NCBI RefSeq assembly: GCF_001049895.1
Contig: NZ_CVPE01000006.1
Coordinates: 672,503 to 704,502, forward strand
Length of the DNA stretch: 32,000 nt
Reading direction: 5' to 3'
From: Rubeoparvulum massiliense
GTDB lineage: Bacteria > Bacillota > Bacilli > Rubeoparvulales > Rubeoparvulaceae
Part shown: one piece after another, positions 1 through 32,000 of the stretch
Position numbering within the stretch: the first letter of the stretch is position 1
Layout of the letters: every line of letters starts with the position of its first letter
Program-made: the position numbers and the translations under genes
Notes under the pieces: model-generated
The model's input: only the letters and a program-made list of their open reading frames with translations
Told to the model about the DNA's origin: nothing
Databases searched by the model: none

Positions 1-198
1 CTCTGTATTCACGGTATGGCGGATATAGCAGATATTCATCATCGTCTCGATTCGATTACGAATCTGATTAATCGCTTTTGTCACTGCCAATTGTTCCTCT
101 GCGGTAGTGGCAGCCTGAAACTTGGCAAATGCTGCATTGAACTGTTGCTCCAATTCCGCTAGTTGCGGACGTTCATATGTAAACTGGGCAAACTTCAT
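1..198 (-). CDS. M3 family oligoendopeptidase, N-terminal fragment running off the left edge (paralogue of 679..2379)
   Basis: Not in ORF track. Minus-strand reading gives MKFAQFTYERPQLAELEQQFNAAFAKFQAATTAEEQLAVTKAINQIRNRIETMMNICYIRHTVNTE, closely matching the N-terminus of the 679..2379 protein. An alternative ATG lies at 216. Confidence 0.85.
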   Translation of the reverse strand, partial: MKFAQFTYERPQLAELEQQFNAAFAKFQAATTAEEQLAVTKAINQIRNRIETMMNICYIRHTVNTE

Positions 199-678
199 TC
201 CATTCACATCCTTCATGTATATGTCATTCAAAGCTTATCATCTATCATAATCCTTATTGTGAAGAGGAACAAGAAAGGACGAGCGGAATCAGAACAGATT
301 TATCACTTTCTTACAGTAAGTAGGTAGGACAGATTGGCAATTAACAAGATGACACACATGAGCGTAATTGAAAATAGCTACGAATCTCCCGTTGAATGTG
401 AGTAAAAAACTGCTGCGATTATGGAATAGATAAGGAACGAGTTAAACACATAATAGGCTTTTTGCAGTCCTTGGAATGTAATATGCTTTTCCCCTTCATC
501 AATTGCCTCCGCCAATCCATCTCGGTACGAAATGTCAAGCATCTTCGGTAAATAGCGATTCGATCCACTTCTTCACCTCTAACTGACTTCATGGACATTT
601 ATATTAGAATTATCGTTTAATTAGAGGATTATCGATGCATTCGCCGAATAGAAAAAGATAATAAATGGAAAGGAAGAG

Positions 679-2379
679 ATGAGCATGAAGTTTTCGGAGT
701 TTACATATGAGCGCCTCCAGTTTGAGGAGGTGGCACAAAACTTTCAAGAAGAATTAGAGCGTCTTCGTCAAGCATCATCTGTGGAAGAGCAATTGCTTGT
801 CATCAAGGAGATCAATACCATTCGTAATCGTGTAGAGACGATGATGAGTATCTGTCACATTCGCCATACCATCGACACAAGAGAGTCATTCTATAAGGAA
901 GAGCGAGATTATTGGAATCATGCCCAGCCAAAAATGGAAAGCTTCATCTCTGACTATTACCAAGCCCTCCTTCAGTCTCCTTATCGGTCGGAGCTTGAGG
1001 TCGCACTAGGTAAACAGCTCTTTGCTTTAGCAGAATTAAAATTAAAGACTTTTTCACCTGAAGTGATCGAAGACTTACAGCTGGAGAATAAACTGACCTC
1101 CCAATATACAGAATTGATCGCGTCTGCAAAGATTCCCTTCCAAGGCGAAGAACGGACCTTGGCTCAATTGGGTCCTTTCCTGGAAAACCCTGAGCGACAG
1201 ATCCGCCGTAAAGCCAATGAAGCCTATGCTGGGTTCTTACAGGAACATGGCGCTGAGCTGGATGAAATCTACGATCAGTTGGTGAAACTACGTACCAAAA
1301 TCGCCAAAAAGCTAGGATTCTCCTCGTTTGTTGAATTAGGCTATGCCCGCATGAGTCGCGTCGACTATGACAAGGAGATGGTGGAGAATTACCGTCAGCA
1401 GATTCGCCAATACCTTGTCCCCCTTGTCACCTCCCTTCGTGAACAGCAAGCAAAGCGAATCGGCGTCGATCCACTAAAATTTTATGATGAATCATTCCGT
1501 TTTGCCACCGGCAATCCGACGCCCAAGGGTGACCCCAACTGGATTGTGAAGAATGGCGCTCAGATGTATGGAGAGATGTCCCCTGAAACCAATGAGTTCT
1601 TTCAATTTATGCTAAAACATGAGCTACTTGACCTTGTAGCAAAGCCAGGCAAAGCAGCAGGGGGCTACTGTACAAGTATCAACGATTATAAGGCACCATT
1701 TATCTTTTCCAACTTTAATGGTACCTCCGGCGATATCGATGTGCTTACCCATGAAGCAGGCCATGCCTTCCAAGCCTATATGAGCCGTGATTATGAGATT
1801 CCAGAATATCTCTTTCCTACCTATGAATCCTGTGAGATTCATTCCATGAGTATGGAGTTCTTCGCGTGGCCATGGATGGAGCTCTTCTTTAAAGAAGATA
1901 CAGAGAAGTACTACTACTCTCACCTAACCAGCGCCCTCATCTTCTTACCCTATGGTGTGGCAGTGGATCATTTTCAACATTGGGTCTATGAGCATCCAGA
2001 GGCGACACCGGCTGAGCGTCATGAAGCATGGAAGTCCATGGAGCAGATGTATCTACCCCATCGAGATTATGATGGCATCCCTTATTTTGAGAAGGGAGGC
2101 TTCTGGCAGCGTCAAGCTCATATCTACCGTACACCGTTTTATTACATCGATTACACATTGGCACAGGTATGTGCATTGGAATTTTGGCAGCGTACTCAAG
2201 AGGATCGGGAAGCCGCTTGGACGGATTATGTGGATCTCTGTAAGCAAGGTGGGACGAAACCCTTCCTTGAGTTGGTGAAAGTAGCTGGCCTTCGCTCACC
2301 ATTTGCTGATGGTACCATCGAATCGACACTGAAACCAATTCAGACTTGGTTGGAGCAGATCGATGATCAACAATTCTAA
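679..2379 (+). CDS. pepF: M3 family oligoendopeptidase (PepF-like)
   Basis: 566 aa ORF with the zinc metallopeptidase motif HEAGH (LTHEAGHAFQAY) and overall M3 family character; RBS-like GGAAGAGATG upstream. Confidence 0.9.
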   Translation: MSMKFSEFTYERLQFEEVAQNFQEELERLRQASSVEEQLLVIKEINTIRNRVETMMSICHIRHTIDTRESFYKEERDYWNHAQPKMESFISDYYQALLQSPYRSELEVALGKQLFALAELKLKTFSPEVIEDLQLENKLTSQYTELIASAKIPFQGEERTLAQLGPFLENPERQIRRKANEAYAGFLQEHGAELDEIYDQLVKLRTKIAKKLGFSSFVELGYARMSRVDYDKEMVENYRQQIRQYLVPLVTSLREQQAKRIGVDPLKFYDESFRFATGNPTPKGDPNWIVKNGAQMYGEMSPETNEFFQFMLKHELLDLVAKPGKAAGGYCTSINDYKAPFIFSNFNGTSGDIDVLTHEAGHAFQAYMSRDYEIPEYLFPTYESCEIHSMSMEFFAWPWMELFFKEDTEKYYYSHLTSALIFLPYGVAVDHFQHWVYEHPEATPAERHEAWKSMEQMYLPHRDYDGIPYFEKGGFWQRQAHIYRTPFYYIDYTLAQVCALEFWQRTQEDREAAWTDYVDLCKQGGTKPFLELVKVAGLRSPFADGTIESTLKPIQTWLEQIDDQQF

Positions 2380-2439
2380 GCTGAACTGCTTAGCTTGGTA
2401 ACACCACAACAAGCATTTAGCTACACATATAAATAGTAG

Positions 2440-2474
2440 CAACCCCGATTCAATTAGGATATGAATCGGGGTTG
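2440..2474. terminator. Inverted repeat CAACCCCGATTC...GAATCGGGGTTG (12 bp perfect stem)
   Basis: Seen in sequence just downstream of the peptidase ORF; no strong T tract. Confidence 0.5.
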
Positions 2475-2484
2475 CCTGATCAGC

Positions 2485-2518
2485 AAAGGGCTGTGCAATT
2501 TCAACGCCACAGCCCTTT
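2485..2518. terminator. Bidirectional terminator-like hairpin between convergent pepF and efp (AAAGGGCTGTG...CACAGCCCTTT)
   Basis: Perfect 11 bp stem in the convergent intergenic region. Confidence 0.65.
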
Positions 2519-2559
2519 GCTTTTGATCCCTATGTTTTTCAGCAATGCTACGGATATTA

Positions 2560-3123
2560 CTATTTGTTTGCACGGGAGACATATTCGCCTGTACGAGTAT
2601 CAATAAGGAGAATATCACCGACGTTAACAAAGAAGGGAACTTGAAGTTTATAACCTGTATCAGTCGTTGCTGGTTTTGAACCACCAGTAGCGGTATCACC
2701 TTTAATACCAGGTTCTGTCTCAACCACTTCCAACTCGACGGTGTTTGGTAATTCGATTCCGAGCATTTCACCCTTATAGGTCATTACCTTCACTTCCATA
2801 TTCTCCTTGAGGAAGTTCAATTCTTCTTCGATTTGAGCACGATTTAATTCAATCTGCTCATAGCTCTCCATATTCATAAAGGTGAATACATCACCGGCAC
2901 TGTATAAGTATTGATACTTATACGTCTCAACTGTAGCTTGCTCCAATTTTTCACCCGCACGGAAGGTTTTCTCTTGTAATTGCCCCGTCTTTAAATTGCG
3001 TAGCTTGGAACGAACAAAAGCAGCACCTTTCCCTGGTTTTACGTGTTGAAATTCGACGACCTGCCATGGCATGCCATCCATTTCAATCGTTAATCCTGTA
3101 CGAAAATCATTAGAAGTAATCAT
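2560..3123 (-). CDS. efp: Elongation factor P
   Basis: [47 protein letters not shown]..., canonical EF-P with PGKGAAF loop. Confidence 0.98.
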
Positions 3124-3172
3124 ACCGTTCCTCCTGTCTGATCAAGTTCCATCTTTTAATATACCCTGTTTT

Positions 3173-4243
3173 TTAATCGAGGACAATCAATTCCTTGGGA
3201 GAATGAACAATGATCTCGTTCCCGTCCTTTGTAATCACAATATCATCTTCGATCCGTACACCGCCAACACCTGGAACATAGATCCCTGGTTCGACGGTTA
3301 CCACCATGCCAGGTTGAAGCTCAACTTCGGAGCGGAAGGATAACCCGGGACCTTCATGGACCTCAAGACCAATGGCATGCCCTGTACTATGACCAAAGTA
3401 TTCACCATAGCCTGCTTCATCAATGATCGTTCGGCAGATGGCGTCTGCTTCTTTCCCGGTCATGCCCGCCCGAATCTGCTCGACCCCTGCTAATTGTGCT
3501 TGACGAACAATTTCATAGATCTTACGTAATTCTTCCCCAGGCTCGCCGATGGCGAAGGTACGGGTCACATCAGAGATATATCCCTCATAAATGGCACCAA
3601 AATCGATGGTGATCATATCCCCTTTTTCGATAACCTTCTTGGATGCCACACCATGTGGTAAAGCAGAGCGCAGACCAGAAGCGACAATGGTGTCAAATGA
3701 AGCACCAGAGGCTCCCAACTTCCGCATGGTAAATTCCAATTCATTCTTCACTTCAATCTCCGTCATGCCAGGCTTAATCCATGTTAGCAGATGGGCGAAT
3801 GCATCGTCGGCGATTTTGGCAGCATGACGGATCAGTTGAAGCTCCTCTTCATCCTTAAACATCCGTAGCTCTTCCACCAGGTTGCTGGTGGGAGTTAAGG
3901 TAAAGCCAGCCAGTTTTTCAACGAGGGTTTGGTACTCCCCATAGGTGACATGGTTCTGCTCGAAGCCCACATTGACTGCTTGATTCTTTTTAAGAACCTC
4001 TGCGACAGTTTCGAAAACTTTTCCTTCATGATTGACGATGGAAAATCCCTGACATTGTTGCTTCGCTTGTTCCACATAGCGGAAGTCAGTTATGAAGACA
4101 GCATCCTGCTTCGTAATGACCACATAACCCGCTGTTCCTGTGAAATAGGAGAGATAACGGCGGTTATATGGACTATAAGCCAATAATGCATCTAGATTGT
4201 GTTTATCTAGAACCTTGCGTAATTTTACAACACGTTGATTCAA
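3173..4243 (-). CDS. M24 family Xaa-Pro aminopeptidase/dipeptidase (YqhT-like)
   Basis: HSTGHAIGLEVHEGP and TVEPGIYVPGVGGVRIEDD M24 metal-binding motifs; located next to efp as in Bacillus. Confidence 0.93.
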   Translation of the reverse strand: MNQRVVKLRKVLDKHNLDALLAYSPYNRRYLSYFTGTAGYVVITKQDAVFITDFRYVEQAKQQCQGFSIVNHEGKVFETVAEVLKKNQAVNVGFEQNHVTYGEYQTLVEKLAGFTLTPTSNLVEELRMFKDEEELQLIRHAAKIADDAFAHLLTWIKPGMTEIEVKNELEFTMRKLGASGASFDTIVASGLRSALPHGVASKKVIEKGDMITIDFGAIYEGYISDVTRTFAIGEPGEELRKIYEIVRQAQLAGVEQIRAGMTGKEADAICRTIIDEAGYGEYFGHSTGHAIGLEVHEGPGLSFRSEVELQPGMVVTVEPGIYVPGVGGVRIEDDIVITKDGNEIIVHSPKELIVLD

Positions 4244-4273
4244 GCTCTTCCACTCCTCTCAATTCTTCCTGCT

Positions 4274-4714
4274 CTATCTTTGCGTACGGAGGTGATGTAG
4301 CAATGCTAAGAGGGCTAATTCATAGCCATACCAACCCATTCCACTAATCTGTCCTATCACCACAGGCGCAATCACCGACTGATGACGGAATGATTCCCGT
4401 TGATAAATATTACTGATATGTACTTCTACGGTAGGGGTATTGATACTGGCTAGTGCATCACGAATGGCATAATTATAGTGTGTCCATGCTCCTGGATTAA
4501 TAATTATTCCGTCTGCTTCCTCATGAGCATGATGAATCATCTCGATCATTTCACCCTCATGGTTGGTCTGAAATGGGATAATCTCCACATCATGTTGGAT
4601 TCCTACATGGAGCATATGCTGGTTGATCTCATCCAGCGTTATGCTCCCATACACCTCTGGTTCTCGTATGCTAAGTAGGTTGAGATTAGGACCATGTAAT
4701 AGGAATAGTTTCAT
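4274..4714 (-). CDS. aroQ: Type II 3-dehydroquinate dehydratase
   Basis: LHGPNLNLLSIREPEVYG, IINPGAWTHYNYAIRDA, EVHISNI motifs. Confidence 0.95.
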   Translation of the reverse strand: MKLFLLHGPNLNLLSIREPEVYGSITLDEINQHMLHVGIQHDVEIIPFQTNHEGEMIEMIHHAHEEADGIIINPGAWTHYNYAIRDALASINTPTVEVHISNIYQRESFRHQSVIAPVVIGQISGMGWYGYELALLALLHHLRTQR

Positions 4715-4836
4715 AGCATCACATCCTCCCTATATGGAATGTATTGTATCATATTTACTGTTGGAAATAACAGAGTTCCTGAAGATGAAGAAAGACCAAA
4801 GTAGCCACCTTGGTCTTCGTTCTATGCAATATATTT

Positions 4837-5190
4837 TTACTTTTGCTCTGCGAGCCATGCAGCCATTGCTTGTAGCTCTTCATCAGTGAAATTACCTTTT
4901 TGAGCAGGCATCGCACCACGACCATCACGAATGACTTGGTAAATTTCATCTTGAGAGAGACGAGAGCCTACATCATTCAAGGCTGGCATAGCACCTTGAC
5001 CTTCTAAGTTACCACCGTGACAACCAAGGCAAGAACTGCCTTTTACCAATTTTTCACCATCGAGTGCTGTTGCAGGAGCTGAAGTCTCAGTTTGTGGAGC
5101 ATCTGTTGCTTTATCTCCGCCAGAGGAACAGGCTGATAACAGTCCGATGGAAAGAATGAGGGCAAAACAGGTAAGCAATACTTTTTTCAT
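4837..5190 (-). CDS. Lipoprotein c-type cytochrome (c551/CccB-like)
   Basis: Lipobox LSAC, single heme motif CLGCH and distal Met region; start at MKKVLLTCF preceded by GGAGGTGAC. Confidence 0.88.
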   Translation of the reverse strand: MKKVLLTCFALILSIGLLSACSSGGDKATDAPQTETSAPATALDGEKLVKGSSCLGCHGGNLEGQGAMPALNDVGSRLSQDEIYQVIRDGRGAMPAQKGNFTDEELQAMAAWLAEQK

Positions 5191-5358
5191 CTTGTCACCT
5201 CCTTCCACTCACCTGTATATCTTATCAGGATTTACCTTCACAAAAAAGACATAAAGGCTTGTGTTCACAGGTTTGTCACACATTCATTCACCCCTACATA
5301 CCCTGTACCATACATGAAGTACTAGGGGAGGTAGGCGCTTATCGAACAACTGCCTTCA

Positions 5359-6462
5359 TTGCTTTGTCGTATTGGACAAAAGAATTTTGCAACACAGAGT
5401 ACACGAATTATTCTCCATGTTCCACAGCGCTCCCTTTATCAGGAATGCTGTCATGCACTACAAACTGCGCGAATCGGCTATAAGCCTTATTTCTATTTCA
5501 ATATGATCCTCCTACCTGTGAAGGAAGAGAGTCTCTTACGTCTGATTCGCAAGCATGCAGAGGTTGGCGTGGTGGAGCTCGACCAGCCTGTTCATCATGC
5601 ACCGATCCGGTCAGGAGGCGCGCAAAATCAAGACCCCCTATGGAATCTGAAAGCCATCGATGCCCTCTCATTACCTATCAATCAATTACCTTATCGCCCC
5701 AAAATCGGCGTCATCGATACGGGTATCAGCTCACATCGAGATTTAACCGTCCTACGCAAATGGGGACGAAATTTTGTCACTCCCCATGGAAGAACCTATG
5801 ATGATAATGGTCATGGCACCCATGTAGCAGGTATCATTGCAGCAAAGCGTGGTCCTCGCGATAGCTTTGGTGTTGCCCGTGGCTTTCCCCTCATCCCCTT
5901 GAAGGCATTTAATGATCAAGGCATGGCTTTTACCTCAGACATTATTGCAAGCATTGAATATGCCATTCGTCATCGTATTAAGATCCTAAACATGAGCTTT
6001 GGTTTTGAACGGACACAGGCTTCCATGCATCAAGCCATCCGTGCTGCTTATCAAAATGGGATGATCATGGTAACCGCTGCTGGTAACACAGGGCGACAAG
6101 GAGTGGATTATCCTGCCCGTTACCCAGAGACCATCACCGTAACCTCCATGAATCAACAGCATACCATCTCAACCTTCTCAAGCTTTGGCGGACAGGTAGA
6201 TCTTGCTGCTCCTGGAGAAGGAATTATCTCCACCTGGCGTCATCATCGCTATCAAACGCTGAGCGGTACCTCCATGGCGGCTGCCCATGTGTCAGGTGTA
6301 ATCGCTCTACTCTGTGCTCGCTATCCCAAGCTAACCTCACAGGAAGCGCTGCATATTTTAAAACGAACAGCCCATCCTCTCCCCCACATGAGCCACCTAC
6401 GACAGGGAGCAGGAGTCGTTCAAGCGAAAAGTGCTCTTCAATATTTAGAACAGATCCTTTAA
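5359..6462 (+). CDS. S8 family subtilisin-like serine protease (start codon uncertain)
   Basis: Catalytic triad motifs IGVIDTGI, GHGTHVAGI and LSGTSMAAAHVSG. Only TTG or rarer starts fit the available RBS. Confidence 0.92.
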   Translation: MLCRIGQKNFATQSTRIILHVPQRSLYQECCHALQTARIGYKPYFYFNMILLPVKEESLLRLIRKHAEVGVVELDQPVHHAPIRSGGAQNQDPLWNLKAIDALSLPINQLPYRPKIGVIDTGISSHRDLTVLRKWGRNFVTPHGRTYDDNGHGTHVAGIIAAKRGPRDSFGVARGFPLIPLKAFNDQGMAFTSDIIASIEYAIRHRIKILNMSFGFERTQASMHQAIRAAYQNGMIMVTAAGNTGRQGVDYPARYPETITVTSMNQQHTISTFSSFGGQVDLAAPGEGIISTWRHHRYQTLSGTSMAAAHVSGVIALLCARYPKLTSQEALHILKRTAHPLPHMSHLRQGAGVVQAKSALQYLEQIL

Positions 6463-6475
6463 AATCAAGCTATAC

Positions 6476-6508
6476 ATTGAAAAAACACTCTCATGGGTGT
6501 TTATTTTT
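6476..6508 (+). terminator. Short hairpin plus T-run after the S8 protease gene
   Basis: AAAAACACtctcatgggTGTTTATTTTT. Confidence 0.55.
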
Positions 6509-6557
6509 CTATTGATATAGTAAAATATAGTTAAAGTAAAAAGGTTGGTGATATCGT

Positions 6558-7496
6558 TTGGCCAAGCAACCAGTAGCGTATGGAGGACAGGCCGTCATCG
6601 AAGGCGTGATGTTTGGTGGAAAGCATTCTACAGTAACAGCCATTCGCCGAAAGGATCGGTCCATCGAATATTTTTCATTACCTAAAAAAAGTTATAAAGG
6701 CTGGTATGCCAAAGCGCGAAAAATTCCATTCCTCCGAGGAATTTTTGGGATTATCGAAGCCAGTGCCAACGGCTCAAAGCATCTTAATTTTGCAGCAGAA
6801 CGCTATGACGTTGAGCCTGGTGAAGAGGAGTATACACCGCAGGAATCATCAAAACTGGTAGAAATCTTGGGAATTGCTGTGGTTGGGGTTCTTTCCTTCT
6901 TCTTTGGTAAGCTTTTATTTACTGTGGTTCCCGCTTTACTAGAGGAGTATCTCTTTCGTACCTTTCCCCTCAGCTTTGTCATTCATAATTTGATTGAGGG
7001 TGGTATCAAAATTATCCTGCTCCTGATCTATCTATTTGCCATCAGTCGTACACCCATTATAAAACGACTCTTTCAATATCATGGGGCTGAGCATAAGGTG
7101 ATCAATGCTTTTGAGGCAGGGAAGGATCTGACCGTAGCCAATGTCCAAGCAGCAAGTCGCCTTCACTACCGCTGTGGCAGTAGCTTCATCATTTTTAGTG
7201 TACTTGTGGGTGTAGCGATCTACTCCTTCTTTGAATGGGATAGTACTTGGGAACGGATCTGGATCCGCATCCTCTTGATTCCTGTAGTACTTGGTGTATC
7301 CTATGAGGTCTTACAATTAACCAATAAAGTGCGGGATATCCAAGGATTACAGTGGCTAGGATATCCTGGCCTCTGGCTCCAATATCTAACCACTAGTGAA
7401 CCTACCGATGACCAAGTAGAGGTATCTATCGCCTCATTCAACAAAATGAGACAAATGGAAATGGAGTATGATGCAGATAATACATTCGTTATCTGA
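6558..7496 (+). CDS. yqhQ: DUF1385 membrane protein (YqhQ-like)
   Basis: VAYGGQAVIEGVMFGGKHS and QYHGAEHKVINAFEAG motifs typical of the DUF1385 family. Confidence 0.92.
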   Translation: MAKQPVAYGGQAVIEGVMFGGKHSTVTAIRRKDRSIEYFSLPKKSYKGWYAKARKIPFLRGIFGIIEASANGSKHLNFAAERYDVEPGEEEYTPQESSKLVEILGIAVVGVLSFFFGKLLFTVVPALLEEYLFRTFPLSFVIHNLIEGGIKIILLLIYLFAISRTPIIKRLFQYHGAEHKVINAFEAGKDLTVANVQAASRLHYRCGSSFIIFSVLVGVAIYSFFEWDSTWERIWIRILLIPVVLGVSYEVLQLTNKVRDIQGLQWLGYPGLWLQYLTTSEPTDDQVEVSIASFNKMRQMEMEYDADNTFVI

Positions 7497-7505
7497 GTAA
7501 AGGAG

Positions 7506-7820
7506 TTGGACAGTATGGGTAAGAAAAATCAAGTTTTCTTGGCCATCCTTCTCATTCTCTCTGCTTTCGGACTGATTTGGACATTGATCTATGATGCAAA
7601 ATCTCTCCTTATCCAAATCACAGCCATCCTCACTGCCTTCGCCTTGCTCTATTTAATCTTTCGCAGTCAGAATAAGCGACCATTTCACAAAACTGACCCT
7701 TATAATGCTGCACTTCGGCGTCAACAGAAAAAAACGCATACTCACAAGGAGCATGTCGCAAGAAGCAGAAAAAGGACAAAAGAGTATCCCTTCAAAGTGA
7801 TTGATGGAAACAAAAAATAA
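7506..7820 (+). CDS. Small two-TM protein, YqhP/SA1362-like
   Basis: Two TM segments then a basic tail; position between YqhQ and YqhO homologues. Confidence 0.7.
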   Translation: MDSMGKKNQVFLAILLILSAFGLIWTLIYDAKSLLIQITAILTAFALLYLIFRSQNKRPFHKTDPYNAALRRQQKKTHTHKEHVARSRKRTKEYPFKVIDGNKK

Positions 7821-7848
7821 CGCAGAGGTGAATATTCATCTCTGCGTT
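7819..7848. terminator. Bidirectional terminator between convergent yqhP- and yqhO-like genes
   Basis: Perfect stem AACGCAGAG...CTCTGCGTT filling the 30 bp gap. Confidence 0.75.
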
Positions 7849-7850
7849 TC

Positions 7851-8777
7851 TTATACTGGACGGTAGCGCTCTTCCTGCCGCGCTTGGTAAACTGGAAAAG
7901 ACCAGTCGAACAAAAATCGTTCCGCTGCTTCCCTCCCCTGTTCAATCAGCCAATGCTGCTCCTCCTCACTCAAGCTAAACTGTGTTGCACGAATCGAACC
8001 TGTAGGAATAAAGATGGTCCGCAACGCATCCATGGACTGTACATACCGTTCATCATGTGCATCACGCATGGTGGCGAGAATTGCCTTCATGTAGGAGAAG
8101 AAGTGGGTAATACGCATGGTGGAATTGGGCGCTGATCCCTTCGTGGCAACACGAAAGCCAAAGGTTGGCCAACGAGGCTTCGTAGGCTGATCAAATAACC
8201 AAACGGGGTAGTTGCTGGTCACTCCTCCATCTACCAGCCAATTTACCTGACCTTCTAGTTTTAGTGGTACAGGCTCAAAGAAAAAGGGAAGGGCGCAGCT
8301 AATGCGAATGGCAAAGGCTACAGAGATCTCTCCTGGTTCCTTCCCTATTTTGAGCAGATCATCTGGCCAGACCATCATTTGCTGAGTAGAAATATTGGAG
8401 ATGATCACCTTCAATCGATCAGGTGGTAGATCGGCAAATGTCTGGATTCCCTTGTGCATTAGATGCTGATTAAGCCAATTCTCTAAGCCAGTTCCCTTAT
8501 AGATACCCTTCTTGACCAACAGACGAAGATTCTTACCGAGATAGGGTACATAATGAATCCATTCCTTTTTAAGCAGCTGTGGTAACTGTAATTGGCTCAT
8601 AATCTTTTCTAGTTCTTTCCCGTTATACCCTGCTGCTAACATGCCTGCCACAATGGACCCTGAACTGGTTCCAGCCAAACGATGCCAATGAAAGCCTGCA
8701 TGCTCTAGCATTTGTACTGCACCTACAAATGCGATTCCCCGTACACCTCCCCCTTCAAAGACAGCATCCACCTTCAA
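7851..8777 (-). CDS. Patatin-like phospholipase (YqhO-like)
   Basis: GGGVRGIAF, GTSSGS and DGG motifs. Confidence 0.92.
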   Translation of the reverse strand: MKVDAVFEGGGVRGIAFVGAVQMLEHAGFHWHRLAGTSSGSIVAGMLAAGYNGKELEKIMSQLQLPQLLKKEWIHYVPYLGKNLRLLVKKGIYKGTGLENWLNQHLMHKGIQTFADLPPDRLKVIISNISTQQMMVWPDDLLKIGKEPGEISVAFAIRISCALPFFFEPVPLKLEGQVNWLVDGGVTSNYPVWLFDQPTKPRWPTFGFRVATKGSAPNSTMRITHFFSYMKAILATMRDAHDERYVQSMDALRTIFIPTGSIRATQFSLSEEEQHWLIEQGREAAERFLFDWSFPVYQARQEERYRPV

Positions 8778-8830
8778 TGGTACGCCCCCTCCCCTACGCC
8801 TTACTACTATTTATGTAGGTGGAGGTAAGT

Positions 8831-9868
8831 TCATGTAAAATACTCAGTCACTGCCTCAGGAAAGTAAGCTTGAATCTGTCCACGAAAAAACTCCTCTAGC
8901 TCATGTAGATCTTGTTTAGGATACATATACTTAACGCGTCCATAACGTCCCCACTTCTTCTCCCGCTCCTCTTCATTCATCTCCAGTGAGGTCCTGGGAT
9001 AGTGCTGAAGAATAATATTCTTCGCTGTCATGGTATAGCGATGGCTGATCAATTCGAAGGTGATCGGTTCCACCACCTGTGCTTGCAGCTGTTCTGCCAT
9101 TTTCTCGAACATCTCTGTATAAGCGTCACGCCATTCGGGAAAGCGGAAGATCGGGGCAATTATAAAACCCAGTGGATAACCTGCTTGCGCCACTTGATTA
9201 GCCGCAGCGATACGCTGTTCCAAGGAGGAAGTATTGGGCTCGAACTGCTTCGTAATCGTGGCAGCATTCATACTGAAGCGAAAGCGAGTATGCCCTTGAT
9301 GTTCAATCCTTAATAATGGTTCCACCCAATGATACTTCGTGACAAAGCGGAGACGGCCCAAAGGCTGCTCAGCGAAGAACTGAATAGCCTTAGCCAAGTT
9401 ACCAGTAAGATGCTCAAGACTTAAGGGATCTGAGGTACATGCCGCTTCGAAGCGCGTCACCTCTGGTGCCCGTTCGTTGATGTACTTCGCCGCTTGTTCC
9501 AAGATTTCATCGGTGTTCACATAGATCCGAAGATAGGGCTTCTTACCCATGGTGGACTGAAGATAGCAATAATGACAGTGACCCATACAGCCTGTAGCAA
9601 GAGGAAGTGCATATTCAGCTGAAGGTAAGGAGGGTTCGAATTTGAGGGTATGACGTACACCGATGACCAGCGTACGTTTTGCATTACGATACTGTTCTAA
9701 TTCTGTCTCACCTGGAATTCCTCGTACCTGGTTATGCGAGGTGGTTTTCTGAATGGGGATATTGAGCTTACGGAAGTATTGGTAGAGCTCCTTCCCTAAG
9801 GGATACTCTAAGCTGGCTGGCTCAAAGAAAACCCGGTCTGGTTGAAATGGAAGTCTCACTCTATCCAC
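8831..9868 (-). CDS. splB: Spore photoproduct lyase (radical SAM)
   Basis: Radical-SAM cluster CMGHCHYCYLQ and overall SPL sequence. Confidence 0.95.
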   Translation of the reverse strand: MDRVRLPFQPDRVFFEPASLEYPLGKELYQYFRKLNIPIQKTTSHNQVRGIPGETELEQYRNAKRTLVIGVRHTLKFEPSLPSAEYALPLATGCMGHCHYCYLQSTMGKKPYLRIYVNTDEILEQAAKYINERAPEVTRFEAACTSDPLSLEHLTGNLAKAIQFFAEQPLGRLRFVTKYHWVEPLLRIEHQGHTRFRFSMNAATITKQFEPNTSSLEQRIAAANQVAQAGYPLGFIIAPIFRFPEWRDAYTEMFEKMAEQLQAQVVEPITFELISHRYTMTAKNIILQHYPRTSLEMNEEEREKKWGRYGRVKYMYPKQDLHELEEFFRGQIQAYFPEAVTEYFT

Positions 9869-10057
9869 TCCTTTTACCCTTTATGTTAATTGGTGATGTG
9901 CTTGTACTTCATAGTAGGATTAGGTCTTCCCCTACATCATCACCTTCATACATAATCAGCACTCCCAGATTTGGGCTAGGGATTGGGCGTTTGTCTCATG
10001 GCTAATTGGGTAAATCCCACATAAATTGATAGTGGAAATGCGAAAGGAGGGAAGGAT

Positions 10058-10156
10058 ATGTCAGCTTGTGGAGGCGGAGGTTATGGCGGAGGGTTTACTC
10101 TCATCTTGGTTCTATTCATCCTGTTAGTGATTATCGGTGCATCACTATATGCCTAA
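10058..10156 (+). CDS. YjcZ-family small sporulation peptide (32 aa)
   Basis: Not in ORF track. MSACGGGGYGGGFTLILVLFILLVIIGASLYA with GAAAGGAGGG RBS 8 nt upstream. Confidence 0.88.
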   Translation: MSACGGGGYGGGFTLILVLFILLVIIGASLYA

Positions 10157-10229
10157 TGGAGCTGGATGAACATAAGGGCGGCTGTATAGCTGCCCTATTT
10201 CATTGATCCTAAAAAAGCGGTCAAAAAAA

Positions 10230-10253
10230 CAGCTTCAGATGATTCTGAAGCTG
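10230..10253 (-). terminator. Rho-independent terminator of the csp gene
   Basis: CAGCTTCAGatgattCTGAAGCTG flanked by A/T runs on both sides. Confidence 0.8.
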
Positions 10254-10280
10254 TTTTATACGTTAGTATTCAAACTCGGC

Positions 10281-10481
10281 TTATAGTTTAGTTACGTTAG
10301 CAGCTTGAGGTCCGCGTTCACCTTGAACGATTTCAAAGCTTACTCGTTGGCCCTCATCCAGTGTTTTGAAGCCATCACCTTGGATTGCAGAGAAGTGTAC
10401 GAATACATCGTCCCCACCTTCAACAGCGATAAAGCCATAGCCTTTTTCTGCATTAAACCACTTAACGATACCTTCTTGCAT
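10281..10481 (-). CDS. csp: Cold shock protein (CspA family)
   Basis: [33 protein letters not shown]; AGGAGG RBS directly before this ATG, so the track's 10508 start is too long. Confidence 0.95.
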
Positions 10482-11046
10482 TTTCAATTTCCTCCTAACG
10501 CCTTGCACGTTCGTCGTGCAAAAACCTTGAATTTACTTATCAAACAAGGTGAACTCCATACTGGATTTGAACCCTATCTGACTACGATTAATATACTATG
10601 TTTCATGGGAGAAGTCAAACCCAATGTGATGCAAAGGCATGAAAAATAACCACTATTTTCTTTAGAAATATCTGGCATCATGAACCTTTTTACAACACTT
10701 TGGTTTTGTATATTATGGTTCAAAATCCAACTTTGATCATCTTGCCTTGTCTTGACTCCATCATAAGTTTTCCCCTGAAATAGCATTTCATACGTATATT
10801 AGTCCACCTAAAGATTTCCATATTGATCATCTGAATTTCTCCTAACTCAAACAATATTTTTCTTACATATCTGTTTTATTTTTACTTACGTGAAATGTAT
10901 CACTTATCAGGAATATTAACGTGTTCCTCCATTTTCGAGCATCCAGAATACTCCATATTTCTTCCTAAATAATGGTGAGTGGTAAGGATTACCAACCCTT
11001 AACCAGAAAAACTCATGTTAGAATGCTAGGCAAGGAGGAGATGTAA

Positions 11047-11552
11047 ATGAACAGCAAATTCAAAAAGATGATTCTGGTACTCGTGTTCTTTTTGGAATCC
11101 TGGCCACATTTCCAATGCCTAGTCATGCAGCTACTGCTATACAAAGCAGTAGTACTACAAATCAGCTCATACAATTTGGGCTACGTTATCTAGGAACCCC
11201 CTATGAATTTGGCTCTAATCGTTATACCACCACAACCTTCGATTGCTCTGACTTTGTTCGATACACGTATAAGCAAGTGACAGGTATTGTTTTGCCCATG
11301 GATTCTCGAAAGCAAGCCACCTATGTGAAGCAATATGGCCATGATCTTACGACAAAGTGGACAAAGCTCAAAGTAGGTGACATCATGTTCTTCACTTCAC
11401 CAACCACAGGTAAGGTGTACCATGTAGGACTTTACATGGGAAATGGTAAGGTCCTCCATACCTATTCTTTGAAAAGCGGCGGTGTCCGTATCGACAAAAT
11501 TGATGGCACATGGCTAGAACGACGCTTCTATTTTGGCGGTAGTCTCTTATAA
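11047..11552 (+). pseudogene. NlpC/P60 family cell-wall hydrolase with frameshifted signal peptide
   Basis: Mature domain in 11115..11552 (DCSDFVRYTYKQ, HVGLYMG). ATG 11047 with AAGGAGGAG RBS encodes MNSKFKKMILVLVFF. A T5 run at 11089-11093 needs one extra nt to continue into GILATFPMPSHAATA. Confidence 0.8.
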
Positions 11553-11704
11553 CGATAGCGATTGACTACGACGAATACTCGTCACGAATTAGTGAAGAAG
11601 TAGGTTGATATTAAAAAAGCCTCTCACAAATACAGTGATATGCTCCCCTTGTGGTAGACAGTTGAAATAATAACACTGTTTATCATAAGGAGGAGCTTTA
11701 TTTT

Positions 11705-12616
11705 TTACTTCGCCTCCAGATACTCCTCTAGACAAATTCCTCTTTCTTTGATTTCAGCAGCTACTTCTTTCCCTACGAATCTATAATGCCAAGGCTCGTA
11801 GCCTATTCCAGTAATTTCACTTTTATCAGTAGGATAACGGAGAATAAAGCCGTATTTATAGCTGTTTTCCATAAGCCACTGTTGCTCCGATGTGTTCTCT
11901 TGTGATTGATCAAGATTTTGATTGCTTACAGCAACAATATCAACAGCCAAGCCGAGTTGATGCTCACTGGTGCCTGGTGTTGCTACCCATTTGCCAGCTT
12001 CGATGACAGCATCCTCTTCGGAATAACCTTGAGATTGATAATTCTTAACCTGATTGTTAAATAATCTGGCTTGCTTATCCATTGTGCGATATGAAGAACA
12101 AATGATTGGGGACAAGCCTGCTGCTCTGCAATCATCCATCATCTCCTGTAGATCAGGATAGATTCGCTCATCAACAGATTGACCATTTTTAAGCTGTATT
12201 AGGGTGATATCTAGATCATCGGGAATTGCGTGCCACGGATTGACCAGAACCAAATTCCACCCTTCGGAAGAGGGATTGTTATGATCACTAGTTCTTAATG
12301 TTGGTGTTTTTATCTCAGGATTTGTATTGCTCGTATTCGTATTGCTCGTATTCGTATTGCTCACATTATTATTTCCCGTATTGGTTTGCTCCAAGGTCTT
12401 TTGTTGCTCTTGCGAAGATTCTTCCTGCATCAATGTTAGTACACTTACAATCGCAATGGTACAAAACAGAATACTTATTAAAAGTAGAAGAAGGCTGCTT
12501 TTTTGTCGCCTTGCCTTATGCCCCTGTTTCGAATGCTGCTGTTGCTTTTTTACTGTTTCATTCATGTTTCGATGCCCCATTTTGTAAAGTCTTGTTTGTA
12601 AATCTTGTTTGATCAA
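11705..12616 (-). CDS. M15 family D-alanyl-D-alanine carboxypeptidase (VanY/LdcB-like), membrane anchored
   Basis: CSSYRTMDKQARLF, SEHQLGLAVDI, EPWHYRFVG motifs; N-terminal TM segment. Start codon uncertain. Confidence 0.93.
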   Translation of the reverse strand: MIKQDLQTRLYKMGHRNMNETVKKQQQHSKQGHKARRQKSSLLLLLISILFCTIAIVSVLTLMQEESSQEQQKTLEQTNTGNNNVSNTNTSNTNTSNTNPEIKTPTLRTSDHNNPSSEGWNLVLVNPWHAIPDDLDITLIQLKNGQSVDERIYPDLQEMMDDCRAAGLSPIICSSYRTMDKQARLFNNQVKNYQSQGYSEEDAVIEAGKWVATPGTSEHQLGLAVDIVAVSNQNLDQSQENTSEQQWLMENSYKYGFILRYPTDKSEITGIGYEPWHYRFVGKEVAAEIKERGICLEEYLEAK

Positions 12617-12752
12617 TTATAACATGCTAACGTGCCCCAGCGCTTTTTCTTAAAATTCGGTAAGGTGGGAGATATCCTTCACTCAGTTATGCTCATAGAA
12701 TGTATCATCGTGCATGAATTTGGATAAGGGGCATCGATAAGGAGGCATTGGG

Positions 12753-13127
12753 ATGTTACGTTTGATTTGTAAGGGGAAAATTCATCTTGGAACGGTAACA
12801 ACAGCAAAGTTAGATTATGAAGGCAGTATTGCCATTGATTCATCATTGATGGAGCGTATCAATCTCCTTCCATTTGAAATGGTGCAGGTGACCAATCTTT
12901 CCAATGCAGTACGTTGGGAAACATATGCCATTCCTGCACCAGCAGGCTCCTGTGAAATCAGTTTAAACGGCCCGCCTGCCCGTCTTTTTCAGCCCGGAGA
13001 TCGCGTAATCATTCTTAGTATGGCTTACGTAGATGAAGCCGAACTTCCAACGATTCAACCCAAGGTACTCATATTAGACGAGCAAAATCGAATCCTCGAT
13101 CAGCAAGAGCATATCATCCTTAGATAA
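12753..13127 (+). CDS. panD: Aspartate 1-decarboxylase precursor
   Basis: MLRLICKGKIHLGTVTTAKLDYEGSIAIDSSLM with the autocleavage Gly-Ser (EGS), then LNGPPARLFQPGDRVIILSY-like core. Confidence 0.92.
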   Translation: MLRLICKGKIHLGTVTTAKLDYEGSIAIDSSLMERINLLPFEMVQVTNLSNAVRWETYAIPAPAGSCEISLNGPPARLFQPGDRVIILSMAYVDEAELPTIQPKVLILDEQNRILDQQEHIILR

Positions 13128-13143
13128 GGAGGAAACACCACCA

Positions 13144-13896
13144 TTGGCAGATGCAATGAAATGGGAAAAGCATCAAATCCTGCAACGAAATTCGCTGCTT
13201 AAAGCAGCCTTGCCACCTACCGAACTCCTCACGCATAAAAGCCTCACCCATTGGCTTAATCAATACGGAGTCGTGATGCTCAAGCCTTCAAGCGGTAGTG
13301 GCGGAGTAGGGATCATCAAAATCTCTTCATTGGGTAATGAACGGTATCAAGTCCACTATGGCCAACTCATACAAAGGTTTCGAAAGAAAAGTGAGCTAGC
13401 GAATTTTATTAAAGCAAGGACTCGCGGACGTACCTATCTGATTCAACGCTATATCCCACTGATTCAAATTGAAAATCGTCCTATGGATATCAGGGTCATG
13501 GTACAGCGCAATCTTCAAGAAATGGGTTCTTGGCATGTAACGGGCAAAGCAGTGAAGATTGCTGGAACAGGCTATGTTGTTACCAATGTCCACCGTAGCA
13601 AAGGAACAGTCCTTTCTCTGGAAGAAGCATTCCAACGCATACAATTGGAAGCTAATTTTACGATGGTCGAGATTCACCAACATTTAGATGAAATTGCACT
13701 CCAAACAGCAAAACAGCTACAAGCCTATTGCCCACGAACTCATAGTATTGGGCTAGATCTGGCTATCGATGGTGATGGGAGGGTTTGGATTATCGAGGCC
13801 AATCTTCGTCCAATGATCGGAATGTTTAAACACCTTCCTGATCAAAAAATCTATGAGCAGATCCGTCACCTTCGCTATCAGCATGAATCCAGTTGA
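13144..13896 (+). CDS. YheC/YheD family ATP-grasp protein (spore coat associated family)
   Basis: KPSSGSGGVGIIKI, YLIQRYIPL, DIRVMVQ, DLAIDGDGRVWIIEAN; TTG start. Confidence 0.85.
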   Translation: MADAMKWEKHQILQRNSLLKAALPPTELLTHKSLTHWLNQYGVVMLKPSSGSGGVGIIKISSLGNERYQVHYGQLIQRFRKKSELANFIKARTRGRTYLIQRYIPLIQIENRPMDIRVMVQRNLQEMGSWHVTGKAVKIAGTGYVVTNVHRSKGTVLSLEEAFQRIQLEANFTMVEIHQHLDEIALQTAKQLQAYCPRTHSIGLDLAIDGDGRVWIIEANLRPMIGMFKHLPDQKIYEQIRHLRYQHESS

Positions 13897-13961
13897 GTGC
13901 TCTCGATAGAATAATAACACCCTGAGCTCCATTGAGATGGAATAAGAAAAGGCCAATAGAA

Positions 13962-14008
13962 AGGGGCGTTTCCATCGATCAGATGAACTGATCATGGGAA
14001 CGCCCCTC
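13962..14008. terminator. Long bidirectional terminator-like hairpin
   Basis: AGGGGCGTTTCCATCGATCAG...CTGATCATGGGAACGCCCCT near-perfect 20 bp stem. Confidence 0.7.
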
Positions 14009-14105
14009 TTGTTTAACGAATTGTACATTAATTACCGTCTTTGCGATATTCCTGAGTCTCTGCGAGATTCGCGATCTTTATTATCCTTGCAATAATGACG
14101 ATGAC

Positions 14106-16604
14106 TTAGCATCTTGAATAGCCACAATTAGCGCAGTGCTTACAACCTTCTTCATTGATGAGGGATGCGGAGCCGCACTCTGGACAGAGGTCGAAGCTTT
14201 CTGGTAGGTCATCATCCAGATCTAAAAATTCATCATGCTCTGCTGGCTGGAGGGTAGCTGTCTCTTCTTCATATGCATGATTATGCCTCATCTCCTCTTC
14301 ACCGCCATGGATATGGAATTCTAACGCCTTCGCCACTGCATCAGCCACAGATTCAACACGATTAGGACCAAAGCCTACAGCGCCTGAGCCACCAATTCCC
14401 TTAAGGTGCTTAATCAGAAGATGAGACTTATTACCATTAGGCAGTTCACCAAAGCGAAGGAAGAGCGTGGAAACCCGTCCAAGGGCCTCTGCCATGGCAA
14501 ATACGTCACTACCAGCCTTTCCAACATTGACGATTACTTCAAAGGGCTTGCCTTCAACATCATTGATGGTGATATAGGCTTTCCCCAATGGCGTTACCAT
14601 CTTATAGGTAGCACCCTGGAGCACTTTAGGACGACGGCGGTACTCTTTCCCATTCTCCTCTTGCTTCACTTCCTGTTTCTTCTCATCCTTGGTATCCTTA
14701 CTGGTCAATAATACTTGTTCGTCACGGCTACCATCACGATAGATGGTTACACCCTTACAGCCGAGATCATAGGCATATTCATAGAGTGCTTTTGTTTCTT
14801 CCACGGTAAAATCAGCAGGTGCATTGGCTGTTTTACTAATGGAGGAATCCACCCAACGTTGAATCGATGCTTGGACGCGAATATGATCATCCGCAGAGAG
14901 ATCCATGGCAGTAACGAAGTAATCGGGTACCTCCTCATCAGGATGCTCATCCAGCCAATTTTTCATGATGGGCACATACTGCTTGTCCAAGCCAAGACGG
15001 CTTTGGCGGAAATATTCGAAGGCGTAGTAAGGTTCAATCCCTGTTGAAGTACCAACCATCGTCCCGGTGGAACCTGTTGGTGCTTGGGTTAACAAGGTTA
15101 CATTACGGATTCCCTTCGTACGAATGGCTTCATGCACTTCTGCATCCATCCCTTGTATGAATCCACTTTGTAAATATTTATCCACGTCAAAAGCCTTAAA
15201 AGAGCCCTTCTCTTCAGCAATCTCTGTAGAGGCAAGGTAGGCTTCCTTCGCAATGAAACCATAGAGCTTATCAAGAAACTCTAAGGATTCTGGACTTCCA
15301 TAGCGGATCTTCAATTGGATTAGCATTTCGGCAAGGCCCATACTCCCAAGACCAACACGACGCTCATTCATTTGATTCTTATAATTCTCTTCAAAATGGT
15401 AAGGGGTAGCATCGATGACATTATCCAAGAAGCGGACAGATAGGCGTACCACTTCTCCAAGCTTGTCCCACTCTACCTCGCCATCCTTGACGAATTTGGC
15501 TAAATTTATGGAAGAAAGATTGCAGACACCCCAAGCAGGTAAGCCTTGCTCTGCACAGGGATTGGTGGAGATGATGGGATTAAAATACCAGCTATTGGAC
15601 ATTTTATTGTAGTATTCAAGGAAAACAACACCAGGCTCGGCTGATTTCCAGGCTGATTCAATAATCTGATGCCAGATATGGCGGGCTTTCACGGTTTTAT
15701 AAACGACGACCTTTTTGCCTTGTTCCTTCCATTTATTGAGGTCGCCATCCCAGAGCTCATCATATTCAGGATCAGAGGTGTCGGGGAAGAGAAGATCCCA
15801 TTCCTGATCCTCCTTCACTGCTTGCATGAAGGCATCACTGATGGCAACGGAAAGGTTGGCATTGGTGATCTGTGTATTATCTTGTTTTACCCGGATGAAT
15901 TCTAGTAGATCAGGGTGCCAGTCATTCAACATCAACATCAAGGCACCGCGACGAGAGCCACCTTGCTCGATTAAACCGGTGGTATAACTAAAGAGTCCTC
16001 CCCAAGAGACTGAACCGCTTGAGGAACCATTCACACCTCGTACAAGGGAACGGCGTGGACGTAATGAGCTTAGGTTAATTCCTACACCACCGCCACGGGA
16101 CATAATCTCTGTCATTTCAGAAAGTGTGGCCATAATTCCACCACGGCTATCCTTCGGTGAAGGGATGACATAACAGTTAAAGAGTGTCAATTCATCACTA
16201 GCTCCTGCACCTGCAGCAATACGGCCGCCAGGAACCAACTTCCAATCTTCTAGCAGATAGCGGAACTTCTCGGTCCACTCTTCCTGCTTCTCTGGCTTCT
16301 CCACTGCAGCAATGGCACGAGCCAAACGATCCCACATTTGAACTGGATTGGTCTCTAATGGCTTCATACAATGCTCTTTCTTCACCTTGATCACTTCACC
16401 ACTCCGTAATTGAACATGAACAAAGCCCTCTTCTTTATCGAGAATCTCTCCAACTTCTTTCTTTGGAAATTTGGGGTCGTCCTTGGTTAAAGCAATGACC
16501 GTATCCCCTACATGTAGATTCTCTGCGTCCAAATCCTTCATGGCATAACGATCCAAAAAGATCTTTTCACTAAGACCTTCCAACTGGTACTTCGCTGCGT
16601 CCAT
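14106..16604 (-). CDS. nrdJ: Adenosylcobalamin-dependent (class II) ribonucleoside-diphosphate reductase
   Basis: NPCAEQGLP, TGTMVGTSTGIEP, LAPTGS-like loops and C-terminal CPECG..CKHCANCGYSRC. GGAGGTG RBS just before Met at 16604 supports this start rather than 16706. Confidence 0.95.
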   Translation of the reverse strand: MDAAKYQLEGLSEKIFLDRYAMKDLDAENLHVGDTVIALTKDDPKFPKKEVGEILDKEEGFVHVQLRSGEVIKVKKEHCMKPLETNPVQMWDRLARAIAAVEKPEKQEEWTEKFRYLLEDWKLVPGGRIAAGAGASDELTLFNCYVIPSPKDSRGGIMATLSEMTEIMSRGGGVGINLSSLRPRRSLVRGVNGSSSGSVSWGGLFSYTTGLIEQGGSRRGALMLMLNDWHPDLLEFIRVKQDNTQITNANLSVAISDAFMQAVKEDQEWDLLFPDTSDPEYDELWDGDLNKWKEQGKKVVVYKTVKARHIWHQIIESAWKSAEPGVVFLEYYNKMSNSWYFNPIISTNPCAEQGLPAWGVCNLSSINLAKFVKDGEVEWDKLGEVVRLSVRFLDNVIDATPYHFEENYKNQMNERRVGLGSMGLAEMLIQLKIRYGSPESLEFLDKLYGFIAKEAYLASTEIAEEKGSFKAFDVDKYLQSGFIQGMDAEVHEAIRTKGIRNVTLLTQAPTGSTGTMVGTSTGIEPYYAFEYFRQSRLGLDKQYVPIMKNWLDEHPDEEVPDYFVTAMDLSADDHIRVQASIQRWVDSSISKTANAPADFTVEETKALYEYAYDLGCKGVTIYRDGSRDEQVLLTSKDTKDEKKQEVKQEENGKEYRRRPKVLQGATYKMVTPLGKAYITINDVEGKPFEVIVNVGKAGSDVFAMAEALGRVSTLFLRFGELPNGNKSHLLIKHLKGIGGSGAVGFGPNRVESVADAVAKALEFHIHGGEEEMRHNHAYEEETATLQPAEHDEFLDLDDDLPESFDLCPECGSASLINEEGCKHCANCGYSRC

Positions 16605-16725
16605 CTTGACACCTCCACCAATTCTTCCAGGCAGAATAATCACTTGATGATCTCGAAAAATATCAAAATATGTACCTGGACATGCTTTTAAAGTCTTATT
16701 CACCATACCATATTTTCGTGAAAAA

Positions 16726-16741
16726 AATCAATATATTGTGT
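16726..16741. promoter_or_regulatory. NrdR box 1 (ACACAATATATTGATT on minus strand)
   Basis: 14/16 match to acaCwAtATaTwGtgt. Confidence 0.8.
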
Positions 16742-16756
16742 GGTAAATTTTCTTCG

Positions 16757-16772
16757 TTTCTAGATATTGTTT
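16757..16772. promoter_or_regulatory. NrdR box 2 (TTTCTAGATATTGTTT)
   Basis: 9/10 core match to CwAtATaTwG, exactly 31 bp from box 1. Confidence 0.65.
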
Positions 16773-16841
16773 TTGACGAGATATTGTCAAGAAACTTTCG
16801 ACCTATTTTTTTGTGAAATTAGGTCTAAGTGTACAAAGAAA

Positions 16842-16866
16842 AAAGCGCCAACTTAATTGGCGCTTT
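16842..16866 (-). terminator. Rho-independent terminator of metal ABC importer operon; contains the stop codon in its loop
   Basis: AAAGCGCCAActtaaTTGGCGCTTT, followed by T-run on minus strand. Confidence 0.85.
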
Positions 16867-17734
16867 CACGTATACGTTTCCGTAGTAAATAGCGAATAAA
16901 GATCCCTTGGTTCGGTGAAAAACAAAAGCTGAAGATGAAGAGAAGAGCAGCAGATACGCTCATCATTCCTGCGATGCTCACATCAAACAAAGCAGCTAAC
17001 CAATAACCTGAGACTGCAGATAATACACCGAAGAACACACTCAATACGAGCATCCTATGAAAACGATTGGTCCATAGGTAGGCGATGGCCCCAGGAACAA
17101 TCAACATAGCAACGACGAGGATCGCCCCTACACTCTCAAAGGCAGCCACCGTATTGAGGGAGACTAAACCCATGGCTAGATAATGAAAGAAAAGTACGGG
17201 AATCCCTAGAGAACTTGCCAGTAATGGATCGAATGAGGTGATCTTCAACTCCTTATAAAATAGGAAGATTAGAAATAGGGTAATGAGAAACACGCTTCCC
17301 ATGACCCAAACCGCCTTCGGTAATGTAATCCCTCCTAAAGTGATAAGATAGTAAGGTTCATAGGCAATCTCGCCATAGAGAACATGCTGTAAATCAAGAT
17401 GAACACTATCGGCAAAGAGCGATAGCAGAACCACTCCCATGGCAAAGAGAGCTGTAAAGCTAATTCCAATAGCCGCTTCCGTTTGGATCCCGAGATGCTC
17501 CATCCCTTGAATAAAGATGGTTGCAAGCAAGCCAAATACTGCTGCTCCCAACACCATCACTGGTGTAGACATGCTATTACTAAAGAGAAAGGCGATGACA
17601 ATCCCTGGTAAGACCGCATGGCTGATGGCATCACCAACCATGGAGAGCTTCCGCAAGACCATCAGACTCCCGATCAATCCACAGGAGCCGGCTACGAGAG
17701 AACCAATCAAAATCACCCAAAGATCATGACTCAA
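16853..17734 (-). CDS. Metal ABC transporter permease (ZnuB/MntD family)
   Basis: Multi-TM ABC-3 family protein (LVGSCGLIGSLMVLRKLSMVGDAISHAVLPG). Confidence 0.9.
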   Translation of the reverse strand: MSHDLWVILIGSLVAGSCGLIGSLMVLRKLSMVGDAISHAVLPGIVIAFLFSNSMSTPVMVLGAAVFGLLATIFIQGMEHLGIQTEAAIGISFTALFAMGVVLLSLFADSVHLDLQHVLYGEIAYEPYYLITLGGITLPKAVWVMGSVFLITLFLIFLFYKELKITSFDPLLASSLGIPVLFFHYLAMGLVSLNTVAAFESVGAILVVAMLIVPGAIAYLWTNRFHRMLVLSVFFGVLSAVSGYWLAALFDVSIAGMMSVSAALLFIFSFCFSPNQGIFIRYLLRKRIRESAN

Positions 17735-18668
17735 TCATCCTCGCCTCCTTCCTTTCCATCCGTTCTTCCACATAGGCCTGCTTAATCCGTAGTTTACGTA
17801 GCTTTTCCATCAAGAGGCCTCGTTGTGGGGCGAAGAGCAGACTGATGACAAAAATACCGACTGCCATTAATACAATCACAGGCCCCGTGGGCATCCGTGG
17901 TGTCAATGCACTTAGAAAAGTACCCAATAAACCAGAGAGACCACCAAAAAGTCCAGCTAAGATGACCATCACATCCAAACGTTCTGTCCAGTAACGAGCG
18001 GCCACAGCAGGAATGATGAGAAGAGCTGACATGAGGACCACCCCTACAGCTTGAAGGCCAATCACCACCGTCAAAACGATGAGCCACATCATCATCTGCT
18101 CAATCAAGACCACAGGATAGCCTAATCCGGTGGCAAACTCTCGATCAAAGCTAATCACCTTCAGTTCTTTAAAGAAAAGAAATGTAAGGGTGATGACAAA
18201 GAGAGCGATACTACCCATCCACATCACATCCTCTTTAACCAAGGATGCCGCCTTACCAAAGAGAAATGCATCTAAACCGCTCTGATTTCCTGATCCAGAG
18301 TGAGCCACCCGTGTTAAGAGCACAATTCCCAAGCCATAAAAGGAGGTCAACACAATCCCTAGAGCTGCATCTTGCTTAATCCGTGAGTATTTCGTGATGA
18401 TTGTAATACAAGTTGAGCTTAACCATGCAGCAACAGCAGCGCCTAGCAAGAGCCATCCTAAGCTCTTACTCCCAGTTAGCATAAAGGCGATGACGATCCC
18501 AGGCAGTGTGGCATGGGCCATCACATCACCGATTAATGAATAACGTCGGAGATAAGCAAAGCTTCCCATTACGCCACTGCTAATTCCAAGCAAGAGACAA
18601 GCCATCATCACCCATTGAAAATTGGGCTGTTGAATCAAGTGAATCCATGTGTCCCACATCCTGCTCAC
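17724..18668 (-). CDS. Metal ABC transporter permease (ABC-3 family)
   Basis: Multi-TM ABC-3 protein; overlaps neighbours as in an operon. Confidence 0.9.
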   Translation of the reverse strand: MSRMWDTWIHLIQQPNFQWVMMACLLLGISSGVMGSFAYLRRYSLIGDVMAHATLPGIVIAFMLTGSKSLGWLLLGAAVAAWLSSTCITIITKYSRIKQDAALGIVLTSFYGLGIVLLTRVAHSGSGNQSGLDAFLFGKAASLVKEDVMWMGSIALFVITLTFLFFKELKVISFDREFATGLGYPVVLIEQMMMWLIVLTVVIGLQAVGVVLMSALLIIPAVAARYWTERLDVMVILAGLFGGLSGLLGTFLSALTPRMPTGPVIVLMAVGIFVISLLFAPQRGLLMEKLRKLRIKQAYVEERMERKEARMIES

Positions 18669-19435
18669 CTCCCCTGTAAGATGGCCATTTCGCCCATCTC
18701 ACTTAGCTGAGTAAGACGTCCTCCATAGGTATGCTGCAAGCGGTCCATCGTAAAGACTTCTTCTGTTGGACCAATGGCAATAAGGCACTTATTCAAGAGT
18801 ATAACCCAATCAAAATAATCCTGAACCGTTTGGAGATCATGATGGACCACAATCACCGTCTTACCCTCTTGTTTTAAATGAGTTAACAAAGTAATAATGG
18901 CCTTCTCGGTAGCTGCATCCACGCCGACAAATGGTTCATCCATAAAGTAGAGCTGCGCATTCTGTGCCAAAGCCCGTGCTAAAAAGACCCGTTGTTGTTG
19001 CCCACCTGATAGCTGACTGATTTGCCGATTGGCAAACGGCGCCATCCCAACTTTCTCTAGCATCGCATAGGCCAGCGCCTTGTCTTCCTTCTTGACACGG
19101 CGCATCATCCCGATCTGACCGTAGCGCCCCATCACCACCACATCTAGTGCTGTGGTAGGAAAATCCCAATCCACCGAACCTCGTTGCGGGACATATCCCA
19201 CCAGCTTCCGTTGCTGACGCAATGGTTTACCAGCGATCTTCACCTCACCTGAAAGCGTAGGAATAAACTCTAAAATTCCTTTAATCAAGGTGGACTTTCC
19301 TGCACCATTGGGTCCTATAATACCTACCAATTTACCTGGAGGAATCTGAAAGCTCACCTCCTCCACCACCCGCTGTTTATGATAAGCAATGCTCATATCC
19401 AGCACGTCCAAGATCGGTTCCTTGCTTGATTCCAT
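18665..19435 (-). CDS. Metal ABC transporter ATP-binding protein
   Basis: Walker A GPNGAGKST, LSGGQQQRVFLARAL, Walker B LYFMDEPF. Confidence 0.95.
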   Translation of the reverse strand: MESSKEPILDVLDMSIAYHKQRVVEEVSFQIPPGKLVGIIGPNGAGKSTLIKGILEFIPTLSGEVKIAGKPLRQQRKLVGYVPQRGSVDWDFPTTALDVVVMGRYGQIGMMRRVKKEDKALAYAMLEKVGMAPFANRQISQLSGGQQQRVFLARALAQNAQLYFMDEPFVGVDAATEKAIITLLTHLKQEGKTVIVVHHDLQTVQDYFDWVILLNKCLIAIGPTEEVFTMDRLQHTYGGRLTQLSEMGEMAILQGR

Positions 19436-19453
19436 CTACTTCACCTCTCCTTC

Positions 19454-20416
19454 CTAACGTAATGCCTGAACAATAGTATTCACATTATGACGGAACATCC
19501 CGAGGAAGGTGCCTTCTGGTGTACCTGCTTCCCCCATGGCATCGGAGAAAAGCTCGCCTCCAATTTTCACCTCATGTCCTTGTACCTTGGCTCCTTCAAC
19601 TACTGCTTCAATGGCGGTTGGTGGGACACTCGACTCGATGAAGACCGCTTTAATCTTCCGTTCCACTAACATCTCTACAAGATTCTGAACATCCATCACA
19701 CCATACTCAGCATCGGTACTGATCCCCTGCAGACCCACTACTTCCATCCCATATGCTTCGCCAAAATACCCAAAGGCATCATGGGCGGTGACCAAGACAC
19801 GGGACTCTTCAGGAATAGTGGCAATGCTCTCTAAAGCATACTGATGTAATTCTTCGAGCTGTGTCATGTATGCCTCAGCATTCTGCTCGAAATCTGCTCG
19901 ATGCTCGGGAGCTAGCTCAATCAGTCCATCGCGAACCCGTTCAGCTGCTCTCTTCCAGAGATTAAGATCAAACCAAATATGGGGATCATAGTGACCAGCA
20001 AATGCTTCTGGCTCCATCAATTCCTCATCGCCTAAGTATTCTGAAACAGCGATGGCTGGCTTTTGACTCGCCATGCGCACAAAGATATCAGCCATCTTTC
20101 CTTCTAAATTAAGCCCGTTATAAAAAATGATTTCGGCAGCTTCCATCTTGGCAATATCCCCTTGCGATGCTTTATAAAGATGAGGGTCAACACCAGGTCC
20201 CATTAAACCACGGACCTCAACATACTCACCGCCTACCTGTTCTACCATATCTGCAATCTGCCCAATGGTGGTCACAACGATGATCTTCCCATCGCTGTCC
20301 CCAGTATTTTCCCCTCTTTGCTGAACACTGTCAGAACTACATCCTACGCTAATCAACAACATCCCAATTAATAATAATGATAGTATGGCTTGCTTACTCT
20401 TCTTCAATGGACTCAC
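19454..20416 (-). CDS. Metal ABC transporter substrate-binding lipoprotein (TroA/ZnuA/MntA family)
   Basis: Lipobox ISVGC, GVDPHLYKASQGD, DPHIWFDLNLWKRA; no His-rich loop, which slightly favours Mn over Zn. Confidence 0.92.
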   Translation of the reverse strand: MSPLKKSKQAILSLLLIGMLLISVGCSSDSVQQRGENTGDSDGKIIVVTTIGQIADMVEQVGGEYVEVRGLMGPGVDPHLYKASQGDIAKMEAAEIIFYNGLNLEGKMADIFVRMASQKPAIAVSEYLGDEELMEPEAFAGHYDPHIWFDLNLWKRAAERVRDGLIELAPEHRADFEQNAEAYMTQLEELHQYALESIATIPEESRVLVTAHDAFGYFGEAYGMEVVGLQGISTDAEYGVMDVQNLVEMLVERKIKAVFIESSVPPTAIEAVVEGAKVQGHEVKIGGELFSDAMGEAGTPEGTFLGMFRHNVNTIVQALR

Positions 20417-20553
20417 CTCTCCTTAAATACATTGTTCAATAACCACGATTCATTCATACTTCTTTCACATTTGTCCGCATATGGGAATGTATCTTTCCCT
20501 CATGCAAATTTTTAATGAAAAAAAATTTAGAAATCCGCCCTTGGTTATTTAAT

Positions 20554-20582
20554 ATTGTATGATAATCATTCTCAATTTGCAA
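20554..20582 (-). promoter_or_regulatory. Promoter of metal ABC operon with Fur-family box in the spacer
   Basis: Minus strand TTGCAA-17 bp-TACAAT; 20560-20574 TGATAATCATTCTCA matches 14/15 of TGATAATNATTATCA. Confidence 0.75.
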
Positions 20583-20644
20583 TAGTAAAATAAAGTTTCG
20601 TACAGGAAACTATTCAAACTATTGAACTTATTTTAACGTAGTTT

Positions 20645-20751
20645 TTACTCACCTTGAATCCACGTAAACGTTGCAAATTTCAATGCTTCATACGTCTGCA
20701 ATTCATCCACTTGGTCTGATGAATCATTCTGGATCATCACACTTCCATTAC
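20645..20751 (-). pseudogene. Displaced 3' end of ABC ATPase gene, separated from 22436..23045 by the IS element
   Basis: Minus-strand reading RNGSVMIQNDSSDQVDELQTYEALKFATFTWIQGE* joins in frame to ...ADVKYEV at 22436 when 20752-22435 is removed. Confidence 0.85.
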
Positions 20752-20767
20752 CGATTTTCCGAACGTG

Positions 20768-20808
20768 AAAGCCCACTATTGTGCGATAGCACACCCTTTA
20801 GGGGTGGG
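20768..20808 (+). repeat. IS left-end structure: AAAG guide + subterminal hairpin (CCCAC...GTGGG)
   Basis: AAAG immediately 5' of the hairpin foot, as in IS608-type left ends. Confidence 0.7.
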
Positions 20809-20812
20809 ATGA

Positions 20813-20894
20813 AAGTGAGGTTGGATACGGAATATCACAGGAAACCGTATGTTAGTGGTACTGCAAGTATCCAAAACGTAACCTCACTTTTTTT
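20813..20894 (+). terminator. Large hairpin with T7 tail inside the IS, upstream of tnpA
   Basis: AAGTGAGGTT-GGATAC ... GTATCC-aaaacgt-AACCTCACTT followed by TTTTTTT; internal alternative pairing ATACGG/CCGTAT. Confidence 0.7.
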
Positions 20895-20941
20895 CATATC
20901 TCATTGCTGTAGTTTTATTAATCAACCGATACAATGTGCAT

Positions 20942-21195
20942 ATGAACGAATACAGACGAACAAACACAACCGTATCATTAAATAAGTATCATTTCGTTTT
21001 TTTGCCCTCGATATAGAAGGAAAATATTCCTTCGTGCTGATGTAGAGAAACGCTTCAAACAGTTGGTACAAGAAATATGTGAAGAATTAGAAGCTGTCAT
21101 TGTTGCTTTAGAGTGTGATAAAGACCATACACATATGTTTCTAAATGCACTGCCAACACTTAGTCCTGCTGGTATAATGGCAAAAAACAAGGGGG
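20942..21195 (+). pseudogene. tnpA: Decayed Y1/HUH transposase TnpA (IS200-like), frameshifted and C-terminally truncated
   Basis: MNEYRRTNTTVSLNKYHFVF then frameshift at T7 (20997-21003), continuing RYRRKIFLRADVEKRFKQLVQEICEELEAVIVALECDKDHTHMFLNALPTLSPAGIMAK. The HUH motif (HTH) is present; the C-terminal part with the catalytic Tyr is missing. Confidence 0.85.
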
Positions 21196-21204
21196 GTGAA
21201 ACGT

Positions 21205-22281
21205 ATGTCACAAACAATCACAGTGAAAGTCAAATTGCTTCCAACAAAAGAACAAACCTCTATCTTAACCGCTATGGGCAAAGAATATATCTCTACAATG
21301 AACACACTTGTTTCTGAAATGGTCGCTGAAAAGAAAAGCACGAAAAAGACGACAAAAGATGTCCCTGCACATCTTCCAAGTGCAGTGAAAAACCAAGCAA
21401 TTCAAGATGCAAAAAGCGTGTTTCAAAAAGTGAAGAAAAGTAAATACACGATGATTCCTATCCTCAAGAAACCTGTTTGCGTATGGAATAACCAAAACTA
21501 TTCATTGGACTCCTCTTATATCAATCTACCTTTGATGATGGATGGAAAAGCAAAGAAAGTGCCTATTCGTGCATTGTTGGTGGATAAACATAACCGTACT
21601 TTCGATTTGTTGAAGCACCAATTAGGTACACTTCGTATCACAAAAAAATCAAACAAATGGATTGCACAAATTTCCGTCACCATTCCTAGAAGTGAAGAAA
21701 CAGGAACAAAGACAATGGGCGTAGATTTAGGTTTGAAAGTCCCTGCGGTTGCGGTAACAGAGGATGAAAAGGTCCGTTTCTTTGGGAATGGCAGACAGAA
21801 CAAGTATGTCCGACGTATGTTCAAATCCAAACGCAAGAAATTAGGGAAACTAAAGAAATTAAACGCCATTCGCAATCTCGATGATAAAGAACAACGATAT
21901 ATGAAAGACCAAGACCACAAGGTTAGCCGTGCAATCATCAATTTTGCTAAAGAAAATAAGATTTCTGTCATTCGCTTAGAACAATTAGCGAACATCCGAC
22001 AGACGGCAAGAACAAGCCGTAAAAACGAAAAGAATTTGCACAACTGGTCATTCTATCGCTTGTCTCAATTTATTGAATACAAAGCGAATTTAGCGGGTAT
22101 TAAAGTGGAGTATGTGAATCCTGCCTACACAAGTCAAACATGTCCAAAGTGTTCCGCTAAAAATAAGGCACAGGACCGGAAATATACATGCGAATGTGGC
22201 TTCCAGAAACATAGGGATTTAGTCGGTGCGATGAATATTCGATACGCACCTGTGATTGATGGTCATAGTCAATCAGCCTAA
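21205..22281 (+). CDS. tnpB: RNA-guided nuclease-like TnpB (IS605 OrfB), catalytic residues apparently intact
   Basis: RuvC motifs GVDLGLKVPAVAV (D), IRLEQLANIRQ (E), HRDLVGAMNIR (D); zinc ribbon CPKC...CECG; ATG 21205 preceded by AAGGGGGGTG. Confidence 0.95.
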   Translation: MSQTITVKVKLLPTKEQTSILTAMGKEYISTMNTLVSEMVAEKKSTKKTTKDVPAHLPSAVKNQAIQDAKSVFQKVKKSKYTMIPILKKPVCVWNNQNYSLDSSYINLPLMMDGKAKKVPIRALLVDKHNRTFDLLKHQLGTLRITKKSNKWIAQISVTIPRSEETGTKTMGVDLGLKVPAVAVTEDEKVRFFGNGRQNKYVRRMFKSKRKKLGKLKKLNAIRNLDDKEQRYMKDQDHKVSRAIINFAKENKISVIRLEQLANIRQTARTSRKNEKNLHNWSFYRLSQFIEYKANLAGIKVEYVNPAYTSQTCPKCSAKNKAQDRKYTCECGFQKHRDLVGAMNIRYAPVIDGHSQSA

Positions 22282-22435
22282 GATGCTAGATGCACTGTCT
22301 TAGGAGGGGCAATGAGATGCCCTCATCTTGCAGGCTGTTCAAAACAGAAATGGACTGCGAACGCTTAGTCATGCAAGAATCCCACCCGGATACCGTAAGG
22401 TAGAGGGCTTGCGTCTTTAGACGTGGGAGTCTCAA
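22282..22435 (+). ncRNA. Putative omegaRNA (reRNA) scaffold at IS right end; guide would be the flanking host sequence from 22436
   Basis: Stems CCTAAGA/TCTTAGG and GAGGGGCA/TGCCCTC, then terminal CCCAC/GTGGG hairpin ending at TCAA; position 3' of tnpB. The 5' end is uncertain and may lie within tnpB. Confidence 0.65.
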
Positions 22436-23045
22436 GGACCTCATACTTCACATCAGCTAGCAATTGAATATCGTCCTTATTATGACTCGCAATGAGAATG
22501 GTCGCTCCTCGCTTCCGTTCCTCTCTTAAAATTGTTCTTACAAGCTGAAGACCCTCTTCATCCAATGCATTGGTAGGCTCATCGAGCACTAATAAGTCAG
22601 GAGCTTCCATCACTGCTTGAGCAATGGCAAGTCGTTGCTTCATACCTAGCGAGTATTTTTTTACAGGACGACGATCTTCTGGCTCCAAACCAACTCGGCG
22701 AATCGCTGCCTTAATCTCTTCCAAGCTAATCTTTTGCTGAATTGATGCAAGAATCTTCAGATTTTCTAGCCCTGTATACTCCTCCCAGAATGCTGGGTTT
22801 TCAATAATCACCCCAATGCTTTCTGGAAAGGAAATATCATGGTATAGTTGCTTTCCATTGAATAGAATCGTGCCACTGCTTGGCTTAATTAAGCCGCTGA
22901 TCGCACGAAATAACATGGTCTTCCCTAATCCGTTCCGACCAAAGAATCCATAGATAGTTGCACGCTCCAATGTTAGATTAATATCTTGGAGAATAGGCTG
23001 TTTCTTAATCACTTTACTAACTTCGATTAACTGTACTACACTCAT
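22365..23045 (-). pseudogene. ABC transporter ATP-binding protein (bacitracin/lantibiotic-export type), C-terminus disrupted by IS
   Basis: GRNGLGKTML, YSLGMKQRLAIAQA, LLVLDEPTNALD. The last 20+ residues (LETPTSKDASPLPYGIRVGFLHD) are read from the IS right end. Confidence 0.88.
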
Positions 23046-23059
23046 TGAAAATCACCTCC

Positions 23060-23667
23060 TCAGATCAGATCCATTTGATTGAAACGCCTGTTTCCTATGA
23101 AGACGATAATAAGTAACCCAATGAGCAAAAAGCTTAGTGAATCGATGAGATGGAATCCGACAATATGATAGTTCAACTCCAAGACCATGGGAGTAAGAGC
23201 AATCGGATCATGCCATGCATACAAGGTATGTACAAAGGGGAGCCAAAGTAACAATCCTTCCAGCATCGGAAGCCATTCAATCAACAGTCCCGCCAATAAT
23301 ACTGAACATAGCTGGAAAACTGTCACAATGACGAACCCATGAAATAGATCCATGAATAGTGAAAGTACATACATACCCCATAAGAGAAGAGTCAACATCA
23401 ATACCTGGAAGAAATAGATCCATAGAATCACCACGATACTATTTCCATCTTCCACAGGTGCCCAGCCCATCATCAAGCCCCCAAAAATTACAACAATCCA
23501 TTGAATCCCAAGATAGATGGACACATGGAGCAATCCCTGCCTTAAATGGCGATATCTTGTACATCGCCAGCATACATATACATATTGGTGAAGTACCAGC
23601 TGTTGAACAGGGCAAAGAGTATGGCGCCAATGATAAGAGGTCATATTTTTTTCAACCGATTCTCCAT
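23060..23667 (-). pseudogene. ABC-2 type permease, decayed (nonsense + frameshift near N-terminus)
   Basis: ATG 23667 gives MENRLKKI-TGA(23641-23643)-PLIIGAILFALFNSWYFTNMYMYAGDVQDIAI-TAA(23542-23544). The rest continues in another frame as QGLLHVSIYLGIQWIVVIFGG... Confidence 0.7.
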
Positions 23668-23669
23668 GA

Positions 23670-24506
23670 TTATTCACCCCAGCGAATATCCATTGCTCTG
23701 AAATATCTTTTCCCCAGCCACCATAGAAGCATGATCAATATTAGTAGAAAGATCAAAATTGCCACGGATTGAAGTTGTAGCATCATCAGATGGTATATTA
23801 GAACCAGTAAAAAACAGCCTAATAATTGAGATAACCATCCTTGCAACATGAATAGAAGGAAGAAAAGATCGATCTCCTTCCCATAACCAGTGAAGATAAT
23901 GAGCAGCAGTACAAGGAGATGAAAAGAAAGAGTGAGCGTAACAAGATAGAAGCCTGAACCTCTTAGTTGAAAGCTCCATAGTTGCTCGGGTGTCATGCGT
24001 ACAACAATCTGAATCCGATTGGCCATCCGCGTAAGCTTACTTATATTCAAGATGACTAAGGGGGTTATAAAAAATAGAAAAAGCGGATATAGAATGATCC
24101 TTATAGACAGACGACAGACCCCTCCACTTTATGAATAAAAGACTACTTAATAACAAAAATACAAGCCAAGCGCCCAGCACCCAAATGCTACCTGTATTTC
24201 CCATCAATAAATTGGTTAACTTATGGCGAAATCCTCCGAGGACATCCAATGCAATATCCACTACCAAATATCCAAGAAAAACACCACCCAAGAGGATAAA
24301 ACGTCCCTGATTGAATACGAAGTAGAGAGAATAGATAAACAGTGCTAAGAGTGCCCCAGTGATAGCGATTAAGAAAGAATAGATCAACTGGTAGAGCAAG
24401 GGATGTTGAAGCTACCAATGGAAAATAGTAATAATAGGAGAAAAGAGAATAGGAATTCGTTTCTTTGAACGTAGTGCCTTAGTTCTATCAAGACCATTCT
24501 TTTCAT
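23670..24506 (-). pseudogene. ABC-2 type membrane protein region, broken across three frames
   Basis: MKRMVLIELRHYVQRNEFLFSFLLLLLFSIGSFNIP (start 24506), then LLYQLIYSFLIAITGALLALFIY... in a second frame, then IRIILYPLFLFFITPLVILNISKLTRMANRIQ... in a third. It could be one or two original genes. Confidence 0.6.
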
Positions 24507-24668
24507 GTCTCTCTCTTCTCCTCTGTATATTATTATCAAGTATTTTCTATATACAAACACTTTTAACAAACATAATCAAATATATGGAATTACTACTAGT
24601 TTTAGATAATTAGAACCCCCTCTTCCACTGAAAAGGGGGTTCTCTTACCATTCCATTCATTTCTCTAC

Positions 24669-25961
24669 TTATTTCCTTGCATGGGTTCCCATCTTTTTTT
24701 CTAATCGTACCAAGCGTTTAATTAACTCTTCCTCTTGACGGACAGTTCGTGCTGTGGTAAGTGTTTGCTTCAATCTGCTGAGACCATCCCAGGTATAGGT
24801 GAAGGCACTGCCATAATCATTCTGCTGATGCTCATAATACTTGGCCAGTTCTACATAGGGCTCCAAGGTGAAAGGCCGATTCTCGTCGAGACATTCCTGC
24901 CATAGGGTAACCGCATTGGGCCAGTCAGCATTTCTCTTATAAAATCGAGCGAGGGTTAATCGGTGTGCCACCCAATCCTCAGCATTGTCTACTGTTAAAG
25001 AATGAGTATAATAGCGCTCGGCTTGCTGATTTTTCTTCCGATCCTCATGGATTCTCCCCAATGCCACCGACTCATACGGTGTTGGTAAGACATATGAACC
25101 AGCCCCCATCTCGTCGTGAGAGTTGGACTCCATTTGCAGTAGGGTATAGAGATGGTGGAACAAGGTGACAAGGGAAAGGATATCCCATTCATTATGCTGA
25201 AAGACTGGGAAAAGACCCGTACTATCTCCTTCATTGACAAACTTGAAGTAGCGCTCCGGTACCTCTCGTCCTGGAACATCATCATGACGTATGACACCTA
25301 ACTTATCCTCTTCAATCTGCGCTAAAGAGCAGTTGTCCAGCTCCTTACGCCAGAGACGGCGTGCCATATAGAGGAGATCCAGCTGACGAGGCTGCTCTGT
25401 TAGATGAATACGTTGATAGAGCAGCCGGGTCTGCAGTAGATTCCAATCGAAGGCTTTTCCATTAAAGGAGGTAACAACGGGAAAGGCTTGCAGTCGCTCC
25501 ACGAATGCGGTGAGAAAGGCATGCTCCCCCTCCCAATGAGGCAGGAACCATTGCTCGAACCGAAAGCCCTCCGCTGTAAAATAGCCGAAGCCTAGGAGAA
25601 AGATGAGCGTACCACTTCCTTGGGATAAGCCTGTGGTTTCTGTATCAAAGAAGAGCAACTGCTGAAGCCATGGTTTCTTCTCATCCACCACTTTGGGAAG
25701 AAACGGATAGATTGTAGCAATCTGCTGTAAATCGATGTCATAGGCTTGTGCCAGCTGCATCTTTCCATGCTGTGTATTCAAGGGATATAGATAAGAACGC
25801 CCTACAAAGCTGCCATCCTCTCCCTGGAAAAGCTGAAACTTTGCAGACGTGAACTCTGTCCCAAGCTTCAGCTCCTCCCGCTGTGTATTTCCTTGTTTAT
25901 GGGAAGGAGATGATGAGGGCTTTGGGACCATGCGTTGTAATCGTTCACGCAAATTCAACAC
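24669..25961 (-). CDS. mrfB: MrfB/YprB-like 3'-5' exonuclease (RNase H-like, DEDD)
   Basis: LLFFDTETTGLS exonuclease motif, FNGKAFDWNLL, C-terminal TPR-like region; adjacent to the mrfA homologue. Confidence 0.88.
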   Translation of the reverse strand: MLNLRERLQRMVPKPSSSPSHKQGNTQREELKLGTEFTSAKFQLFQGEDGSFVGRSYLYPLNTQHGKMQLAQAYDIDLQQIATIYPFLPKVVDEKKPWLQQLLFFDTETTGLSQGSGTLIFLLGFGYFTAEGFRFEQWFLPHWEGEHAFLTAFVERLQAFPVVTSFNGKAFDWNLLQTRLLYQRIHLTEQPRQLDLLYMARRLWRKELDNCSLAQIEEDKLGVIRHDDVPGREVPERYFKFVNEGDSTGLFPVFQHNEWDILSLVTLFHHLYTLLQMESNSHDEMGAGSYVLPTPYESVALGRIHEDRKKNQQAERYYTHSLTVDNAEDWVAHRLTLARFYKRNADWPNAVTLWQECLDENRPFTLEPYVELAKYYEHQQNDYGSAFTYTWDGLSRLKQTLTTARTVRQEEELIKRLVRLEKKMGTHARK

Positions 25962-25964
25962 CCA

Positions 25965-28265
25965 TCATCCTTCCACCAAGCGTTTTAATAAATGAAGGGC
26001 ATCACCTTTACCTGTCAAGCCTGTTTCTTCAACAGGCCCTGTACAGGATGGGCAACCCTGGGAACAACCACAATCCTTAATCAACTGGATGGCATGCTGT
26101 AATAAGGCATGTTCTACCTGAAAAAGGTGCTCGCTTAAGCCCACACCACCGGGATAGCGATCGTAGAAAAAGATTGTGGGCAGTCCCGAATGAACGGCTT
26201 TTACCTGTGCTACCACACGGATATCCATGGGATCAGACATCACGTAGAGAGGGGCAATACTTTGTAAGAGATGGGCCACCCCCACCAGTGCCTGACGTAA
26301 GCGATCCTCAGACCACCCCAGTTCTTGCAGCTCCTCTGCCTTGAGAGCAATCCAATAGGAAGAGGTATGTATCTCCTGTTCTGGGAGATGGATGGGGCCA
26401 GAGCCGATATTCTCATGGGTATTAAATTTGATCTTTTTGAAGATGGTGGCCATGGCATTAACCGTCACATCACCATAATGACTGGCGTGAAAGGTATGAT
26501 CCTGCCCGGTGAACTCTTCCAATACCTTCAGCTGAACAGCAAGATTGGCATCGGTGTAATAATCCACATCCACCTGGCGAACATAGGCCTTCTTCTCTTC
26601 ATAATCTAGCTTCTCCACTTGATATTGCACACCTTCATGGAGGTAGATGGCCTCCTCATGTACTAAGGTGAGGGCACTAAAACGATCCACCTCGCCCAGA
26701 ACCTTGGTCTGCCCCGTGATGGTGATGTCAATAATCACTACATTCTCCTGGGCAGTGCTACGAAGGCTAATATTATGGGCTGGAAATGAGGAGTTGGACC
26801 AATAGTAGCGGGCGCCTGAATGATGAAGAATTCCTTCTTCTACTAAAAATTGTGCAACTTCATCCACAGGTAGCGTACCAAAGGATTCCCCTTCTTCAAA
26901 GGGGAGCTCATAGGCTGCACATTTTACATGATCGACGAGAATGATTAGATTGTCTGGATTGATCCGTGCCTGTTCAGGCGTCCCCTCTAGAAAGAAATCG
27001 GGGTGCTGAATCACAAATTGGTCCAAGGGATTGGAGCTGGCCACGAGAAAGACGATGGAGGTCTCCATGCGGCGGCCCGCCCTTCCTGCCTGCTGCCAGG
27101 TGCTGGCAATGGAACCAGGATAGCCGGTCAAGACACAGGCCTGTAGCTGACCAATATCGATCCCGAGCTCTAAGGCATTGGTGCTCACCACACCTTGAAT
27201 CTCTCCTGATCGTAAGCCACGCTCAATTTCTCGGCGGAGCTTGGGCAGATAGCCGCCACGATAGCCCCGGATCCGCTTGCTTCCAAGTTCCTTACTGGTC
27301 AGTGCCTGAAGGTAAGTAAGGAGCAGCTCCACCTGTACACGACTACGGGCGAACACAATGGTTTGGATCTCATTTTTCAAGAGTAGGGCTGCTAATTGCT
27401 GTGCTTCCAACAGGCTACTTCTTCGAATCCCCAATGTAGGGTTCACTACTGGTGGATTATAGAAGACAAAATGCTTCTCCCCACGTGGTGCCCCATTATC
27501 ATTGATGACTTGGACAGGTTCCTCGATTAAGCGTTCCACATGCTCCTGGGGATTGGCGATGGTGGCAGATGCGCAGATAATCTGGGGATCGGAGCCATAG
27601 TAGCGGGCGATCCTTTTTAAGCGACGCAGTACGTTGGCTACATGACTGCCAAAAACCCCACGATAGCTATGGACCTCATCGATCACAATATAATGAAGGT
27701 TTTCAAACATCTGAATCCACTTGGTATGATGGGGGAGGATGGCTGAATGGAGCATGTCGGGATTGGTGATAACGATATGCCCGCCCTTGCGAATCACCTG
27801 GCGAATATTGGGTGGTGTATCACCATCATAGGTATGAGTGCGAATATCCACACCCATCAGCTCGATCCAGGATTGTAATTCAGCTAATTGATCCTGGGCC
27901 AGCGCCTTGGTTGGAAAGAGATAGAGCGCCCTTGCATCAGGGTTCTTCAAGATCCCTTGCAAAACAGGCAGATTATAGCACATGGTCTTCCCTGAGGCGG
28001 TAGGGGTAACCGTTACCACATGCTTTCCTGCTAAGACTGCTGCAAAGGCTTGGGCCTGATGGGTATAGAGCTCATGGATTCCCCGTTCCTCCAGCGTTTT
28101 TCGGAGGAAGGGATGCAATTCATTGGGAAAAGGTACCGTGCGAGCAGGCTGTGCTGGTACGGTTAGCCAATGCGTCACTTGTTCCATTAACTCTGGGATC
28201 CCTTGAATTTTTGTAATCAATTCATCTAGATTTTCCGCTTTTCCTGTGAGACGATTCATGCCCAC
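25965..28265 (-). CDS. mrfA: MrfA/YprA-like DExH helicase with C-terminal DUF1998 zinc-binding domain
   Basis: Walker A TPTASGKT, DEVH, GRAGRR, C-terminal CGCSQGCPSCTGP. Confidence 0.92.
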   Translation of the reverse strand: MGMNRLTGKAENLDELITKIQGIPELMEQVTHWLTVPAQPARTVPFPNELHPFLRKTLEERGIHELYTHQAQAFAAVLAGKHVVTVTPTASGKTMCYNLPVLQGILKNPDARALYLFPTKALAQDQLAELQSWIELMGVDIRTHTYDGDTPPNIRQVIRKGGHIVITNPDMLHSAILPHHTKWIQMFENLHYIVIDEVHSYRGVFGSHVANVLRRLKRIARYYGSDPQIICASATIANPQEHVERLIEEPVQVINDNGAPRGEKHFVFYNPPVVNPTLGIRRSSLLEAQQLAALLLKNEIQTIVFARSRVQVELLLTYLQALTSKELGSKRIRGYRGGYLPKLRREIERGLRSGEIQGVVSTNALELGIDIGQLQACVLTGYPGSIASTWQQAGRAGRRMETSIVFLVASSNPLDQFVIQHPDFFLEGTPEQARINPDNLIILVDHVKCAAYELPFEEGESFGTLPVDEVAQFLVEEGILHHSGARYYWSNSSFPAHNISLRSTAQENVVIIDITITGQTKVLGEVDRFSALTLVHEEAIYLHEGVQYQVEKLDYEEKKAYVRQVDVDYYTDANLAVQLKVLEEFTGQDHTFHASHYGDVTVNAMATIFKKIKFNTHENIGSGPIHLPEQEIHTSSYWIALKAEELQELGWSEDRLRQALVGVAHLLQSIAPLYVMSDPMDIRVVAQVKAVHSGLPTIFFYDRYPGGVGLSEHLFQVEHALLQHAIQLIKDCGCSQGCPSCTGPVEETGLTGKGDALHLLKRLVEG

Positions 28266-28273
28266 TCCCCCTG

Positions 28274-28310
28274 GGGGTCAGTCCCCCACTACACTATCGC
28301 TTTAACGCAA
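28274..28310. repeat. Palindromic repeat, partial copy A (GGGGGTCAGTCCCCC...CTTTAACGC)
   Basis: Shares left arm and TTTAACGC core with copies B-D; right arm absent. Confidence 0.65.
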
Positions 28311-28395
28311 TAATGTAGGTAGAGTTGATCCCATTACTTGAGAACAGTTATTCGTATCTTTTATTGTAGTGAATCTTCGCCATTTGATCAATAAA

Positions 28396-28449
28396 GGGGG
28401 TCAGTCCCCCATTGCTTTAACACACTACCGCAACGGGGAACTGACCCCT
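28396..28449. repeat. Palindromic repeat copy B
   Basis: GGGGGTCAGTCCCCCATTGCTTTAACACACTACCGCAACGGGGAACTGACCCCT. Confidence 0.85.
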
Positions 28450-28930
28450 AGATAAATAGATTCACTTTGCCGTCTTCTGCATCTGCTAGATAAGCTGCTA
28501 CACCTGCAAACTCTAAGCCATCGATTAGTTCCTCTTCACGAATCCCCATCACATCCATGGACATGGTGCATGCCACCATCTTGATCTCTAAATCTCTGGC
28601 CATCTCCATCAATTGATTCAATGAAGCGATCTGTTTCTTCTTCATGACTGCTTTCATCATCCTAGCTCCTAAACCACCATAATTCATCTTGGACAAGCCT
28701 AGCTTTTCTGGACCGCGGGGCATCATTTTTTCGAACATTTTTTCAATCCAGGTTTTCTTCAGCTTCACCTGCTCTGGCTTCCGTAATAGATTGAGTCCCC
28801 AAAAGGTGAAAAACATGGTCACCTCTTTCCCCATGGCAGCAGCACCTGTACCAATGATGAAGCTGGCAATGGCCTTATCGAGATCGCCACTAAAAACAAC
28901 CAAGGTGGCCTTTTCGTTTGACGTATTCAA
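28448..28930 (-). CDS. DsrE/DsrF-like family protein (YrkE-like)
   Basis: VVFSGDLDKAIASFIIGTGAAAMGKEVTMFFTFWGLNLL...MVACTMSMDVMGI. Confidence 0.9.
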   Translation of the reverse strand: MNTSNEKATLVVFSGDLDKAIASFIIGTGAAAMGKEVTMFFTFWGLNLLRKPEQVKLKKTWIEKMFEKMMPRGPEKLGLSKMNYGGLGARMMKAVMKKKQIASLNQLMEMARDLEIKMVACTMSMDVMGIREEELIDGLEFAGVAAYLADAEDGKVNLFI

Positions 28931-28948
28931 TCATCATCTCCCCTTAAT

Positions 28949-29002
28949 GGGGTCAGTCCCCCGCCGCGTTAGCGCGTTAAATTAACGGGGGACTGACCCC
29001 CC
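28949..29002. repeat. Palindromic repeat copy C (15 bp perfect arms)
   Basis: GGGGTCAGTCCCCCGCCGCGTTAGCGCGTTAAATTAACGGGGGACTGACCCCCC. Confidence 0.9.
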
Positions 29003-29778
29003 TATAGAATATCCCACCAAATCTTTATTGTGGTGGCGAGTATTAATGTAGCTAAGATGCCTTGTAATACGCTGGTTTTGGTGCGCTTGCTCGCCCAAGC
29101 TCCCAGTGGTGTTGCTAACACGCTGGCAATCACCATGATGACAGCAGGTAGAAAGAGCACCTGACCGGTAACAACCTTGCCAACGGTGGCTCCGATGGAG
29201 GAGAGAAAGGTGACTGCTAAGGATGTAGCAATGGTGACACGCATGGGAATTTTCAGTACAACCAGCATCACAGGAACTAAGAGAAAGGCACCACCTGCTC
29301 CAACCACCCCTGCTGCAGTTCCAATCATCAACGCTAATGTACTCGCTATCCCTTTAGAAAATTGCACTTGATCACCTGACTGATCCTCGCGCTCCTTACG
29401 CGGTAGCATCATCATAATGGCAGCCAGTGTAGCCATGATAGCATAGATGATATTGATCCCCCGCTCTGGCATAAATGTGGAGCCATACCCACCGATAAAG
29501 CTTCCAACGAGAATACTGATACCCATATAGATAATTAAACTGGTATTAAGATAACCACCCTTGCGATAGGCCCAGACACCAGTCAGCGCTGAAAAGAAGA
29601 CCTGTATTGCGGTAATCCCTGCTACTTCGTGGGGTGTAAATGCTAGTAATCCCAGCATGGGAGGAATGTAGAGAAGCATGGGGTACTTAATAATGGCTCC
29701 ACCAATACCTACCATTCCTGAGATAAATGAGCCGATAAATCCAATGAGAAAGATCGTTATAAAGAGTAAGGGTTCCAT
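29002..29778 (-). CDS. TauE/SafE family sulfite/sulfonate exporter
   Basis: SGMVGIGGAIIKYPMLLY and TAAGVVGAGGAFLLVPVM repeats typical of TauE/SafE. Confidence 0.92.
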   Translation of the reverse strand: MEPLLFITIFLIGFIGSFISGMVGIGGAIIKYPMLLYIPPMLGLLAFTPHEVAGITAIQVFFSALTGVWAYRKGGYLNTSLIIYMGISILVGSFIGGYGSTFMPERGINIIYAIMATLAAIMMMLPRKEREDQSGDQVQFSKGIASTLALMIGTAAGVVGAGGAFLLVPVMLVVLKIPMRVTIATSLAVTFLSSIGATVGKVVTGQVLFLPAVIMVIASVLATPLGAWASKRTKTSVLQGILATLILATTIKIWWDIL

Positions 29779-29799
29779 ATGGTTTCTCCTTATATTATA

Positions 29800-29854
29800 G
29801 GGGGTCTGACCCCCTGTGCGTTAACGCGTTAAATTAGTGGGGGACTGACCCCCC
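29800..29854. repeat. Palindromic repeat copy D, overlapping the 3' end of the MBL gene
   Basis: GGGGGTCTGACCCCCTGTGCGTTAACGCGTTAAATTAGTGGGGGACTGACCCCCC. Confidence 0.9.
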
Positions 29855-30979
29855 TATAGCACAACGATTCGGGCCAATCTCCAGCTCAGCCAATCGCTCC
29901 TCATCCACATGCTCAAGAACACCACGATTAATGGACACAATCTCTGTAAAATTAGGTGGCTTTACATGACTAGCCGATTCCTCCACCCTCTCCAAGAACG
30001 TCTCCTTATCGGTATTGAACATCTCCTGATTCCGCTGACGAATGGATCCTAAAGCTGCGCCAATATAGCCCTGTTCATTCATCTCTTCCTGTAGATTGGC
30101 ATAATGGGCTGGTAAAACTAAAACATCATCAGCGATCTCTGCAACCTTGGTATAGACGGTATCATAGAGCTGTTCTGCCCATTCCTGCACCTGACCTCCT
30201 AAATCGGGACGACCCAAGCCACTGATAAATATGGTATCCCCTGAGAAAAGCAGCTTCTGATTCAAGAAAAAGGAGACACTACCTGGGGTATGACCAGGGG
30301 TCTTTAAGGCGATCACTTCTAGCTCCGCCTGTTGAAACTGAATCTGCTCATGCTGCTCCAAAGGTTCAAATGGAAGAACAGCCCCTTCACTCTTCATCAG
30401 ATAGTAGGTTGCGCCAGTAAGCTGGGCTAAGGCTGGACCGCCAGAGATATGGTCCGCATGAAGATGAGAATCTGCAATCCGCGTAATCTTCACATTAAGC
30501 CGCTCTGCTACATCCAGATAGAACTGTGTAAATCGAGAAGGGTCGATGATTAACATTTCGTCACCAGAGATAACGAGGTAAGATAAGCAGCCTTTTCCCA
30601 CACGGATCACTTGATAAACCACCACATGGCCATCTTCATATACTTTCTTTTCATACAACTGCTCACTCCACTGCTTCATCCCACCTGCTAAATAGAAGAG
30701 ATTTTTATAGCCAGCTTCTGTAAGCTGTTCTGCCACAAAGATTGAGCTGCCTTCCTTCGCACAGGCGACGAGGATGGGTCCGTCTTGCGGAAGCTTTCCT
30801 TCCAGCTGATCCACACCATCCAAAAGCTCAAAGTATGGAATATTGAGGGAAGTGAAATACTTTCCTTCAATTCGCCAATTCTCATATTCCTCACCATTGC
30901 GAACATCTAGAATAAAAAGTTGCTCACCATCGACCAACCGCTGTGTCACTTCCGCCGCTGTCATCGCATGAATACTCAT
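29834..30979 (-). CDS. Rhodanese-MBL fold fusion (persulfide dioxygenase-like; cf. YrkH/CstB functional class)
   Basis: N-terminal rhodanese (VACAKEGSSIF) and ETHE1-like MBL core (DSHLHADHISGG, HTPGHTPGSVSFF, LFSGDTIFISGLGRPDLGG). Confidence 0.9.
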   Translation of the reverse strand: MSIHAMTAAEVTQRLVDGEQLFILDVRNGEEYENWRIEGKYFTSLNIPYFELLDGVDQLEGKLPQDGPILVACAKEGSSIFVAEQLTEAGYKNLFYLAGGMKQWSEQLYEKKVYEDGHVVVYQVIRVGKGCLSYLVISGDEMLIIDPSRFTQFYLDVAERLNVKITRIADSHLHADHISGGPALAQLTGATYYLMKSEGAVLPFEPLEQHEQIQFQQAELEVIALKTPGHTPGSVSFFLNQKLLFSGDTIFISGLGRPDLGGQVQEWAEQLYDTVYTKVAEIADDVLVLPAHYANLQEEMNEQGYIGAALGSIRQRNQEMFNTDKETFLERVEESASHVKPPNFTEIVSINRGVLEHVDEERLAELEIGPNRCAIGGSVPH

Positions 30980-31010
30980 CCATACCCCTCCTTCGATTCT
31001 TGAAAAAATC

Positions 31011-31580
31011 TTATAGCCTTTCTACAGGCCCTTGCCATTGGGACATTCCTGGAATTACATTCTTCACCTTGGTAATGCCCTTTTCTTGGAGAAGCTGACA
31101 AGCATAGTCGCTACGATTGCCTGTTCGGCAGATGAGATAATATTCTTCATCCTTGGAAAATTGATTTAGATTATCTTCTAATTGGTGATAAGGAATTAAA
31201 AAGGCACCCGGAATATGGCCAAAAGCAAACTCCGCAGGCTCACGGACATCGATGATCTTGATGTTTGCGTTTTCATTGAGCTTCTGTAGAAGTTCATCAT
31301 TATGAATTACTTGGGTGAACGTTGTCTCTTCCTTACGTTCATTGAGATTTGCCTTGCGAAGATAATGTTTTAACACACCATCCTCATCTAAACTCCCGAG
31401 ATAATGGTGACCTGTGGTCTTAGCAAAACCTTGAATATCTGCCAATGATCCTCGGTCAGTTGCTTGCACCTCTAATACCTGGCCTGCTTCCAACCCTTCC
31501 AATGCTTTTTTCGTCTTTACAATTGGCATTGGACATGATAAACCCTTGGCATCCACAATCTGATCCACAACAATGCTCAT
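31011..31580 (-). CDS. TusA-rhodanese fusion sulfurtransferase (YrkF/CstA-like)
   Basis: TusA motif GLSCPMPIVKTKKAL then rhodanese loop YYLICRTGNRSDYACQLL. Confidence 0.92.
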   Translation of the reverse strand: MSIVVDQIVDAKGLSCPMPIVKTKKALEGLEAGQVLEVQATDRGSLADIQGFAKTTGHHYLGSLDEDGVLKHYLRKANLNERKEETTFTQVIHNDELLQKLNENANIKIIDVREPAEFAFGHIPGAFLIPYHQLEDNLNQFSKDEEYYLICRTGNRSDYACQLLQEKGITKVKNVIPGMSQWQGPVERL

Positions 31581-31603
31581 CCCAATATTCCTCCATTTCT
31601 AAT

Positions 31604-31620
31604 ATACCCATAGGGGTAAT
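31604..31620. promoter_or_regulatory. Candidate CsoR/CstR-family operator (ATACCCATAGGGGTAAT)
   Basis: TACCC-ATA-GGGGTA quasi-palindrome placed just downstream of the promoter and upstream of the TusA-rhodanese gene. Confidence 0.7.
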
Positions 31621-31633
31621 CGTGTTAATTTGG

Positions 31634-31662
31634 ATTATATTCGCTCACTTTCCAAATGTCAA
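31634..31662 (-). promoter_or_regulatory. Sigma-A promoter TTGACA-17-TATAAT
   Basis: Minus-strand TTGACA (31662-31657), 17 bp spacer, TATAAT (31639-31634). Confidence 0.9.
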
Positions 31663-31820
31663 CTATTATAGATTATGGCTATTCATGTAATTTGAACCTT
31701 CTTTTCCTATCTGAAGAACTGCACCTTCTTCATTGGTTAGGAACATTTACCTAGATCATGAGCTTCGTCACAGCAGGGTTGGAGATGAGGGTTAACGACC
31801 ACATGTGAACAATAAAAAAA

Positions 31821-31845
31821 GCAGGAGAATAATATATTCTCCTGC
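31821..31845 (-). terminator. Rho-independent terminator of upstream minus-strand gene
   Basis: GCAGGAGAA...TTCTCCTGC followed by T7 on minus strand. Confidence 0.85.
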
Positions 31846-31940
31846 CTAACGATGAGTTGATCAAAGAGCTGACTGTTCTATGGATCCGTAAATCAATCCA
31901 TTCAATCATCAATTTAACTTTCTATAAGACTGAACTCCTA

Positions 31941-32000
31941 TTAACCCCTTTGGTAACGCACGATGGGCTTCCGAGCAGCGGTCACTTCATCTAAGCGACC
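31941..32000 (-). CDS. C-terminal fragment of a protein running off the right edge, possibly glycine dehydrogenase subunit 2 (GcvPB)
   Basis: Minus reading ...GRLDEVTAARKPIVRYQRG*; resembles a GcvPB C-terminus from memory only. Confidence 0.4.
   Translation of the reverse strand, partial: GRLDEVTAARKPIVRYQRG

Follow-up and report, generated by a model that had tools for sequence, protein, structure and literature searches.

The minus strand of the window, the 32,000-bp stretch of Rubeoparvulum massiliense DNA that we analyzed, contains an ABC-transporter ATPase gene that appears to be split in two, with 1,684 bp (positions 20752-22435) between the parts. Are these 1,684 bp a single insertion sequence and, if so, how precisely can its ends, its coding content, and the gene that it entered be read? 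An earlier note on this DNA had proposed that removing the block, described as an IS605-family element, rebuilds the ATPase open reading frame (ORF). On recheck, its coordinates, arithmetic, and statements about the sequence all agreed with ours. The reading we favor, with a probability of approximately 0.92, is that one copy of an IS200/IS605-family element with IS608-type ends occupies 20752-22435, inserted at a TTAC in a gene for a YybJ-like ABC-transporter ATPase.

Boundaries and ends of the element

The inserted block lies on the + strand and codes for TnpB (NCBIfam guided_TnpB, 1.3e-55) and a remnant of a Y1 transposase (Pfam Y1_Tnp, 2.2e-19). The order is tnpA followed by tnpB on the same strand, and the presence of both domain matches within the block bears out its assignment to the IS605 family. 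The GC content of the element is 39.8%, compared to 44.4% for the window. Intact relatives are ~1,826 bp long, compared to 1,684 bp here.

The left flank ends in ...CCATTAC at position 20751, and the element begins at 20752. Its last bases, ...GTGGGAGTCTCAA, end at 22435, and the right flank starts at 22436 with GGACCTCATACTTC. The proposed limits, directly after TTAC (20748-20751, + strand, outside the element) on the left and directly after TCAA (22432-22435) on the right, coincide to the base with the limits of similarity among relatives. In ~58 related Bacillales elements, similarity ends exactly after ...GTGGGAGTCTCAA, that is, after TCAA, and of 38 parsed left ends, 34 have TTAC immediately 5′ of the element, as do 15 of the 17 left ends defined by BLAST. 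Each boundary is thus fixed on its own. Profile HMMs made from related elements each matched the window once. The right-end match stops at 22435; for the left end, the nhmmer envelope begins at 20752 and the alignment at 20753. Within the 32-kb window, no element ends were found beyond this one left and one right end. Target duplication had been said to be lacking, and indeed no direct repeat flanks the element. Terminal inverted repeats are also absent; subterminal palindromes are present at both ends on one (top) strand.

Since both the BLAST and the nhmmer alignments begin at 20753, we considered whether the true boundaries lie slightly elsewhere, one or a few bases away, as with a start at 20753, after TTACC. 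Such a shift would explain why the element starts with C here and with A in nearly all relatives. However, position 1 also varies elsewhere (L018 has G and L038 has T), the nhmmer envelope includes 20752, and the distance from TTAC to the left guide is the same as in relatives. Moreover, the right limit at 22435 is fixed by an alignment of 58 sequences and, with this limit, 20752 is the only left limit that restores the ATPase frame described below. We judge a shifted boundary to be highly unlikely and take 20752 as the first base. The element is an ordinary insertion whose ends are readable to single-base precision; it is of a known type and leaves the present understanding of the IS200/IS605 family unaltered.

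In the left end (20752-20812, + strand), 16 nt of linker are followed by the guide AAAG (20768-20771) and then by an imperfect palindrome with a Y shape (20772-20808). CCCAC (20772-20776) directly follows AAAG and forms, with GTGGG at 20804-20808, a base stem that encloses two hairpins, TGTGC-GATA-GCACA and CCC-TTTA-GGG. Folded as single-stranded DNA, the left end yields −10 kcal/mol (z = −2.5). Among relatives, the fifth pair of the base stem covaries from C-G to T-A (CCCAT/ATGGG). Covariation is also seen in the inner hairpin, which occurs as GGTGC/GCACC, GGCGC/GCGCC, and TGTGC/GCACA.

The right-end transposase signals (22377-22435, + strand) comprise the guide GAAT (22377-22380), a Y-shaped palindrome (22381-22427), a 4-nt spacer, and TCAA. 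GAAT is directly 5′ of CCCAC (22381-22385), whose partner GTGGG is at 22423-22427, and the single-stranded DNA fold yields −11 kcal/mol (z = −2.8). GAAT, GTGGG, and TCAA are invariant over the 58 sequences of the right-end alignment. Covariation backs the two inner stems. Since the outer CCC/GGG pairs are invariant, they are neither supported nor contradicted, and pairing of GTGGG with the nearby CTTGC stays an alternative for these three pairs.

Both ends therefore fold as three-way structures in which a CCCAC/GTGGG base stem encloses two hairpins. The earlier note had described CCCAC...GTGGG hairpins next to each guide; the pairing and the adjacency to the guides stood, but these sequences are the base stems of Y-shaped folds, and we rejected the simple-hairpin reading on the basis of the single-strand folds.

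The four tetranucleotides are the ones proposed earlier and are identical to those published for IS608 of Helicobacter pylori, a member of the IS605 group: left cleavage site TTAC (C_L), left guide AAAG, right guide GAAT (G_R), and right cleavage site TCAA (C_R) (PMC5934647). IS608 has the same tnpA-tnpB order on its active strand, its guides are likewise directly 5′ of the palindrome foot, and it too is without terminal inverted repeats and target duplication. The spacing between cleavage site and palindrome foot is similar, with 19 and 10 nt published for IS608 (PMC3201880) and 20 nt on the left and 8 nt on the right counted in the window. The two differ in that the ends of IS608 are simple imperfect hairpins, whereas the palindromes here are branched, with an extra hairpin in each. 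In addition, intact relatives of our element encode a TnpA of 132 aa, with a pseudogene in the window copy, and the host here is a Bacillales firmicute. Read from the sequence, the same IS608 code (TTAC, AAAG, GAAT, and TCAA) would be at work in a widespread Bacillales lineage.

All signals that a Y1 transposase would be expected to use are on the top (+) strand: TTAC in the flank, AAAG at the foot of the left branched palindrome, GAAT at the foot of the right one, and the terminal TCAA. As the + strand has negative GC skew throughout the 32 kb and the majority of genes lie on the − strand, the window suggests that the active + strand serves as the leading-strand template. This placement would be contrary to the bias of the IS200/IS605 family toward the lagging-strand template, which is statistical and not strict (PMC5027513). 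Scans for promoters and terminators gave counts no higher than those in shuffled sequence, with one extended −10-like site.

The interrupted ABC ATPase gene

The 5′ part of the ATPase gene (22436-23045, − strand) contains codons 1-203 in full and codon 204 up to its first base. It encodes a Walker A motif (GRNGLGKT), the signature/Walker B region, and the H-loop (SH), and matches Pfam ABC_tran (2.4e-32) over profile positions 1-137 of 137, indicating that the nucleotide-binding domain is complete. This part is 100% identical to an annotated R. massiliense protein of 226 aa (P0001), and the homologues carry the names YybJ or ABC-2 ATP-binding protein. The 3′ fragment (20645-20751, − strand) contains the remaining bases of codon 204, the codons up to 238, and the stop, and its product is (R)NGSVMIQNDSSDQVDELQTYEALKFATFTWIQGE, followed by the stop. 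In the window, the 5′ part continues into the element, which contributes 23 codons, LETPTSKDASPLPYGIRVGFLHD, and a stop (22365-22435, − strand). The resulting fused ORF (22365-23045) specifies the 226-aa product, with a 23-residue element-encoded tail in place of the native 35-residue C terminus.

When 20752-22435 is taken out, ...CCATTAC abuts GGACCTC... and the minus strand becomes a 238-codon ABC ATPase ORF. The two parts, of 107 and 610 nt, sum to 717 nt, or 238 codons and a stop, and the strand reads through without interruption, as had been claimed. Across the joint, the product is ...HNKDDIQLLADVKYEV followed by RNGSVMIQNDSSDQVDELQTYEALKFATFTWIQGE and the stop. In the 107-nt left flank, the joining frame is the only open one, and the other two frames contain several stops each. 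The empty-site junction predicted upon removal of the element is TTACGGACC, with the rejoined gene reading ...CCATTACGGACCTC....

Comparisons with homologues support the rebuilt protein as an ABC ATPase. Homologues that are 58-69% identical align through the junction, and Gly206, which is at least 90% conserved among them, is present only in the rebuilt ORF. The C-terminal strand of the ATPase is likewise complete only in the rebuilt ORF. Comparison of homologue C termini with RNGSV had been named as a test, and the two proved similar: the rebuilt RNGSV resembles VKYKVDNGSV and SFRMKNGSI, restoring an x-N/D-G-x-V/L motif. Matches to three NCBIfam profiles end at 198-199 in the 226-aa product and at 217-224 in the rebuilt ORF, or ~20 residues farther, and the scores rise by 4-7 bits (182.1 versus 175.4, 131.1 versus 126.8, and 130.5 versus 124.1 bits). 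The best-fitting NCBIfam model is a lantibiotic-protection ABC ATPase; since its 182 bits are under the 309.75-bit cut-off, the protein falls outside this subfamily. The rebuilt C-terminal tail is ~15-20 residues longer than the tails of homologues. An intact 238-aa allele was not found in the protein database, where the closest homologue is 69% identical, and a degenerate 35-nt pattern coding for VKYEVRNGSVMI across the joint gave no match in metagenome contigs. The restoration therefore rests on homology and not on a sister genome.

One explanation for this arrangement is that the ATPase gene is uninterrupted: the 226-aa ORF would be natural, the element would simply abut its 3′ end, and the in-frame ORF of 35 codons would be a coincidence. 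In the NCBI annotation, the 226-aa product is an ordinary protein, the homologues, at 210-223 aa, are nearer in length to 226 than to 238, and a chance open frame of 35 codons is not very improbable when taken alone. However, the last 23 residues derive from the conserved right end, which is common to ~58 elements in unrelated contexts, and this tail aligns with no homologue. The motif and the three profile scores that are regained upon rebuilding, together with closure of the other two left-flank frames, also argue against coincidence. We give an uninterrupted gene very little credence and favor insertion into a 238-codon gene.

The element would have entered 3′ of TTAC in codon 204, without target duplication, and peeling it out precisely, between TTAC and TCAA, would bring the 238-codon gene back. 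The fused 226-aa product is probably impaired, and ATPase function may have been lost. For annotation, the 226-aa "ABC ATPase" (P0001) is best described as a gene that an insertion sequence has disrupted, with the neighboring ORF of 49 codons as its lost C terminus.

The tnpA pseudogene and sister copies

The tnpA pseudogene (20942-21195, + strand) retains its HUH motif (HTHMF). It carries a 142-bp deletion at its 3′ end and two frameshifts, consisting of an extra T in the T-run at 20997-21003 and an extra G in the G-run at 21191-21196. Aligning the DNA with that of elements whose 132-aa TnpA is intact showed the deletion and both extra bases. The remnant matches only positions 2-84 of the 121 in Pfam Y1_Tnp and also matches NCBIfam transpos_IS200 (3e-23). 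The missing 142 bp code for TnpA residues ~85-132, including the C-terminal ...IKRYVEQQ helix. In IS608 TnpA, the catalytic tyrosine is given as Y127, on helix αD (PMC3597680), and by analogy the ...IKRYVEQQ helix would hold the catalytic tyrosine. Judged by its sequence, tnpA is dead, having lost the catalytic-tyrosine helix and acquired two homopolymer frameshifts, so the element would be a non-autonomous deletion derivative. The window copy would be unable to excise itself, making precise excision a thought experiment unless TnpA is supplied in trans.

As each of the two frame breaks falls in a homopolymer run (7 T and 6 G, respectively), and another genomic copy (P0241) reads through both sites in a single ORF of 445 aa, one could propose that the element is autonomous. 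The split tnpA would then be active through programmed frameshifting at the T- and G-runs, or the breaks would be homopolymer sequencing errors. Neither version returns the 142 bp for TnpA residues ~85-132, which are gone in any frame and include the helix of the catalytic tyrosine; the truncated Pfam match reflects the same loss. Autonomy is thus extremely improbable, and we retain the non-autonomous derivative.

The same deletion junction is found in other R. massiliense copies, which are known from protein records only (P0241, P0243, and P0121, the last of 405 aa). The deletion junction had no match in a scan of metagenomes. No intact cognate TnpA from R. massiliense was among the best 120 matches, which are 83-92% identical and all from other taxa, a list that leaves room for a more distant TnpA. 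The 142-bp deletion lies between two imperfect repeats. As at least two other copies in the genome share it, the derivative would have spread with the help of a transposase acting in trans.

In these properties the element resembles ISGst of Geobacillus stearothermophilus, which contains tnpB and an ωRNA that overlaps the right end and is without a working tnpA (Meers et al., bioRxiv 10.1101/2023.03.14.532601). ISGst-type elements are also mobilized in trans, are present in several copies per genome, and have a covariation-supported ωRNA; for them, as here, the scarless donor joint, made up of the transposon-adjacent motif (TAM) and the right flank, is the predicted TnpB target. Unlike ISGst-type elements, the element described here has a recognizable tnpA remnant, and its TAM and TnpB activity are predicted. 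Since the remnant survives, the route to non-autonomy, through deletion between imperfect repeats, is directly readable. The locus can serve as a worked example in which boundaries, tetranucleotides, tnpA decay between repeats, and an ωRNA scaffold are all legible in the sequence.

In all recorded R. massiliense copies (at least three), the 142-bp deletion fuses ~84 N-terminal TnpA residues in frame to TnpB, and other copies show the fusion as proteins of 445 aa (P0241) and 405 aa (P0121); the two homopolymer frameshifts interrupt it in the window copy. Conceivably, joining these residues, the HUH palindrome-binding half of TnpA without the catalytic tyrosine, to TnpB created a functional natural chimera and not debris, although we regard this as very unlikely. 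If functional, the fusion could tether the RNA-guided nuclease to the single-stranded ends of the element or regulate transposition.

TnpB and the structured right end

The tnpB gene (21205-22281, + strand) is intact and encodes 358 aa from an ATG at 21205, with an alternative GTG start at 21196. The protein is identical to WP_048602280.1. It contains the RuvC motif residues D174 (VDLG), E259 (RLEQL), and D338 (HRDLV) and a zinc-finger CPKC at 313-316, and matches Pfam Cas12f1-like_TNB and OrfB_IS605 in addition to guided_TnpB. Solved structures of TnpB and Cas12f are matched over the C-terminal half only (3e-24 to 1e-17), and two of the motifs, VDLG and CPKC, align with them.

A conserved structured RNA of ~180 nt (22253-22435, + strand) takes in the final 29 nt of tnpB and all of the non-coding right end. 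RNAalifold, applied to 58 sequences, gave 52 pairs, 29 of them with compensatory changes. In this fold 99% of cells are paired, compared to 31-44% when the partners are slid, and none of 500 shuffles reached the observed values. Conservation stops at TCAA, and frequent G-U pairs point to the + strand. Of 57 loci, 53 show higher conservation in the right end than in the coding sequence of tnpB. The minimum-free-energy fold of the single RNA is not significant alone (z = −1.5), so the claim of structure is based on covariation. No Rfam family matched this RNA, whether the gathering threshold or E values of up to 10 were applied, and weak matches to Rhino_CRE and SNORD50 were dismissed as chance.

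This RNA is most likely the ωRNA scaffold of TnpB. By published TnpB biology (PMC8612924; bioRxiv 10.1101/2023.03.14.532601), the guide would be the adjoining 20 nt of the right flank (22436-22455, + strand; GGACCTCATACTTCACATCA), and TTAC at 20748-20751 would be the TAM. Such a guide would match the donor joint made by excision, TTAC/GGACC.... Since tnpB is intact and the RNA scaffold covaries, the present-day activity of the element may be that of a TnpB-ωRNA nuclease. The flank-derived guide (GGACCTCATACTTC...), together with the TTAC motif, would direct cutting of the restored ATPase gene, and such a cut would favor retention of the element. The TnpB of H. pylori IS608 was inactive in one published assay.

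The TnpB-ωRNA of ISDra2 from Deinococcus radiodurans is similarly built, with a TnpB that has a RuvC D-E-D triad and a zinc finger, an ωRNA from the tnpB 3′ end and the right end, and a guide from the flank (PMC8612924, PMC10097598). Among the PDB sequence matches to our TnpB, ISDra2 TnpB was absent, and the best matches were other TnpB/Cas12f proteins. The target and TAM of ISDra2 is TTGAT, unlike the TTAC here. A compact TnpB of 358 aa with a predicted TTAC TAM, accompanied by a 58-sequence scaffold alignment, is a practical resource. The sequences predicted for this copy are a donor joint 30-mer, CACACTTCCATTACGGACCTCATACTTCAC; a circle junction in which TCAA is joined to CGATTTTCC; and a TnpB target consisting of TTAC and GGACCTCATACTTCAC.

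Boundaries of the element and the interrupted ATPase gene

The earlier note had proposed that removal of 20752-22435 rebuilds an uninterrupted 717-nt minus-strand ORF for an ABC ATPase. We recomputed the join from window 20500-23200. The left flank ends in ...CCATTAC at 20751, the 1,684-bp block has the terminal sequence ...GTGGGAGTCTCAA, and the right flank starts with GGACCTCATACTTC at 22436. Joined, 20645-20751 and 22436-23045 give 717 nt whose minus strand is stop-free over 238 residues and ends ...LLADVKYEV|RNGSVMIQNDSSDQVDELQTYEALKFATFTWIQGE*. In the left flank, the minus-strand frame that joins is open and the other two are closed. The current ORF (22365-23045) enters the block and terminates after 23 block-encoded residues, giving 226 aa in total.

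By its Pfam match (ABC_tran, 2.4e-32), the rebuilt protein is the nucleotide-binding subunit of an ABC transporter. Its top NCBIfam models describe lantibiotic-protection, DrrA and PmtC-type ABC ATPases; as all scored below the family cut-offs, membership in these subfamilies was ruled out. In a protein database search, the 226-aa fused form was 100% identical to the annotated Rubeoparvulum massiliense protein P0001, and the next-closest homologues (58-69% identity, 210-223 aa) included some named YybJ. In the search with the reconstructed protein, which the earlier note had suggested, homologues aligned over the junction; an intact 238-aa allele was not found in the protein collection searched, nor an empty site in the metagenomes scanned.

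In a 24-sequence alignment the homologues run on across the junction, where VKYEV|RNGSV lines up with VKYKVDNGSV, HKFRMRDGNV, KRYLMRNGSL and SFRMKNGSI. Gly206, kept in at least 90% of the aligned sequences, occurs in the rebuilt ORF but not in the fused one, and the fused-form tail LETPTSKD... has no counterpart in any homologue in the alignment. Three independent profiles agree, ending at residue 198-199 of P0001 (175.4, 126.8 and 124.1 bits) and at residue 217-224 of the rebuilt ORF (182.1, 131.1 and 130.5 bits). The rebuilt C-terminal tail is ~15-20 residues longer than those of homologues, in a variable region. The host ATPase is thereby deprived of the final conserved strand. Impairment is probable for the YybJKLM-like transporter, whose membrane-protein ORFs at 23060-24399 are without a Pfam match. 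Beside the broken gene lies a putative four-gene metal ABC-uptake operon (16853-20416, minus strand), in which the product of 18665-19435 shows motifs of an ABC ATPase; the intergenic region upstream of this operon (20417-20644) abuts the broken gene's stop codon.

The boundaries were examined by scanning a genome collection with TnpB, which yielded 80 loci (57-86% amino acid identity), all from genomes other than the source, in Bacillus, Lysinibacillus, Paenibacillus, Gracilibacillus, Exiguobacterium and other genera. When the window ends were compared by BLAST, similarity at the right broke off in ~58 loci precisely where 22435 aligns; each of these loci ends ...GTGGGA(G/A)T(C/G)TCAA, with unrelated sequence beyond. 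At the left, 15 of 17 BLAST-defined ends start directly after TTAC, the exceptions being one TTAT and one end offset by a base. A looser parse of 38 loci placed TTAC at the correct distance in 34, and of the remaining four, one is a contig beginning at TTAC. Profile HMMs built from the relatives' ends each matched the window once, at 22237-22435 (right) and 20753-20876 (left, envelope from 20752). Element position 1 is C in the window and A in most relatives; a few have G or T there. Given the right end at 22435, no start other than 20752 preserves the ATPase frame. The proposed boundaries, 20752/22435 with cleavage at TTAC and TCAA, coincide with both the relatives' ends and the end HMMs.

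End signals and right-end RNA structure

On the plus strand, the AAAG guide (20768-20771) lies directly 5′ of CCCAC (20772-20776) and the GAAT guide (22377-22380) directly 5′ of a second CCCAC (22381-22385); GTGGG strands at 20804-20808 and 22423-22427 close the left and right structures. The four tetranucleotides TTAC, AAAG, GAAT and TCAA, which the earlier note had called IS608-style, are identical to the published IS608 signals C_L, G_L, G_R and C_R (PMC5934647). In IS608 (PMC3201880), 19 nt separate the left palindrome from the cleavage site on its 5′ side, and 10 nt separate the right palindrome from the site on its 3′ side; by manual count, the corresponding cleavage-to-foot spacings in the window are 20 and 8 nt.

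Pairing of CCCAC with GTGGG and its position next to the guides stood up, but these segments are the base stems of Y-shaped folds and not plain hairpins. With the top strand folded as DNA, the left end forms the three-way structure CCCAC [TGTGC-GATA-GCACA][CCC-TTTA-GGG] GTGGG and the right end CCCAC [CCC..ACCG-TAAG-GGT..GGG][CGTC-TTTA-GACG] GTGGG, with energies of -10 and -11 kcal/mol (z = -2.5 and -2.8, respectively); the bottom strand folds worse. Comparison of relatives reveals covariation in the left base stem (CCCAC/GTGGG versus CCCAT/ATGGG) and in the left inner hairpin (GGTGC/GCACC, GGCGC/GCGCC, TGTGC/GCACA); in some relatives this hairpin is missing and the palindrome is a simple imperfect one, CCCACTCC-TTTA-GGTGTGGG.

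When the last 200 nt of 58 distinct elements were aligned, the consensus structure had 10 helices with 52 pairs in all, 29 of which show compensatory changes. Cells were paired in 99.0% of cases, versus 31-44% when partners were slid by 1-3 columns, and all five structure measures exceeded those of 500/500 shuffles. Frequent G-U pairs point to the plus strand as the functional one. The structure reaches from window ~22253, ~29 nt upstream of the tnpB stop, to the boundary of the element. In the terminal Y, covariation backs the two inner stems; the outer CCC/GGG pairs are invariant, so covariation neither supports nor contradicts them. GAAT, GTGGG and TCAA are unchanged in all 58 sequences. 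The 154-nt non-coding right end (22282-22435) is better conserved than tnpB (21205-22281) in 53 of 57 loci, with median nucleotide identities across genera of 86% and 75%. No Rfam family matched this RNA. TnpB ωRNA scaffolds have a similar appearance (PMC8612924; bioRxiv 10.1101/2023.03.14.532601), and by its predicted fold the right end looks like such a scaffold.

An apparently intact tnpB and a truncated tnpA

The block encodes a 358/361-aa TnpB (NCBIfam guided_TnpB, 1.3e-55; Pfam Cas12f1-like_TNB and OrfB_IS605). Its best match to a solved TnpB or Cas12f structure is at 3e-24, and it has the RuvC motifs VDLG, RLEQL and HRDLV together with a zinc-finger motif, CPKC. Judged by sequence, TnpB and its associated RNA structure are intact. 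A promoter-like site (21150-21178, plus strand; CTGCCA-17-TATAAT, TG extension, 10/12 matches) sits within the tnpA remnant, 27 nt upstream of the tnpB start. This site could drive tnpB and the ωRNA now that tnpA is broken; promoter-like sites in the region are not in excess of shuffled-sequence counts. Some related elements of 2.0-2.1 kb carry an extra 74-79-aa ORF between tnpA and tnpB (~618-857 in locus L001, ~635-874 in L002 and ~541-765 in L007, as positions within the element). Arc-like repressors in IS605-family elements are described in a 2026 preprint.

Upstream of tnpB, after correction of one frameshift, a Y1-transposase remnant matches Pfam Y1_Tnp (2.2e-19) over profile positions 2-84 of 121 only. 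In full-length relatives (~1,826 bp), TnpA is 132 aa long and ends ...SYFVSTAGNVSSETIKRYVEQQKTRG. Alignment to these complete relatives revealed that the window tnpA lacks 142 bp between GCAAAAATCAAAGGAGTGA and ACAAAAAACAAGGGGGTGA, imperfect direct repeats of which the second holds the tnpB ribosome-binding site. It also carries an extra T at 20997-21003 (seven T's versus six in sister copies and relatives) and an extra G at 21191-21196 (six versus five), which could be real mutations or assembly errors. In either case tnpA is inactive because of the 142-bp deletion, which takes out TnpA residues ~85-132. Y127 of IS608 TnpA lies on helix αD (PMC3597680), and by analogy the deleted region includes the catalytic-tyrosine helix. 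As read from its sequence, this tnpA is dead, and with it the element's own transposase.

Further copies in the genome, which the earlier note had recommended seeking, emerged as protein records: the window TnpB's cluster contains five from R. massiliense. WP_048602280.1 is identical to the window TnpB. A variant differing at one residue, on a contig of 499,917 bp, has a longer ORF call, P0121 (405 aa), that begins within the tnpA remnant. Another, differing at six residues and located on the 1.23-Mb contig that also contains the window, is P0241 (WP_076850177.1, 445 aa), an in-frame TnpA(1-84)::TnpB fusion that NCBI names IS200/IS605 transposase. All these sister ORFs share the deletion junction ...IMAK(N/I)KG|VKRMSQ..., and thus the deletion derivative, not an intact element, multiplied in R. 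massiliense, which required a transposase acting in trans. When a reconstructed intact TnpA served as query, the best 120 matches included no R. massiliense protein.

The fusion, which corresponds to window 20942-22281, retains the N-terminal ~84 TnpA residues with the HUH motif and without the catalytic Tyr, in a frame set by the 142-bp deletion. Among the 120 best TnpB matches, only this cluster combines Y1_Tnp with TnpB domains. The fusion is unlikely to be functional.

Family assignment, predicted excision and strand context

By mechanism and membership, the element is an IS608-like member of the IS200/IS605 family and a typical non-autonomous tnpB carrier. It shares all four tetranucleotides with IS608 but differs in its branched palindromes, spacings, host and decayed tnpA. 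The observation made in the earlier note is confirmed and its interpretation supported: an IS608-type element lies in ATPase codon 204, with every cis signal that a Y1 transposase needs to cleave at TTAC| and TCAA|. Such an element is of value for annotation and as a teaching example.

From what is known of the family, a compatible TnpA would release the element from the single-stranded top strand in circular form, resealing the donor as ...CCATTAC|GGACCTC... and restoring the ATPase gene. Transcription into the right flank (GGACCUCAUACUUC...) would give the ωRNA its guide, with which the element's TnpB would recognize TTAC and the guide-matching sequence at the resealed site and cut there, favoring cells that regain the element through recombination. 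For this dead copy excision is hypothetical; in a genome without a cognate TnpA, the window copy is effectively fixed.

GC skew on the plus strand is negative in every 4-kb window over the 32 kb, and most genes and long ORFs in window 1-32000 are on the minus strand. The active (plus) strand therefore appears, on the basis of these 32 kb only, to be the leading-strand template, contrary to the family's preference for the lagging-strand template (PMC5027513), and tnpB appears to be head-on to replication. This mismatch leaves the identification unweakened, since the bias is statistical and the strand was deduced from 32 kb.

Elsewhere in the window, a cspA thermoregulator (RF01766) match at 10225-10682 (minus strand) spans a cold-shock protein gene (10281-10508, minus strand) and its leader. 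Since this family is described in enterobacteria and the host is a firmicute, the match may be driven largely by conserved csp coding sequence. It is full length, scores 84.7 bits and is the sole Rfam gathering-score match in the window.
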